From positions 36,985-100,984 of IMG/VR virus record IMGVR_UViG_3300037808_000992: 64,000 bases of DNA. One strand, given 5' to 3'. How positions within the stretch are numbered: position 1 is the stretch's first letter; the number at the start of each line of letters is the position of its first letter. The position numbers and the translations under genes were made by a program. This document shows, piece by piece, positions 1-64,000 of this stretch. The notes beneath the pieces were generated by a model that saw nothing but the letters and a program-made list of their open reading frames with translations, was not told the origin of the DNA and made no database searches. Source of the DNA: a virus.

Positions 1-1
1 T

Positions 2-286
2 ATGCCCCCTGACGAAGCCTATACCGAGATCCAATCAGGGGTTTTGGGCATGTTTTCTCGAACATCAGCTAATACAACAATGCGACCTAAGAATGTAGAT
101 AAGGTTTATTACAAAGGGACTGGGGCTTCAGCAGCCACCCTTACCCCCGCATCTACCTGGAGACATCCTGGTATTCGAGCCCGCTTATTGGGTAACGCTG
201 TAACTGAGTTTATTAAACTGAATAGAGATTCATTTATTGAGGATTTATTCAGTGATAACGGACAAACCCAGGTGGATTTAAAATGA
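2..286 (+). CDS. Neck/head-tail connector-like virion protein, probably 5'-truncated by window edge
   Basis: C-terminal WRHPGIRAR resembles myovirus neck proteins; precedes terminator-like gene with ATGA overlap. Confidence 0.45.
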   Translation: MPPDEAYTEIQSGVLGMFSRTSANTTMRPKNVDKVYYKGTGASAATLTPASTWRHPGIRARLLGNAVTEFIKLNRDSFIEDLFSDNGQTQVDLK

Positions 287-1098
287 GCTTGATTCCTGAA
301 ATACTTATTCAGCAAGCTCTTGTACAAGGGATCCGTGATTTACGTCAGAATCCTTGGAAAGCAGATCAGTTATTTAAGAGTGTTCCGCAATCATATGCGC
401 AGCAGTTTAGTGAGTTACTTGCCGACACTCCCGTGGATATCACCTTAAACTATCCCCGAGAAGATAGTCAGTTCCCTTGTGTTGCTATTTTACTTCGGGC
501 AGAGGATGAGTCCCTTACAGTGCTGGGAGATCTCTTAGGAGCAGGCACAGATTACGACAACGGTTTAGTGGGCTCCCGTGAATTCTTTTATGAGCCAGGG
601 GTGGAGGCTACAGACGTAGATTACACTGGTAATTTATCAGGGGAACCTCGACGGCTGTTTGATAAATCTAAACCGGTTTACAAAGAACATAAAGGATCGG
701 GGTTTTCTTGCAGTTACATGCTGCAGATAATGACAGATAATCAGGACTTCACTATTCTGCTCTACCACGCCATCCGATTTATCATTTTACGGAATATTGC
801 TAAGTTCGATATGAATGGCATGTTCCAAATGAAATTAAGTGGGACGGACTTTTTGCCCCAACCAGGACAACAACCTACGTTTATCTTTATGCGAGGGTTG
901 TCTTTAAGCTTTATGTACTTTGCTGACTATTTCTTGGTTTACGACGGAAAAGAGCCTGATTTAGAGGCTTTAGCAACGTCGTTTGTACTTGATATTGAAC
1001 GAGCAGATAAAAAAGAGGTGGGGATTCTGGCTTTAGGGCAAAAGCCTCACATTGAGAGTATAGAAGAGCTTCCTGCTGGGTTCGGGGGAGGTCCTTGA
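283..1098 (+). CDS. Tail terminator/tail completion-like protein
   Basis: Position upstream of sheath; NYPREDSQFPCVAILLRAEDE and FMRGLSLSFMY segments typical of this fold in large myoviruses. Confidence 0.55.
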   Translation: MSLIPEILIQQALVQGIRDLRQNPWKADQLFKSVPQSYAQQFSELLADTPVDITLNYPREDSQFPCVAILLRAEDESLTVLGDLLGAGTDYDNGLVGSREFFYEPGVEATDVDYTGNLSGEPRRLFDKSKPVYKEHKGSGFSCSYMLQIMTDNQDFTILLYHAIRFIILRNIAKFDMNGMFQMKLSGTDFLPQPGQQPTFIFMRGLSLSFMYFADYFLVYDGKEPDLEALATSFVLDIERADKKEVGILALGQKPHIESIEELPAGFGGGP

Positions 1099-1637
1099 TG
1101 TCACTTACTGATGTAATAGGGACCTTGAAGATTAGTAAGTTTTTAATTAAGGGCTTTAATTTCCAGTACGGTTTGTCTGTGTCGGTTTATGATCCCGATC
1201 TTCCAGGATCTTCGGACAACTACGACGTTTCTGATATTCAATTTTTAGACGAGAGCGTAGATACCGTTTTTACCTCAACTTTCCTTGGACAAGCGGACTC
1301 TACCTCTTTAAAATATCATGCGGATAGCCCTCAGGTGGTACCCACAAATTTGTCCGAGGGTATGTTTATGCAAGTCGCAGGTCCCAAAACTCATGATTCT
1401 TATGCAGAACGACGAAGAATAATTAGTTCCACACCGGGTAATGCGGGTACAATAACCGTGGCAAACCCGTTTTCGTCATCTTTGAGTGGGGCATCAGTAT
1501 CTGTGTTTAAAAGATCGAGCCAAGTCCAGTTTACTTTACGCGTAGATAGTGACGCTACTGCAGGCTTAAAAAGCGTAAAAATAACAAACCCAGACTCTCA
1601 AATAACTGTTTTAGATAACGCAATTTTGATTTCATAG
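1098..1637 (+). CDS. Virion protein with IPT/TIG-like Ig fold and inserted beta module
   Basis: IKGFNFQYG...ATAGLKSVKITNPDSQ pattern; SD GGGGGAGGT before ATG 1098; TGATG overlap. Confidence 0.5.
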   Translation: MSLTDVIGTLKISKFLIKGFNFQYGLSVSVYDPDLPGSSDNYDVSDIQFLDESVDTVFTSTFLGQADSTSLKYHADSPQVVPTNLSEGMFMQVAGPKTHDSYAERRRIISSTPGNAGTITVANPFSSSLSGASVSVFKRSSQVQFTLRVDSDATAGLKSVKITNPDSQITVLDNAILIS

Positions 1638-1644
1638 TATAAGG

Positions 1645-1932
1645 ATGGCTGTGATGGTTAAGAAAACTAAAAAAACGACTAAAAAGAAATCTTTCAGCGA
1701 GAAAAAACCTGAGGTTTCTAAAAAGGTCGAAAAAGTAGAAAAAGTTGAAAAGGTTGAATCACCTAAGCCTGCTGTAGTATTCAAGTCTAAGCCAGTTATT
1801 GGAGTGGAAAAATATTTGAAAAGTGTGGGTACGAAACCAAGGCACTTAAAGCCTTTAGTAGTTTTGGCTACTAGTCAGGGCTACACACAAGAAACAGCAG
1901 ATCGGTGGAAAGAAATTTTTGCTAATCTCTAG
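1645..1932 (+). CDS. Small Lys-rich protein preceding sheath
   Basis: ORF with AAGGA SD; KVE repeats; in operon. Confidence 0.6.
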   Translation: MAVMVKKTKKTTKKKSFSEKKPEVSKKVEKVEKVEKVESPKPAVVFKSKPVIGVEKYLKSVGTKPRHLKPLVVLATSQGYTQETADRWKEIFANL

Positions 1933-1942
1933 GAGATGACTC

Positions 1943-4756
1943 GTGGCACGGTTTATTACATTTAACGGCGTAACCATTTTCCACCCCGGTGGTTTAACAA
2001 AAATTGACGCAAGTGATCTTGCCCAAGTCTCTGGCGGTACCAGTGGTATTGTGGGGCTGATTGGCGAAGCTGATTCAGGAGAACCAAATTCTGCTCTGAG
2101 CCCTAAAGTGCATGAGTTCATTAATCCGAACTCTGCAGTTCAGATGTTTAAGAGCGGTCCTTTGGCGGATGCAATCGACTTTGTATTCCGACCATCTACT
2201 GATCCACGGATCCCTGGCGGCGCACAGAAAATACTGGCTGTAAAAACAAATCAAAGTACTGCTTCGTCTGTTACTTTATCTGATCAGCCCACTGCTAATG
2301 ATGCAATGACCGTCACGTCGCGCACCTTCGGTAAAGCGGCTGAGCAGTTAAGTATTGAAGTGAATCAAACGGCTGCAGCAGCCGACCCATTTCAGAATAA
2401 AATGGATGTAACGCTTATAGACGCAGGGAGCGGCACTACAGAGACGTTTACGAGTATTGGTGGCACTCCCCTGATGAATGTCCAATACCGTGGTCCTAGC
2501 GCCCCTACAGTGCGTGAGACGGATGCTGGCGCAAGTGTACACACCGTGGTGTCCTCTGCAGCCCCTGATGAACTTGTTATAACAGGAAATATTACGACCG
2601 GTGCTGCGGTCGGTAACTTTGTTCGTATGAAGGCGGGTGGAACTGCTACCGCTGAGTTTGTTACCGGTCAGATGTCTCGAATTAGAACGATTGCGTTTGG
2701 TGGCGTAAATACAGTAATTGAGCTTGATGCGGACTTCAGCGAGAATGACGGCTCTCAAATTACTGCTGCAAACTTAGCCACAGCTACATTTGAGGTTGTT
2801 CGTGAAGTTGTAGGCCCTTTCCGAGCAGTTTCAGGCACTGCTAACACGGTAGTGATGAATGGTGCCCGAGATACCAGTGGTTCAGTTGCGGGTGATCCTT
2901 TATTAAATTTAGCTGCTGGTAATTGGGCTGCTAACTACGCTTTGGTTACTGAAGGCTGGTGCTATTTAAAGATTGTAGCAGGTACCGGAGCGGGTCAAAT
3001 TCGTCGTATTAACAACGCCGGGTCATCAGGCGCAGTCGCTCCAGGTGTTGGGGCCGATAACTTAGAAATTGAGTTAGAAGTACATGATGATTGGGACACG
3101 CAGCCCGATGGTACGTCTCAAATCATGCTTATTAACGCTGCTGCGCAAGCAGCGCACAGCGCGACAGACAGCGATAATGATTGTGGTGCTCAAGCGCGTA
3201 TTCAAGGTGGTGCAACTACAGCTACTCGCGGCGCTGCTGATAAACTCTTTTTAGAGGTTATGCCCGGTACTGGTGAGGATGATGGCGGTGGTACGGTAAT
3301 TGTTCCTGGAGGTGGCGCAGGCGGTGCTGGAATTGCCGGTGTAGGTTATGTTGAGTATTATGAGTTTCCTTTAGGCGGGAGCATTTCAGTCTCTACCTTA
3401 GTAAACCGAATCAAACTTGGTATTAATGCTTCTTCCACCAATACTGAGGTTGCCTCAGGTAATATTGATCCTACAAAAACTGCATGGAACGCTAGAGTTG
3501 GATTAGGTCGTAGTGGTGATCTTACTACTGACCGATTCGATTTTATGTTGGCGACAGGTACTCGATTAACGACGGATGTTACTAACGGCACTAATACTGT
3601 TGCGGCTCCTACAGCAACTTCTCCTTCTGTAGACGCTCTTGTTGACTTTAACCAAGTGTTTAATAACACCTGGGATTCAGCAGGCAACAGTCTTAAACGG
3701 CATCGTTTACTAGATAATTTAGCAATTTTAATCGACACGATTAATGCTCAAAGTTTGTTGATGAGTGCTGAGCGAGACGCAAGTGGTGTAGCGCCAGTGT
3801 CCAACGGAGATGGTGTTCCCGTATTTGGTGTCATAAACAATTTAGCTGGTGCGACCGTAGGCGCTTCCACCTTCCAAACTATTTCTAATGCCTTTGATCA
3901 GCTAATTAAGCATCGTCACGATACTGCTGTGGCGTTGTTTAGTACAGGCGTTGGTGGCGTTACTATTGATAGTATCCACGCTCTATTAGAGCAACACACT
4001 ATTAATGGTGCTGGAGCGTTTAAAAACGAAGTTGATGGAATTGCAGCGTTTGACCCACCTGTTGCAGCGACGGCATTAGCTGATGTAGTCACGCAAGCCA
4101 ACGCTATCGCTAACCGAAATATGGCTTTGGTGTACCAAAAGCCCACTCGTATTAATGCTCAGGGTGTAAGAACAGAATTTGGTTCTCACATGCTGGCAGC
4201 GGCTATTGCAGGTATGCAGGCTGGATCTCCGGTAGGTACTCCACTGACGTTTAAGTTTGTACGGGCTATAGATATTACGAGTCCTGCAAGTGCCGATCCC
4301 CTCGACGTAGATGACGCTACGATGATGTTGAAGAATGGAGTGTTGTTCTCTGAGAAGGTAAGCAACGGATTCCGTATTGTTCGGAACCTGAGCACCTTTA
4401 TCCAGAATGACAATCTTGCATTCACAGATCGAAATGTTAACTATGAGTTGAATTACATTGCTTATGACCTTCGTACTTTTATTGAAAATACGTTTGTTGG
4501 TACAAAAGCAATTCCCGCAACAGCCGTTAATATGAAAGACGCTGTAATTTCGAAATTAACAATTTACCGTGATGATTTAGAGATTATCACTAAAAGTAAT
4601 GATCCGGTTACCGGGCAAGAAATCGATGCTTTCAGAGATTTAAAAGTTACAATCTCTGGTGATATTGCAACAATTCGTTTTGAGATTTTCCCAACTATGG
4701 GTATAAACTTTATGACGTTCGAGATCTTTGCGCAACTACCGGTTATCAGTGCATAG
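1943..4756 (+). CDS. Contractile tail sheath protein, 937 aa, large central insertion
   Basis: N-term FNGVTIFHPGG...GLIGEADSGEPN...FKSGPLADAI; C-term AAAIAGMQAG..VGTPLTFK and FRIVRNLSTF are sheath hallmarks; SD AGGAG, GTG start. Confidence 0.92.
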   Translation: MARFITFNGVTIFHPGGLTKIDASDLAQVSGGTSGIVGLIGEADSGEPNSALSPKVHEFINPNSAVQMFKSGPLADAIDFVFRPSTDPRIPGGAQKILAVKTNQSTASSVTLSDQPTANDAMTVTSRTFGKAAEQLSIEVNQTAAAADPFQNKMDVTLIDAGSGTTETFTSIGGTPLMNVQYRGPSAPTVRETDAGASVHTVVSSAAPDELVITGNITTGAAVGNFVRMKAGGTATAEFVTGQMSRIRTIAFGGVNTVIELDADFSENDGSQITAANLATATFEVVREVVGPFRAVSGTANTVVMNGARDTSGSVAGDPLLNLAAGNWAANYALVTEGWCYLKIVAGTGAGQIRRINNAGSSGAVAPGVGADNLEIELEVHDDWDTQPDGTSQIMLINAAAQAAHSATDSDNDCGAQARIQGGATTATRGAADKLFLEVMPGTGEDDGGGTVIVPGGGAGGAGIAGVGYVEYYEFPLGGSISVSTLVNRIKLGINASSTNTEVASGNIDPTKTAWNARVGLGRSGDLTTDRFDFMLATGTRLTTDVTNGTNTVAAPTATSPSVDALVDFNQVFNNTWDSAGNSLKRHRLLDNLAILIDTINAQSLLMSAERDASGVAPVSNGDGVPVFGVINNLAGATVGASTFQTISNAFDQLIKHRHDTAVALFSTGVGGVTIDSIHALLEQHTINGAGAFKNEVDGIAAFDPPVAATALADVVTQANAIANRNMALVYQKPTRINAQGVRTEFGSHMLAAAIAGMQAGSPVGTPLTFKFVRAIDITSPASADPLDVDDATMMLKNGVLFSEKVSNGFRIVRNLSTFIQNDNLAFTDRNVNYELNYIAYDLRTFIENTFVGTKAIPATAVNMKDAVISKLTIYRDDLEIITKSNDPVTGQEIDAFRDLKVTISGDIATIRFEIFPTMGINFMTFEIFAQLPVISA

Positions 4757-4768
4757 GAGAGATTAGAC

Positions 4769-6190
4769 ATGCCAGCAATTAACGGTGCGAATAGAGAATT
4801 TTTCCTGACCATGCGTCAGAAGTACATGAATGGTAGCGGCCATACGCTACAGGGTGAGAGTGGTCTTTTGACTACTGGAGGAGCATGGCCCCTCATGACT
4901 AACTCCCCTGGGTGGTCCGTTACAGGTAATTTGGGGGCTTCGGCTCTAGCAGGCGAACAAGAGATTACGCTAGGAAGTGCTTCTGAAGCAGCGCCATTTC
5001 GCCCAGGTACTACGATTACTTTGTTTGACGCTACTGACAATACGGTAACTGAGTCAATTGTCGTTCTGTCGTCTAAAAACCAAAAGTTAATACTTGCTGC
5101 GGGTCTCGCTAACGCTTATGACCAAGGCTCTATCGTGGCTGTTCCGTTTGGCGTAGGTCCCGATGGTATTTCCACGAGTATGGACGTTACTGCAGGCGGT
5201 TGGACTCCTACTGGCGCAGGTGATGTAGCTACGTTAGTAGATCTCTACCAACGTGTTTGTACCAACCCGGCTGCGTTTGCAATTACAACTGCTGCTGCTC
5301 CACTTTTTACATTGGATATTGGGTCAACTGCTAATGTAAATACTTTGGTTGGCGACACGGTTACTTTTGTAGGCGATGTCACAGCAGGTCTTGCTGGAGT
5401 TACTGCACGTATTAGTTCAAACACAGCGGGCGCTAATGTAGTGATCGGTTTAGAGCAGATTATCGCAGTTAATGCTGCTGGCGAGACAGTGACTAGTCCA
5501 CTGTTTCCTATTGTTGTTGATGGAGTTTCTTTAACGCCGTCAGCCGCTGGTGCTGGTGACACTCTAAATATCGCTTGCACCTTCGTCCAAGAGAAGATTA
5601 ATGCTGTAGCGGTACCTAACAACGTAGATGCTGCAGGTAATTCTACCTCTAATCCTCTAACAGGTGCGTCTCAGGAAGGTTTGGGTGACCAAGGTCCTGT
5701 TATGGTTGCTGCTTGTCTCGGGGTTATTGACCAGTTGGGCGGAACCGCTCGCTTATCTTTAACCCAAGAAGAGAAGTTAATGGGTAGCTTTGGCTCTATC
5801 GGTAAACGACTTCTTTTAGCTCAGGATGAAGCAATTGCTGCTACTACAATCACCTTAGAGTGGGATGAGGCTGCTGGAGACGTTCCGTTTCCTTTAGCAG
5901 GCATAATTGAAATTCTAGATGCCGAGACAGGTGTTGACAGTACTGCCTTTGCCCAACCGTTACTGGTCCACACGAGTACTTTCACTCGGGCACGTGGTAG
6001 CCGTACTTTAACCTTAGCGGTTGCTCTTCCGGCTGGTGGTGCAACCACTGGTATGATTGTACAGCTTTCCCCAGGGCAAAGTGGTCCAATCTTCTTACCG
6101 TATGCCTCTGCCATTGATTCTAAAGATATGGCTCAGTTGCTTACATTGACTGAGATTGCAGTGACCGCACACACTAATCCTGCTCCGTAG
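4769..6190 (+). CDS. Putative virion decoration protein (Ala/Gly/Thr-rich beta modules)
   Basis: 473-aa ORF with AGGAG SD between sheath and tube; shares repeat modules with baseplate proteins. Confidence 0.5.
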   Translation: MPAINGANREFFLTMRQKYMNGSGHTLQGESGLLTTGGAWPLMTNSPGWSVTGNLGASALAGEQEITLGSASEAAPFRPGTTITLFDATDNTVTESIVVLSSKNQKLILAAGLANAYDQGSIVAVPFGVGPDGISTSMDVTAGGWTPTGAGDVATLVDLYQRVCTNPAAFAITTAAAPLFTLDIGSTANVNTLVGDTVTFVGDVTAGLAGVTARISSNTAGANVVIGLEQIIAVNAAGETVTSPLFPIVVDGVSLTPSAAGAGDTLNIACTFVQEKINAVAVPNNVDAAGNSTSNPLTGASQEGLGDQGPVMVAACLGVIDQLGGTARLSLTQEEKLMGSFGSIGKRLLLAQDEAIAATTITLEWDEAAGDVPFPLAGIIEILDAETGVDSTAFAQPLLVHTSTFTRARGSRTLTLAVALPAGGATTGMIVQLSPGQSGPIFLPYASAIDSKDMAQLLTLTEIAVTAHTNPAP

Positions 6191-6203
6191 AGCAGGAAGA
6201 ACT

Positions 6204-6337
6204 AGGGTCGGGGGTTATCCTCCTCCTATCGTGTCAGGGAATAGCTCAGTTCCTACGAGTCTATTCCCTGGTATGTAACCTTGACCTTATCTAAAATTAA
6301 CACGAAACTATTCTTAACCTTGTCGTAGGAGTCTGTT
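6204..6337 (+). ncRNA. Candidate cis-regulatory structured RNA upstream of tail tube gene
   Basis: Stems 6204-6217/6276-6288 and 6232-6244/6261-6273; TCCTACGA 6251-6258 complementary to TCGTAGGA 6323-6330 at the tube RBS. Confidence 0.5.
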
Positions 6338-6811
6338 ATGGCTATCGAAATTTTTAGTGGTGCAAGAGCCAAATTTTTTCTCAACAACCGAGCAATTGGT
6401 TTTTGTGCTGGTGTCAGCGGTGAAGAGGCAGTTGATTACTCACCTGTAGACACCTTGGACTTTCTTGAAGTTCGAGAGCATGTGCCTGTTGCCTATCGTA
6501 CTTCCTTAAGTGCGGCATTCTTCCGTTTAATTGGGTCTCCCCTTAAAGATTATACGGGTAAGGGTGATACGGACGCAGAGAGCATCTCCATCTTTCCTAA
6601 GTTTGAAAATATTCTTACGGATGGGTCGATGTCAGCATCTATTCAGTTAGCCCCCGGCAAAGGTGTAGATCAGTTCCCACAAGGGACGATCATGGCTAAG
6701 TTTTACAAGGTACGCGCCGCAAGTAAGACGTTTGATGTTTCTGCGCGTGGTGTAGTGACGGAGAACTGTTCGTTTGTTGCGATACGGCAAGCTGACGAAT
6801 CTACGTTGTAG
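6338..6811 (+). CDS. Tail tube protein
   Basis: 157 aa; FSGARAKFFLNNRAIGF...EVREHVPVAY; position after sheath, before chaperones. Confidence 0.85.
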   Translation: MAIEIFSGARAKFFLNNRAIGFCAGVSGEEAVDYSPVDTLDFLEVREHVPVAYRTSLSAAFFRLIGSPLKDYTGKGDTDAESISIFPKFENILTDGSMSASIQLAPGKGVDQFPQGTIMAKFYKVRAASKTFDVSARGVVTENCSFVAIRQADESTL

Positions 6812-6854
6812 ATAGTTATTTTTAAATAAAACGTATTAAATTAAGAGGTTTATA

Positions 6855-7328
6855 ATGCAGCTAACTAAAAGTTTTAGTATCAACTTTTATTCTAAAATTC
6901 TTAAAGAGACCTTTGCAGGGACTTTTACTACTAAGAAATTAACGGTGGGAGATCTCTCTAAGATTGGACTTGTTAAAGCTCAATTGTCAGGGGGATACGT
7001 CTATGATGAGGTTCAAGGTCGTGGGGTAGATGCCACCACCAACCTACTCAATGAGATGGTAGCCCATTGTCAAGTATCCCTTATTCAATCTCCTGACTGG
7101 TTTAACCCAAGCGACGTTTCAGATTTAGAACTGTTGCGAGTGGTTTATGAGGAGGTGGCTTCTTTTGAGGCCGACTTTCACCTCCCACAGCAAGCATCTC
7201 AAGAAGAAGGACCTGCTGGAAGCAGCAAAGATTCAAGCAGCGATGAATCTACAGGGGGAGGGAGATCCGTTAGCACTCTTGAGGATCTGGTGGACAAAAA
7301 AGTACCAAAGATCGAGAAATTCGGATGA
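6855..7328 (+). CDS. Tail assembly chaperone (gpG-like)
   Basis: Between tube and tape measure; PDWF...LLRVVYEEV..FE core followed by a disordered tail. Confidence 0.75.
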   Translation: MQLTKSFSINFYSKILKETFAGTFTTKKLTVGDLSKIGLVKAQLSGGYVYDEVQGRGVDATTNLLNEMVAHCQVSLIQSPDWFNPSDVSDLELLRVVYEEVASFEADFHLPQQASQEEGPAGSSKDSSSDESTGGGRSVSTLEDLVDKKVPKIEKFG

Positions 7329-7650
7329 GTTTAAAGCGTATACGCTCTTTGACTTGCTGACTGAGTTTTTTGAGGACTTTTATAGCGACAATAAAAGTGC
7401 TCTACGTGATTTAGATCTGCCGTTTAGTGCAGGAACTGGTGATCCGATGGTCGATAAGTGGGAGCGTGAAATCTCTCAAGGGCTTATGCCGAACTTGTTA
7501 GAGGACTTATCGGAAGATGCCGCGAAGGAGATTTTAGAGTGGAGTCAGCGAGTCTATAAACAGAAAGTTGAACGCGGAGAGATTATGAGCCCTGAAGAAC
7601 TGGAATTGGCAAAGAACGTAGACATAGAAACGTTTTCGGATAACTACTAA
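7147..7650 (+). CDS. Tail assembly chaperone extension (gpT-like), probably reached by +1 frameshift
   Basis: Overlaps upstream ORF by 182 nt in +1 frame; LRIWWTKKY and TGDPMVDKWERE; abuts tape measure start (TAATG). Confidence 0.65.
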   Translation: MRRWLLLRPTFTSHSKHLKKKDLLEAAKIQAAMNLQGEGDPLALLRIWWTKKYQRSRNSDEFKAYTLFDLLTEFFEDFYSDNKSALRDLDLPFSAGTGDPMVDKWEREISQGLMPNLLEDLSEDAAKEILEWSQRVYKQKVERGEIMSPEELELAKNVDIETFSDNY

Positions 7651-9491
7651 TGGCTAGTGGAAAACCGACCGTCGTAGCGGAACTTAGCCGTACCATTGAA
7701 GGGGTTAAGAGTGGTTTAGAAGAGTTACAGCAATCTTTAAACAATCTACAGAAATCCTCCACGGGTTGGGCTACAAGCTTCACCGGAAATTTACGCACTG
7801 CGCTTACCCAGATAAACGAGACTAAAAGAGGCTTCGACAAGCTTTCAAGTACTATCCAACGCGCAAGCTCTGTCCCAGGGGTAGTTAGCGGCGCTCGCAT
7901 TAGTCAAGCGTTAGGAGCATCAACAGGACAAGCTGGCGGTGGTGGCGGAGGTGGTGGTGCTCAACCCTTTGGCTCCCAGTTTGCTCGAACTGCAATGTCC
8001 CCTCTACGTTATGGTCTTCCTATGTTGGCAGGCTCTCTCGCCCAACTTCCTTTTTCCGCAGCAGGCGGTTTAACCGGGGGCGCGGGTTCCGTACTTAAGA
8101 AGCTACCCATTGCTTCACGACTTATGAAAGGATTGGGTGGTGCGGTAAGCGGTCTTGGTTCTAATGTTGTTCGTCCTATGGTTGAGGGCGCGGTGCATAT
8201 GGGGTTGGGCTTCGGTACCCAGTACATCCAACAATCCATGGCCATGCAAGAGCAGTTAGAACGAGGGGGTCGTTTTATAGGGCGCAACAGGGGTCAAGTC
8301 AGGGGAATGGCTAACACTGGTTTAAAGCACGGCTACGACGTGATGCAAACCATGTCCCACAGAGAATCTGTAGCGCGAGCTATCGGGGGTGGTGGTCCAC
8401 AAGAGGGCATGATTCAAGCGATGAGTAACCGCTTACGTCAGCCGATGGGAAATGTCATAGGCGCTGCAGGAGCTTTGCGAAGCGGCGGCATGGGTGCCGA
8501 TGCAATCGCTGGGGTGCTCCAACGTATCGAAAGTGGTGTAGGAAATGCAGGTTTTGGGAGAGAAACGCCAGCATTCATACATAGGATAGAATCTCTACTC
8601 CAAGCTATCTCTGGGTTTACGCAGCAGCAGGTAGCCATTACTGGTAGTGCCAATACGGGTCAGACAACTTCCTTTCAAAATTTAGTTCAAACCCTTTCAA
8701 ATAAAGCTTTTTCTCCCACAGCAGCAGCGCAAACAGCACAGCAACTTGTTGGTATAGCTGCGAATCCGGGGGGAGGAGAGTCAGGGGAAATCTTTGTACA
8801 AAGGGCGTTGGGTTTAGGAAATCCAAATTTAGCAGCTACTAGAGCGATGGCGGAGAAGATGGGCGTTAATCCTAATCTTGTACGTCGTCGTAGTTATGCA
8901 GATTATTTGAAGTTTAAAGAGAATAACCGCACGGAGGCTGCACAATTACTGGGTGTCCAAACAGCCGTTGAGTTCCCAGGCAGCGACATGCAGTCCATAA
9001 TACTAGGAAAAGCTTTAAGTAATATGGGAATAACGAAGGCTGGCACCGTTATGCAATCTTTATTCAGCGGAGGCAGTATAGCTCAGCCGGGAGGTACTCA
9101 ACAAACTGCTGCTCAGGTAGGGGCTGCGAGCACTAAAGCAATGATGGGTATCGACCCTAAGATGATTACCGTCCTCAACGAGTACCACAGAAGTTTAGCT
9201 ACCTTGGCTAACATCCCTGGCGGAACGGAAGGTATTAAAAATCTTGCTGAGCTTATCAGGACTTTCCAAGTGTTAGGAGGTACTGCGGTTGCGACTGGTT
9301 TTAAAGAACTCTTCGGTGATCTAATGAAGGAGTTAAAGAAGGCGATGGATGGGGTTCCTCTGGAAACTATTATACAAAGAGAGATACAGGGCGTTTCTGG
9401 AATTGTGAAAGAACTTATTAGAAAGTTATTAGGTAAGCCGCAGGCTTCTTTGGGAGACCACCAACGGCCTCCTCGAAGAATGATAAGCTAG
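7650..9491 (+). CDS. Tape measure protein
   Basis: Ala/Gly/Gln-rich helical ORF with N-terminal coiled coil directly after chaperones. Confidence 0.75.
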   Translation: MASGKPTVVAELSRTIEGVKSGLEELQQSLNNLQKSSTGWATSFTGNLRTALTQINETKRGFDKLSSTIQRASSVPGVVSGARISQALGASTGQAGGGGGGGGAQPFGSQFARTAMSPLRYGLPMLAGSLAQLPFSAAGGLTGGAGSVLKKLPIASRLMKGLGGAVSGLGSNVVRPMVEGAVHMGLGFGTQYIQQSMAMQEQLERGGRFIGRNRGQVRGMANTGLKHGYDVMQTMSHRESVARAIGGGGPQEGMIQAMSNRLRQPMGNVIGAAGALRSGGMGADAIAGVLQRIESGVGNAGFGRETPAFIHRIESLLQAISGFTQQQVAITGSANTGQTTSFQNLVQTLSNKAFSPTAAAQTAQQLVGIAANPGGGESGEIFVQRALGLGNPNLAATRAMAEKMGVNPNLVRRRSYADYLKFKENNRTEAAQLLGVQTAVEFPGSDMQSIILGKALSNMGITKAGTVMQSLFSGGSIAQPGGTQQTAAQVGAASTKAMMGIDPKMITVLNEYHRSLATLANIPGGTEGIKNLAELIRTFQVLGGTAVATGFKELFGDLMKELKKAMDGVPLETIIQREIQGVSGIVKELIRKLLGKPQASLGDHQRPPRRMIS

Positions 9492-9510
9492 ATGACGGTG
9501 AGAAGTATAA

Positions 9511-12500
9511 ATGACTGCTAACGGTCCAGACGTAAACACCAAAGGGTCAAGCAGGACCACCTGCATGGTTATCGTTGATACCCATGATCGAGGGCAGCGA
9601 TTGAAGGGTCAGCGTATTGATCTTTCCCCTTATATTACACAGGTCAGCGTAGACACCCATCTAACCGGAGGGGGTCAAGCGAGTATCAGCCTTCCGGCTG
9701 TACAGCACATTGAAGATATTGTTGCTGCTGGGGACTTGGTAAACGTATATTTCAATCTTCATCGAAACGATGTCGATAGATATAACAAGGGGAATGTTCG
9801 TGTTTTCTTCGGTTATATCGACACAGTTAATAAATCGGTAACTGTAGACGGATCAGGCGGTAAATTAACGTCTTACACGCTTACTTGTTCAGCCTTTGAT
9901 AAGGCGATTAAGCAGACTCAGATTTATAACAATCCGCACCTCGTAGCTACCCAAGCGGGAACCAAAAAAGATGTTGTTAGGAAAGATTTTCAAAATAATC
10001 TCGGGGGGATGTCTTTATTCTCAAAAGGTATTGCCACACGAGGGACACCGCGAGATCTGGTTCTAAGGAATTTAATGCGCTTATTGGGCTTTGGGGGACA
10101 ATTTATCCTACCGGCCCATTACCAGGAGGTCTTACCCGACGCAACTCACTCTGTAACACTGGAAAAAAATACTACAGATTTAGACAGTAAGCTTATTTTT
10201 AGTGCGAGTGCTATGTCCGCGATCACAATAGGTGAGCAGGCGACAATCCTCGCAGCCGTAAAAGGTTTTAAAGGTAAAATAAAGCCTACGGGTCTCGAAT
10301 TAGACACTACACAACTTTTTCTGGAGGGGAACATCAGTCGAGACTCTTGGATTGCCGCAATTAACCAGACAAAATTTCAAGAATTTCAGACGGCATTCCT
10401 AGCCGCCATTAGTACAGTGTCTCCGAAAGCCAAGGCGCGTATGTCAATATCCCTCCCAAAATTTAAAAGTGGGGACGTAAAGTGGGCTGAGACGTTTGTT
10501 TCTAATACTTATTTTAAAATAAGTACTGGGCTCAAAGGACTATCCTACATGGGAGTTTCTTCAAGTCTTCCGGTTGAGACGGGTGTTAAAGGCGTTTTAA
10601 TGACTCAGTTACAAGAGTCCATAGCTGAAATACGGGGGGTGAAGGATGATTTCAACGATCCAGATCTCTTCCCGTCTGTAAATATGTGGGCGGATGCGGG
10701 TGGCGAGGTGGCTCCTGCGAAGACTATCTTTAATATTTTAAGTTTAGATTATTTAGAAGACGTAGACGGGTATTACGGAAACTTTAATTACATCTACTTT
10801 AGTGGCTCTTTGTGGGGAGCCTGCTATCAGAATGCAAACACAGACATTAACGAGTTGTTTTTTGATCTACGACCCGCTGCTAATTTTGAAGATACTTCCG
10901 CGAGTGGGACGGATGGACTGGGTATTCCGCTCGATGGAGCCATACCGATGGTCCCGGCAGTCGTGCTGAGAGAGAAACCGTTTACTAATTACCGACAACC
11001 TAAGAACTTAATTTCGTCACCAGATAACATATCCACTATAAAAATAGGCGCTCTTGCAAAGGAATTTGTGTCGAGCAAGTTACCTTTTAATTCACAGGGT
11101 GCGAAGATCCCTGCAGGCGACCAACTTTATATGGCCATACTCTCCCCTACAGGCGCAACTCAAGGGTTTAGAGGATTAAGAGCAACAGCAGAAAATTTAA
11201 ATAAAGTTAAGGGCGCGTTAAGCAAGGTAGGTAGTGGATCTTTTCAACCCTTAAAACAATCAACGACTCTTTCGGAGCTAAATCTAATAACAGGTGGGTT
11301 TTTTGATATTGCTGTAGAAGGCTACACCCTTGTGGGTGCGCCTATACAAGGTTTACTATCTGGTCTTCCAGGAGTCGCGCCTGCTCTGGTAGGACCACTT
11401 CTTAATATAAAAACGACGCCCAGTACTAAGTCGAAGGTTGAAACGGTTAAGAAACAAGCCGCTGATCAGGCTGTATTTATTGAAAAACTTGAGAATTCTC
11501 CAGGTTTAAACCTGGATAAGTCGCAAGTTGTAATGAGCGGCGGAAGTGAGAAACAGATAAACATTTTGGGATTATCACCTACCAAAGATAAAACTGGCAA
11601 GGAGGTACCTTTAGAGATTGGGGAACGTGCTTTTTCAACCATATTTGCGTTACCAAAACCTGTTTTTAGATCACCGGACGGGGGACGTGTCACGGTGGAG
11701 AATAAACAGGGCGGAGTGCAGCGAATATTAGGCGTAATACAACCCACCAACAATCCTAAAGCCGGAGAACCGTATAAAGCATCGTTCAAGGCATTTTCTA
11801 CAGACGACGCGAGTGCCAGTGGAGTGAGGAACGTAGCAGGGGAATCGATATATGAAAGTACGGGCAGCGGCACGAATATGAGTACGGCTGCTCATTTAGT
11901 TTTAGGCGCTGATTCAAATTTAACGTCGATGAGTAACAATATACTGGGCGGTAAAAAAACAAGGGCGCATATTCTAGACTTCGTAAAAGTTAAATCTCAG
12001 GATGTGATGAACGAGTCATTTTCACGAGGTGACCACGGGCTCGTTAATATAGCAGAACTTTTTCCTAAATTAGCGGGTTCAGACGCCCAAAAACTTTACT
12101 TTGTTGATCAGCTACCCATCGTAACTCCTATTAGTATTCATCGTTTTGGGGTTAGAGCATCTAAGATAACTACTGATTTTGTTAACCCTGCTTTTCTAGG
12201 CATTTCAAATGATTTTTGGAATCAAAAATCCATGATTATGAAATGGAACGTTATGTTAGATATGTGGAACCAGCATAACCATGAGTATTTGACAGGATCT
12301 ATAAGCGTGCGAGGTTTGCCGGGGATACGTCCAGGGTATCGTTTGGACAGGCCGGAATTAAATCTATCGTTTTACGTGGAACAAGTAGGACACACGTGGA
12401 CTTATCCAGGTCACTTGGCAACACAGGTTAGTGTAAGTCGTGGACAGCCTATGTCTGCGGAGACCGCTTTAGATTATATCCCGCCCACCCCTAATGTGAA

Positions 12501-12672
12501 GGCTAATGATTCTCCGCGCCAACATTTAGGGCAAGTATTTGAGACAGGAAAGGATGAGGACGGTAAGGCTTACCCTTACGCAGGAACATTTACAGGTGAA
12601 GTGATAAAACCTAAATCTAGAAGTAAATCAGTAAGAGTTCTTATGAACGATTTTCTAAAGAAGGTTTTTTAA
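9511..12672 (+). CDS. Baseplate hub protein (gp27-like) with large insertion
   Basis: N-term DLSPYITQVSV...VFFGYIDTV; C-term GSISVRGLPGIRPGYRL...FYVEQVGHTW hub signature. Confidence 0.75.
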   Translation: MTANGPDVNTKGSSRTTCMVIVDTHDRGQRLKGQRIDLSPYITQVSVDTHLTGGGQASISLPAVQHIEDIVAAGDLVNVYFNLHRNDVDRYNKGNVRVFFGYIDTVNKSVTVDGSGGKLTSYTLTCSAFDKAIKQTQIYNNPHLVATQAGTKKDVVRKDFQNNLGGMSLFSKGIATRGTPRDLVLRNLMRLLGFGGQFILPAHYQEVLPDATHSVTLEKNTTDLDSKLIFSASAMSAITIGEQATILAAVKGFKGKIKPTGLELDTTQLFLEGNISRDSWIAAINQTKFQEFQTAFLAAISTVSPKAKARMSISLPKFKSGDVKWAETFVSNTYFKISTGLKGLSYMGVSSSLPVETGVKGVLMTQLQESIAEIRGVKDDFNDPDLFPSVNMWADAGGEVAPAKTIFNILSLDYLEDVDGYYGNFNYIYFSGSLWGACYQNANTDINELFFDLRPAANFEDTSASGTDGLGIPLDGAIPMVPAVVLREKPFTNYRQPKNLISSPDNISTIKIGALAKEFVSSKLPFNSQGAKIPAGDQLYMAILSPTGATQGFRGLRATAENLNKVKGALSKVGSGSFQPLKQSTTLSELNLITGGFFDIAVEGYTLVGAPIQGLLSGLPGVAPALVGPLLNIKTTPSTKSKVETVKKQAADQAVFIEKLENSPGLNLDKSQVVMSGGSEKQINILGLSPTKDKTGKEVPLEIGERAFSTIFALPKPVFRSPDGGRVTVENKQGGVQRILGVIQPTNNPKAGEPYKASFKAFSTDDASASGVRNVAGESIYESTGSGTNMSTAAHLVLGADSNLTSMSNNILGGKKTRAHILDFVKVKSQDVMNESFSRGDHGLVNIAELFPKLAGSDAQKLYFVDQLPIVTPISIHRFGVRASKITTDFVNPAFLGISNDFWNQKSMIMKWNVMLDMWNQHNHEYLTGSISVRGLPGIRPGYRLDRPELNLSFYVEQVGHTWTYPGHLATQVSVSRGQPMSAETALDYIPPTPNVKANDSPRQHLGQVFETGKDEDGKAYPYAGTFTGEVIKPKSRSKSVRVLMNDFLKKVF

Positions 12673-12674
12673 AA

Positions 12675-14693
12675 ATGCCTACTCGTATACGTAGGGGGCA
12701 AGATTCTGCGCCAGGAGGCTTTGTAGACTCAGCGGGGCTAATTATTCCTTCAGATCAGGTAGGGTCTGAAGTGGATGCAGAAGATTATATGCCCTATGCC
12801 ATATTGGGCATAGTTCAGCGCGTTTATTATGCAGATGACGAAGATAATATATCTCGTCTAAACAAGACTAGTGCGGATTCAGGTTTAAGCACTGACAAAG
12901 AGCCAGCAGCTGGCGGTCCTGCGTTAACGGATCTTTGGAGAGCTACTCTAAAAGCTTTTAAAGAGAAAGGTGACCATTTATATTGTGACGTTCGCTCTAT
13001 AACTGTCCCTAGAGGCAATAAATCTGCTCAGGCTATTTATAGAAATTGTTTAATCCTCCCATCAATAAGTGGTCCTTTGGATTATGGGATCACCGTCCCA
13101 ACTCCTGAGAATAATTCTTCGACCGACAGCCAAACAAGTGACGGAAGTTGGTGTCTTATTAGTTTTATTAATGGAGATCCTACTGCTCCTTACGTTGTGA
13201 AATTCTTTAATAGTCCGATAGGTGGAAAAACCCCGACCCGACGAGAGGGGAAGGTTACGAAACATCATTACAACGGCTGCCATGTAGACATACACGACAA
13301 TGGGGACTTAGTTGTTGATTGCAAATCAGCAGGTGCGACCCCTGTAGTTAATAGTCATACGGGTCATGTGGGACAAATTCGGGGTAGTTCTTTAGCCGGT
13401 AAAATTACTGTAAGTACTAAGTCTGATATTCAGTTGGTTGCTGGAGATGGGGGTCGTGGGCCGAATACCTTTAACCAAGATGAGTTGGCGGGGGGAAGTC
13501 TTACTCTGGCAGCGCATAAACAAGTTGTACTAACCTCTAAATCGGAGACGGTAGAGATATTCACTGATCGGGATCCGATTACGTGTGATGTGGTACACCC
13601 TGTTAATATTCAAGCGGCACATGGCGGCAAAATGCGAGCCGCTAGAGAGGGGGACTCGGTAAAGATATACCCGTCCAATACCGGCGGGGATATTTTTGAG
13701 TACTTAAGCACGATAAAAATGTATTTGGGAACCGCTGCAAGTGTAATGGCTGGTCAGGCCCCTGAGGGGGCAGTCCAAACCGCTGCGCTTGCATTTAGTT
13801 TAGTAGACGCTTTGCCTCTCCCTACTTTTGCTAAGGGGGTTATTACAAGCGGGACAGATTATGTGTATTTGGGTGGCCCAACCACTGCCGATAGTGTCTT
13901 ATCGCCTGACGCAGATACGTTTTTATTAGATGAGCTAGGGGTGTTTCCTGGACCTATTGAAGTTGCACTTTGTATTGCGGAAGCTGTAGGGACTTACATG
14001 GGGCTGTTGTCTGCAGATATGCTAAAAAGTGCTCTTGCCACCCCAATTATAGGAGCGTTAAAAGAGTCAGAAGGTTATATTGCGGCTAATGAGGCTCCCA
14101 GAGGGACGGCGTTGTTCCCGCCCGGTACTACTAAAGCGTTAAGTAAAGTGAACAACGCAGTGATCCATTTACTTCTCACGGGAGATATTGAAAAAATTAT
14201 TAATAGCGACGAGTGGTCAGAGGCAGGGGTTAAAGCCGCCATAGAAGACCTAGAGGCTGTTAATGAGCAATTAGACGGTGTGGAGGGGGACGAGGAGTCT
14301 CCCGGATATTATAAGCTATATGAAGAGGCTTTAGCTGAGTATGCTGCGGATCCGACTGCAGATAATTTGGTTAAAGTTGCTCTTGCAGAAGGGAAAATAG
14401 ATAAAGCGGAAGCTAAGAAGAAAACCTTAATGGAGAAGGTGGGGGACAGTGTAAAAGAGTACGGCGATAAAGTAGGAGCTATTTTAGAAGACCCCAACGT
14501 GAAGATTTTGGCTAAGATTTTACCTGATATTTTAAACAAAGAGCCTAAAGAGGCTCTCGAAACACTGCGCGAAGAAACGGGTTTGTCTGGTGAGTATGTG
14601 ATTAGCCTTATACGAGAGTGTTTAGAGCCAAAGATTTATGCGTCTATCAATGATGCGTTAAATAAATTTTGTGGAGGCACGGATTACGAATGA
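12675..14693 (+). CDS. Baseplate central spike (gp5/gpV-like) with PAAR-like tip and helical C-terminal extension
   Basis: OB-fold motif GSWCLISFINGDPTAPYVV; RAAREGDSV and GVITSGTDYVYLGG. Confidence 0.65.
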   Translation: MPTRIRRGQDSAPGGFVDSAGLIIPSDQVGSEVDAEDYMPYAILGIVQRVYYADDEDNISRLNKTSADSGLSTDKEPAAGGPALTDLWRATLKAFKEKGDHLYCDVRSITVPRGNKSAQAIYRNCLILPSISGPLDYGITVPTPENNSSTDSQTSDGSWCLISFINGDPTAPYVVKFFNSPIGGKTPTRREGKVTKHHYNGCHVDIHDNGDLVVDCKSAGATPVVNSHTGHVGQIRGSSLAGKITVSTKSDIQLVAGDGGRGPNTFNQDELAGGSLTLAAHKQVVLTSKSETVEIFTDRDPITCDVVHPVNIQAAHGGKMRAAREGDSVKIYPSNTGGDIFEYLSTIKMYLGTAASVMAGQAPEGAVQTAALAFSLVDALPLPTFAKGVITSGTDYVYLGGPTTADSVLSPDADTFLLDELGVFPGPIEVALCIAEAVGTYMGLLSADMLKSALATPIIGALKESEGYIAANEAPRGTALFPPGTTKALSKVNNAVIHLLLTGDIEKIINSDEWSEAGVKAAIEDLEAVNEQLDGVEGDEESPGYYKLYEEALAEYAADPTADNLVKVALAEGKIDKAEAKKKTLMEKVGDSVKEYGDKVGAILEDPNVKILAKILPDILNKEPKEALETLREETGLSGEYVISLIRECLEPKIYASINDALNKFCGGTDYE

Positions 14694-16705
14694 TACCTAC
14701 AAAAGACGGTATTCTTACTAGTATTTCTTCTGTTGTGGAGAAGGGGTTAGCAGGGTCAGCTTTTGGTGGGTTTTTAGAGTTTTTTAAACCTAAAGCCATT
14801 GATATTTTTGACACTCGAACCGCTACGCGCATCTCTAGAGATCATCAATCTATTGCTGTTACTAATATTGGCGGCGGCAACACTACTAATTTTGGAGAGA
14901 ACGAAAACCTGTACGGGTTTTCACTTTTGAAGTTTAGAAACAGTTTGTTATTTGGCGGTTGGGTGGATGTAAACATAGGAAGTTTACTCGGTTTTGATTT
15001 AACTAATTCTTTAACCGGGGGTGACGAGATCGCTAACGTCTCTAGTTACTTCTTCAATATAAACCCACGATCTATTTCTCTGTCAGAGCCTTTTGCTACG
15101 CATATTGTCCCCACTCAAGCTTCAGGAATTTATGCTGAATCTCAAGGTGTTGTGCTCCGCACCCTTTCAATATCAGGAACAACAGGGTATCGACCCGGAC
15201 TCCCTTCATCAACCAGCGGAGGGGACCATACGATCCCTCATGAAATTGGAGAGCCCACTGGATTTCTAAATTTCATTAAATTACGTAATTTATTTAGGAA
15301 TTATAGTGATCTAAAGAAAGACGCGGGACAGGCGTATAATACTTATTTGGTTTGGTATAACGGCAAAGAGCAGGAGACATGGTTTTGTGAACCTACTGAT
15401 TTTTCCTTGTCTCGGGATGCGGGTTCTCCGTTTACTTTTAATTACAGTATTAGCCTCACCCTTACTCAGAAGGTTCACTTCTCCTCTATTACCAATACGA
15501 TTAATCCTCGCTTTGACAGCCCAAACTTCTTCATTTCCGCACTGCGCACAGCCCAAATTCTTTTTGAAAGACTCCCTTTTATCAAAACGATTAGTACGAA
15601 TTTAGGTCTTAAAAATGGCGTACTCAATGCTTATACAAAAAACGTGGCTGAGCTAAGTGAGTTTATGACAGACACGACGCAGGGCTTTATGAAGATGTCT
15701 TCAGCCGCTACGGGTGCTGCGGGTATGCTCTTTCTTCCCTTGGTGGGGGTGATTACAACAGCACAAAAATTAATACGTGCTGGAAAACAAGTTGAAGACG
15801 AGTTTCCAGCAATGTTTGGTGAGGATGCGAATTCTGACCTTACCAAATTCTTCTCAGATAATTTGTTTAGTGCAGAAAGCATTCTTAGAAATGCCATTAG
15901 AGATAGCCAGGAGGCGCTGAGGGTAATCTCAGAGAAGATGGCAGCGCCCACCACAAATAAACTTGCATCCAATAAAACGTACTACTCTTCGTCTAGTGAT
16001 TTTAACGCTGGGGGGACTTACGGGGATGCGCCTGCAGCCACTCAAAATGCTATCATCCCTGGAAATAAGACAACAAATGTTCCTACTCTAGAGGATGTTC
16101 TAACCTTGAATGGGGTTCCTTTGGCGTGGAAGGATTGGGTTATTGCTTATAACAACTTAAAGCCGCCCTATATAACCGCTGTTCCCTCAAAGAAGTCCAA
16201 ATTTATCAAAGGTCCTGGTGATTCTCTTATTTTACCGATGGATCCTAAGCCAATCCCAAAAGATATTTATACAAAGCTTCCTTACAAGCCTAATTTAAAT
16301 GTCTACGAAGAGCTTTTAGGGAGAGATCTTAAATTAAATAATAAGGGAGGATTCAACGGAACTCCTAAATTCAATTTTTCAATTTCTCCTACGGGTGATT
16401 TAGAGGTTGTAGACGGAAAAGACAATATGCTCCAGGCGTTAGATATTAAACTTAACGTACCTCGGGGATCGTTGTTCCTACATCCTAATTTTGGGATCGT
16501 TTCAGTAGTAGGGGAAAAAGCTACACGCTCACTAAAATATAATCTATACCTATCCATTAACGATACGATGTTGAGTGATGGTCGGGTAGAGGATTTGAGC
16601 GATTTAACTATAACTTTAGACGGTGATCGAGCTAATATCGCTTGCCACGTAAATATCATTGGGTCGCTGCCTAACGTGCCTGTTGAATTTAATATGAGGG
16701 TGTAA
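14690..16705 (+). CDS. Fused baseplate protein: tube-initiator-like + LysM/gp53-like + gp25-like wedge
   Basis: FNINPRSISLSEP...ISGTTG; WVIAYNNLKPPYI; GDLEVVDGKDNMLQAL...PRGSLFLHPNFG; ATG 14690 with GGAGG SD and ATGA overlap. Confidence 0.7.
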   Translation: MIPTKDGILTSISSVVEKGLAGSAFGGFLEFFKPKAIDIFDTRTATRISRDHQSIAVTNIGGGNTTNFGENENLYGFSLLKFRNSLLFGGWVDVNIGSLLGFDLTNSLTGGDEIANVSSYFFNINPRSISLSEPFATHIVPTQASGIYAESQGVVLRTLSISGTTGYRPGLPSSTSGGDHTIPHEIGEPTGFLNFIKLRNLFRNYSDLKKDAGQAYNTYLVWYNGKEQETWFCEPTDFSLSRDAGSPFTFNYSISLTLTQKVHFSSITNTINPRFDSPNFFISALRTAQILFERLPFIKTISTNLGLKNGVLNAYTKNVAELSEFMTDTTQGFMKMSSAATGAAGMLFLPLVGVITTAQKLIRAGKQVEDEFPAMFGEDANSDLTKFFSDNLFSAESILRNAIRDSQEALRVISEKMAAPTTNKLASNKTYYSSSSDFNAGGTYGDAPAATQNAIIPGNKTTNVPTLEDVLTLNGVPLAWKDWVIAYNNLKPPYITAVPSKKSKFIKGPGDSLILPMDPKPIPKDIYTKLPYKPNLNVYEELLGRDLKLNNKGGFNGTPKFNFSISPTGDLEVVDGKDNMLQALDIKLNVPRGSLFLHPNFGIVSVVGEKATRSLKYNLYLSINDTMLSDGRVEDLSDLTITLDGDRANIACHVNIIGSLPNVPVEFNMRV

Positions 16706-16709
16706 GTAG

Positions 16710-18605
16710 ATGCCGTTATTTAAGCCGAGAACAACAGAAGAGATTCTAAATGACGCAGTTAACTACGTACATTTCAATACGAATCTAACTGATTTTAATG
16801 TGGGTAGTGTTATTCGCACTATTCTTGAGGCATTGGCTTATGAGGATGCTGAGCAGTATTCTCAAATGCTTGCCGTATTAAACTCGTTTTTTATAAAAAA
16901 CGCTTCCGGTGGAGATCTCGATGAGCGAGCGGCTGCTTATAATTTAGTACGCCTGCCTCCTTTTGCGTCAGCGGGTGACGTGGTATTTTTAGACACAGAA
17001 CTCCCCAGATCGTTTATTGTTTCTTATGTACAGGCGGGAGACACCTCCATCCCTATTAATGATGCGGGTGCCATGGATTTTGCAACTCCGTTTGTTGTTC
17101 GTTTGGGGGAAGGTTCTAGTTCTCAAGAAGATGTGTCTATCGATTTGGTGGATTTAACTAATAACACGCTTAGGGTGAACGCTGCCGCAGTCCCTCCATT
17201 TAACACTTTAGACTTTGATCATGTAGCAGCGGCTGCTGAGGTAGAAGAAGTAGATAATCGAACTAATTTGGTGTGTCTTGTAACAGGAGATCCAGATCGT
17301 ATTATTCCTGCCGGTGTTACACTTCGTTCTAAACCCACCAATACCATTCTTCCCGTTAACGCTATCACCACAGAACCTATGACTCAGGTAAATGGTAACT
17401 TTCTCAGTAATCCTGTCTCTGTGATTACTACAGATTTAGGTGCGGCAACGGTTATCGGGGATCGTCGTTTAAATCAAGTGGTTGGTTCGGCTGTTTACAA
17501 TGGCGCTCTTCCTATAAACCTAGAAGCTATTTCCGGTGGTCAAGATGCTGAGGGCGATGCTTCTTTTAGAGATAGGATAGGACTTCATATCGGGGGCTTA
17601 TCAGCGGGTACGGTATCCGCTATCGTCTCTAAGTTATTACAACTCTCCGATCCAGTTACGTTTCAAAAAGTTCAACGGGTGTCTGTTCGAGAGTCGTTTG
17701 GGGAAAAGACTGTCTATGTTTACGTCGATGACGGGACAGTGGATTTTGTAGGTGATGTAGAGAATTTCCCAACGGATACTTTATCCCACGCGGCTGCGTT
17801 GGGTGATAATTCAATTCAAGTAATTGCAAGTACTGATTTTCCAGAAGCTACCTATGCTTCTCGTCAGTATATTATTGTGGATCCCTCTGGGTTAGACGGA
17901 GACCCTATCGCTCTCCAGTATTTTGAAAACGTGAGCAATAGTTTAAAAATATCGCCGTCCGTACCCCATAACGTATCAGCGGGGCGCGCACTCGCCGTGG
18001 CTGAGGCAGTTGCTGAAAGTACTGAGCTTGATAAGAAGTATTATTTTTTGCAGAAGTATCCGCTCACTGAGGATAATCTTTTGTTATATCTAGCATCTCC
18101 CACTTTAGGAGACGCCGTGCGGTTAACTGAAAACGTAGATTTTGTTTTAAATAAGTCCAATGGGCAGATTGAGTTTTTGTTCGGTTTTATTCCTGCCCCT
18201 GGGATGATTTTGCTGGCTGTGTATGAAGTCTTTGTCAATTTAATAAAGACTGTTCAGGATGCTATCGACGGAGACCTTAATAACACCTTGGCGTTCCCAG
18301 GTATCCGGTCAGCAGGTGTTAAAGTTTTAGCCCGTCCTGCTCATAAGACACCTATCGATATTGTGCTTGAGATTAGTATTAATTCTGATCTTACAGATCA
18401 GGCAAGTGCTTCCTTCTTGGTGAAGCAATTGATTATTGCTTATATAAACGGGTTAGATATCGGTGAATCAGTAATTTTAGCTGAGATCATAGACCGCGCT
18501 ATGAGTGTTTCAGGTGTTATAAACGCCAATGTAGCGTCCCCTGCTGGGGACATAGTAATCTTAGACGATCATGCTCCGTTCGCGGATGACATCATAATTA
18601 CGTAG
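16710..18605 (+). CDS. Baseplate J-like wedge protein
   Basis: LTDFNVGSVIRTILEA, GGDLDERAA, SGGQDAEGDASFRDRI, YINGLDIGESV. Confidence 0.9.
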   Translation: MPLFKPRTTEEILNDAVNYVHFNTNLTDFNVGSVIRTILEALAYEDAEQYSQMLAVLNSFFIKNASGGDLDERAAAYNLVRLPPFASAGDVVFLDTELPRSFIVSYVQAGDTSIPINDAGAMDFATPFVVRLGEGSSSQEDVSIDLVDLTNNTLRVNAAAVPPFNTLDFDHVAAAAEVEEVDNRTNLVCLVTGDPDRIIPAGVTLRSKPTNTILPVNAITTEPMTQVNGNFLSNPVSVITTDLGAATVIGDRRLNQVVGSAVYNGALPINLEAISGGQDAEGDASFRDRIGLHIGGLSAGTVSAIVSKLLQLSDPVTFQKVQRVSVRESFGEKTVYVYVDDGTVDFVGDVENFPTDTLSHAAALGDNSIQVIASTDFPEATYASRQYIIVDPSGLDGDPIALQYFENVSNSLKISPSVPHNVSAGRALAVAEAVAESTELDKKYYFLQKYPLTEDNLLLYLASPTLGDAVRLTENVDFVLNKSNGQIEFLFGFIPAPGMILLAVYEVFVNLIKTVQDAIDGDLNNTLAFPGIRSAGVKVLARPAHKTPIDIVLEISINSDLTDQASASFLVKQLIIAYINGLDIGESVILAEIIDRAMSVSGVINANVASPAGDIVILDDHAPFADDIIIT

Positions 18606-18614
18606 AGGTATTCG

Positions 18615-21600
18615 ATGGCCACTTTTATTGCCATAAATGGAGTTGACGGTAGTAACGTCACGTTTGATTTTGACGGAAGTACTACAATCACGCTTACAGC
18701 CCATTCCGCTGCTGGTCCTGGACCTCTTATTGCAGCGGCAGATTGTACTTGGAGTCTTTTAGATGCACCCGCAGGGAGTGGTTTTGATTCAGCTTGGTGG
18801 GGTCCTGCTAACATACCAGGATGGCCCAACGTTAATACTATTCCGGCTGCTGTTCCTTCTTTTATCCCTGATAAAGAAGGTACTTGGTTATTTCGATGCG
18901 CCAATGCAGACGGAACCGCTGATCAAGTCGTCGTAGGTGTTCGTAGTAATCGCTCAGATATTCGTATTCCTGCTGCTGGAGAGACCAACGAAGCAGATGC
19001 TAATAGAGGTTGGGCTGTAGATCGAGATGAGGGACTCTATACTTTCGATGAATTGATTACAGCAGGTGGTATTCAGGTTTGTAAGTTAGCACCAGCCATG
19101 GCTGCAGTAGATGCCGGTGCGCTTCTTTCGTATACCGGTATTGATGACGTTAATCCTATTACGGGCGAATCAATACCTCGGGTAGATTTAGCCAGCACTA
19201 ATACGAATCCCAATTATGCCGGTGTTCTTAAAGGCGATATTGATGGCTCAACCGCAGGAATTGCTGCCGAGAGTTATGTTTGGGTATCTCGTTCAGGCAT
19301 TGTAACCGGTGGGGCTGTCGGAACCTTAGACCTGAGTACATTTACCGTAGGTGACATTGTTTACTTAGATACGGCAGCTAATGCAGGTGATCCCTTCCGA
19401 GACACTGATTCCTTTGCTTCTGCAGTTGCTGCCTTCCCGGATGTAATGATTCCCGCAGGTATTGTCGTAGACAACGCTAATCCCGGTAAGATCCTTGTTG
19501 CTCCAGGTTTAAAATACACAGGTGCAGCCGCTGTAAACGCTACCTTTAGATACAAAGGTATCGGTGACTTCTCCTCTTTGCGTGTAGGACGATCTGACGG
19601 ACTCACTATTGCGGGTGAAGAAGACGGTACAATTGAAACTATTGCTACAGCGCAAGAGAATATCGCACAAGGTAATGTTGTTTGTATCAGTTCACTGGGC
19701 GCTTATATAGCTGACTCTAGTCGTAGTATGCGAACCGCACCTTTTCAACTTTACAGGCAGGATGGTATTTTTGGTATTGCTGTCGAAGCGGTATTAAGTG
19801 GGCAACTGGGCCATTTTACAATCTTTGGTCCGGTACCGAACGCGCTTATAACAGGCACCTTAGTTCAAGGGGATGTTTATTATGTAGGTAGCAGCACGGC
19901 CAGTAGTGCATCCGCTGGAACTTTAGTTAAAAAGGGGATTTTAGAAGATCCTACTAACTCACTAAACGCACAATATCCTATCTCCGTGCATTCCGCGCCG
20001 AACACAATGGTTCCTGTGGGGGTCTATGAAAATGGGGACATCCAAATGGGTACCATTAAAGACGACGGGCTCATTAACAAAGTTCAATCTACACAATATT
20101 ATCAAGATGGGGAAAATGTAACTTGGAACGCGAATATCTTATCTGTAGACAATGCCAATGTTTACCACCCCGCAGATGTTACTGTAAGTAACGGGTTAGC
20201 CAATGTAAATCTTCCCGATACCATTACTGATGTTTCTGCTGATCCAAGCTCATTATACGAAGCGCCTATAATGGCGGACTCTTTGTATGACATCGCTAAC
20301 GATCAACTCGGCGGTAACTCTTTTCCAGGCGGCATGGACACACCCGGCGCTCCCTTAGAGAAAGCTGTAGGTACGGGTTGGGATCCCAGTGCGTTAGCTA
20401 ATACTGTTGAGTTGTTTGGATCTTTTGCCGTAGATAATAGATATAGAAACGGTACTAACCCTGTAAAAATAGTAGTTTACGGATACACAAATAATTCTGC
20501 CGTGGGTAACATTGAAGTAGATTTAATGGTTCGATTTAATGCTTGCGGACAAGCAATAGACGCCGCAACTACCACCTTATACGCACCAACGCACTTCTCC
20601 ACAGCCGCCGGAACACAAACTGCTGTCTGTTTAGAATACCCTCTCTATGAGGAGAGCGGTGGTAATCCGGCTAATTTTATAGGGGTTTTAAATCAAATAT
20701 CTGGCGCGGATATTTCTTCTGTTGATTTTAGTATGGAGCGACAGGACGTAATAGACACCGGGTTTATTGTTACAAAAGTTGTTCTTGTCTCTACCTACTC
20801 CAGTATTAGTCGGTTTGAGAGTGAGCCGTATGGAGAATACGAGCATCAGGTTCCTGGTCCCGCTCTATACGACAGTTTTACAAATGCCCCTCGGGTCTCT
20901 AATCAAGCTATAGGTACCGACAACGCTGTTGGTTTTTCCATGAGCGATGCCGTTGCTTCTGGTACGGGATTCGCGACAGGCTTTGTGCCTCTAGATGATC
21001 GGGCTTCCGTTTTTGATATGAATGTTCGTGTAACTGGGCAATACAAAGGTAATATCCCCGCAGCCACCATCGATCTTGAATTATCCGTGCGGTTGGAATA
21101 CTGCGGCAACAATTATCCGGTATTGTTGGGCGCAGGTGATTTCCAAAGCTCAGTTAGTCTTACCCCGGCACATAATACATTATTCCCTGCAACAACGTAT
21201 GATGAGCTATGTTTTGACTTTACTATTCCGCAGGCGGTTTTTGCATTCTCTGGGATTTATGGCCCTGCTGGGATGCCCGTTTTACACTACACGCTGATTC
21301 GTCGCGGTGTTAACCCAGATCCCGTAGAGTTATTTTTTCACATTACCAATATTCAGTTTACGCAGAGCAATTCTGGTGAGGATAACGATGAAACTTATGA
21401 AAATCACTTACCCTCTGTTTTTTCAATAAACGGGGTATCTGGCAATTATAATTACACAACTGCTGGGGATGCATTAGATGATTATGGCGGCTTTAGAATG
21501 CCTTCTGGAGGTACTGAAACTCTTCTTGCGGCTGTAAATTTTGATGCTCGTTATAATGAACGCGATTCTATAGAAGTAACAGTTATCGGCGGTATCTCTA

Positions 21601-22568
21601 GCGCAGGCGCTGATGTAACTCTCGATTTTTCGTGGGAAAGTCTTTATTGCTCCGGTAGCGTTCCGGCTTTAGCTAGTTATCAGCCTCGCAAAAGAGGGGA
21701 AGTCGATACAGCAGCGTATGCCGCTGATGTACATATAACGTGCCATACCTTTTATTTAAGTGCGCATGAGGTTTGGGGGGACAACGGGATCCCTTCAGGG
21801 GCTCCTATAGACCACAACACTTTAATGTTAAAGGTTAGCCGCGCTGATGCTTCCGGTAACCTGTACACAGTTTTAGCTATCTCCGCCCGATCTGATTCGT
21901 CAAAACGGTTTAAACCGTTTGATGGGTTTATTAATATTTCGGAAGATCGAACTACTCCCGACCGCAGTCGTTTATTAATACCTGGAGGATCGCGTCACGA
22001 TCTTACAAAAGATATTCTTCTTTCGACACAACGGTATACATGGACTTATGGATTAGATGGTTCCGTGGAAGTACTTCCTGCCGCGAGTACCGCACTACAA
22101 CCTGCCGGGATACCCAGTGGTTCTGCCACCACTTCAAATGACAAACCGGGGTACTTAATACCTTATAATGTGGCTATTGTGGGTGTTTTTGGGTGGCTAG
22201 AAAACGAGATTGCGGCGGGGGACGCGCTTACTGACGCTACTATTAAACTAAGTCTTTATGATGTTCCCAATAAAAATGCCGGTGTGGTTTCTAGAGACAA
22301 TGAGGAAGGGGTCTACCACTTCCCGCTTACTGTTACTATCGATGATTCGGATAATTCTTTTAGATGGACCGGTAACGAATTAAACCTTGAGGCTACAGAT
22401 ACCCATAATTTACCTTTGGTTTACCTACCTTCTGACTACAGTGGAGGGGTTGGTGCTTTTGTGCGTTGGTTATTGACGGTTGAATTTCATAATGACCACG
22501 CCGGAAATACTTATTGGCCACTAGGCAACGTGATGGTGGAGGTAGCCCTCCTCCCAACGGCTGAGTAA
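18615..22568 (+). CDS. Large baseplate/tail fibre protein, 1317 aa
   Basis: WSLLDAPAGS...FIPDKEGTWLF Ig/PKD-like N-term, IPAAGETNE..RGWA, then repeated beta-sandwich blocks. Confidence 0.6.
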   Translation: MATFIAINGVDGSNVTFDFDGSTTITLTAHSAAGPGPLIAAADCTWSLLDAPAGSGFDSAWWGPANIPGWPNVNTIPAAVPSFIPDKEGTWLFRCANADGTADQVVVGVRSNRSDIRIPAAGETNEADANRGWAVDRDEGLYTFDELITAGGIQVCKLAPAMAAVDAGALLSYTGIDDVNPITGESIPRVDLASTNTNPNYAGVLKGDIDGSTAGIAAESYVWVSRSGIVTGGAVGTLDLSTFTVGDIVYLDTAANAGDPFRDTDSFASAVAAFPDVMIPAGIVVDNANPGKILVAPGLKYTGAAAVNATFRYKGIGDFSSLRVGRSDGLTIAGEEDGTIETIATAQENIAQGNVVCISSLGAYIADSSRSMRTAPFQLYRQDGIFGIAVEAVLSGQLGHFTIFGPVPNALITGTLVQGDVYYVGSSTASSASAGTLVKKGILEDPTNSLNAQYPISVHSAPNTMVPVGVYENGDIQMGTIKDDGLINKVQSTQYYQDGENVTWNANILSVDNANVYHPADVTVSNGLANVNLPDTITDVSADPSSLYEAPIMADSLYDIANDQLGGNSFPGGMDTPGAPLEKAVGTGWDPSALANTVELFGSFAVDNRYRNGTNPVKIVVYGYTNNSAVGNIEVDLMVRFNACGQAIDAATTTLYAPTHFSTAAGTQTAVCLEYPLYEESGGNPANFIGVLNQISGADISSVDFSMERQDVIDTGFIVTKVVLVSTYSSISRFESEPYGEYEHQVPGPALYDSFTNAPRVSNQAIGTDNAVGFSMSDAVASGTGFATGFVPLDDRASVFDMNVRVTGQYKGNIPAATIDLELSVRLEYCGNNYPVLLGAGDFQSSVSLTPAHNTLFPATTYDELCFDFTIPQAVFAFSGIYGPAGMPVLHYTLIRRGVNPDPVELFFHITNIQFTQSNSGEDNDETYENHLPSVFSINGVSGNYNYTTAGDALDDYGGFRMPSGGTETLLAAVNFDARYNERDSIEVTVIGGISSAGADVTLDFSWESLYCSGSVPALASYQPRKRGEVDTAAYAADVHITCHTFYLSAHEVWGDNGIPSGAPIDHNTLMLKVSRADASGNLYTVLAISARSDSSKRFKPFDGFINISEDRTTPDRSRLLIPGGSRHDLTKDILLSTQRYTWTYGLDGSVEVLPAASTALQPAGIPSGSATTSNDKPGYLIPYNVAIVGVFGWLENEIAAGDALTDATIKLSLYDVPNKNAGVVSRDNEEGVYHFPLTVTIDDSDNSFRWTGNELNLEATDTHNLPLVYLPSDYSGGVGAFVRWLLTVEFHNDHAGNTYWPLGNVMVEVALLPTAE

Positions 22569-22571
22569 CAG

Positions 22572-23519
22572 ATGCCATCTAATTGCGCCGGTTGGGGGTT
22601 AGAGTTTTGGGGAGGGGGACCGTGGGGTTCCGCTGACTTAACTGCACCACAGATTATTAGTATAAATCCTTCTTGCGGATCTATAAATGTCGATCCTTGC
22701 CGGGTGTTTACAATTAAAGTGGCTGATATTGGGTGTGCAGGATTAGATATAAGCTGCGCGACCATTAGCATCAGCGGGCTTTTAATATTTGACGGTTCCT
22801 TAGTCCCTCCCGGCACACCTCCTGGCGCAGGGTTTGATGTAGGGTTTCGAGCGCCATGCGCTGGAACCAGTGCGTTTACAACAGAACTAGATCCTGTTTA
22901 CGGAACGGTGTGGGTGTTTACTTTTAGCTGCGGGTGTTTTGAGTGCGGCAGTGCGCTTTTACTAGAAGCATCTTTTTGCGACCTCAACGGACATGTCACT
23001 GAACTTAAAAACTGCGGGTGGCGAACTGTAGACTGTTTCTTTATTGAAAACGTTGAAATCTTAGACAACAAGCACTTTCAATTAAATTTCTCGAACCCTG
23101 TTACAGTGGGAGAGAGATTAAATCCGGCACTCTATGACATCAATAGCTATCGAATCACTGCTGCGGATGGCGGTTTGGTAGCCGGAACGGATGTTATTGT
23201 TAATAGTATTTTCGTAGGAAAGTCTATTACAGCTAATTACGTTATTTTAGAATTGAAGAATGCAGTTACTCCAGGAGCCATGTATGAGTTTACAGCGGCT
23301 TCCACAATTATAGATATGCACAAACAAAATTTACGGAATATCGGTAATAATGTAGGTTTGGTGCGTCGTACTAAAGTGGATAAAGTGATTTCAAATTTAC
23401 CGGAAATGTATAGTAATTCATTTACGTCTGTGTTTGACGAGAGCTTACACTTTGTATCGCCGTACCACATTATTGCAGCCACTGCGGTTGAAGACGAAAA
23501 GATTGGGGGAGACTTCTAA
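22572..23519 (+). CDS. Cys-rich Ig-like baseplate-associated protein
   Basis: WGLEFWGGGPWG aromatic N-term; APQIISINPSCGSINVDP Ig-like start. Confidence 0.5.
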   Translation: MPSNCAGWGLEFWGGGPWGSADLTAPQIISINPSCGSINVDPCRVFTIKVADIGCAGLDISCATISISGLLIFDGSLVPPGTPPGAGFDVGFRAPCAGTSAFTTELDPVYGTVWVFTFSCGCFECGSALLLEASFCDLNGHVTELKNCGWRTVDCFFIENVEILDNKHFQLNFSNPVTVGERLNPALYDINSYRITAADGGLVAGTDVIVNSIFVGKSITANYVILELKNAVTPGAMYEFTAASTIIDMHKQNLRNIGNNVGLVRRTKVDKVISNLPEMYSNSFTSVFDESLHFVSPYHIIAATAVEDEKIGGDF

Positions 23520-26500
23520 TGGTAGACATATACCCCCCAGGAATCTCCCCTCTTCACTTGAGTTCTTTGACGCAAGATGAAGAGAGTTCGTTACGCTTTA
23601 TTTATGAAAACACTCTTGTAAATTACGCACAGGATTTATACCTCGGTTTCATTAGTGCTGACGAGGGGTTAGATCGCCCTCCTGTATTCTTCGGTAACGA
23701 TGACCAGTGGAGAGCTATTCTTAGGGCCTTAGGATTTAACACGCGCCATACCCGATTGGCGCTCAAAGAAGCTTTTGAGCCCATCTTAGGCCCGATGAAA
23801 ACTCAGGTGGCGGTGTTAGATAGAACAACTTACGCCGATATTAATCCGGGTGATCAATTAGTTATAACTTCTGGTGTGAATGCGGGTAGTTATGCAAGTT
23901 TTAGCATGGAGGTTCTCACCAACCAATTGCTTTTCCCCGCTGGTACTTTTGGTACAGCACCTGATCCTACTCCGTTTTCTTATAATATTGCCGGTACCCA
24001 GGGTGTTCTGTCAGCAACGATCATTATTGATGAATTTGGTCGAGAAGTATTAATTGATGGCAGTGTAATGTTTATTAATACCCACGATAGAGATTACCTA
24101 ACAAAGGTTAATGAGCGATTCGTTCAATTTGGGAAAATCCAAATTGACAAAGCTTCACCTAATACATTTCAAATGTTGGACCCTCAGCTTATCGGGGTGC
24201 TCAATACATTTCCTATTGAAAAGTCCTTTGATATGAATTTTTATGATCGCCTAGACACCGGCATCATGAAGCTTTCTAAGCGCCCTACGGCAACTAGGCA
24301 TAAATACATGCCTGTGAGCAGTACAAATTTGTCAGAGACTAGTCTTAGCGGAGCACTGACACTGACTGTAAAGGATGGGAGTGTGTTTCCGGCAGCGGCT
24401 GTTCCGGCTCCTGTGATTAATGCCGGTGTTACTAATTTAATTATTACAACGGGTGCTGCTGCAGGCACCTATTTAATAAATGCAACATCCTCCAACACGC
24501 TAACTATTGACCCCGGTACGCCTCTTCCGCTTGGTGGTCCTTTAGATGGACTCCATTACTTTATCAATACAGGTGCCTCAGGCTCATTCGTAAGTTTTTC
24601 AGGGCGCATTACGAACACGACTACTTTCTTTGATCCGGCTCAGAATTTTGATGCAGTGTCGGACGCACAAAGGTTCAGTGTTTTAATTAATCGTGGTGAG
24701 CTTAATGAAGAGGTGTTGGAGGTGGAGTCTAGAGCCGCCAACGTACTCACTCTAGTAACAGATCCTAATTCCGATCCTTCTAATTTAAGATCCCTGCTTC
24801 AATTTGATCACCTAAGGCATGAAAGTATCGAACTGGCGAATTTAAACTATTCGTCTACAGGCTCTTACTTCATTTTAGATGCAGGTGGAAATACGGTTGG
24901 GACTGCAGATGTTGGGTCAACTACAACTGTTTTAGACGATGTGGGTGCAACGTTTTTAAACACCCTCACTCCTGTGTTAGACGGTCTTAACCCTGCCGAT
25001 GGTTTGGCTGATGATGTAGAAATTGTTACAGATCCCTTAGGATTAAATACAGGACTTAAACGCTCTATTGTAGCTTTTGGTGGTGCAACTCAAATTACAG
25101 TAGATCCTCCGTTTCCATCTCCTATGGCAGGTTGTACCTATCGAATAATTAAACGGTATCGAGCCACTGCTACTCCCGACAACATTCTTTATCTTGAAGA
25201 CACGTCAGGATTTCCGTTGGCTAACTTCCCGGTTATCTTAGACAGGGGTGAAGAGAGCGAAGAAGTAGTCTATATCAGTGCTAACAATGTAAACCTGAAT
25301 ACGCTTACTATTTCAAATAATGAGACTGGCACCGTCCTGGTCCCAGTCCCACAGGTTGCAACCACCCATGATTTTGGCATGACTGTAGAGGCTGCTCAAG
25401 TTCTATTGCCTGGTTGTGAGTGGCACATTATTGAAACTCAAGCGACGGGCGAGTTTACGATAGCCAGCAAAGAAGAGTGCGTACCTCCTGTAAACACTGC
25501 GTGGAAACTCCACCAAGACTTTCCTATTGAAAAGTCTCAATACGCTGCTGCGAGCGTAGCCGTAAACATATTGACGGGTAACGACACTATTACGCTAAGT
25601 AATATATTAACCGATTTCCATAACCCACTTGGAAACCCCTCGTACCCAGGGACAGTATTCAGCCCTATCACTATTACGGACAGTGCGGTTGGTGGAAACA
25701 CGGAAACAGTATTTGCCACAGAGTTGTTTGGGTACACAACCTTAGCAGAGCAAGTTCAGGTCGATCCCCTGGTCCCTCCCACCCAAGATATAATAGTTTA
25801 CGACGCCTCTGAGTTTTCTCCGGGTGATGTACTTTCTATAGAGCATTTAACGGGCGCAGCAGAAACAAGAACAATAGCAGTGGGGGGTATTGTTCAAAAC
25901 GCGAATAGGACCTACACAGTTACCTTAGCTTTGGCGCTGTTGAACGAGCATAATGTCGGGGCGACGGTTCAGTTAGGAACTCCTATTTTAAAACTCGCGC
26001 ACCCTATTTTATCGACAGGCACTCCTGCGTTTGCCGCAGCCACCACAACCGTTTTATTAACCTATCTAGATTCTGATTACAGGCACTCAAGTGCAATGCT
26101 TCCTGAGACTGCTTACTCAGCTACAGTAGGTACAACTGTAGATACAGTGTTTCAAGACGGACATAACCTCTACCCTTCTCTTGTAGGTCAGGAAATTGAA
26201 GACACTAACGTTGGCGTCGTTCACCCCAATAAACAACGACCAATCATTAATATTAAAGGACTTACCTCAGGACTCACCGCAGGTCACCACAAAGCAGATG
26301 TAACGCCTGCATTTGCTAATCCAATCACCGGTTATAAAGTAAATTCAAGATTACAAATTGGTGATCCTTCTGAGGTAATAGGCAATCCTAAAGCAACCAT
26401 CCCTGGACCCGCTATTCCGGCTAAAGACTTATTTACTGGTTCTTATATTTATCAAAAAGTAGATGACTTTCTCACTTCAGTGGATCAACCAAAAACTACC

Positions 26501-27865
26501 AAAACTACTTTAGCCTCTAGTATCGACCCTGCGTATCCCACAGCGGTGTATCGGATTCCAGCACCACAAAAGATGATTAAGTTTCCGCTTATCCCTTACT
26601 CGCCTGTCTCAGGTGGTACGACAAGCATGTTAGTAGACTTAGCGATACCTGACTTTACAAATATTTTTAATAGCCCCATACCTGCTGATGCAGTTTCAGC
26701 GGTGGGACAGACTTTAGAGATAATGGGACCTTCCAGTAGTTTAAATTATAAAAAGAAGGTTACTGTTACTTTTGCGGCAGGAAACGTTGTGTTGCTTTCC
26801 CCTCCTTTACCGGTGTCAGTAGACGCAACCCAAACCTACCGTTTGCATAGTAATTCTAATCCAGCCCTCGCGTTTGGGGCTACGGAATTTTATATTGATG
26901 ATGCAAGCTTGTTCCCTATTTCTGCGCAGAATCCTTTCTCGATTGTCATTGATGATCCGAACAAACCCACCATTAAGGATGTTGTTGAGGTTGTCGGCAT
27001 AGATAACATCACAGGAAAAATCACCCTCGCGCCGGTAGAAAATATATTACATAACTACAGCGAAGGGACTGTGGTGTCCTTGTTAGTCACCGCTATTGCA
27101 GTCAACAGCGTATTTGATTTCCCTACATCAGGCGGTGGTTTCTATTTGGATTACGGATTTAGAGGCAACACTGTAACAAGGTTTCCTCTTGAAGTAGATG
27201 GGGTTGTTTCGGGGGTTGTAGATTTAGGAGCAGGCGATGTCGCTCTTACGGACGACAATGCTTTGTTTACTCAATACGGGCACCCTCAGTCTCTTGTGGG
27301 TTATACGATTCGCGTAACGACGTTTGCCCCTGCGGGAATTGAAACCGGAGTTATTTTTAATGTCGCTAACAACGGCACTCTTCGCATATCCGGTCTTACG
27401 TTTGCTAATTTAAGTATTAACGACACCTATCACATCTATAACTCCAGCACGGACGTAGATGATATTGAGCCGGGAACTTTTACGGTAGACGGCACAGGAC
27501 ACGCTGTAGAACCTTTTAACCGTGTAGGCGGTATCTTTACCAATATCGTCTCAAAAACCCCAGGAACCACCCACGACGCCCGCTCATCAAGTGTTGTTGA
27601 AGAGTACGTAGATTATAAAGAAGTAGATGGTAATGTTCTTGTGCTGTCGTCCCCTACAGTATTTAATTACGCCCACCCAACGGGTAGTGAAGTTAGGGTG
27701 GGGAGTGGTGAATTTGACACAGTAGGAGATGGTTCGGATTTCAGACCCTATCTTGCGCAGAACTTTTTAGAAGTGTTGTTTAATCCCTATATTTCTAGTT
27801 TCTATAGATTATTTAAAGCAGCCGGTATTGAAGCAAAGACTGATACCAAATCATTAGGAAGTTAA
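23519..27865 (+). CDS. Large baseplate wedge/fibre-associated protein with nested beta repeats, 1448 aa
   Basis: N-term GLDRPP..DDQWRAILRAL (tail protein I-like), C-term FKAAGI; several DxSxFP...EE...H..G..V repeats. Confidence 0.6.
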   Translation: MVDIYPPGISPLHLSSLTQDEESSLRFIYENTLVNYAQDLYLGFISADEGLDRPPVFFGNDDQWRAILRALGFNTRHTRLALKEAFEPILGPMKTQVAVLDRTTYADINPGDQLVITSGVNAGSYASFSMEVLTNQLLFPAGTFGTAPDPTPFSYNIAGTQGVLSATIIIDEFGREVLIDGSVMFINTHDRDYLTKVNERFVQFGKIQIDKASPNTFQMLDPQLIGVLNTFPIEKSFDMNFYDRLDTGIMKLSKRPTATRHKYMPVSSTNLSETSLSGALTLTVKDGSVFPAAAVPAPVINAGVTNLIITTGAAAGTYLINATSSNTLTIDPGTPLPLGGPLDGLHYFINTGASGSFVSFSGRITNTTTFFDPAQNFDAVSDAQRFSVLINRGELNEEVLEVESRAANVLTLVTDPNSDPSNLRSLLQFDHLRHESIELANLNYSSTGSYFILDAGGNTVGTADVGSTTTVLDDVGATFLNTLTPVLDGLNPADGLADDVEIVTDPLGLNTGLKRSIVAFGGATQITVDPPFPSPMAGCTYRIIKRYRATATPDNILYLEDTSGFPLANFPVILDRGEESEEVVYISANNVNLNTLTISNNETGTVLVPVPQVATTHDFGMTVEAAQVLLPGCEWHIIETQATGEFTIASKEECVPPVNTAWKLHQDFPIEKSQYAAASVAVNILTGNDTITLSNILTDFHNPLGNPSYPGTVFSPITITDSAVGGNTETVFATELFGYTTLAEQVQVDPLVPPTQDIIVYDASEFSPGDVLSIEHLTGAAETRTIAVGGIVQNANRTYTVTLALALLNEHNVGATVQLGTPILKLAHPILSTGTPAFAAATTTVLLTYLDSDYRHSSAMLPETAYSATVGTTVDTVFQDGHNLYPSLVGQEIEDTNVGVVHPNKQRPIINIKGLTSGLTAGHHKADVTPAFANPITGYKVNSRLQIGDPSEVIGNPKATIPGPAIPAKDLFTGSYIYQKVDDFLTSVDQPKTTKTTLASSIDPAYPTAVYRIPAPQKMIKFPLIPYSPVSGGTTSMLVDLAIPDFTNIFNSPIPADAVSAVGQTLEIMGPSSSLNYKKKVTVTFAAGNVVLLSPPLPVSVDATQTYRLHSNSNPALAFGATEFYIDDASLFPISAQNPFSIVIDDPNKPTIKDVVEVVGIDNITGKITLAPVENILHNYSEGTVVSLLVTAIAVNSVFDFPTSGGGFYLDYGFRGNTVTRFPLEVDGVVSGVVDLGAGDVALTDDNALFTQYGHPQSLVGYTIRVTTFAPAGIETGVIFNVANNGTLRISGLTFANLSINDTYHIYNSSTDVDDIEPGTFTVDGTGHAVEPFNRVGGIFTNIVSKTPGTTHDARSSSVVEEYVDYKEVDGNVLVLSSPTVFNYAHPTGSEVRVGSGEFDTVGDGSDFRPYLAQNFLEVLFNPYISSFYRLFKAAGIEAKTDTKSLGS

Positions 27866-27866
27866 G

Positions 27867-30800
27867 ATGCCCAAAGAATTAAATATTGTCCCTAACGAAC
27901 GTATTGACCTTGATGATTTTAAATATGGAACATCAACGTTTACCGTAGATTCTTTACGAGACCATGTTAACCGACTGATGAGTGGCGACTATCGGGGTGG
28001 TTTTGTTCTTGAGGGGTTTCGAATTGAGACAACCAATACTCTTCGTGAAATTGTAGTCCACAATGGTGTTGCTATAGATCGGTTTGGTCGTTTAGTGACG
28101 GCTGAGGATGATCCTTTTACTAAAAATACCGATCTTCAACAGGCGTATACCTTTTCTGAGACAGTAGGCGCTCCCGTTAACCACTTTGTAATGATCGAGT
28201 TTGAGTTTGCGGACTCTGATTTAAAGCAACGCGTTGTTTGGGATCCTACTTTCCCAAATCCTGATATTGTGGATAGTGACAATGACTTTGTGCCTGCCCC
28301 TAAAGGCAAAGAGTTCTCCATTGATATTCCTGTAAGACGCGCAAAGCTTTGGAAGATCGTAACTACTTCTGGGGCTGGTACTGGATTTACAGACTCCACT
28401 GATCCTAATACGCTGCGCATTCCAATTGCAATTATCCCAGTGACAACAGATGCGCTTGGAGGCATTGATATTCCCGTAGCTGATACGGAAAAACCTCGAA
28501 CTACGGTAATGGAGAAGCCGGGGACTGACAACCAAAGCGACTTAGTAGTGGCTAATAGTCGGGTCATTCAAGATAACGACTCAATTAAAATTTTAAATTA
28601 TAGAACTGGAACCCCACGCACTTTTACAGTGGGGGGAGTTCCAGGTATAGAAGACATCCCCTATGCATTTAATGATCGAGACAATAATGAACTTAGCGCA
28701 CTAAGTGTTGGCGGCGGTATGCTTGATGTTGAAATTGGCGATATCATTGTTAACGCAAGTGACCCGACATTAAACTTCTTAAAAGAAGGTTGCCGATATG
28801 ACTGTCGGCCTATGTTCTTCTCATTTACTGATCCAACTTCAGCTACAGCAGAGCCTTTAAGTGATCCCGAACAAGAAACACGTAATATGCGTTTTTTATC
28901 TGGTGAGTCTTTGCTTCGGCACACCAATATTGGAACTGCTCCCTGGAATACGGAAACCGGCTACCCATCCTCAACAGCAACTTACCAACGTGTGGTGGAA
29001 GAGTTTCCTGAACGTGCAGAAGATAGATTAAAACAAAAACAAGATTTCTTCCGTGCGCTCGCTGCCATTGTTCGAGAGATGAAATACGGCGAAGAAACTG
29101 ATATTGCTAACAACCACGCCGTTAGCGCAGGGATAGCTTACGGCACTACAACCGAAACCAACACAGAGAGTAAGTTCGGGTTACTCATTGCCAACGGATC
29201 GATTCCCGAAGGGGAGATCACCACCTCCCTCATTGGATCTATAATAGTATGTACTGCTGGAGCCGCAGTTGGTGAGCGCAAAGAAATAAAAAGTGTAAGC
29301 GCCCCAACCAACGCAACCGCCACCCATCAGCAATATATTGTGGAGACTACACCGTTTAGTGTGCCGATTACTCCAGGAGCGTTTGAATTCTCTATAGAAA
29401 AGAGAATCGATAAAACCACTAAATACGTAGATAACTACAGAACAGGCACGCTAAATGAAGTTTATCGAGCCCGTATTGATCGGATCTCTAATACCTGGAG
29501 TAACGATCTCCAAGAACGATTGCGAATTAACAAAATTCCGATTGTTACAGTGGGTGACGGCTACAAAAGCTTTGGTGACTACAACGGTAACCAGGGGCTG
29601 GAGCAGGCGTTTAGCGATGTAGCGGTCTTAGGTGACGGCGGTATTATTTATGTTAAGCGGGGTAATTATTCATTAGCTGCCGCAGGTCCTGTCGTAATCA
29701 AATCAAATACCGTGGTGATGGGGGAGGGTCCAGGCATAACGAATATTGTATTTGGGGATGAATCCACTTATTTTAGTTTTGATCCAGAATTGGGATTACT
29801 TAGTACAAAAATTGAAAACATAATTTTTAAAGATATCTCAATTACAGCGGCTGATGTGGCTGACGTTACTATTGCCGGTAAAGGAAAGATATTTCAGCAT
29901 GTTGGTTGGGCGATTCCGCTTGAAAATTTCCAATTAGACAACGTTCACTTTAAGGGTGGATCCGTATATTTAGCTACAGGAGCTTCTCCAGGGTTAACTT
30001 ATAGGTATATAGGGGACATCCTATCCAACGGTAATTTCAAAGCTAATAAAAATATAGTTTTTAAAGATTCCATATTTAGTGTTGAAGGGGGAGGTTTTAA
30101 TTTAGTTAGTTGTAGAAATGTAAAAATACAGAATTGCACCTTCCAATCGGAAAATGATGATTTTGCGTTTGTAGGAATGTCAGAAGGTATCGTTTTAGAT
30201 GGAAATGATCCTTGGGGTCCAGGCGGGGCTTTTTACGGCTCTACCACTACTGCTTTAGCTTTGGGCGAAGTATCGATCTCTGATTGTAAATTTCTCGGTA
30301 CACAGACGGCTATGGCCCCCTTTTCTGTGCCGACGAGAGGGTGGATATTTGCTACTCCTGAATACGAGGGAAGTCCTGTATCCGTTAATAATTGTCAATT
30401 TATTGGGGATAGGGTTGGTTTAAATAATCCGGGGGTTGTGGGAGAAAGACCCATAACCCACGCGGATAGTCGTGCTGGGGCCGCTATCCACTTTGCCTCT
30501 ATATCGGAATTATTAGTAAAGGGTTGCTTAATACATACCCACCTATACGGTGTCGTTGCCCCTGCAACGGTTGCCACTATTGAATCTACAGATTTCTTTG
30601 AAAATACTTGGGGAGTAGTTTTAGGCAACGATTCAACTTCAAGTTTATGGAATTATAGTGGGTTAGGCGCTGCTTGGACGCTATCGGATATAGCGGATGT
30701 CTCTGTTCTTGGGTGTAATTTTTTTGGAAGTGGGACCCTTCTTAGCCCAACGCCCTCGTCAACCGGTTTTCAAGTGTGGAAGTTTGACTCTACCTCTGAT

Positions 30801-32963
30801 GAGAAAAATCTTAGGGTAGTCGGGTGTACCTTTAAACGTATTCGACAAGCATTTGCTTTTACCGGTATAAGTGTTTACACACAAAGTCTTGCAGCCCCAC
30901 TCGTTCAATACGACAACATAGAAATTAAAAATAATACGTTTAATTTAATTTTTAATGAGATTATCTATTCGGGGGATGCACTGACTAACCCCGCTACTGA
31001 ATTAAGTCGGCGTTATGGAATTGCTAACTTTCAATACAGTAACAATAGCCACACAGATTGTGGGAGTGATCTTAATGCAGCCGGGGAAGGATTAATTAAT
31101 GTAACAGCTAAAACTGTGACCATAGATTCTAACACCTTCCACACTTCCTCCCCCAGCAATGGGCTTTCAGGAGGTACTGCTGCGAACCCCAATCGCATTA
31201 TTTATATGGAGGGGGGCGTGGGCGCACTTACCCTTACCAATAATAAATTTGTAGATTCTTATAACGTTAATGGAACCCTTAATACGATTGAGATTAGTGT
31301 AGGCGCAGACTACCAAAAGATGATCATCAGTAATAATGTTATCTCCACTGATAATGCAGCACTCTTTGGAGGCACTACTGCTGTCCAAAACGGTATTTTG
31401 TTTAACACTTACGTCGATTTGGACAACACTAGTTACAACACCACAACTCTTGTATTAACAGATAATAAATTTGTGCCTCGGAATCCTAATTTTGTAGTGT
31501 TAGCGTCACAGGATTCTGGCGCTCCAATTATTGGAGATCCGAACAAGTTAGATGAGCAGTGGGAGTGGTCGAGCATAGACGCCCAGAATAATTACTTCCG
31601 CGCCAGAGTAACTGACAATACTAACTTTGATGATTATTCAAACAATGCACAGTACCCTGTAGAACTTCAGGGGGCTCCTGTTGTAGGCACCATAAATGTT
31701 GTTCAAAACTTCTTAGGTGCTTCGGCCAATAGTATGGCTTTTACAAATTCGTTTGTGGCCCTGTTAGATCTTAGGCGGTGCAGTTCCCACTCCGATTATC
31801 CACACACAGTAAACATTTCAAATAATCTATTTCATATAGATGAACCAAGCTGGGGTCATGTACCTACTGATTTTGACATGCAATCAATTATTGGTTGTCG
31901 CATTAGCAAGTGGCCATCTACTATCTTAGTGAGTAATAACACGTTTGTAGGAGCCCCCCTCATTCTCCGGTACGTGTACAAAAGCCCAAGAGATGGAGTA
32001 CAGTACATCAACGGAAGTTGTAAACGTGTGATCGACATCACCGGTAATACTTTTGAATCCTTGTCTCAGTACAATTTAAAAACGCTCGTTGATGTAGTGC
32101 CTGCATCAGGATTTGAGGGGAAAGCTTCTAGGGCCGGTACATCACCTGAGCTTATTAGTGCCTACGCCAAACTTACGTTTAACGATAATCAGATCCTTGG
32201 TGATATAGCTAGTTTAGACGGGGCTACTCTAAGTGAGCAATCTAGTGTTGTTAGGTTCTGGCATCTAAACAGCGAGACAATAGTAGACGCTGCAACCCTT
32301 GCTAACCCCGCTTTGCCTACAGAAGAATACTATGATGAGTATGTTCCAGCCGTAGTTACGGGCGATAACAGGGGAGTGGCATCGGCTGGTTTAATGTACG
32401 ATTGGCAGATCCAAAATAATAAACTACTTAACAGTTTCTTCTACCTTGATGAGCAAATTGGTGGTTTTTGTTTAAACCTAATGGTTCGGTTTTCTGCTTA
32501 TATCTTGACTACTGTCCCTCCTGCGGCCCCCGCTTACCTTCTAGTTTGGAGAGATTTTAATAACAACAGCAGCACTAGCACACACCCCAATTACGGAGTT
32601 ATTGTTGTAGAGAACAACAATAAAACAAACAAATCGACCGTTCTTAACGCCCTAAATATATTCGGACTTACCAACAGGCAGGGGATGGCTAGACTATTTT
32701 TAGGGAGTTTACGGGGAGGCGGCACCTTACAAGGTCTTAATCAGATGACGGCTGCGGAGACACCTCTCGGGGGAGGTCCTTATACTAATGAGTCTTATAA
32801 TTATTACCCGTACACTTCTGGTGTAGTTGTGTTTAATAACGCGGCGCTCACCATCAAAGAGCCGCACATGGCCGAAGCGTCTCTCATTGTACAAAACAAC
32901 TCAGGCTCTTTTGGCGCACTTGGAGCCAAGAGCGCATTCTGGGGTTCATCTATCAATCTATAG
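27867..32963 (+). CDS. Tail fibre/tailspike with right-handed beta-helix (putative receptor-binding depolymerase), 1698 aa
   Basis: GGIIYVKRGNY...IKSNTVVMGEGPGITNI beta-helix cap followed by many I(S/T)NNxF-type rungs. Confidence 0.75.
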   Translation: MPKELNIVPNERIDLDDFKYGTSTFTVDSLRDHVNRLMSGDYRGGFVLEGFRIETTNTLREIVVHNGVAIDRFGRLVTAEDDPFTKNTDLQQAYTFSETVGAPVNHFVMIEFEFADSDLKQRVVWDPTFPNPDIVDSDNDFVPAPKGKEFSIDIPVRRAKLWKIVTTSGAGTGFTDSTDPNTLRIPIAIIPVTTDALGGIDIPVADTEKPRTTVMEKPGTDNQSDLVVANSRVIQDNDSIKILNYRTGTPRTFTVGGVPGIEDIPYAFNDRDNNELSALSVGGGMLDVEIGDIIVNASDPTLNFLKEGCRYDCRPMFFSFTDPTSATAEPLSDPEQETRNMRFLSGESLLRHTNIGTAPWNTETGYPSSTATYQRVVEEFPERAEDRLKQKQDFFRALAAIVREMKYGEETDIANNHAVSAGIAYGTTTETNTESKFGLLIANGSIPEGEITTSLIGSIIVCTAGAAVGERKEIKSVSAPTNATATHQQYIVETTPFSVPITPGAFEFSIEKRIDKTTKYVDNYRTGTLNEVYRARIDRISNTWSNDLQERLRINKIPIVTVGDGYKSFGDYNGNQGLEQAFSDVAVLGDGGIIYVKRGNYSLAAAGPVVIKSNTVVMGEGPGITNIVFGDESTYFSFDPELGLLSTKIENIIFKDISITAADVADVTIAGKGKIFQHVGWAIPLENFQLDNVHFKGGSVYLATGASPGLTYRYIGDILSNGNFKANKNIVFKDSIFSVEGGGFNLVSCRNVKIQNCTFQSENDDFAFVGMSEGIVLDGNDPWGPGGAFYGSTTTALALGEVSISDCKFLGTQTAMAPFSVPTRGWIFATPEYEGSPVSVNNCQFIGDRVGLNNPGVVGERPITHADSRAGAAIHFASISELLVKGCLIHTHLYGVVAPATVATIESTDFFENTWGVVLGNDSTSSLWNYSGLGAAWTLSDIADVSVLGCNFFGSGTLLSPTPSSTGFQVWKFDSTSDEKNLRVVGCTFKRIRQAFAFTGISVYTQSLAAPLVQYDNIEIKNNTFNLIFNEIIYSGDALTNPATELSRRYGIANFQYSNNSHTDCGSDLNAAGEGLINVTAKTVTIDSNTFHTSSPSNGLSGGTAANPNRIIYMEGGVGALTLTNNKFVDSYNVNGTLNTIEISVGADYQKMIISNNVISTDNAALFGGTTAVQNGILFNTYVDLDNTSYNTTTLVLTDNKFVPRNPNFVVLASQDSGAPIIGDPNKLDEQWEWSSIDAQNNYFRARVTDNTNFDDYSNNAQYPVELQGAPVVGTINVVQNFLGASANSMAFTNSFVALLDLRRCSSHSDYPHTVNISNNLFHIDEPSWGHVPTDFDMQSIIGCRISKWPSTILVSNNTFVGAPLILRYVYKSPRDGVQYINGSCKRVIDITGNTFESLSQYNLKTLVDVVPASGFEGKASRAGTSPELISAYAKLTFNDNQILGDIASLDGATLSEQSSVVRFWHLNSETIVDAATLANPALPTEEYYDEYVPAVVTGDNRGVASAGLMYDWQIQNNKLLNSFFYLDEQIGGFCLNLMVRFSAYILTTVPPAAPAYLLVWRDFNNNSSTSTHPNYGVIVVENNNKTNKSTVLNALNIFGLTNRQGMARLFLGSLRGGGTLQGLNQMTAAETPLGGGPYTNESYNYYPYTSGVVVFNNAALTIKEPHMAEASLIVQNNSGSFGALGAKSAFWGSSINL

Positions 32964-32987
32964 TTTTTAACAAAAAAGGAGATTTCA

Positions 32988-33332
32988 ATGTCTGAGGTAC
33001 TTTTCTCATTATCGCTATCTTTAGCTATTTTAGGTTGTGTTATTTACGGCGTTACCGCTGTACTTAAATCATTACTTCCCACCGAGTGGAGAACTAAAAC
33101 ACGTCTAGGGAAGTCATCTACTCTAGCTATCCCAATCGTTTTGGGTGGCGTCTTAGGTATGCTTGCTATGCCTGGGTTAGTCCACGCTGTTAATGGGCTT
33201 ACAGGAAGCTCTGCAGAGATGATGGCGGACGTATCTATGCAAGCATCTTTTGTTATGGGTTTGTTTGCAGGCACCTTTGCAACCCAATTGCATAACACGA
33301 TTCGTATGAAAATCTCTAAGGAAGGAGAATGA
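32988..33332 (+). CDS. Holin-like membrane protein (about 3 TM segments)
   Basis: 114 aa, hydrophobic segments, charged C-term, AAGGAG SD, follows fibre genes. Confidence 0.55.
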   Translation: MSEVLFSLSLSLAILGCVIYGVTAVLKSLLPTEWRTKTRLGKSSTLAIPIVLGGVLGMLAMPGLVHAVNGLTGSSAEMMADVSMQASFVMGLFAGTFATQLHNTIRMKISKEGE

Positions 33333-33721
33333 TCTCCGTCATTGGCACAATCAGCGAGTGGGCTAAACATACAGTTTTTTCCACTCGCTGGTGGAAAGAG
33401 CATTGGTGGGTACCGTTTGTATTTCTTTTTGGTGTTGTAGTGTGGTTACTCACTAAAGGTAGAAATAGCCCGGTTAGGAAAGTATCTGAGCGGATTAATA
33501 AGATTCGTAAAAAGGAACGCGAAGAGATTGATCGGGTTAAAATAGAGACGGCTCAACTAAATGCCAAAATCGATGATGAAGCTCGTGAAAAGATTAAGAA
33601 TGCCGTCGCAGAAACTAAAAAGATGATGGACGATTCTGAAGATCAAAATGAAAAGTTTAAAGACATCGTAAAAGATAACAGTGAAGCCATTAACAAAGCA
33701 CTTAACGACGTAATTAAATAG
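33329..33721 (+). CDS. Membrane-anchored coiled-coil protein (i-spanin-like)
   Basis: TM WWVPFVFLFGVVVWLL followed by charged coiled coil. Confidence 0.4.
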   Translation: MISVIGTISEWAKHTVFSTRWWKEHWWVPFVFLFGVVVWLLTKGRNSPVRKVSERINKIRKKEREEIDRVKIETAQLNAKIDDEAREKIKNAVAETKKMMDDSEDQNEKFKDIVKDNSEAINKALNDVIK

Positions 33722-33794
33722 TTATAGTTGGACAATTTTCTTATTTTTAAGTAATCACAATATCTGATTTTTTAAAATTTTGGAGGAACTAAAC

Positions 33795-34124
33795 ATGAGT
33801 TTAGTAAAAATCATTAACGTCCTAGTTCTCATCATCGGTCTGTGCGTCTGCGGATGCAAAACAGACGACGACGCTAAGAGTGAGAATAAGGACGACGTAG
33901 TTGAAGAAGGAACTACTGACGGCGACGATGTAGTTGAAGAAGAGGCCACTGAGGCTCCCAAAGAAGACGAGGACGCCACGGCAACAGAAGAAGATGCCGG
34001 GGAAGAAAAGGTCGAAGAGGATACTGGGGAAGAAAAGACCGAAGAAGACGATGCTAAATCTGAAGAAGATGAGGTAGACTCGGGAGAAGCCCCTAAAGAA
34101 GAGGCTACAGACGGTTCTGAATAA
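33795..34124 (+). CDS. Putative lipoprotein with highly acidic low-complexity body
   Basis: GGAGG SD; signal MSLVKIINVLVLIIGLCVCGC (lipobox-like); E/D-rich repeats. Confidence 0.55.
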   Translation: MSLVKIINVLVLIIGLCVCGCKTDDDAKSENKDDVVEEGTTDGDDVVEEEATEAPKEDEDATATEEDAGEEKVEEDTGEEKTEEDDAKSEEDEVDSGEAPKEEATDGSE

Positions 34125-34140
34125 CATATAGAGAGATATT

Positions 34141-34572
34141 ATGCAGAAAGTAATTTCTGTTATCTTGGTGCTCATGTTCTCAAATGCTGTTTATGCGGAT
34201 GAGATCAAGCTTTATAAAAAGGGCACCCGTATAACATTTAAAGAAGATACCCATTGTATGGACAACGATACCGCTTTAAGTATCGTCGGGAAGCTAAAGC
34301 TGTGCCCAGAGCAGTGTGAGATTAAGCTCAAAGGGCTAAGTGCTGTTCATAAAATAGAATTAGAGGCGCTGTCTAAGAAGTTGGGTCTTCAAAAAGAATC
34401 CTTCCTCAAGATAGTGGCGGCTAAGGACATCACTATAGACAAGCTTAATACGGAAGCGTTAGTAGCGGCTTCAGAGAAAAGCTCTCAGTGGTGGAAGACG
34501 ACCCTTTATATTACTACAGGCTTGGTTCTTGGTGCAGGGATTGCGATTGGCACCTCTTACCTAACTGAATGA
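34141..34572 (+). CDS. Exported coiled-coil protein with C-terminal TM helix (spanin-like)
   Basis: Signal peptide ending AVYA; coiled coil; C-term hydrophobic YITTGLVLGAGIAIG. Confidence 0.45.
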   Translation: MQKVISVILVLMFSNAVYADEIKLYKKGTRITFKEDTHCMDNDTALSIVGKLKLCPEQCEIKLKGLSAVHKIELEALSKKLGLQKESFLKIVAAKDITIDKLNTEALVAASEKSSQWWKTTLYITTGLVLGAGIAIGTSYLTE

Positions 34573-34967
34573 TTACCGCTTACCTTTTGTCGGGTAAAGA
34601 CGGGGAACAGAGTATGCTTATCGCTTTAGATGAGTTGTTTCCTGAGTGTAAGACTTTAACCAAAGACACAGAACTCTCTAGATTAAGTTGCTGGACTCTT
34701 CCAGGCAGTTGTCACCGAGGGTCTTTCACAACTTGTATGACCTCTGTGGTAGATCGGGCTTATAAGATTTTTGCGGGGATGCCTGAACTCCACCTTATTA
34801 TACTCCACTGGGAAGGTTCGCATAAGAAGGCACCCGACAAGTTGAGACGGTGGGGTCTTATAATAGAGCGTGATGAGAATAAAGAGATGAAGATCTCAAC
34901 CCTTAACAAGTGGGCTGTAAGCTCTATAGAAGCCCGACTGGGTGAAAAGTACCGTATCAGTTTTTAA
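34569..34967 (+). CDS. Hypothetical protein
   Basis: 132-aa ORF, ATGA overlap. Confidence 0.55.
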   Translation: MITAYLLSGKDGEQSMLIALDELFPECKTLTKDTELSRLSCWTLPGSCHRGSFTTCMTSVVDRAYKIFAGMPELHLIILHWEGSHKKAPDKLRRWGLIIERDENKEMKISTLNKWAVSSIEARLGEKYRISF

Positions 34968-34970
34968 TAC

Positions 34971-34998
34971 TTGACAAGTATTATTATAGTAGTATAGT
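34971..34998 (+). promoter_or_regulatory. sigma70-type promoter, probably leaderless for helicase
   Basis: TTGACA-N16-TATAGT, then GGGGGT and GTG start at 35005. Confidence 0.7.
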
Positions 34999-35004
34999 GG
35001 GGGT

Positions 35005-36465
35005 GTGAGTATCCAATTAAACATCTACCCGAATTACACCTTTATCTCAGGTACCTTTGATCCAGACGTTGTTGATCAAGCCACTCGTTTTAGAAAGAGT
35101 GGTTATCGGCATTCGACCGCTTTTAAAAATAGAGGTTGGGACGGTTATACTCGGTTGTTCAGTAAACCTAAGAGTGCGTTTCCCACGGGTCTTAAAGATC
35201 GGGTTATTCGAATTTATAAAAAGAAGTACCCTAAGGCAGTTTTCGATTTACAAGATCATAGAAATTTTAAGAAAACCAAAAAGATCACTACCAAGACACC
35301 TTCATTAGTTGGGATAACTCTAAGGCCCCATCAACTGCGTGCGTGTAATTCAATGCTTAAGAAGAAGCATGGGGTTTTGTGGGCGAGCACTAATTCAGGA
35401 AAAACTGAATGTGCCATTGCGGTCATTAAAACCTTAAACCTTCCTACCTTATTTTTGGTTAAAGGAAAGGATCTTGTTTTACAAACCTACGAACGTTTTA
35501 AAGCCCGTTTAGGGAGTGACGTAGACGTGGGTATCATCATGGCTGACAAATGGGATCTGCGTAAGTTTACGATAGCCTCAGCCGATACTTTAGCCCGTCG
35601 CTTTAGCCCCACACGAATCACATCTAAATCTGGTGAGAATCAGAGAAAGGTACGTGAGCTATTAGATGACACTCAGGTAATGATTATAGACGAGTGCCAT
35701 AACAGTGCGGCCACTGGGCTTTGGAATATTGGTAGGTACTGCAAAGCTTCCTACCGGTTTGGTCTCAGCGGTACCCCGTTTAAGCGTGGGGATAAACAAG
35801 ACTTAAAACTCATCGCCCTCACGGGAGAGGTGTGCTGCAAGGTGACTAATAAAGAAATGATTGAGCATGGGATCAGTGCTCCTACTGAGATTAAATTTGT
35901 AGAGATAGAACGCCCGAAGCTGGATGCTTACCTAGAGTATGCAGACGCTTACAATGCAGGAGTCTGTAATAACACTTACCGTAACCATGTGATTTGTAGA
36001 GCCACAGAACAATTTTATGATGTCGGTAAGAATGTATTGATCATCGTCAAAAATATCAGCCACGGTAACTTACTCGATAGAATGTTAGATGATTTCAAAC
36101 CTACAGCGTTCATGCCTCATAAGTTTATCCATGGGGACACACCTATTGAAGAGCGCACTGATGCTATTCAAGATTTTAAGAACGGAGTCTTCAAGGTACT
36201 CATCACCAGCAGCATCTTAGATCAGGGAGTAGACATTCCTAATATTGATGTCTTGGTTTTTGCAGCCGCTGGAAAAAGTTATATCCGCGCTATTCAGCGA
36301 GTAGGACGTGGTTTAAGAATAAACGAGGGTAAGGATAAACTTACGGTAATTGATTTTTGCGACAAAACTCACCGCTATTTAGCAAAGCATAGTATTGAGC
36401 GTATCTCTGCGTATAATAAAGAGGATTGTTTCACACTAAGTTTTGTAGATGAGATGGATATATGA
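35005..36465 (+). CDS. SF2 DEAD/DEAH helicase (UvsW-like)
   Basis: LRPHQ, STNSGKT, IIDECH, GLSGTP, DQGVDIP, IQRVGRGLR. Confidence 0.92.
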   Translation: MSIQLNIYPNYTFISGTFDPDVVDQATRFRKSGYRHSTAFKNRGWDGYTRLFSKPKSAFPTGLKDRVIRIYKKKYPKAVFDLQDHRNFKKTKKITTKTPSLVGITLRPHQLRACNSMLKKKHGVLWASTNSGKTECAIAVIKTLNLPTLFLVKGKDLVLQTYERFKARLGSDVDVGIIMADKWDLRKFTIASADTLARRFSPTRITSKSGENQRKVRELLDDTQVMIIDECHNSAATGLWNIGRYCKASYRFGLSGTPFKRGDKQDLKLIALTGEVCCKVTNKEMIEHGISAPTEIKFVEIERPKLDAYLEYADAYNAGVCNNTYRNHVICRATEQFYDVGKNVLIIVKNISHGNLLDRMLDDFKPTAFMPHKFIHGDTPIEERTDAIQDFKNGVFKVLITSSILDQGVDIPNIDVLVFAAAGKSYIRAIQRVGRGLRINEGKDKLTVIDFCDKTHRYLAKHSIERISAYNKEDCFTLSFVDEMDI

Positions 36466-36836
36466 CCCTTTACGACCTAGCACAGGGCGACGAGATCCTT
36501 ATTGAACTCAGGCAAGATTCTCCTGCGGTACACGTTTACCAAAAATCACAAAAGAACCTATACAAGACAGATAAAAATTCAGTTAGGTATGAAAAGGGAT
36601 CTTTTGTGAGAGCAGAAGGAAGCGTAATTTCTAATTCTAACAAAGTAATAAAAATGAACTTTGTAGATACTGTAAATATGAACAAGTTCGGAACTGCAGA
36701 GATAGACTATATCTCTATTAAGTCAGTGTATCTTTTCGAGGGGGAGACTACACAGCCGTTTGCCGACACCCAAGATCCAGGCACCGGACGTGTCCCTTTG
36801 AAGGTCTATAGAACAAAGGTAAAAATAGTATGGTAG
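36462..36836 (+). CDS. Hypothetical protein, paralogue of 37415..37855
   Basis: Collinear similarity visible by eye. Confidence 0.55.
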   Translation: MTLYDLAQGDEILIELRQDSPAVHVYQKSQKNLYKTDKNSVRYEKGSFVRAEGSVISNSNKVIKMNFVDTVNMNKFGTAEIDYISIKSVYLFEGETTQPFADTQDPGTGRVPLKVYRTKVKIVW

Positions 36837-37402
36837 CGAGTATCAAAGATCCGAAGTCCATAGATTTCATACATAAAATACACATGGCTGATTTGAAAAA
36901 AGGAGGGGGCAAAGGGACTGATAGTATGAGCTTAATCAACCCTTCCTACCTAACTGTTGTGGGTGGCGTAGCTCAGCATTCAAACAAAGAAATATCTCAG
37001 TATTTAGCGCGTAGGAACGCAGGGGTAGAGAAGCTCTACTACAACAGCGGAGCCGTACTAAACCCAAAAGCTAGTTTTGAACTGGTAGATTTAGAGAAGT
37101 TTAAGTTACTTTGCTCAGGTACCAGAGATACACATTTCGTAGGAGTGGCTCTTACATCCAACACCACCCCTATCTTTGGGGCGACTGCGGCAATTGTCTC
37201 AGAGCATCTCTGTGATTTTAAGTGGAGTTGCTCTGAAGGCTCTACTGAAGAAGCTTTATTAAGGCGTATAAAAAAAGAGATTTCTTTCACCTTCGATGCT
37301 TTAGGCAAAGGTCCGACTCCTGAAGTAATTCAGCAGTGTTTTTCAGTAGGTCACAAGCCTACTTTTTATTCTTCTATTATCGTGGGCGCACTAGCTTTTT
37401 AG
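36830..37402 (+). CDS. Hypothetical protein
   Basis: 190-aa ORF in operon. Confidence 0.55.
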   Translation: MVASIKDPKSIDFIHKIHMADLKKGGGKGTDSMSLINPSYLTVVGGVAQHSNKEISQYLARRNAGVEKLYYNSGAVLNPKASFELVDLEKFKLLCSGTRDTHFVGVALTSNTTPIFGATAAIVSEHLCDFKWSCSEGSTEEALLRRIKKEISFTFDALGKGPTPEVIQQCFSVGHKPTFYSSIIVGALAF

Positions 37403-37414
37403 AGGAGTATTCAG

Positions 37415-37855
37415 ATGCCTTTACCCCCTACCTCAGACACCTACATCAATATTAAGGATGTAGGTGCTACAGATATTATCGAGATTACTCTCTACTCCTC
37501 ACATCCGTTGGAGTATGAGCAATATAAAAAGGGTCGCTTCCGTTGGGCTATCATGGACCAACCGCCCAATAGTGCCAAGGCGGGATACACCACAAAATTA
37601 ACGGGGTCGGTCTCCCAAAACGATCTTACAAATAAGGCCATCCACGTCGTTGGGTCCCCTATGTCAATATACGGCTGGTCAGGTACCCCATTGATGGATG
37701 GTCATTGGGGAGGTCCTCACCTTCCCGCTGTTCCGGCAGAGATCCCCTGGAACTACATCAAAGAGTCTTGGGTGCTTAAAGACTTTGTAGTCAGTATTGG
37801 ATCCCCTCCTACAGAGCGAGCCAGGACAAAGAAACTCAAAGTAATTTTTAGATGA
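37415..37855 (+). CDS. Hypothetical protein, paralogue of 36462..36836
   Basis: GAGGAG SD; collinear similarity. Confidence 0.6.
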   Translation: MPLPPTSDTYINIKDVGATDIIEITLYSSHPLEYEQYKKGRFRWAIMDQPPNSAKAGYTTKLTGSVSQNDLTNKAIHVVGSPMSIYGWSGTPLMDGHWGGPHLPAVPAEIPWNYIKESWVLKDFVVSIGSPPTERARTKKLKVIFR

Positions 37856-38262
37856 TTAAACTTTTATACAATAAAGGAAACGATACCGTTGAGCTTCATT
37901 ACGCAGGGCACCCTGAATTCACGGCGTATCTACGAAACAACCTAAAGAACGATTTACGAGTTTGGGTGCCTCAATCAATGTGTTGGGTAGTTGTTTCAGA
38001 AGCTCTTAATGAGCTTCTGCCGATTATAGAACAAGAGTTTGATGATGTCGATATTAAAAATTTACCCAAGGATTTCGATAAGCCTAAGAAGTCTAGAAGT
38101 GTTTCTGACTTGGGGAGGTTGCACCTTACTGAAGATGCTCCTGAGTTTTTAATAGCGCCGACGTATAAGCGATTGGTAAAGCAGTATCACCCCGAAGGGG
38201 ATTTACCTGACGAAGATAAATTCCAAACGGTACGAGATGCTTACGAGAGATTGAAAAAATAG
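37852..38262 (+). CDS. HARP-like domain fused to J-domain with HPE variant motif
   Basis: RVWVPQSMCWVV; LHLTEDAP...YKRLVKQYHPEG...KFQTVRDAYERLK. Confidence 0.7.
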   Translation: MIKLLYNKGNDTVELHYAGHPEFTAYLRNNLKNDLRVWVPQSMCWVVVSEALNELLPIIEQEFDDVDIKNLPKDFDKPKKSRSVSDLGRLHLTEDAPEFLIAPTYKRLVKQYHPEGDLPDEDKFQTVRDAYERLKK

Positions 38263-38281
38263 CCCGTCTAGGGAGACGGGC
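38254..38281 (-). terminator. Intrinsic terminator, minus strand
   Basis: GCCCGTCT/AGACGGGC 8-bp stem with A-run 38254-38259 (U-tract on minus strand). Confidence 0.7.
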
Positions 38282-38360
38282 CATAGTGGGGAAATGTTTT
38301 CAGGGGAGGAAAGTGAAGGGGGGGAGTCTCCCTAAAAACTCGCATGGCGACAGCCACCGT
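38254..38360 (-). ncRNA. Candidate C/U-rich small RNA
   Basis: Minus TTGACT 38392-38387 (weak -10), CUCCCC-rich body, terminator 38254-38281. Confidence 0.4.
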
Positions 38361-38461
38361 TTAACTAGGAGGTACTCCCCAATCAAAGTCAAGATAATTT
38401 TTTGGTAAACTTTACTAAGACCTTGAAATTATTAAGATAGTTTATAAATAGGAAGATCATC

Positions 38462-38490
38462 TTGACACGGGGATAACTCATCGTTACTTT
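38462..38490 (+). promoter_or_regulatory. sigma70-type promoter for rep operon
   Basis: TTGACA-N17-TACTTT; inverted repeat TGATCG-AGAG-CGATCA (38490-38505) at the start site. Confidence 0.55.
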
Positions 38491-38506
38491 GATCGAGAGC
38501 GATCAT

Positions 38507-38586
38507 AAAAAAAGGCCCGTGCAGCTACACACTACACGGACCCAAAACAATTTATACCTAAAGGGAGGTACAAATGAATGTTCGTA
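38507..38586 (-). ncRNA. Candidate antisense RNA to rep translation-initiation region
   Basis: Minus promoter TTGCAA(38619-38614)-N16-TATAAT(38597-38592); two hairpins fully paired only on the minus strand (G-U); U7 terminator. Confidence 0.65.
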
Positions 38587-40277
38587 GGAACATTATAAAA
38601 AGCTTGTCAGAGATTGCAATAGGTTTTGACCTATCTCCACTCCAAGTACAGATAATTTTAGATAGTTGGGAAGGGATCCTGCCGAACGTTATTACGCTTC
38701 CGGTTGTTGAAACCACTTATAATCTGAAAAAATCACATGTTTGTAAGCTTCTTTCAAAGCTAGTGCAGTGCAGGATAATAAAAAAATATAGTCGTGGTAA
38801 GTACTTAGTGACGCTGCCTAAAAGAAGGTATAGCCAATTATTTACTCCTCAGGCTACTATACCCGAACCTGTAATAGAGAGTTTGGGGGTGAGGGTGGCA
38901 GAGATAGTTCCGGTTGAATCATTTTTTAAAGAGATTCAAACTAAACTAAACCAAGAAAAGTCACCTTTTTCAGATGGTAGACGAGAAGATCCCAAGGATC
39001 CCTGGGTAGTTTTTAACCCCCCTCAAAAAGAAGAAGTTTTAGCAGAATTGAATTGTGAAAAGTCTAACGAGGACGGGGACTTTCAGCATTTTATTTCCAA
39101 ACTGGAAATTTGGAATGAGCCTCATCCTGAGATTAGCCAGTTCATCAAAGAACACCGAGAAAGAGTACCAAAGACAATTCAACGATTTTCAGAATTGAAT
39201 TGTGAAAAGCCTAATAACAACGATGACTTACAAGAAAGTATTTCCACTCAGATCATTGAATCACACACTGATACACCAGCCGATGAGTCAAATCTAGAAT
39301 TGAATTGTGAAAAGTCTAGTGATAACGATAACTTACAAGAAAGTATTTCCAATGAAGACACTCCGAATGAGTCCTTCTTAAAATCCCATTATAATAATAC
39401 ATATAATAATAATACTCTTACTAGTAATCGATCTCAGAAAGAAGAATATAAGATTATTAAAGAGTATTACGAGGGTACTACCGAAGTGAAAAACTCTAAA
39501 TCTGACATTGAGATGTGTGAGTTAGAGATTCCAGATGCGGATTGGAAAGAGCCTCATTCTGATGAAGAGTTTGAAGTACCTAAGAGTGCTGTTCGTCCGA
39601 AAGAAGAATTCACTATTGAGCTTTATGGTTTTCAAGTGATGGTGACAGGGCAAGAGGCATTAGAGTTTGCTTTAGCTTACGAAGGAAAGCTCAAGGAGTA
39701 TCTGAATCAACCATTCCTGAAGATTATCTCTGGGGGCTATCTCTGTAAGTCAAAGCGTAGTTATAAGAATCATGTGAACGGCGCTGCTATCTGTAAATGG
39801 AACAAGTTTAACGTTCGTCGATTCATTGAGGCTCAGTTCTTTCTTCACAATGATTGGAAGGGGACTGCTCCCAGCATAAAGTACATTACTTCTGTCGGCG
39901 GTTCATGGGGTTCAGAATCCCGGTATAAGAATTACTGCACCCGCTTTAAAGATGATTTGGATTACTTTAGTGAGGGGGAGGATAACATTGAACGTACCGT
40001 GTTCATTGACCGCACTCCCGATCCCGAACAAGAGATGAGAGTTCGACATATCGCTGTGTCTCAGAATGAAGCTTGTCTAGAGCATTACGCCAATCAAGGT
40101 ATGAGCGAGTATGAGACTTTGAAGTTCCTTTGTGTACCGGGGGAGATGCACCTCCCTGGGTGGTTTGTAGAGGATAGACCCACATATCACCAGTTGTTGA
40201 AAGACCGGGCGTGGGGGGAGTTAGCTGACAGTAATGAGTTTTGTAAAAAGGTGATGGCGAAGATAGATCATGTTTAA
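38574..40277 (+). CDS. Replication initiator (Rep)-like protein with N-terminal wHTH
   Basis: HVCKLLSKLVQCRIIKKYSRGKYLV wHTH; internal DNA repeats and AT-rich Asn-coding tract; directly upstream of DnaB-like helicase; GGGAGG SD. Confidence 0.65.
   Translation: MNVRRNIIKSLSEIAIGFDLSPLQVQIILDSWEGILPNVITLPVVETTYNLKKSHVCKLLSKLVQCRIIKKYSRGKYLVTLPKRRYSQLFTPQATIPEPVIESLGVRVAEIVPVESFFKEIQTKLNQEKSPFSDGRREDPKDPWVVFNPPQKEEVLAELNCEKSNEDGDFQHFISKLEIWNEPHPEISQFIKEHRERVPKTIQRFSELNCEKPNNNDDLQESISTQIIESHTDTPADESNLELNCEKSSDNDNLQESISNEDTPNESFLKSHYNNTYNNNTLTSNRSQKEEYKIIKEYYEGTTEVKNSKSDIEMCELEIPDADWKEPHSDEEFEVPKSAVRPKEEFTIELYGFQVMVTGQEALEFALAYEGKLKEYLNQPFLKIISGGYLCKSKRSYKNHVNGAAICKWNKFNVRRFIEAQFFLHNDWKGTAPSIKYITSVGGSWGSESRYKNYCTRFKDDLDYFSEGEDNIERTVFIDRTPDPEQEMRVRHIAVSQNEACLEHYANQGMSEYETLKFLCVPGEMHLPGWFVEDRPTYHQLLKDRAWGELADSNEFCKKVMAKIDHV
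39044..39470 (+). repeat. Three ~57-bp iteron-like direct repeats plus AT-rich tract (putative origin)
   Basis: AGAATTGAATTGTGAAAAG(T/C)CTA...ATTTCCA at 39044, 39191, 39296; AT-rich ~39389-39470. Confidence 0.7.
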
Positions 40278-41580
40278 TAATACAGAATACAATTTAGATG
40301 ATGAGTTCGATGAGGGTTTTCAGGTAGGTATTTTATCCCTGATGTATAAAGATTCTCAGTTCCTGGGTTATGCCAGTGAAAATTTAAAACCTAACTTCTT
40401 TGCTAATAAAGACCTTGCTTGGTTCTTCAATGCCATGCGTTCGCATTATGCGAATTCCCGACAGGTTATCACGGAGCGTGCGTTACGAGACCGTCTTAAG
40501 GTTTCGGTAAAAGAGCATGAGGTAGATAGATCTCGGGTAAATATTTTTCAGCAATTGTTCAAATCTATTAACTCCGATGAGTTGTCCGATGCGGGGCATC
40601 TACAGGATCGGGTGGTGGAGTTTGTAAAGCGTAGCCTGATGAAGAAGGCGTTTTCAGAAGCGTATCTGGCGTATGAGAAGGGCGAGTACGAGGGCATCTC
40701 TTCGCTCTTTGACAAGGCGTACCAGAAGTCAGACCTCTTGGTAAACACAGGGCAGTCTTATCTGGACATGGAGTCTTTTGACGAACGGATGCACCGGAAA
40801 AGTTTAACCGTCAACACGATTCCTACGGGGGTTGGTGAGTTAGATAATTATCTGCGCGGCAGAGGTTTGGGTGAGAAAGAGCTTGGGGTGATTTTGGCCC
40901 CTACTAATCGTGGTAAATCCATGTTTCTTAAATCGATTGCTGAATACAACATGTTCAAGGGAAGGAAAGGACTCATTTTTACTTTGGAGATGAGCGAGGA
41001 TCGTTACTTTGATCGCTTTGATATGAGCGTTGCGAACATGACTTCTGATGGAGTTAATGAAAACAAGGATAAGGTTCGTAATACGATAGAATCATTGAAG
41101 AACGATCCTAAGATGGGACAGGTTCATATTAAAGAATACCCAACCAAAGGAGCGTCGGTAGATACTTTACGTGCTTACTGTGAACGCTTACGTCGTGGTG
41201 GATTCTTTCCCGATTTTATCGTGGTGGATTATGCAGACCTGTTGAATTCTAGTGTGAAGTACAGTGAGGAACGTCATGTCCAATCCCATATCTACAAACG
41301 ATTGAGAGGGTGGGCTGCTGAAGACAACCTCCCTATTTGGACAGCTACCCAGGCTAATAGAGGTTCTCTGAGTAAGAGCCAAGTAACCATTGCAGACATC
41401 TCTGAAGACTTTGGAAAGGCGATGATTGCTGATGTGATCGTTGCACTGTGCCAAACTAAACAGGAAAAGCAGAATGAGCAGATGCGCTTGTTGTTGACTA
41501 AAAACAGAGACAGTACGGCAGGCGTGGAAGCGTTGATAAATACCGACTTTGCCCATGGCAAATTTGTACTGGGGAGCTAA
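40270..41580 (+). CDS. dnaB: Replicative DNA helicase, DnaB-like (SF4)
   Basis: IPTGVGELD, APTNRGKS, FTLEMSE, IVVDYADLL, WTATQANR, KNRD. Confidence 0.9.
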   Translation: MFNNTEYNLDDEFDEGFQVGILSLMYKDSQFLGYASENLKPNFFANKDLAWFFNAMRSHYANSRQVITERALRDRLKVSVKEHEVDRSRVNIFQQLFKSINSDELSDAGHLQDRVVEFVKRSLMKKAFSEAYLAYEKGEYEGISSLFDKAYQKSDLLVNTGQSYLDMESFDERMHRKSLTVNTIPTGVGELDNYLRGRGLGEKELGVILAPTNRGKSMFLKSIAEYNMFKGRKGLIFTLEMSEDRYFDRFDMSVANMTSDGVNENKDKVRNTIESLKNDPKMGQVHIKEYPTKGASVDTLRAYCERLRRGGFFPDFIVVDYADLLNSSVKYSEERHVQSHIYKRLRGWAAEDNLPIWTATQANRGSLSKSQVTIADISEDFGKAMIADVIVALCQTKQEKQNEQMRLLLTKNRDSTAGVEALINTDFAHGKFVLGS

Positions 41581-41582
41581 AC

Positions 41583-42071
41583 ATGAAAATGATTTTTCCC
41601 TTTGAAGAAGATTGCTTACAAGAAGAGTTGTTACGCCTCTGTTCTATTTTTGTACCTGAGTGGGATGTAAGTCACATCGCTATTCGTCGTGGCAAGCATA
41701 AGTACTCCGTTGCAGCCCACGCCTATCTCGATAAAGACTTGATTGTGATGTACGACCCTTATCACCACAGGTACCCGGACGACTACAAAAGCACGATTTT
41801 GCATGAGGTTGGGCACATTATTTTAGGCCCTTCTCACGGAAAGATATTTTATGATTACTATTTATCTTTGCGGGCCAAACAAGAGGATGTTTTAGAAAAA
41901 GTAATCCCCTCTACTTTTGAGGAATTCTTATATTCAAAAGAAGTGAGGGAGTACAAATACAAATATGTTTGTAGTTCTTGCAGGTCTTTCTTTATGCGGA
42001 AGAACAATCTCCAGCATTACTACCCCACTTGTGATTCGTGTGACCAAAGCATGTTGTTGGTTAGTCTGTAA
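41583..42071 (+). CDS. SprT-like zinc metalloprotease with C-terminal Zn ribbon
   Basis: ILHEVGH...HGKIF; YKYVCSSC...CDSC. Confidence 0.75.
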   Translation: MKMIFPFEEDCLQEELLRLCSIFVPEWDVSHIAIRRGKHKYSVAAHAYLDKDLIVMYDPYHHRYPDDYKSTILHEVGHIILGPSHGKIFYDYYLSLRAKQEDVLEKVIPSTFEEFLYSKEVREYKYKYVCSSCRSFFMRKNNLQHYYPTCDSCDQSMLLVSL

Positions 42072-43069
42072 TGAGACGAGAGGAATTTTTAGACGGCTTT
42101 GATTTTAATGAGTACGTCCGTTCTCGCTTTGATACGGTATTAAATACTTCAGACGATGAACGGGTACGGGTTCAGTGCCCCTTTTGTAATGATCGAAGTT
42201 ACCACCTTTATATTTTAATTTCGGAGGGACTTCCCTACTGCCACAGGTGTAACTACAGTCCACGAAACCCCATTAAATTTATATCTGATTTAGAACGCAT
42301 CCCGGAGGGGGAGGTTGTTAAGTGGGCTGATGAGAATGCGACTCTTTTAGGAAACCCTGTTCAGGATATTTTAGAAGCGGTTCTTTCTGAGGAATCTTTT
42401 CCACAGGACCCGACCCCCTTTGAAGCTATGACACTGGGGATGGAGTTTGTTCCCGTGCTGGAATCCACAGGTATCTCTATCGTGGATAAGCAGCTTCACC
42501 AGGCTTACACCTACCTACAAGGTCGTTCTTTGAGTCGGGCACAGGTAGAGTCGTTTGATATACGTTACTGCTACGAGGGGTCCTTTTCTGGACGAATTGT
42601 AATTCCCTGTTATTTTAGAGGGGAGGTTGTGACTTTTGTAGCTCGGGATCTATCCGGGTTTGATAAACGAAAATACCTTAATCCAAAAGGGACTAAGCAG
42701 TCGGATTTCTTATTTAATTATGACAAAGTTGATTCAGATTGGGTGGTTGTAACGGAGGGAGTGTTTGATGCGATTAACGTCAGTTCCATTGCCCCTGTTG
42801 TTGCGTCGTTTGGAAAGAAATTATCCAAAACACAGATTTCCTTACTTAGTAAATTTAAGAAGGTTGTTTTTTATTGGGATAAAGACGCTTATCCAGCGGT
42901 TGATCAATACGCTAGAAAGGTAAGCGCTTCCTGTTATACGGTGTTGCATCCCGATAGTTGTGATGCAGGCGACCGGACCCCAGCGGATAATAGTTTATTG
43001 ATTAACCAAGCGGTCCCCACTAACAGTGTGAAGTACAGCTTATACAAAGTTGATCAACTCACTTGGTAA
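42071..43069 (+). CDS. DNA primase (Zn-binding + TOPRIM)
   Basis: CPFC...CHRC; GRIVIP; KYLNP; VTEGVFDAI; WDKDA. Confidence 0.9.
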   Translation: MRREEFLDGFDFNEYVRSRFDTVLNTSDDERVRVQCPFCNDRSYHLYILISEGLPYCHRCNYSPRNPIKFISDLERIPEGEVVKWADENATLLGNPVQDILEAVLSEESFPQDPTPFEAMTLGMEFVPVLESTGISIVDKQLHQAYTYLQGRSLSRAQVESFDIRYCYEGSFSGRIVIPCYFRGEVVTFVARDLSGFDKRKYLNPKGTKQSDFLFNYDKVDSDWVVVTEGVFDAINVSSIAPVVASFGKKLSKTQISLLSKFKKVVFYWDKDAYPAVDQYARKVSASCYTVLHPDSCDAGDRTPADNSLLINQAVPTNSVKYSLYKVDQLTW

Positions 43070-43077
43070 TTTTTAGG

Positions 43078-43130
43078 TTGACAGTAGGTAGTCCTCTGTG
43101 ATTACATGAGTATAGTAATCGTACTATAAT
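43078..43130 (+). promoter_or_regulatory. Promoter region with inverted-repeat operator upstream of RHH gene
   Basis: TTGACA 43078; TATAGTA-ATCG-TACTATA 43111-43128; TATAAT 43125-43130. Confidence 0.55.
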
Positions 43131-43135
43131 TATTC

Positions 43136-43327
43136 ATGGAGGATAGTATTTCAGTGATGGTTGAGAAAAATTATGCAGCAAGTAAAAAAGTGAAGTTGCA
43201 AGTGTATGTTTCGTCGGTAGACTTTAAACATTTAGAAGAGGATTGCGGCTCGTTGGGCATGAACCCTTCTGAGCTTATTAGAGATATCGTTCGCAAGTAC
43301 TACAATCAAAAACTTGGTCGGGGCTAA
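43136..43327 (+). CDS. Ribbon-helix-helix (CopG/Arc-like) DNA-binding protein
   Basis: KLQVYVS strand, FKHLEEDC helix, GMNPSELIRDIVRKYY. Confidence 0.75.
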   Translation: MEDSISVMVEKNYAASKKVKLQVYVSSVDFKHLEEDCGSLGMNPSELIRDIVRKYYNQKLGRG

Positions 43328-43951
43328 ATGAATCCCGAGTGTTTTGGACTAGAGTTCTACGGCGACGACAAGACAGTCTGTCCACACATGGATTGCGTGT
43401 TGCGACACGACTGCAAAGATACTTACGAGGTAAGTAAGGGCTTGCGGACGCTAAAGAAACAACGTCAAAAAACTAAAAAACGAAACAAAGATAAATACTC
43501 CAGAGAAGTACTGAGCTTAAAAAAAGAATTTTTTGAAGAAGAGAAGAAAGAAAAAAAGGTACAGAAACGTGGTTATAGAAAACCGGCAAAGCTTGAATAT
43601 GTTGATAAAGGTTATCCCAGAGATCGTTTTGTTAGTGCTTTGCGAGAGGTTGCTTTGGAGTTAGGCTACTCGACTAAAGCAACTAAATGTCTCCACACCT
43701 TCTACAATGAAGATGGGCATTATCTAGCGAAGGTAAGCACTCGTCAGCAAAAGAGTGTGGTTGTTTATATTTCAGACGACCTTGCGACAGTGCTGAGCGA
43801 GAGTGATATGGTGTGCCGATATCTGTATGAGAATGAAAGACTGAGTATGCCTGAGTTTATTATGTGGGCCGTAAAGATAACTAACTTAACTGAATTAGAT
43901 AAATTGGTTCGCGCCTTTAAGAAGACAGAGGAGGTTGGCAATGATCTGTAA
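43328..43951 (+). CDS. Hypothetical protein with Cys4 N-terminus and basic linker
   Basis: ECFG...CPHMDC...DC. Confidence 0.55.
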   Translation: MNPECFGLEFYGDDKTVCPHMDCVLRHDCKDTYEVSKGLRTLKKQRQKTKKRNKDKYSREVLSLKKEFFEEEKKEKKVQKRGYRKPAKLEYVDKGYPRDRFVSALREVALELGYSTKATKCLHTFYNEDGHYLAKVSTRQQKSVVVYISDDLATVLSESDMVCRYLYENERLSMPEFIMWAVKITNLTELDKLVRAFKKTEEVGNDL

Positions 43952-44195
43952 TAACTTTTGGTGCCCCCACTGCGAGGCGGTTAAAGAGTATTGGTATCAG
44001 TACTCTGAACGCGATTCTCTCGTGTGTGACGGGTGTAGCAAAGGTGACCTCGAAGTTAGGCTATCAGCTACCTCGTTCGCTATGGCACAGAATTCAGCAG
44101 AACTTACACAAACACTTAGAAAAAGAGCATTAGACGATGATAAAAAGCACTTCAGAGAGCGCGAAAAAGCAGCCCTCGAAAAAGCAGGACTCTAA
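43941..44195 (+). CDS. FmdB-family zinc-ribbon protein
   Basis: FWCPHC...CDGCSKGDLEVRLSATSF; GAGGAGG SD before ATG 43941. Confidence 0.65.
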   Translation: MICNNFWCPHCEAVKEYWYQYSERDSLVCDGCSKGDLEVRLSATSFAMAQNSAELTQTLRKRALDDDKKHFREREKAALEKAGL

Positions 44196-46071
44196 AGAAG
44201 ACATCGTTCAGTCTGTCTTGGAGTCAATTGATTTTTCTGAGTTGTCAGATGAGTCCGGGTATGTCTTTACCAAGATAGACAACCTCGTTGATTTAGAGGC
44301 GGTGTACGATCAATTTTTGAAAGACGATCCTTCCATCCTTTCTGTCGATACCGAAACTACCGGACTGAGATGGCACCATCATATTATAGGGGTCTCCTTC
44401 TCTTGGTCCGACGAACATAATTATTACATTCCAATGCGCCACCTCAGCGAGGAGACCCAGTTGAGGGTGGTGGATTGCAGAGATATTTTAAATAAGATGT
44501 TTTCCTGTTCAGATAAAAAATACGTTTTTCACAATTATAAATTTGATTACCACAAGCTCTTTAAAGAAGGCATCGAAGTACTAGGAGAGGTCCATGACAC
44601 GATGCTCATGCATTACGTTTTGGATGAAAACGGAAGTCACAAACTAAAAGATTTGGCAGCGAAGTTTGTCGATGCAAATGCTCATCACTATGAAACTATG
44701 ATTAGTCAGATTCGTAAGAAGTTGGCTCGCAGTTTAAAGATCAAAATTAAAGAATTTGGGTTCGAGCATATACCTATTAATCTGATGGTTCAGTATGCCT
44801 GTCGAGACACCTTGTACACGTTGAAGTTGTATGCGTATTTCCAACCCCAGATTGATGAAGGGGTTGAGAAGGTCTACAAGCGTGAGCTAGAACTCCTTCC
44901 TGCCTTGTGTGCTATGGAGCAGTACGGCGCTCATGTTGATCAACCGTTGCTATTAGATAGATCAGCTAAGTTAGGCGAAGATATTAATGCACTTTTTAAT
45001 GAGGTTGTAGAGCTTGCCGGTCAAGAGTTTGATTTAAATAGTCCGTCTCAACTAGGGAAGGTTCTACAAAGTAAAGGGATTCATACGCGTCAATACACAC
45101 CTACGGGTCGCATGGCTACGAATGCTAAGGCTCTAAAGGGAGTCGCTGTACGCTACCCATTTGTTAAAAAGCTCTTGGCGTACCGAGAGCAGTACAAGCT
45201 CAAACATACGTATACAGATCCTCTCTGTGGTTTTTGTGACGAGAACAGCTTTATTCACTGCAGTTATATGCAAGCAGTTGCGGTAACAGGTCGGTTGACG
45301 TGTAAGTCTCCAAGTCTCCAAGTGATACCCCGCACTGCCGGTATCCGAGACGCGTTCACTCCTCCTAGTGATGAGTATTTGATTGTGCCCATCGACCTTT
45401 CTCAAATTGAGTTACGCGTTTTGGCTCACTACTCCAAGGATCCTATTCTGCTCCACGCCTACCAAACAGAGGAAGACATCCATAGCAGGACAGCGGCAGA
45501 GGTTTTTGATGTAGAGATTTCTGAGGTTACGAAGGAGCAACGTAACACAGCAAAGCCAATTAACTTCGGGATTGTGTATGGGATGGGACCATCAAAATTG
45601 GCTGAGACCTTAGAAATCCCTCAGAATACAGCCACTCAATATATTGAGGCGTACATGGAACGCTATGCAGGGGTGGCTAGGTTCATCACTAAGTATAAGC
45701 GGCTGGCGAAGAAGCATGGCTTTGTAAAGAATTACTTTGGAAGAACGAGACGATTGGATTCATTGAAGACGGCTGACCTAGAAGACTGGGCGAGAGAGCG
45801 TGGGTATAGGCAAGCTGTTAACTTTGTAATCCAGTCTACTGCTGCGGATATGTTCAAGATTATTCTGGTTCGCTGCCATGAAATTCTAAAAGAAAAGCGT
45901 ACCAAGATGGTCATGAATATCCATGATGAGATCGTGTTCTATTGGCACCTAGAGGAACTCGATTTGATGCCGGAAATTATTCAGGCGTTTGAAGATTGGA
46001 ATTTTCGAATTCCGATCATTGCGGAGGTGTCTTATAGCGAGGAATCTTGGGGAGCAAAACAGGAGTGGTAG
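44137..46071 (+). CDS. polA: Family A DNA polymerase (3'-5' exo + pol, no 5' nuclease domain)
   Basis: DTETTGL, HNYKFD, YACRD; DLSQIELR, RNTAKPINFGIVYG, NIHDE. Confidence 0.95.
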   Translation: MIKSTSESAKKQPSKKQDSKEDIVQSVLESIDFSELSDESGYVFTKIDNLVDLEAVYDQFLKDDPSILSVDTETTGLRWHHHIIGVSFSWSDEHNYYIPMRHLSEETQLRVVDCRDILNKMFSCSDKKYVFHNYKFDYHKLFKEGIEVLGEVHDTMLMHYVLDENGSHKLKDLAAKFVDANAHHYETMISQIRKKLARSLKIKIKEFGFEHIPINLMVQYACRDTLYTLKLYAYFQPQIDEGVEKVYKRELELLPALCAMEQYGAHVDQPLLLDRSAKLGEDINALFNEVVELAGQEFDLNSPSQLGKVLQSKGIHTRQYTPTGRMATNAKALKGVAVRYPFVKKLLAYREQYKLKHTYTDPLCGFCDENSFIHCSYMQAVAVTGRLTCKSPSLQVIPRTAGIRDAFTPPSDEYLIVPIDLSQIELRVLAHYSKDPILLHAYQTEEDIHSRTAAEVFDVEISEVTKEQRNTAKPINFGIVYGMGPSKLAETLEIPQNTATQYIEAYMERYAGVARFITKYKRLAKKHGFVKNYFGRTRRLDSLKTADLEDWARERGYRQAVNFVIQSTAADMFKIILVRCHEILKEKRTKMVMNIHDEIVFYWHLEELDLMPEIIQAFEDWNFRIPIIAEVSYSEESWGAKQEW

Positions 46072-46072
46072 A

Positions 46073-46537
46073 ATGGAAGAACGTACTTTAAAAATATTGG
46101 ATAAACCATTTGACTTAACCGATCTTTACGGGAACCTTAATCCCCTTGAAGATGTCAAAATTGATCATTCGGACCTGCAGGGTGAGTTTCTCAGACAGTC
46201 TGAGTTGGTTGCCTCTTATGGGTTTTTATCTGCTGATGCTGAATCTGAGGAACGCCTCATTGAGTACCAGTTAGATCGATTGTATGCCGTGTTGGATCAA
46301 CAAAGGAGGGGAGAATTTCAGGCTTCTGGTGAGCGTATTACAGAAAAGAAAATTGAGAACTCTGTAATCACTGACCCACAGTACCAAGAAATAAAACTAA
46401 ATTTAATTGAAGCGAAAAGAAATAAACAACTTTTTAAAGCAACGTGCCAAGCATTGAATCATAAGCTTCAGGCATTGATTAATGCTGGCGCAGATAACAG
46501 AAAAACTTTTAACGAAGTAAGGACTTTGGAATCTTAA
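46073..46537 (+). CDS. UvsY-like recombination mediator
   Basis: Helical, ERITEKKIENSVITDPQY; adjacent to SSB and RecA; AGGAG SD before ATG 46073. Confidence 0.65.
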   Translation: MEERTLKILDKPFDLTDLYGNLNPLEDVKIDHSDLQGEFLRQSELVASYGFLSADAESEERLIEYQLDRLYAVLDQQRRGEFQASGERITEKKIENSVITDPQYQEIKLNLIEAKRNKQLFKATCQALNHKLQALINAGADNRKTFNEVRTLES

Positions 46538-46538
46538 A

Positions 46539-47492
46539 ATGAGTAACGACGAATTTGTAAAACTAGATCTTGATGGAATGTTTGATGATGAGCGCCGCTT
46601 TGGCCGGAAGAAGAAGGCTGACCGGATTAAAGTGCTCCCAGGAACATCTGTGGTGCTTCGCATTTTGCGTGGCAAGACCGACACTAAATTTTATTCTGTG
46701 CGCCGACAGCACTGGGGGATCCCTCAAGGTAGTTCGGGACCACCCCTTGCATGTGCGACTGCTCACGACGGGAGTGATTGTTACTTTTGTGACCTTGTGA
46801 GCGAGTATTACAACTCAGGAGACCCCCGAAAGAAAGCTCTGGCCAGTCGAATGAAGGCGTCTTCATCGGTCATGAGTAATGTTATTGATGTCCGTGATCC
46901 GGTGAATGACGACGGGAGTCCAAAGGTACAGCTTTGGCAGTACACCTGGGCCATTTTTCAAGACTTGATGCGCTACTTTAAAGACTCGGAGTATGGAGAT
47001 GTTACGAACCCATCGACAGGTCGTAATTTTAAGGTGTCTGCTGAAAAGGTTTCTGAGGGAACGAGTTCTTTCATCAAGTACAAGATAACCCCCGGAGCAA
47101 ACCCCAGTAAGTTAGAAAACATGGAAGCGTTGGATCATCTTATCGATCTAGAAGAGATATTCCCCCCTCGTTTTTTCACCTATGATGATCAGAAATCGAT
47201 TGCGGCGGGGGAGTTTGATCCCCGGAAAGGTAAGTTGCCTGCTCCTCCGAGTAAGCCTCAATTGACTGAAGGTTCTGATACTGCTGATGAATTCTTCCCG
47301 GAGGATGATTCTCCAAAACCCACAAAGAAAGTGGCCGAAGAAGAATTTGAAGAGACTTCCGGCGATGGCGATTGGGAAGATGAGTTTGAAGAAGGGGAGA
47401 CCGAGGAAACCTCTTCGGATGACCCTAAGCGCGATGACGTGAAGAAGAAGTTGGAAGACCTAAAGAAAGTTGTCGCGAACAATCGGCAATAA
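46539..47492 (+). CDS. Single-stranded DNA-binding protein (T4 gp32-like)
   Basis: LRIL...HW...C...CYFC Zn site, YGDVTNPSTGRNF, acidic C-terminal tail. Confidence 0.8.
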   Translation: MSNDEFVKLDLDGMFDDERRFGRKKKADRIKVLPGTSVVLRILRGKTDTKFYSVRRQHWGIPQGSSGPPLACATAHDGSDCYFCDLVSEYYNSGDPRKKALASRMKASSSVMSNVIDVRDPVNDDGSPKVQLWQYTWAIFQDLMRYFKDSEYGDVTNPSTGRNFKVSAEKVSEGTSSFIKYKITPGANPSKLENMEALDHLIDLEEIFPPRFFTYDDQKSIAAGEFDPRKGKLPAPPSKPQLTEGSDTADEFFPEDDSPKPTKKVAEEEFEETSGDGDWEDEFEEGETEETSSDDPKRDDVKKKLEDLKKVVANNRQ

Positions 47493-47507
47493 GGGGAGTG
47501 GTATAAA

Positions 47508-48524
47508 TTGGCTAAATCAAAAAAAGTAGACACTTCTGAAACGAAGGTGACTAGTTTGGCCTCGTTGATGGCTACCGTCTCTAAGAAACATGGGGACGGT
47601 AGCCTCATGATCATGGGAGAAGCACCCTCGTGTAAAAACGTGCCGGTTATTTCTTCAGGATCTCTGGCTATCGATCACATTCTGGGAGTAGGTGGTTACC
47701 CTCGCGGCAGAGTGATGGAAATATTTGGTCCAGAATCTGCGGGAAAAACGACTCTAACTCTTCATGCTATTGCGGAGTGCCAAAAAGCAGGAGGGACAGC
47801 CGCGTTTATTGATGCTGAGCACGCTTTAGATTTGAAGTACGCGAGTGCAGTAGGTATAGACACGGATAAGCTTTTGTTTTCACAACCTGATTATGGAGAG
47901 CAAGCGTTAGATATCATTGAGGATATTGTTCGTGCTAATCTTGTGGATTTGGTGGTCGTAGATTCTGTTGCGGCGTTGACTCCTAAGGCTGAGATTGATG
48001 GCAATATGGAGAAGAACCATATGGGTCTTCAGGCTCGGATGATGAGTCAGGCGTTGCGTAAGCTTACGGCTATTGTCCATAAGACTTCCACTTGCTTGAT
48101 GTTCTTGAATCAGACCCGTCAGAAAATAGGTGTGATGTATGGCAGTAATGAAACTACTCCCGGTGGGAACGCTTTAAAGTTTTATTGCTCTATTCGAGCG
48201 TCTATCCGTCGCGTGACCTCTATTAAGAGAGGGGAGGAAGTCATCGGCAACGTGGTTAAGATTAAGGTTGTGAAGAACAAGCTTGCTCCTCCCTTCAGAG
48301 AGTGTACGGCGTCTATCTTATTTGGGCAGGGACTTGATTCCGCAGGTGATTTATTTGATTTTGCAGTGGACTACGGACTCATTGATAAAGCAGGCGCGTG
48401 GTTTTCATACAACGGAACACAGATTGGTCACGGAAAAGTAAAAGCTGTTGAGTATCTTTTAGCAGAAGAAAACAAAGGTATCTTTGAGGAATTAGAAAAT
48501 AAAATTAGAGAAGGTTTAATGTAA
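47508..48524 (+). CDS. recA: RecA recombinase (bacterial type)
   Basis: GPESAGKTT, FIDAEHALD, VVDSVAAL, QARMMSQALRKL, GGNALKFY; TTG start. Confidence 0.97.
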   Translation: MAKSKKVDTSETKVTSLASLMATVSKKHGDGSLMIMGEAPSCKNVPVISSGSLAIDHILGVGGYPRGRVMEIFGPESAGKTTLTLHAIAECQKAGGTAAFIDAEHALDLKYASAVGIDTDKLLFSQPDYGEQALDIIEDIVRANLVDLVVVDSVAALTPKAEIDGNMEKNHMGLQARMMSQALRKLTAIVHKTSTCLMFLNQTRQKIGVMYGSNETTPGGNALKFYCSIRASIRRVTSIKRGEEVIGNVVKIKVVKNKLAPPFRECTASILFGQGLDSAGDLFDFAVDYGLIDKAGAWFSYNGTQIGHGKVKAVEYLLAEENKGIFEELENKIREGLM

Positions 48525-48526
48525 AA

Positions 48527-48739
48527 ATGAACATAAAGAATATTACTATATCGCTAGGAAGAACTATAAATCTTGGCAATTTTGAAAGCGTGAGAATGGA
48601 TGTTTCTATTGAATCAGAAGTTAATCACACTACGTATGACGCAGAGTTTGAAAGTTTAAAATTAATTGTTACCGAGAAACTGTATCAACTAATTGCTGAC
48701 CCTTCCATATCAGGGCACCTCCCTAAAGCGGGGACCTAA
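48527..48739 (+). CDS. Small phage protein
   Basis: GRTINLGNFESVRMD motif familiar from phage replication clusters. Confidence 0.6.
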   Translation: MNIKNITISLGRTINLGNFESVRMDVSIESEVNHTTYDAEFESLKLIVTEKLYQLIADPSISGHLPKAGT

Positions 48740-48909
48740 TGTGGTTATTAGCTGCTCTTGTTTTGTTTGCGTCTCCTTATGAGGCCGAGCCCGTGTCTTA
48801 CGATTACGAAACCACCCCGTGTTATGTAAATCGTGAGTGCGGTGTGGGGGAGTGTTGGGTTGGGATATGCGAGAAAGGTTTTTGCGTAGCCTACTTTAGT
48901 TGCGTATGA
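48739..48909 (+). CDS. 56-aa putatively exported 6-Cys peptide (not in ORF track)
   Basis: MWLLAALVLFASPYEAEPVSYDYETTPCYVNRECGVGECWVGICEKGFCVAYFSCV; TAATG and ATGA overlaps fill the gap exactly. Confidence 0.6.
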   Translation: MWLLAALVLFASPYEAEPVSYDYETTPCYVNRECGVGECWVGICEKGFCVAYFSCV

Positions 48910-49988
48910 AGATTGCATTATTTTCTGATTTACATGCTCACCCTTTCAAAAATGGAACTGTCGATGAGCACGGTCGTAATAGTCGTGTAGAAGACGCTGT
49001 GGGTGTCATTCGGCAGGTGTATTCTGAAGGCGCTAAGCGTGGGGTTGATTATGTTTTGTTTGGAGGTGATCTATTTGATCGTCGTAAAAGCATTGATGTA
49101 GATACCTATAATCGTATTCACGAAGTGGTAACGACTCAATCGTTGAGTATTCCTACTTACATGATTCCTGGTAATCATGATCAGGCAAATAAATCCGGCA
49201 CCATTCACGCGCTTCAGAGATTCCACTCCGATTCCTGTTTTATTTTTCAGGAGCCTAAATGGGTAAAATTGAATTCTGATACGGCGTTGTTTGGAGTTCC
49301 CTATTACGATGATGGGGAACTGATTGCTGAGCATGTCGTGAAGGGGCTCAGGAAGAAACCTAAGGGTGTTTCTAAAACCATCTTACTGATGCACTACGGC
49401 GTAGCCGGTGCTAAGATTGGACCCTCGGACTACGTTCTCCCTTGTGAGCTTAGTGTGGACATGCTTAAGCCTGCTAAGTGGGACATTATCTTTGGAGGCC
49501 ACTACCATATTGGCCAACGGATAGGAGATAAGTTCAATTACATTGGATCGGCCTTGCAGCATCGTTGGGATGATGTAGGTTTCGAGAAGTCTTTTGTGGT
49601 TCTGGATACGGAAGATTGGTCTATTGAGCGTGTTCCTACTGTAGCTCCGAGTTTTGTAGTTGTAGAAGATTTAGAGAATTTCGATCTCTTGGATGTAGGT
49701 AATTCTTTTGTACGAGTTGTTTTACCGTCTTCCCCTTCTGATGACGTAAAAGATATGGTGTCTACTACGTTTGCCGAGGCTGGTGCGTTGTCTGTTGAGT
49801 TTAGAATTGTCCCTGCGGAAGTGGATGATATTCCTACTGATCGTATTGAGTTTAGTGAGGGTAGTGGAACGTCGGGCGTTTTAGAGGACTATATTAAATC
49901 AGATGTCGTAGATACTGCTGGGTTTGATATTAAGAAACTGCTTAAACTAGGGAAAGATTTAATCCAAGAGGCTACTTATGATCATTAA
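48906..49988 (+). CDS. sbcD: SbcD/Mre11-like nuclease
   Basis: SDLH, GGDLFD, PGNHD, GHYH, YIGS. Confidence 0.88.
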   Translation: MKIALFSDLHAHPFKNGTVDEHGRNSRVEDAVGVIRQVYSEGAKRGVDYVLFGGDLFDRRKSIDVDTYNRIHEVVTTQSLSIPTYMIPGNHDQANKSGTIHALQRFHSDSCFIFQEPKWVKLNSDTALFGVPYYDDGELIAEHVVKGLRKKPKGVSKTILLMHYGVAGAKIGPSDYVLPCELSVDMLKPAKWDIIFGGHYHIGQRIGDKFNYIGSALQHRWDDVGFEKSFVVLDTEDWSIERVPTVAPSFVVVEDLENFDLLDVGNSFVRVVLPSSPSDDVKDMVSTTFAEAGALSVEFRIVPAEVDDIPTDRIEFSEGSGTSGVLEDYIKSDVVDTAGFDIKKLLKLGKDLIQEATYDH

Positions 49989-51129
49989 TTACCCTAAAGC
50001 CGCTAGTTACAGCGATAGTTTTTTAAAGAAGGTCGGGAGAGATCGAGAGTGGCTACTTTCTTGGGCCGTCGATCATGCTGTTGTCCAAGGGACGGTGTAC
50101 CCTGAGGACGATGGTGATTTTGTAAATGCCGTTGTATCTATCCAAATTGTCTTGTTCGATGCGGAAAGTGTGGCTGATATCGATGGCCGGTTAGGACCTG
50201 CTACCTATGGCAGAATGATGACCTACGAAGAGTCGCTGGTTGAAGAAGAGACGCAGCCGGAACCCATCCAGACGGGCGATTACATGATTTTTGCAGGGGA
50301 GAAAATTCAAGTCCCTGGGGTAGATATTGTAAGTTTCGATGAGGTAGGGAGTCTGTCTTTCGTAGACTCAACTCGGAAGGGTTATTACAAGTGGCCTAAG
50401 CCTATTGATGAAATGTTGGGAGGTACGTCGGACTACGCTTACCTTCTCAGCACGATTCATTGGGACGCTGCTTTGAGTGCTTCTTCAGCTTTTAACATTC
50501 TGAAGAAGCGAGGCTATTCCTCTTCTTTTGGAATTGATAATCCTGATAAAGAAACTGGAGTGGTAAAGGTGTTTGAGTGGTTGGATCCGGGTTTATATCG
50601 GGGAGCACACGGCGGAACTAAGGCTAACAGAGCTTCTGTGGCTAGTTTTGATTTGAGTAATGCTGTTTATACAAAATACGCGAATCGATATTTAAAAAAG
50701 ACGAACATTTTGCGTCCGGTTATCACTCCTAGATTTCACCACACTAAGAAAACGATGCTTGGGATGTACAAGGGTCAAGTGGTAGCCCTTCTACGCATAT
50801 TGAAAGCATTGGCTGAACGGACTGGATTGCCTTTGGTGTTTCCTGTAGACGAAACGGGTGAGCCTATTAGAAAGGTGTATGAGGATCTCTTCAGTAAAAA
50901 ATATCACGGAGCACATACGCACATGCACATCACTCGAAAGAAGTGGGATGTTGCTGGTTTGGAGGATCAGATTATTATCTTGTTACTTACTGATCCTGCT
51001 TTGTTTACAGAATTCCCGACGCTGGTGGAGTGCTTCAGACTCCAGGACAGTCGGTGGGCTAAATGGTTAGATGATAAGAAAAAAAGGTGGCAGTGGGATG
51101 AAATTGGTTGGGTTGCCAATGTCAGTTAA
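49978..51129 (+). CDS. N-acetylmuramoyl-L-alanine amidase (Amidase_2-like) with N-terminal PG-binding-like domain
   Basis: DGRLGPATY; IHWD, SSSFGID, AHGG..ANRAS, HMHITRKKWD. Confidence 0.7.
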   Translation: MIINYPKAASYSDSFLKKVGRDREWLLSWAVDHAVVQGTVYPEDDGDFVNAVVSIQIVLFDAESVADIDGRLGPATYGRMMTYEESLVEEETQPEPIQTGDYMIFAGEKIQVPGVDIVSFDEVGSLSFVDSTRKGYYKWPKPIDEMLGGTSDYAYLLSTIHWDAALSASSAFNILKKRGYSSSFGIDNPDKETGVVKVFEWLDPGLYRGAHGGTKANRASVASFDLSNAVYTKYANRYLKKTNILRPVITPRFHHTKKTMLGMYKGQVVALLRILKALAERTGLPLVFPVDETGEPIRKVYEDLFSKKYHGAHTHMHITRKKWDVAGLEDQIIILLLTDPALFTEFPTLVECFRLQDSRWAKWLDDKKKRWQWDEIGWVANVS

Positions 51130-51370
51130 GGAGCAACTAGGGGAAGTTAACCCAGATGCTTTATTAGCGGATGGCTTTGAAGATTGTTTTATAGGTATGA
51201 CCTGCGGGGCTACCTCGTTAGCTGTTTATGATTACGACGCTTGCGTGGAGCTACTTATGATCAGGGACACTATGACTTATGGCGATGCCATAGAGTTTAT
51301 GGAATTTAATGTGGTCGGTGCGTATATGGGGAAGGAGACACCGTTATTTGTTCTGTTAGATAAAGATTAA
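51119..51370 (+). CDS. Small phage protein
   Basis: ADGFEDCFIG...AVYD...AIEFMEFNVVGAYMG.ETP motif common in phages. Confidence 0.65.
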   Translation: MSVKEQLGEVNPDALLADGFEDCFIGMTCGATSLAVYDYDACVELLMIRDTMTYGDAIEFMEFNVVGAYMGKETPLFVLLDKD

Positions 51371-51407
51371 TTATATTAGTTAGTTATAAATACAAAGGTA
51401 TAAATAT

Positions 51408-53339
51408 ATGAATCTGTTATCAGTTACTTTAGAGAACTTCTTAATAATATCTAAAGCCACTATAGCACTCCAAAATCGAGGTCTTGTTCGTATTGCAGGT
51501 GAAAATACTGACGACACGACTTCGATTAGTAATGGGTCTGGTAAATCTACATTGATTGAGGGGATTTACTGGGGGCTTTTTGGGGATAGCTTGAGAAATC
51601 TTAAATCTTCCGATGATGTGGTTAACCGCACTGTGGGGAAGAATTGTTCTGTGGTACTGGAGTTTGAAGAGGGCGAGACTTCTTACCGCGTTGAGCGATA
51701 TCGAAAACATTCCAAGAAGAAGAACAACTTATATCTGTATATTAATGATGTAGATTCTCGGGGAAAAGATAATCGTGAAACTCAAACGTATATTGAAGAC
51801 ATCGTGGGCATGGATAAAACTTCCTTTTCTAATTCCATTGTTTTTGGTCAAGGTCATTCGAAAAACCTCAAACGATTCTCGGAGATGACTGACTCTGAGA
51901 AGAAAGCCACTCTTGAAAAAGTGCTTTCTTTGGAAGTGTTCGGAAAAGCTTTTGATAAGACAAAAGAGAAGTTGTCTGAATTAGAGACGGGCATAGCCCT
52001 TAAAAGGCAAGCGTTAGAGTCTCTTGAGACTAAATTAGTAGAGATGGCACAGCAGACGAAAGACGCCTCTCAGGGTTTGGGGCAGTTTGAAGATCGTCGC
52101 AATAGCCGAATAGCTGATGTGTTGGGCGAGCGAGACGCGTTACTGAGGACCTTGGAAGACCTGGATCAAAATTTAGTAGCTATTAAAAGTAACCACACCT
52201 CTATAGAAGAATTAGATCAGACCATGGAGGCGTGTGAAGAGCTTCTTGCTGATCAGATGAAGGAAATAGATAGCCTGAAGGAAGGGATAGGGGAACGAAA
52301 AACAAAGATTCTATCTACCACCCAGTCTATCAACGCAGACATCCAACGACATAAGAAACAGTTGGACTCCCTTAGCGACGGATCGGACGCAGGGGGGAGG
52401 TGTGAGTATTGCGCCAGCGTGATTGTACAAACTAACCTTGATCATGAGAGGGACGGGTTGGAGTTTGAAATAGAAGATAGAGAGCGCAGTGTAAAATCGT
52501 TAAATACTGAACTTGAAACTTTAGTGAGCGAATACGAGAAGAAACGTGAGTCTGTCGATGCGATTATCGGAGACATTAATGACGTTATAAAAGCGTGTAA
52601 GTCTCAACAGGCGACCTTCCACACTACCCAACGTCATATCGATAGGATGGAGTTGGAGGTCAAGCACGCACAGACTACTGCTGACGATAAAGCTCAACAG
52701 GCTAAAGATATAGAAACAGAGGATAATCCGTGGAAGAGCATTGTTGCTAATTTAGAAACTGCGACGAAGGGACTGGAAGCGGAGAAAGAGGGATTTAAAG
52801 AAGCTTTTTCTGAGTATGAGGAGGAGCTTAAGATCTTATCTTTTTGGAGAACTGCGTTTTCCAGACAAGGCATACGATCCTTCTTACTCGATAAAATAGT
52901 TCCGTTCCTAAATGAGCGCGTGGCGCACTATCTTGCAATCCTCACGGACGGGGGCATCACCGCTAAATTCTCTACAGTAAAACGTTTGGCCTCAGGGGAA
53001 TACCGAGAGAACTTTAATCTTGAAGTAACCAATCGTCACGCGTCTGAGTCCTACGAAGGAAACAGTGGTGGGGAAAAGAGGCGGATTGATTTAGCAGTGG
53101 CTTTAGCGTTTAACGATTTTTTAGCTTCCCGAAGCGGTAAACGATTCAATATCTTATTATTGGATGAGGTTTTTGAAGGTGTTGACGCAGAAGGGTTGTA
53201 TTACGTTATTAAAGTTCTTGAAGATCTAGCCCGTCGTAAGTCGTCGGTGTTTGTTATTACTCACCGAGACGAATTAAAAAGCTATTTCTCTGATGAAATT
53301 TTAGTAAAGAGAGAGGCAGGACTAAGTTTAGTTGCCTAG
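51408..53339 (+). CDS. sbcC: SbcC/Rad50-like SMC ATPase
   Basis: NGSGKST, coiled coils with CEYC hook, SGGEKRR, LLLDEVF, VITH. Confidence 0.92.
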   Translation: MNLLSVTLENFLIISKATIALQNRGLVRIAGENTDDTTSISNGSGKSTLIEGIYWGLFGDSLRNLKSSDDVVNRTVGKNCSVVLEFEEGETSYRVERYRKHSKKKNNLYLYINDVDSRGKDNRETQTYIEDIVGMDKTSFSNSIVFGQGHSKNLKRFSEMTDSEKKATLEKVLSLEVFGKAFDKTKEKLSELETGIALKRQALESLETKLVEMAQQTKDASQGLGQFEDRRNSRIADVLGERDALLRTLEDLDQNLVAIKSNHTSIEELDQTMEACEELLADQMKEIDSLKEGIGERKTKILSTTQSINADIQRHKKQLDSLSDGSDAGGRCEYCASVIVQTNLDHERDGLEFEIEDRERSVKSLNTELETLVSEYEKKRESVDAIIGDINDVIKACKSQQATFHTTQRHIDRMELEVKHAQTTADDKAQQAKDIETEDNPWKSIVANLETATKGLEAEKEGFKEAFSEYEEELKILSFWRTAFSRQGIRSFLLDKIVPFLNERVAHYLAILTDGGITAKFSTVKRLASGEYRENFNLEVTNRHASESYEGNSGGEKRRIDLAVALAFNDFLASRSGKRFNILLLDEVFEGVDAEGLYYVIKVLEDLARRKSSVFVITHRDELKSYFSDEILVKREAGLSLVA

Positions 53340-53341
53340 AG

Positions 53342-53587
53342 GTGGTTATGGTTACTGGGGTTTATACCTTTATTTCGTTTGTGTGTATCTACTACTTACT
53401 CTTGTCGGTGGTAGATGCCGTAGGAAGTGTTAGAAAATATAAGGCAGAAATTAGAAAATATAAGGAAGAGGTTGGCGTTTCACAAAGCCCTTCTTCGATT
53501 CAAATTAAGTTTGACTCGAATTTAGACTTGGCTGTTGTTGCTGTGATTTATTTGGTTTCTTACTATTCAGGGCTGTTCCACGGGTAG
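53342..53587 (+). CDS. Small membrane protein
   Basis: Two hydrophobic segments. Confidence 0.5.
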   Translation: MVMVTGVYTFISFVCIYYLLLSVVDAVGSVRKYKAEIRKYKEEVGVSQSPSSIQIKFDSNLDLAVVAVIYLVSYYSGLFHG

Positions 53588-53683
53588 TGGAATAAGCAAA
53601 ACCTTGACACAGAGAGGTGTTTTACCGTTATCCTGTAAGGTGAAGCTTGTGGAAATGAGCGTATAAATGAGTTTAGAAAAAGT

Positions 53684-54277
53684 GTGGTAAATAGAGTGGC
53701 TGATTTTATACCTAGTGTTCCTGATGATATTGGCGTGGTTAATTCCCGGTCTCGATCTGGCAGAAAGGCGAGAAACAAAGGCAGTTCCTTTGAGCGGAAG
53801 ATAGGCAAGTCCCTGGAAGAGTTTTGGGACGCACGATTTTTTAGAACTCCAATGTCTGGAGGGTCTGCGCTTAAGCACGATTATAATTTAGCGGGTGACC
53901 TAAGTACTCCCGATGAGACGTGGCCGTTTCACGTAGAGTGTAAAAACCAAGAAGCCTTGGGCAAGTTCTTCACAATCTTCACGTCAGAAAAGTGCCCTGT
54001 GTGGAAGTGGTGGGATCAAACGATGACCGAGTGTCCTGCGGATAAGCTTCCCCTTTTAATATTTACCAAGAATTATTTTCCAATTTTTTGCCTAATGAAG
54101 GCTTCCTTCTGGCTCTCCCTTAACCATTCGGAGGGTGCTCAGCCGGAAGGATTGGAGTACTCCGCTACTTTATTCGTAGGTGATGTAGTTGTGGTTACTT
54201 TGGATAGGTTTCTTAGTTTAGGAAAAGAAAAATGTTTAACAGCATCAAAAAGTTTTTTAGACGTAATGAATCAATAG
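53684..54277 (+). CDS. Holliday junction resolvase, PD-(D/E)XK type
   Basis: NKGSSFER, RTPMSGG, GDL, HVECK. Confidence 0.85.
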   Translation: MVNRVADFIPSVPDDIGVVNSRSRSGRKARNKGSSFERKIGKSLEEFWDARFFRTPMSGGSALKHDYNLAGDLSTPDETWPFHVECKNQEALGKFFTIFTSEKCPVWKWWDQTMTECPADKLPLLIFTKNYFPIFCLMKASFWLSLNHSEGAQPEGLEYSATLFVGDVVVVTLDRFLSLGKEKCLTASKSFLDVMNQ

Positions 54278-54351
54278 AAGTAGAGCGGTGTTCGGGGTGT
54301 GGTAAAATACTCCTCCGATGCACTTGTGACGATAACGGTTTAGATAAGTAG
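54232..54351 (+). CDS. 39-aa Cys4 peptide (not in ORF track)
   Basis: MFNSIKKFFRRNESIEVERCSGCGKILLRCTCDDNGLDK; fills gap before NYN gene. Confidence 0.35.
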   Translation: MFNSIKKFFRRNESIEVERCSGCGKILLRCTCDDNGLDK

Positions 54352-54359
54352 GCGTTTTT

Positions 54360-54935
54360 ATGCAGAATCGACAGAATCGATATTATGTAGCAGTAGATAT
54401 TCAAAACCTTTGGTACTCGTGCCGTAATTCATTTGGGTCTGGTTACCGGGTAGATTATAGGCAGCTTCAGGAGTACATCTACGACATTACGGACGGCGTA
54501 GATCCTGTGATTACATGCGTGGCTTATTTAATTGCTTCGCCTAATCACGATCAAACTAACTTCCTTAATACACTGAGAAATCTTGGGTTTAGAGTAAAGA
54601 AGCGAAATCTTTATTACGATCCAGAAAAGAAAAGTGCCACTAACACCAATTGGGATGTAGGGATTACTGCCGATGCTTTTTTGAATCTAGATCAGTACGA
54701 CACACTTATTCTTATTAGTGGAGATGGGGATTTTGTGTACATGGCTGACCCTATTATAGATCAAGGCAAAGAGGTCATAGTGGCTTCTTTTGAGAAATCA
54801 CTGAACAAGGGCTTAGCCAATGCCGCCAGCAAAGTTTACTACTTAGAGGATGACGTTGTTTATTCTCCGCGAGGAAGCAACCGCCCTAAGCATCCTTCGC
54901 ATGTAGACCTTGATGATGATTTTGCTGGTGCGTAG
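54360..54935 (+). CDS. NYN domain (LabA/DUF88, PIN-like) nuclease
   Basis: VDIQNL, WDVGITADA, LISGDGDF, GKEVIV. Confidence 0.88.
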   Translation: MQNRQNRYYVAVDIQNLWYSCRNSFGSGYRVDYRQLQEYIYDITDGVDPVITCVAYLIASPNHDQTNFLNTLRNLGFRVKKRNLYYDPEKKSATNTNWDVGITADAFLNLDQYDTLILISGDGDFVYMADPIIDQGKEVIVASFEKSLNKGLANAASKVYYLEDDVVYSPRGSNRPKHPSHVDLDDDFAGA

Positions 54936-56668
54936 TGAGTACAGGCTCGCTAGGCAGTTCGGGGCTAACACAACCCCAAATAGACGCACTCCGTATGGAG
55001 AACTTAGGGGCGTGGTGTGCGATAAATAAGTTTAAAGTCGATCACCGCCCGTTCACTTTCCATAACCGAGCTTTTCTTAAAAGTATTTATCTTTGCAATA
55101 ACCCACGTATTTCGGTGAGGAAGTGTACTCAGGTGGGGCTTACCATCTGGATGATTTTAAAAGTACTTCACCGCTTGCGCTACGCTGAACACGTTAGATC
55201 TAAACTTCCTATGAAGGGAGGGTTTTATTTTCCCGTTTTTGATTCAGTGGCTAAGTTTTCAAAAGATAGACTTCGACCTTTGATTTATGAAATTCCTGAG
55301 TTTAAGGAAAATATCTCCAGTACCCCTAGCATTGATCTGGTGCAGTTTGGCAGTAGTTCTCTTTACTTATCTTACACGGGTGGTGTAGCCACGATGGATT
55401 CTACGCCGATGGATATCTTGTGTATGGATGAGGTTCGACTCATGGCCCCTCCCACTATTAACCAGCTAGAAGAGCGGTTAAGTGGTTCTCCGCACCCGGA
55501 GCTTTATAAGATAAGTACTGCAGGTTACCCCAATGACGCTATCGATAAGGCGTTTATGTTTGGTACGCAGAACACGTGGCACACGACATGTAATTGCAGT
55601 GATGGGGTTATTCTCTCAGACATTTTCCCCGAGTGCGTTGGTCAACGGACTAATTTAAAGTCTGGTAAACCGGAGTATTTCTATCTGTGTCCGACGTGTA
55701 AGAAAGAAGATCTTGTTGCTCAAGAGGGTCGTTATATAGAACATAACCCTACTTCTGATCATGCCAGTTTTCATATTCACCAGATGTTGTCTGCTACTCG
55801 AAATGCTAAGCAGATCTGGGAGCGTTATATAACTACGGATAACCCTAAAGAGTTTTATAACGCTACGCTGGGCAGACCTTATGTGGATGAGTCTAATATT
55901 GGAGCCACTGAGAGTGAGTTAGAGGCGTGTGTAAATACGGATATTAGTTGGGGTTCCGATATGACTAATACCTGTATGGGGGTGGACCAGAGATCAGGAG
56001 ACCTACATGTTGTTATCGCTAAGAACATTAACAATAAGAAGCGCCTCATTCATGTAGAGGTGGTAGATAATAAGAGTTCAAAATATAAAGTTGAGGGGGA
56101 AATTGTCACTCCGTTTAAGCGTTTATACGCTTTAATGACGGAGTATGATGTAGATCTGTGCGTGTTGGATGCTTTACCCAACGCGAATGAAGCTAAGGAC
56201 TTCGCCAGAGCGTTCCCAGGGCGAGTTTTCCTCGCTTACTACCGTTCGAGTCAGGATATGGTTAAGTGGTCCGATATGAACACCAGAGCGGCTGCTAGTG
56301 CGGGCAGGAAGAACAGTGAAGACTTGAAGTTTAAGTGGGTGGTGTTTTTAGACCGTTACAAGAGTATAGATTACGCACTGCGTCAGTGGGTTAACCGTCG
56401 CGTGGAGTGCCCCAATCCAAAAGGGTTAATGCAGGAGATTAGAAATCCTAAAACGGGTGCTTACGATCCAGAGTTTGTGTGCCGAGACCAATTATTCCTA
56501 CACCTGCGGTCCATTTGTAGGGAGTTGGTGCAGAACAAGAATGATCCTACTAACTATCGTTATAGGTGGACCTATTTAGGATTAGACCCTCACCTACTTC
56601 ACTCGTGGAATTACCTATGCGTGGCTTTAGAACGTCGTAAGCGTGCGTTTAACTTTGAGTTTATCTAG
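54935..56668 (+). CDS. terL: Terminase large subunit, GpA-type
   Basis: RKCTQVGLT Walker A, CMDEV Walker B, ISTAGYP, FYNATLGRPY, MGVDQ, DPHLLHS. Confidence 0.88.
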   Translation: MSTGSLGSSGLTQPQIDALRMENLGAWCAINKFKVDHRPFTFHNRAFLKSIYLCNNPRISVRKCTQVGLTIWMILKVLHRLRYAEHVRSKLPMKGGFYFPVFDSVAKFSKDRLRPLIYEIPEFKENISSTPSIDLVQFGSSSLYLSYTGGVATMDSTPMDILCMDEVRLMAPPTINQLEERLSGSPHPELYKISTAGYPNDAIDKAFMFGTQNTWHTTCNCSDGVILSDIFPECVGQRTNLKSGKPEYFYLCPTCKKEDLVAQEGRYIEHNPTSDHASFHIHQMLSATRNAKQIWERYITTDNPKEFYNATLGRPYVDESNIGATESELEACVNTDISWGSDMTNTCMGVDQRSGDLHVVIAKNINNKKRLIHVEVVDNKSSKYKVEGEIVTPFKRLYALMTEYDVDLCVLDALPNANEAKDFARAFPGRVFLAYYRSSQDMVKWSDMNTRAAASAGRKNSEDLKFKWVVFLDRYKSIDYALRQWVNRRVECPNPKGLMQEIRNPKTGAYDPEFVCRDQLFLHLRSICRELVQNKNDPTNYRYRWTYLGLDPHLLHSWNYLCVALERRKRAFNFEFI

Positions 56669-56676
56669 GAGGCAGT

Positions 56677-57318
56677 ATGGCTAGGACACCCGTTACATCC
56701 AAAGACGATGATAGAGTGAAGCAAAAAGAAGCTTTAATGCTTCGTAGCGAAGATTTGATTGAACGCAGGCGTCTTAATGTGATCCAGTTGCGTCTCCAAG
56801 GCATGACGGTGAGTGAGGTAGCCGAGCGATTAAAGGTATCTACAGATACTATTGCTAAAGACATCGATGCGGTTAGAAACTCTAACGCTAAACATGTAGA
56901 GAGATTTAACCAGAAAGATTTTGTAGGTGACACTCTTAGCGTATATGACGCGATTGAAAGAGATGCGTGGTCTCAGGTAGCCATCCTTCCCGAAGGGGAC
57001 TCCCGTCGTGTGAAGTTTCTTGATGCGGTAAGAAATACTCGTAAAGAGCAAATTAAACTATTGCAGAACAGTGGCCTTTTACATAAAGAAGCAGAGAAGG
57101 TTGAAGTCCAAGTTACGACTCAAGTTATTGAAAATTGGACAGACGAGCAGAAGTTACGGATTTCGGAAGCAGTGGTGGAAGCCTCACTAGAGGACTTCAT
57201 CGCGTTACCGGAAGTTAAAGAAGTAAAAATTCCAAGTATAAAAGATATAGATTTAGAGGACTTTGCTGAGTTTTCTACCTCAGTAGATATAGATCATGAA
57301 AAAGAAGAGTCTGAGTAA
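56677..57318 (+). CDS. Terminase small subunit-like HTH protein
   Basis: RLQGMTVSEVAERLKVSTDTIAKD HTH plus helical oligomerisation region; directly after terL. Confidence 0.65.
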   Translation: MARTPVTSKDDDRVKQKEALMLRSEDLIERRRLNVIQLRLQGMTVSEVAERLKVSTDTIAKDIDAVRNSNAKHVERFNQKDFVGDTLSVYDAIERDAWSQVAILPEGDSRRVKFLDAVRNTRKEQIKLLQNSGLLHKEAEKVEVQVTTQVIENWTDEQKLRISEAVVEASLEDFIALPEVKEVKIPSIKDIDLEDFAEFSTSVDIDHEKEESE

Positions 57319-58117
57319 AAGCGTACAGAGATCATTTTTGAAGTGGGTTGGTGGGAAAAATAAAAGTATCCAAAAGATACTTCCTCTTTTTCCTGATTCC
57401 TATGCTAACTACTATGAGCCTTTCATAGGAAGTTGCGTTGTTCATCTAAACGAGCAGCACTCTCCTGCATTTTTGTCCGATCTAGAAAAACCTTTAGTTG
57501 ATACAATTCTGTCTGTTCAACAATCTTGCGATGATGTTTGTGAGGAGTTGCAGAAGTTAAATAATTCAGAGACTGATTATTATATAGTTCGAGATGTTTT
57601 TAATAATCGGGAAAGTTTTACTCCCGCAGAGGCTGCTAAATTTATTTACTTAAATAAGTGTGGCTTTAACGGGTTGTACAGAGTGAATAGTCAGGGTCGT
57701 TTTAACGGCCCTTTTGGTAAGCGGAATGGACAACCGCACCAGGATTACGATATACTACGAACATGCAGCGAGCTATTAAGTACAGCCGTAGTAAGCCATT
57801 CAGATTATTCGACTGCGATTTCGCAGTGCTCTAAAGGGGATTTTGTTTATTTTGATCCTCCCTATTACAAAATCGATGGCGCGTCCTACGTAGGATACAA
57901 CAAGAGTCAATTTTCATATCAGGATCACGAGCGTTTGAGAGACATATGTACCAGTTTAGATTCCAAAGGGGTTTTGTTTGTTGTGAGTAATTCAGACTGC
58001 GCCCCGATACGCACCCTTTTTAAAGACTTCAAGGTGCAAAAGATTTCCACAATAACATCCGTGTCTGCCGGGGCGAAACGAGGGGCACACGATGAGTTAT
58101 TTATAAGTAATTATTGA
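57296..58117 (+). CDS. dam: DNA adenine methyltransferase (Dam/D12 class)
   Basis: FLKWVGGK, YYEPFIG, GFNGLYRVN, DPPY, SNS. Confidence 0.92.
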   Translation: MKKKSLSKSVQRSFLKWVGGKNKSIQKILPLFPDSYANYYEPFIGSCVVHLNEQHSPAFLSDLEKPLVDTILSVQQSCDDVCEELQKLNNSETDYYIVRDVFNNRESFTPAEAAKFIYLNKCGFNGLYRVNSQGRFNGPFGKRNGQPHQDYDILRTCSELLSTAVVSHSDYSTAISQCSKGDFVYFDPPYYKIDGASYVGYNKSQFSYQDHERLRDICTSLDSKGVLFVVSNSDCAPIRTLFKDFKVQKISTITSVSAGAKRGAHDELFISNY

Positions 58118-58130
58118 GGATTTAAAAAAA

Positions 58131-58544
58131 ATGAGATTAGCTAAAAATTATGGTGCTCGGTACAAGAAAGACGAGCCTCTGAAGAAAGAAAAATCAACGG
58201 TACGGTTACGCAGAAAAAAGGAAAAAGTTGTGGTGGCTCCTTTGTTCGATGCTCCTGAGCCAGTGTATGTAAATGGGACGGTACACACCCTTACCCATAC
58301 CATTTATAAGAATCACAAGATTAAATTAGAACCCAATCAATCTATTGATAACGCTTTAAAATTTATTAATTCCTTTGGTTGGACAATGCTTGTTAATCAG
58401 TTCAAGAATAACGAGGTTCAGGTGTTGTTGAGCCGTCTTAAACCTGACGGAAGTGTAGATACAGTGGAAAAGATTTCAAACTCATTAGTGCTTGCGGTAT
58501 TCTCAGCCCTGGACGCTGTAATGGACCGGAGCTTTAAAGTTTGA
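58131..58544 (+). CDS. Hypothetical protein
   Basis: 137-aa ORF, GAGG SD. Confidence 0.55.
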   Translation: MRLAKNYGARYKKDEPLKKEKSTVRLRRKKEKVVVAPLFDAPEPVYVNGTVHTLTHTIYKNHKIKLEPNQSIDNALKFINSFGWTMLVNQFKNNEVQVLLSRLKPDGSVDTVEKISNSLVLAVFSALDAVMDRSFKV

Positions 58545-58777
58545 TTTTCTTCTGGATATCTTATCGACACTACCCTGGCTTACCGGACGTTAGCGCCTTA
58601 CGGCTCGTCAATGGCACAAAGGAAATCTTTGATTACTATAAAAAACAAGGTTTCCCCGGCTGGGTTGTGATCAGTGAGTTTTTCGACGAAGAAGATAAAG
58701 CTGTTGCCTACGCTGAAGCCCAACACTGGGATTTAATCCAAATGACCCCCTTCTTTGACGCCTACATCAACGCTTAA
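58541..58777 (+). CDS. Hypothetical protein
   Basis: TTG start overlapping upstream stop. Confidence 0.45.
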   Translation: MIFFWISYRHYPGLPDVSALRLVNGTKEIFDYYKKQGFPGWVVISEFFDEEDKAVAYAEAQHWDLIQMTPFFDAYINA

Positions 58778-58788
58778 TAATTACTTCC

Positions 58789-58817
58789 TTGACTCAGTAT
58801 TCCTTTAGTGCTACTGT
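58789..58817 (+). promoter_or_regulatory. sigma70-type promoter, probably leaderless
   Basis: TTGACT-N17-TACTGT with TG extension, then GGGGGT and ATG 58824. Confidence 0.7.
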
Positions 58818-58823
58818 GGGGGT

Positions 58824-59198
58824 ATGAATAATGAAGAAAAGGTCGTCGTGGCCAAATGCACACCTAACTGTAAGCACGATTGGGAGACGCTAACATATAG
58901 CGAACACATGGCATCGGTTAAGTCTGCTATCAAAAAAGTTTCAAAAGGCGAGTTTAGGAGGGCACCTTCTAAAAAGTGGAAGCTTGGTCGTATGGTCTCA
59001 AACAGGCACAGCCAACCAGCGATTGCCTATAAGACGATGCTTAAGGTTTTGAAAACACTTGAGCACAACTACGGACCATTTGAGCCGGAGAGGTGCTCAG
59101 GCATGCCGCGTGACTACTGGCACGATGCACACACTCCACGCGATTGCTGCCACTGCCATGAATGTGCTGTCGCTAAAAAGTTAGTTCAGCATGGGTGA
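58824..59198 (+). CDS. Cys/His-rich hypothetical protein
   Basis: CTPNCKH...CCHCHEC. Confidence 0.55.
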   Translation: MNNEEKVVVAKCTPNCKHDWETLTYSEHMASVKSAIKKVSKGEFRRAPSKKWKLGRMVSNRHSQPAIAYKTMLKVLKTLEHNYGPFEPERCSGMPRDYWHDAHTPRDCCHCHECAVAKKLVQHG

Positions 59199-59216
59199 TT
59201 ATGTTAGATCGGGGGG

Positions 59217-59525
59217 GTGGCACGGTGTGGCCGATGTGGGCTCTGGAACCAGTACCCTTCCGACTTTAGAGAGAAAAAATATGCGGGCGTGTGCGTGTGG
59301 TATCAATTACGTCTACCAGAGCATGAGGTGTATGAGTTGAGGGAGTGCCCTGACTTTTTTGAAAAGATTCCTGAAGTTTCACCCTTAGAACATTTTGAGT
59401 ATAAAGTGCAAAGAGATCAGCTAAGAGAAGCGTATGTAGTAGCGAAACGAAGTAAGGTAATTTCGTATATAGCCATTGTTATTTCAGTGGCTTCATTTTT
59501 ATTTAGTTTAGTTAAATTATTTTGA
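59217..59525 (+). CDS. Cys4 Zn-binding protein with C-terminal TM helix
   Basis: CGRC...GVC...CPDF; hydrophobic C-term. Confidence 0.55.
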   Translation: MARCGRCGLWNQYPSDFREKKYAGVCVWYQLRLPEHEVYELRECPDFFEKIPEVSPLEHFEYKVQRDQLREAYVVAKRSKVISYIAIVISVASFLFSLVKLF

Positions 59526-59537
59526 GAGAGGTGTAAT

Positions 59538-59783
59538 TTGAAAGCCGGGAGACCGTATTTAAACTGTGACAGTTTTAGTGAAGTTTTGGAACTGCATGAG
59601 AATGTAGATACCTACACTAAAGATGCCATAATCCAAGTCCATGACAGGTTGGCGACAGCCCATTTCATTGTGCGCTCAGCCTTTGGCCAACAAGATCCTG
59701 ATGATGGAGTCGTGTTGGCAGTTTGCGGGGAACTACTTAATACTGAGGTGCGTTTACGCGAGTTAGCGTTGAGTCGTCTGTAA
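59538..59783 (+). CDS. Hypothetical protein
   Basis: GAGG SD, TTG start. Confidence 0.5.
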   Translation: MKAGRPYLNCDSFSEVLELHENVDTYTKDAIIQVHDRLATAHFIVRSAFGQQDPDDGVVLAVCGELLNTEVRLRELALSRL

Positions 59784-60023
59784 GTGGTTACTTTAAGACG
59801 CCATCTAAAGAATAAGGGTGTTGATTATCTAGAGTTCAGCATGAGGGCGTCCTGCGCTTTGGCGAACAGCGGAATCAGCACCATAGGACAGCTTTTAGAT
59901 CATTCTCGATCTGAGCTTAGTACATTGGGAATTTCCAATGTACTGTTGGACTCTATTGAAGAGGAGTTAGCTCTTTTTAATTTATTGTTAAACAAAAATT
60001 ATGAAAAATATAAAAATACATGA
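59784..60023 (+). CDS. Stand-alone RNA polymerase alpha-CTD-like protein
   Basis: VDYLEFSMRASCALANSGISTIGQLLDHSRSEL...SIEEELALFNLLL matches alpha-CTD consensus. Confidence 0.75.
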   Translation: MVTLRRHLKNKGVDYLEFSMRASCALANSGISTIGQLLDHSRSELSTLGISNVLLDSIEEELALFNLLLNKNYEKYKNT

Positions 60024-60354
60024 AACGTTTATTGATGTAACTAAAGATATAGGTGTTGGAGAGACGGGCATCTATGAGACAAAGTTTAAAAGTAAAGAGG
60101 CGTTGTTAAAGTCCTTTTTAAAAACTCACGGTAAATTAGTCCATACGCTTGATTTAGGGTGTTCTCAGTGTTTGCAGAACGGTTCTGTTGGTGTAAAGTC
60201 CGATTCTTGTGGTTGGGTTTTTCAACGAGAGACAACTTATGAAGATTGCTCCGAGATTTATTTACAAGAGATCTGGGTAGTGATGAATAAACAATGTGAG
60301 ATATGTGGGGATAACCTTGTTACAAGGAGATTGCAAAGTGGTAAGAATAAATAG
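60001..60354 (+). CDS. Hypothetical protein
   Basis: 117-aa ORF. Confidence 0.5.
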   Translation: MKNIKIHETFIDVTKDIGVGETGIYETKFKSKEALLKSFLKTHGKLVHTLDLGCSQCLQNGSVGVKSDSCGWVFQRETTYEDCSEIYLQEIWVVMNKQCEICGDNLVTRRLQSGKNK

Positions 60355-60592
60355 CTTTAAATGGCGTACTGGTCAGTGGGAAGTCGTCCTGGATATGGTA
60401 ACAGCGGAGAAATTTGAGGGTTATGTCTATGACAAGAACTCCACCACCACTCAACGTTGGTGGTTTCCTAGAAATACGAATTCCATCGCCTTCACCGACC
60501 CTTACTCTTTACCTATTTCGGTAAAACGATTAGTTCGTCAAATGTTAAAACAGCCCTTATTAAGCATAGAGGGCTACATTGGGATGCAGTAA
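60296..60592 (+). CDS. Hypothetical protein (true start probably downstream)
   Basis: In-operon ORF. Confidence 0.45.
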   Translation: MRYVGITLLQGDCKVVRINSFKWRTGQWEVVLDMVTAEKFEGYVYDKNSTTTQRWWFPRNTNSIAFTDPYSLPISVKRLVRQMLKQPLLSIEGYIGMQ

Positions 60593-60759
60593 TGACTAGA
60601 GTAGCGAAGTTATTAGCTGTTAAAGAGTTAGAGCTTGAAGAAACCTCCTTACAGGATCGAAAAGAATACCTCCAGAAAGAGTTAGTTAATCTTGATCAAC
60701 AGTTGACTTTGTTAAACACGAAAATATTGAGCTTAAAGGTGTTTATCCCTAATGAGTGA
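60592..60759 (+). CDS. 55-aa coiled-coil protein (not in ORF track)
   Basis: MTRVAKLLAVKELELEETSLQDRKEYLQKELVNLDQQL...; TAATG overlap. Confidence 0.5.
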   Translation: MTRVAKLLAVKELELEETSLQDRKEYLQKELVNLDQQLTLLNTKILSLKVFIPNE

Positions 60760-60946
60760 GGAATTGACCACCTATATTATTGACCAGCGTGGTTTTGATG
60801 AACTAAAGTACATATCTGATTTTTTAAGTACTAGAAAGACTGTCAAAATGAAGGAAGTCAAAAAATTATCTTCTGCGCTTAACTCTGTGCTTGAGCGTGT
60901 GATTTATATGAAAGTTGGAATAATAGATGAGACCTTTGTTAAATAA
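60752..60946 (+). CDS. Hypothetical protein
   Basis: 64-aa ORF. Confidence 0.5.
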   Translation: MSEELTTYIIDQRGFDELKYISDFLSTRKTVKMKEVKKLSSALNSVLERVIYMKVGIIDETFVK

Positions 60947-60999
60947 TCCGTGCCCACTTCCACCAGAGTGGCCCGCACCACCACCTACAGAATTTTAAG

Positions 61000-61128
61000 A
61001 TGCCTAAGCTTATTATTGAGATCACTTGCCCTGAATGCCGTACAAAATTTAGAACTAAACTTAGAAGAGGAATCCCGTTAAAGGGGTGTCCCTCTTGTGA
61101 GTGGGTGCCTGTTAAAAAAGCACCTTGA
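61000..61128 (+). CDS. 42-aa zinc-ribbon peptide (not in ORF track)
   Basis: MPKLIIEITCPECRTKF...GCPSCEW. Confidence 0.5.
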   Translation: MPKLIIEITCPECRTKFRTKLRRGIPLKGCPSCEWVPVKKAP

Positions 61129-61153
61129 CGCAGTATTCCTTTGGTGGTACCGT
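61125..61153 (+). promoter_or_regulatory. sigma70-type promoter, near-copy of 58789 promoter
   Basis: TTGACG-CAGTATTCCTTTGGTGG-TACCGT. Confidence 0.65.
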
Positions 61154-61182
61154 GGTGATAGTTATAGCAAGGTAGGTGTTTA

Positions 61183-61692
61183 GTGGGTACTTTATTATTT
61201 CTGTTTGCGTCTATGTTTTTTGTCCCTTGTGAGCCAGCGGAAAATATTCCTCGCGGCAATCCTACAGGGTGCTCTATGTCTGTTGAAGGGGCGTGTTGCA
61301 CGTGGCACTTCGCAGAAGACAGGTTTTGTGTTCCAGGGGACGACTGCGCTTTGTCGGGTAGGGCTATAGATTCTTTTGATACGCTTCGCAGTGCTAATCG
61401 CTGGTGTTATCGTTTCTGGTGCGGTTGGTTATTGGAGAAGGAAGTTTATTACTCTTACCGGGAAGGGCTTGATAAGCGTTCTCAGGCTTTGCAGCAGATA
61501 CATAAAGTAATTAAAAAGTATAAGTTTAAAGCGGCTAAACGATTAGCGCGAAAAGAACTGCAGCGTCTGCTTAAAACTGAGCACTGTGAGAAGGGTACCC
61601 TTTGTGATGATTACTTAGAATTTGTAATCCACGCCACTATCCCAGAACTAAAACGTGTTGCGCGTGAGTGGAGGGAGAGAATGATCTATTGA
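61183..61692 (+). CDS. Putatively exported Cys-rich protein
   Basis: Hydrophobic N-term, multiple Cys. Confidence 0.5.
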   Translation: MGTLLFLFASMFFVPCEPAENIPRGNPTGCSMSVEGACCTWHFAEDRFCVPGDDCALSGRAIDSFDTLRSANRWCYRFWCGWLLEKEVYYSYREGLDKRSQALQQIHKVIKKYKFKAAKRLARKELQRLLKTEHCEKGTLCDDYLEFVIHATIPELKRVAREWRERMIY

Positions 61693-61717
61693 CTCTCTTG
61701 TAATACTGTGGTAGTAT
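61689..61717 (+). promoter_or_regulatory. sigma70-type promoter
   Basis: TTGACT-N17-TAGTAT with TG extension; spacer contains AATACTG. Confidence 0.65.
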
Positions 61718-61752
61718 CCCTAAGTATAGAATATTCGGTATAGGAGTAGAGA

Positions 61753-62064
61753 ATGCCTAAAATTTATCAGGCTCGTTATAAAAACAACGAGAAGACTTCC
61801 AGACACAGTGGTGCTTCTCAAACTAAAGTTGAGAAAGAAGCAAAACTAATTGCCCAAGAAACTGGCAAGAGCGTTTTTGTTGAAGTGCTAGAGATTGAGA
61901 AACCCTCGTTGAAACTCATTATTGGAATGCTTAATGGAGAGGGTCCGTTATCTCGCACTAAGGTCTGTGTGTTCCAACCCAGAGAAGAAGTCGTTGAGAT
62001 GGGTGAGTCCGGTGAAACTACGAAACGTTGGAAAGTCAAGAGAGTGATGGAGGGAAACAAGTGA
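61753..62064 (+). CDS. Hypothetical protein
   Basis: AGGAG SD. Confidence 0.6.
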   Translation: MPKIYQARYKNNEKTSRHSGASQTKVEKEAKLIAQETGKSVFVEVLEIEKPSLKLIIGMLNGEGPLSRTKVCVFQPREEVVEMGESGETTKRWKVKRVMEGNK

Positions 62065-62567
62065 ACATTATAGATCAAGAGTTTGATGGGTATGTTGGTT
62101 ACCAACTAAAAGAAGAATTGATTAAATCCTTGGATGCTTACGGAAAGCTTATATTCATGGTGGGCTTTAACGACGAGTGGACTGAAGACCCACGGTGTGA
62201 GTGTGCGAAGCCTGATGTTTGTGAGGGAGTGACTCCTATTTGCAAGGTGTGCTTCCACCCACCTCACCGAGGGGATTGGATGGCTTGCTTTGATTACAAG
62301 TGCTACACCGATCCACAGGGAGTGACTCACGTCGCTTATCACGCTGTAGTAAGCAGTGATTCTGGCGGATTTATAGATACCTTAGATCAAGGCGTTGTTA
62401 GCGAAGATAAAGCTCCCTTTGATTTACCAAATTACTGGTCTGTCATGGGGATGGAAAACGTACCGTGGACCGTAGATGAGATTGAGGCAATCTTCGTATG
62501 CCAACAAGATTGGGAGCGCGGGCTAAGGGCAGCCATTCTAGAATCTAAAATGGAGGCTAGAAGTTGA
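62061..62567 (+). CDS. Hypothetical protein
   Basis: GGAGG SD before GTG 62061; Cys cluster. Confidence 0.55.
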   Translation: MNIIDQEFDGYVGYQLKEELIKSLDAYGKLIFMVGFNDEWTEDPRCECAKPDVCEGVTPICKVCFHPPHRGDWMACFDYKCYTDPQGVTHVAYHAVVSSDSGGFIDTLDQGVVSEDKAPFDLPNYWSVMGMENVPWTVDEIEAIFVCQQDWERGLRAAILESKMEARS

Positions 62568-62576
62568 GGAGCGGCG

Positions 62577-62786
62577 ATGAAAACTTATAAATATCTGGCT
62601 TTTGATCGAGTGCGTGTTCAGCAGTATTTTGACGCTGAGACGCCTCCCGATAGTTATGTGTCCAGTGATTCGTTTAGTAAAGCGTTGGAGAGTGCCCTCA
62701 ACGAAGGGTATCGGTGGGTGCGGAGTGAAGGAAACGAGGCCATCTTTGAATTGGTCCTGGATAACGTCTACGAAGTCCTCTCTTGA
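62577..62786 (+). CDS. Hypothetical protein
   Basis: GAGGAG SD. Confidence 0.55.
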   Translation: MKTYKYLAFDRVRVQQYFDAETPPDSYVSSDSFSKALESALNEGYRWVRSEGNEAIFELVLDNVYEVLS

Positions 62787-62827
62787 CAGGTACTATTTAT
62801 CGTGTTAGTAAAATTACTAGTAATTTT
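62783..62827 (+). promoter_or_regulatory. Promoter overlapped by perfect 18-bp palindrome
   Basis: TTGACA-N17-TAGTAA; AAAATTACTAGTAATTTT 62810-62827. Confidence 0.5.
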
Positions 62828-62918
62828 TTACTATTGTTCTTTGGGGTCGCTGCGGGCGGGGGTCGTGCTCTACCTTCAGCGGTCTCGTTAAAAAACGACA
62901 TGCGGTGAAAAACAACCC

Positions 62919-62948
62919 TTGACTTTAGTATTACCTGCGTGGTACAAC
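62919..62948 (+). promoter_or_regulatory. sigma70-type promoter upstream of structured RNA
   Basis: TTGACT-N18-TACAAC with TG extension; AGTATT in spacer. Confidence 0.6.
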
Positions 62949-62952
62949 AGTA

Positions 62953-63170
62953 TTGCAAAACTTACCAAGGGGTAAGGGCGCAAACGTCTTTTTGTGGGGC
63001 TACGCCACATTGATCAAAGACTAGCAGAGCGGTAGCGAAGTCAGTGGAAGCTAGGTACAGGCGGAGTAAGTATGTCAGTGATGTGAGTCATTGATTGCTG
63101 CCCCCTGTTTGTATTGAACGATGGATGCGTCGAGTGACCCTCACTGATCCCCTTTAATTGGAGGTGCGTA
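62953..63170 (+). ncRNA. Candidate structured RNA / riboswitch-like leader with GEMM-like 5' domain
   Basis: GCAAAA-CTTACC-AAGG-GGTAAG-GGCGCAAA, GTCTTT/AAAGAC and TGTGG/CCACA stems, further stems to 63147; no ORF. Confidence 0.5.
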
Positions 63171-63174
63171 GAGC

Positions 63175-63597
63175 ATGATTGGGTTAATGATTGCGATGAC
63201 GATGTTTAGCGGTGGCGAGAGACTATCTCGGGTATTAGATGCCGCTCCTATTATTTGGTCTGAGGCCGAGGCGGCTGGGGTAGATCCTTATCTAGTCGCG
63301 GCCATTGGTTGGGTTGAAACTAGGTGGAATCCTAACATTAAAAGCAGAACGAATGATTATGGGATTATGCAGATTAACCTGAAGTTCTCTAAAATTGGCA
63401 AGAAGCAGTTACGCCTTCTTCGTCCCAACATTAGATACTCTATTAAAATTATGAAGTACTGGGAGAAGCGATTTGGGAAGGATTGGATCTGTCACTATAA
63501 TTCAGGGAATCGCTGTTACGAAAAAAGTCGTCGTTACGCTAAAAAAGTATTGCGTGTAATGAGAGCACTAAAGAAGTTGGGTATTGGGTCTGTTTAG
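63175..63597 (+). CDS. Lytic transglycosylase (SLT domain)
   Basis: AAIGWVETRWNP, DYGIMQIN, HYNSG, YAKKV; GGAGG SD. Confidence 0.88.
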   Translation: MIGLMIAMTMFSGGERLSRVLDAAPIIWSEAEAAGVDPYLVAAIGWVETRWNPNIKSRTNDYGIMQINLKFSKIGKKQLRLLRPNIRYSIKIMKYWEKRFGKDWICHYNSGNRCYEKSRRYAKKVLRVMRALKKLGIGSV

Positions 63598-63605
63598 ACC
63601 TATTG

Positions 63606-63689
63606 GCCGGGATGGTGGAATTGGTAGACACAAGGGACTTAAAATCCCTTGTCCATACGGACGTGCGGGTTCAAGTCCCGCTCCCGGTA
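63606..63689 (+). tRNA. trnL: tRNA-Leu (anticodon TAA), CCA not encoded
   Basis: GCCGGGA/TCCCGGT acceptor stem, AGGGA-CTTAAAA-TCCCT anticodon arm, long variable arm, GGTTCAAGTCC T-loop. Confidence 0.95.
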
Positions 63690-63778
63690 CTTCGTTACCC
63701 AACCTATCATGACGATCCGAACTAAACTCAGCCCCGCAACAAACCTGATATTTTGCCAACCAACGGGTCAGTGTAGTC

Positions 63779-64000
63779 ATGGAAATTAAACGAATGGAAA
63801 AAGAACAACTCAAAGAGTTTGTTCAAGACTTTGTAAACGGTCAGATATTTACATCACTTCACATAGACGGTGTTGGGAGCAGTGAATGGGCAGATACGGT
63901 GTCTAAGGTCTTTCTTCCTGTGCTTCTAGGGTGTCTAGACGAAGCTACACCATTAGAAATGGAGGATCTAGGTGCGGTGTGGGCTTATGAAAGTGAGGCA
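63779..64000 (+). CDS. Hypothetical protein, 3'-truncated by window edge
   Basis: Open frame MEIKRMEKEQLKEFVQDFVNGQIFTS... to end of window. Confidence 0.55.
   Translation, partial: MEIKRMEKEQLKEFVQDFVNGQIFTSLHIDGVGSSEWADTVSKVFLPVLLGCLDEATPLEMEDLGAVWAYESEA

Follow-up and report, generated by a model that had tools for sequence, protein, structure and literature searches.

The 64,000-nt stretch of DNA analysed here, referred to as the window, is part of the 100,984-bp record of an uncultured virus, and the genes of the locus all lie on the + strand in the order tail sheath, gene X, a gap of 147 nt, tail tube, a chaperone-like pair and a 613-aa TMP-like ORF. The features flanking the gap are as follows.

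1943-4756, + strand: tail sheath gene (phrog_279, E=1e-40)
4769-6190, + strand: gene X, 473 aa, no assigned function (ORF list; every relative has its syntenic counterpart between sheath and tube)
6180-6197, + strand: small hairpin CCTGCTC/GAGCAGG, the loop of which holds the stop codon of gene X (read from the sequence, no statistics)
6338-6811, + strand: tail-tube gene, 157 aa (PF26461 on homologues, Atlas naming, synteny)
6855-7328 and 7147-7650, + strand: chaperone-like overlapping ORF pair (ORF list, synteny)

Judging from its homologues and its neighbours, the 157-aa gene is the tail tube, which places the RNA element described below in the tube leader, directly upstream of 6338-6811, as had been claimed from the sequence at the outset. 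PF26461 was precomputed on most of the 120 listed homologues of the 157-aa protein, the Atlas name being Phi812_tail_tube, and the Atlas places the protein itself beside Phi812_tail_tube clusters at 0.97-0.98. A search of the window's own 157-aa protein with a local copy of Pfam gave no match, a profile search of solved structures gave nothing, and the AF2 model of the protein was poor (pLDDT 54) and was left out of the analysis. Gene X has no match in Pfam or PHROG, and its Atlas neighbours are 'hypothetical' viral clusters only; it is 25-26% identical to the syntenic proteins of two relatives (L007 and L005). This level of identity is found among relatives whose tube proteins are ~65% identical, and the position of the gene is kept. 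The element had been framed in the initial annotation in terms of the sheath:tube ratio, a framing that does not fit the gene order, because the gene directly upstream is gene X and the sheath lies one gene further away.

Two other features of the locus may be recorded here. The chaperone-like ORF at 6855-7328 is overlapped for 182 nt by that at 7147-7650, which lies in the +1 frame (292 = 3x97+1); this overlap is the usual place of the programmed frameshift of tail chaperones but has the less common direction, and the same arrangement occurs in L005 and L007. The apparent gap of ~300 nt before the sheath gene (1655-1933) contains a short lysine-rich ORF with the start ATGGTTAAG and is therefore not non-coding.

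The gap between gene X and the tube gene holds a single long irregular hairpin followed by a spacer and the ribosome-binding site (RBS) of the tube gene.

6204-6288, + strand: whole structured RNA element, ~85 nt, one long irregular hairpin (covariance model R1 match at 6202-6289, 57.4 bits, E=6e-11)
6205-6213, + strand: 5′ strand of P1, G-rich, pairing with 6279-6287
6214-6231, + strand: 5′ bulge, consisting of G-UUAU, the pyrimidine tract CCTCCTCCTA and a CUA-like end (GGGTTAT invariant in 15/15; tract C/U-rich in all)
6232-6244, + strand: 5′ strand of P2 and P2b, pairing with 6261-6273 in a continuous perfect 13-bp helix in this phage
6245-6247 / 6257-6259, + strand: P3, CTC/GAG, with the 9-nt apical loop AGTTCCTAC at 6248-6256 (3/4 P3 pairs double-changed)
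6279-6287, + strand: 3′ strand of P1, CCTTGACCT (alignment fold and covariation)
6289-6322, + strand: A/U-rich spacer, with the second TAACCTTG at 6315-6322 (read from the sequence)
6326-6340, + strand: tube RBS, UAGGAG at 6326-6331 (Shine-Dalgarno sequence, SD, AGGAG at 6327-6331), 6-nt spacer, ATG at 6338 (from the sequence)

The layout of the element is an outer stem P1, a pyrimidine-rich bulge of 14-19 nt on the 5′ side, the inner stem P2/P2b and the apical P3, a short stem with a pyrimidine-rich loop of 9-11 nt across members and the loop consensus A-R-U-U-Y-C-Y-Y-A-C. In the window, the outer stem comprises 6204-6217 / 6276-6288 with G6214 bulged, and P1 can possibly be extended by 2-3 bp beyond this bulged base (6215-6217 / 6276-6278). 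A second anti-SD tract, TCCTCCTCCT, lies at 6218-6227 within the 5′ bulge, and TAACCTTG occurs twice, at 6276-6283 and 6315-6322. The strings and positions given for these parts in the initial annotation are all correct in the sequence. P2/P2b of the relatives contains a CUU/UUC bulge together with conserved UGUAGC / CUACUUC sequences, unlike the unbroken helix of the window copy, in which the bases that bulge out in the relatives are paired with an inserted GAA. Folding of the window as a single sequence yields the stems, with a z-score of only -1.57 against shuffles; the window sequence alone is therefore a weak case, and support comes from comparison.

Homologous loci were collected by scans based on the tube protein. 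IMG/VR yielded 9 distinct loci, and marine metagenomes, Tara and deep-ocean samples among them, yielded 27; approximately half of these tube loci carry a homologous element of ~90 nt in the same gap. The alignment contains 15 distinct element sequences, namely the window and 14 from marine viral or metagenome contigs. RNAalifold recovered P1, P2 and P2b from the 15 sequences, with double changes in 16/20 pairs; P3 was then added by hand and the covariance model R1 was built. In the alignment to R1, 95.5% of pair cells are standard and 19/24 pairs show compensatory changes, the double changes falling in 7/9 pairs of P1, 7/7 of P2 and 3/4 of P3. None of 500 shuffles matched the observed paired fraction, the number of double-changed pairs or the covariation score, and sliding the partners by 1-3 columns as a control left 29-43% paired. 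The gap before the tail-tube gene thus encodes an evolutionarily conserved folded RNA, as the initial annotation had proposed from the one sequence. Among the pairs of the element, G-U outnumbers A-C by 19 to 5, which indicates that the selected, functional form is the RNA of the + strand.

Conservation is not limited to the helices: ~30 near-invariant positions lie outside them or at their ends. These include GGGUUAU after P1, CUA before P2, UGUAGC / CUACUUC around the CUU bulge, the loop frame C-A...A-C-G and the ACC that opens the 3′ strand of P1. Such conserved unpaired nucleotides argue for a specific partner or three-dimensional fold over a generic hairpin. The copy in the window is the most divergent member, scoring 57 bits with R1 vs 75-98 for the others.

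The element probably represents a previously uncatalogued structured RNA and a candidate new RNA family. The initial annotation had not assigned it to any known family, and this agrees with Rfam 15 (4227 models), which gave no match in the window region 5800-6800 at E<=10 and none on the element in 12 homologous loci at E<=1. No description of such a motif was found in the literature searched; one catalogue lists >10,000 candidate viral structured RNAs (PMC10690425), and the motif may overlap with it. The 5′ part of the element (6207-6228 and its homologues) resembles tRNA T-arm DNA, and most matches of the pattern GGTCGNGGGTT..CCTCCTA were T-arms of tRNAs, about 80 of them of phage tRNAs. The likeness lies in GGTCGRGGGTT...CCTCC, and the G-run, UUAU(A) and C-run of the element can form a T-arm-like hairpin; unlike a true T-arm, however, this hairpin competes with the better-supported P1. 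A tRNA-like identity was rejected, since the only tRNA that ARAGORN finds in the window is a tRNA-Leu with the anticodon TAA at 63606-63690, and the loop UUAUN lacks C56 and has a variable A58. The resemblance may be a coincidence or may reflect remote ancestry.

Position and distribution of the element are equally restricted. It always lies between the gene X of ~470-500 aa and the tail-tube gene, and in 15/15 members it is found 30-45 nt upstream of the SD/ATG, on the + strand and presumably in the same mRNA. R1 found exactly one copy in the genome of the window and in each of two element-bearing IMG/VR relatives, and no copy in three element-less relatives, one of which is a 128-kb record. 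Pattern scans of 2.9 M viral contigs (IMG/VR) and 185,579 species genomes (prokaryotes, one genome per species), filtered with the covariance model, gave only chance matches apart from the tube-leader copies and thus no copy elsewhere, and blastn and tblastn searches of the GenBank phage collection gave no match. The element is narrowly distributed and inherited vertically in a clade of marine myophage-like viruses.

At loci without the element, the gap measures ~20 nt and the SD lies on the gene X stop codon or adjoins it; the SD is of the UAGGAGU type in most homologues, whether or not the element is present. In the tube-protein tree, the deepest ingroup branches include element-bearing rows, the element-less rows are nested or distant outgroups, and 2-4 changes are needed vs 9.8 for shuffled labels. 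The small number of changes and the nesting of the element-less rows fit one apparent gain followed by 1-3 losses within nested lineages; having been lost there, the element is dispensable.

The most likely role of the element is that of a cis-acting leader controlling the translation or stability of the tube mRNA. A more specific form of this proposal, in which anti-SD-like tracts of a cis-acting structured leader mask the SD, possibly with a trans factor, is given an even chance of being correct. The element would be transcribed together with the structural operon, and its stable P1-P2-P2b-P3 hairpin would keep three pyrimidine-rich segments single-stranded, namely the 5′ bulge, the CUU bulge (missing in this phage) and the apical loop; a strong, free-standing SD lies 30-45 nt downstream of the hairpin. 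Such a scaffold could set tube translation independently of gene X. The anti-SD-like pyrimidine tracts, above all that of the bulge, might mask UAGGAG in cis, and the masking might be stabilised or relieved by a trans factor reading the conserved unpaired nucleotides. What the comparison establishes is the fold with its conservation, strand, position and copy number; action in cis on the tube gene is inferred, and SD masking and any trans factor are speculative.

Several observations bear on this proposal. The single-stranded parts of the element are almost entirely pyrimidines, and a duplex of 4-6 bp between bulge tract and SD is possible throughout the homologues (mean -6.3 kcal/mol, with no cognate advantage, the SD being almost invariant). 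The SD of element-less lineages, situated on or close to the gene X stop codon, suggests that translational coupling replaces the element, which fits a role in setting tube translation; the tube RBS presumably became directly coupled to gene X after the loss. On the other side, the loss in nested lineages, by which the element is dispensable, speaks against the role, and much of the conserved sequence, including GGGUUAU and UGUAGC/CUACUUC, is unrelated to the SD. Because any C/U-rich tract pairs with a purine-rich SD, the complementarity between element and SD may also be incidental.

Pairing with the RBS was examined by comparing the best duplex energy with the own partner and with permuted partners across 12-13 independent lineages. 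The known helices behaved as expected of positive controls, P1 giving -16.2 kcal/mol for cognate vs -10.1 kcal/mol for non-cognate strands and P2 -6.7 vs -1.2 kcal/mol (p<0.0002 for each). No pairing between element and RBS showed a cognate advantage (p=0.16-0.72), and this counts against SD masking, within comparisons that have little power because the SD is almost invariant. The bulge pyrimidine tract gave -6.3 vs -6.5 kcal/mol (p=0.70), so that the second anti-SD tract seen in the initial annotation is kept as a pyrimidine tract and does not covary with the nearly invariant SD. The corresponding values were -6.0 vs -5.7 kcal/mol for the CUU bulge (p=0.25) and -5.3 vs -5.5 kcal/mol for the 3′ strand of P1 (p=0.72). 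In thermodynamic folds of whole leaders, a model to which pseudoknots are foreign, the SD mostly pairs with nearby spacer or coding bases in no conserved pattern.

A cis-acting leader has parallels in T4, in which a 5′ pseudoknot serves as the operator of gene 32 and leader hairpins occlude the RBS of late genes such as e and soc. Like these operators, the element is a structured 5′ leader of an abundantly needed phage gene, followed by an unstructured A/U-rich stretch and then the RBS, and it presumably acts in cis on the same mRNA, as they do. Unlike them, it has its RBS outside the conserved hairpin; it shares no sequence or model similarity with them, any pseudoknot in it is putative, and no nucleic-acid binding is known for the tube protein.

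The main rival, which is unlikely yet the best placed of the alternatives, is a module for mRNA processing or stability, in which the two-part helix would be cut or would block nucleases, so that the tube mRNA would begin with a protective 5′ hairpin and an open A/U-rich ribosome landing zone and its output would exceed that of gene X. RNase III signals of T7 such as R1.1 lie between genes, and the element resembles them as an intergenic irregular hairpin with two helices around an internal loop in a polycistronic phage transcript. By this analogy, a lower helix of ~9-11 bp and an upper helix of 11-13 bp around an internal loop would recall the T7 sites; P1 (9-12 bp) together with P2/P2b/P3 (15-16 bp) amounts to approximately two helical turns of double-stranded RNA with an internal loop. 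An A/U-rich single-stranded flank just 5′ of P1 in most members, the unstructured A/U-rich spacer before the strong SD, and a gap with no promoter-like or terminator-like site are also in keeping with processing, and the extra hairpins that several members have at the stop codon of gene X would shield the upstream 3′ end. However, the internal loop of the element, 14-19 / 0-2 nt, is far larger and more asymmetric than that of the T7 sites, being practically one-sided, and generic stabilisers or RNase III sites do not require ~30 conserved unpaired or loop nucleotides.

A sensor or catalytic RNA of a new class, riboswitch-like, a protein-responsive operator or self-cleaving, would use the conserved nucleotides of junction and loop to couple tube synthesis to a cellular or assembly signal, which might be, for example, free tube or chaperone protein; we regard such a class as improbable. 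Still more doubtful is its specific form, in which the conserved junction and loop nucleotides are the binding pocket of a switch that senses a ligand or protein, or the active site of an RNA that cleaves itself, and a hairpin between the G-run of P1 and the bulge tract is the alternative state. The large number of conserved unpaired positions is what such a switch would predict, and the G-run/bulge hairpin is the only secondary interaction that seems to have some support, with a cognate advantage of -6.7 vs -6.0 kcal/mol (p=0.012) and a register that varies; in L117 and L118 the fold of minimum energy has this hairpin instead of P1. For every member, P1 is nevertheless much more stable than this hairpin (-13.5 to -20.7 vs -3.3 to -12.6 kcal/mol), no riboswitch or ribozyme model matches at E<=10 in the window or at E<=1 in the 12 loci, a structural gene is an unusual riboswitch target, and the absence of the CUU bulge and of UGUAGC from the window copy would be unexpected if they belonged to a catalytic core. 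A triple helix of the bulge tract with P1 was rejected by reasoning only, the tract being the antiparallel Watson-Crick complement of the G-run and not a parallel Hoogsteen partner.

The initial annotation had favoured a kissing interaction of the apical loop with the tube SD, giving a pseudoknot or switch that sets tube translation, a mechanism that now appears doubtful. Its starting point stands: TCCTACGA at 6251-6258 exactly complements TCGTAGGA at 6323-6330, which overlaps the SD AGGAG at 6327-6331. When the 127 nt upstream are shuffled by dinucleotides, 3.3% of the shuffles contain an exact 8-nt complement to the 23-nt RBS window; the match is thus modestly unusual, and it was chosen post hoc. 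Read by eye, L117 could form ~7 bp (with G-U) between loop/P3 and RBS and L133 ~5 bp. The pairing is not a conserved mechanism, however: covariation across tube leaders, which had been named as a check on it, is not found between loop and RBS (cognate -5.1 vs non-cognate -4.7 kcal/mol, permutation p=0.16), and the -9.1 kcal/mol of the window is an outlier, most members attaining no more than -2.5 to -6 kcal/mol. Of the eight bases, two belong to the P3 stem. At the loop position facing the A of UAGG, L006 has U whereas L005 and L132 have C, and yet L006 and L132 share the same RBS; the CAC-type loops of six lineages (L005, L116, L121, L130, L136 and L138) cannot pair with UAG. Taken together, the permutation result, the U/C difference at the same RBS and the CAC loops show that the loop-SD kiss is not a conserved feature of the family. 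The pairing may operate in the window's own sublineage; the closest tube relatives, P0001-P0004, are 77-92% identical, P0001 and P0002 91-92%. The alternative outer stem, which the initial annotation had derived from the duplication of TAACCTTG, would pair the 5′ strand of P1 with the second, downstream TAACCTTG-like tract; it has no cognate advantage (-7.9 vs -8.3 kcal/mol, p=0.8) and is strong only in L118.

Least likely is a trans-acting C/U-rich RNA processed from the operon transcript that binds SD regions in further mRNAs, of phage or host, much as do the C/U-rich anti-SD RNAs RsaE and RNAIII (hairpins) of S. aureus and RoxS of B. subtilis, which act in trans: the element, like these, exposes several UCC/CCUC-type motifs complementary to SDs in the loops of a stable fold, here as three C/U-rich segments on a stable scaffold, but unlike these, which have their own promoter and terminator, it is embedded in an operon upstream of one SD, its position before one gene is strictly fixed, no sigma-70-like promoter or terminator-like site was found in 6190-6340 (phage-specific promoters lying outside the scan), and no target was identified.

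The cis-acting structured leader is the reading retained here. Structured leaders by which the output of virion proteins is tuned have been found in a few model phages; to our knowledge, none has been described for the tail-tube genes of uncultured marine phages. Strong covariation, ~30 conserved nucleotides outside the pairs and an unchanging place in the genome make the element a well-defined candidate new RNA family, and its size of ~90 nt makes it a tractable case for asking how the supply of tube protein is set in phages with contractile tails.

L130, L133, L136, L137 and L139 have hairpins comparable to that at 6180-6197, which coincide with the gene X stop codon or follow it closely, directly 5′ of the element; those of L133 (~1050-1072) and L139 (~1042-1062) have GC-rich 8-bp stems, the loop of the latter being UUCG, and none of the stop-codon hairpins is followed by a U-run. 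The spacers of the homologues, of 30-45 nt, are A/U-rich and contain C/U tracts, and no co-varying pairing of these spacers with P1 or the SD was found. The spacers of L116, L121, L136 and L140 repeat a near-copy of the apical loop (CAGUUCC or CAAUUC), not its complement, and loop and near-copy could be two sites for one binding factor.
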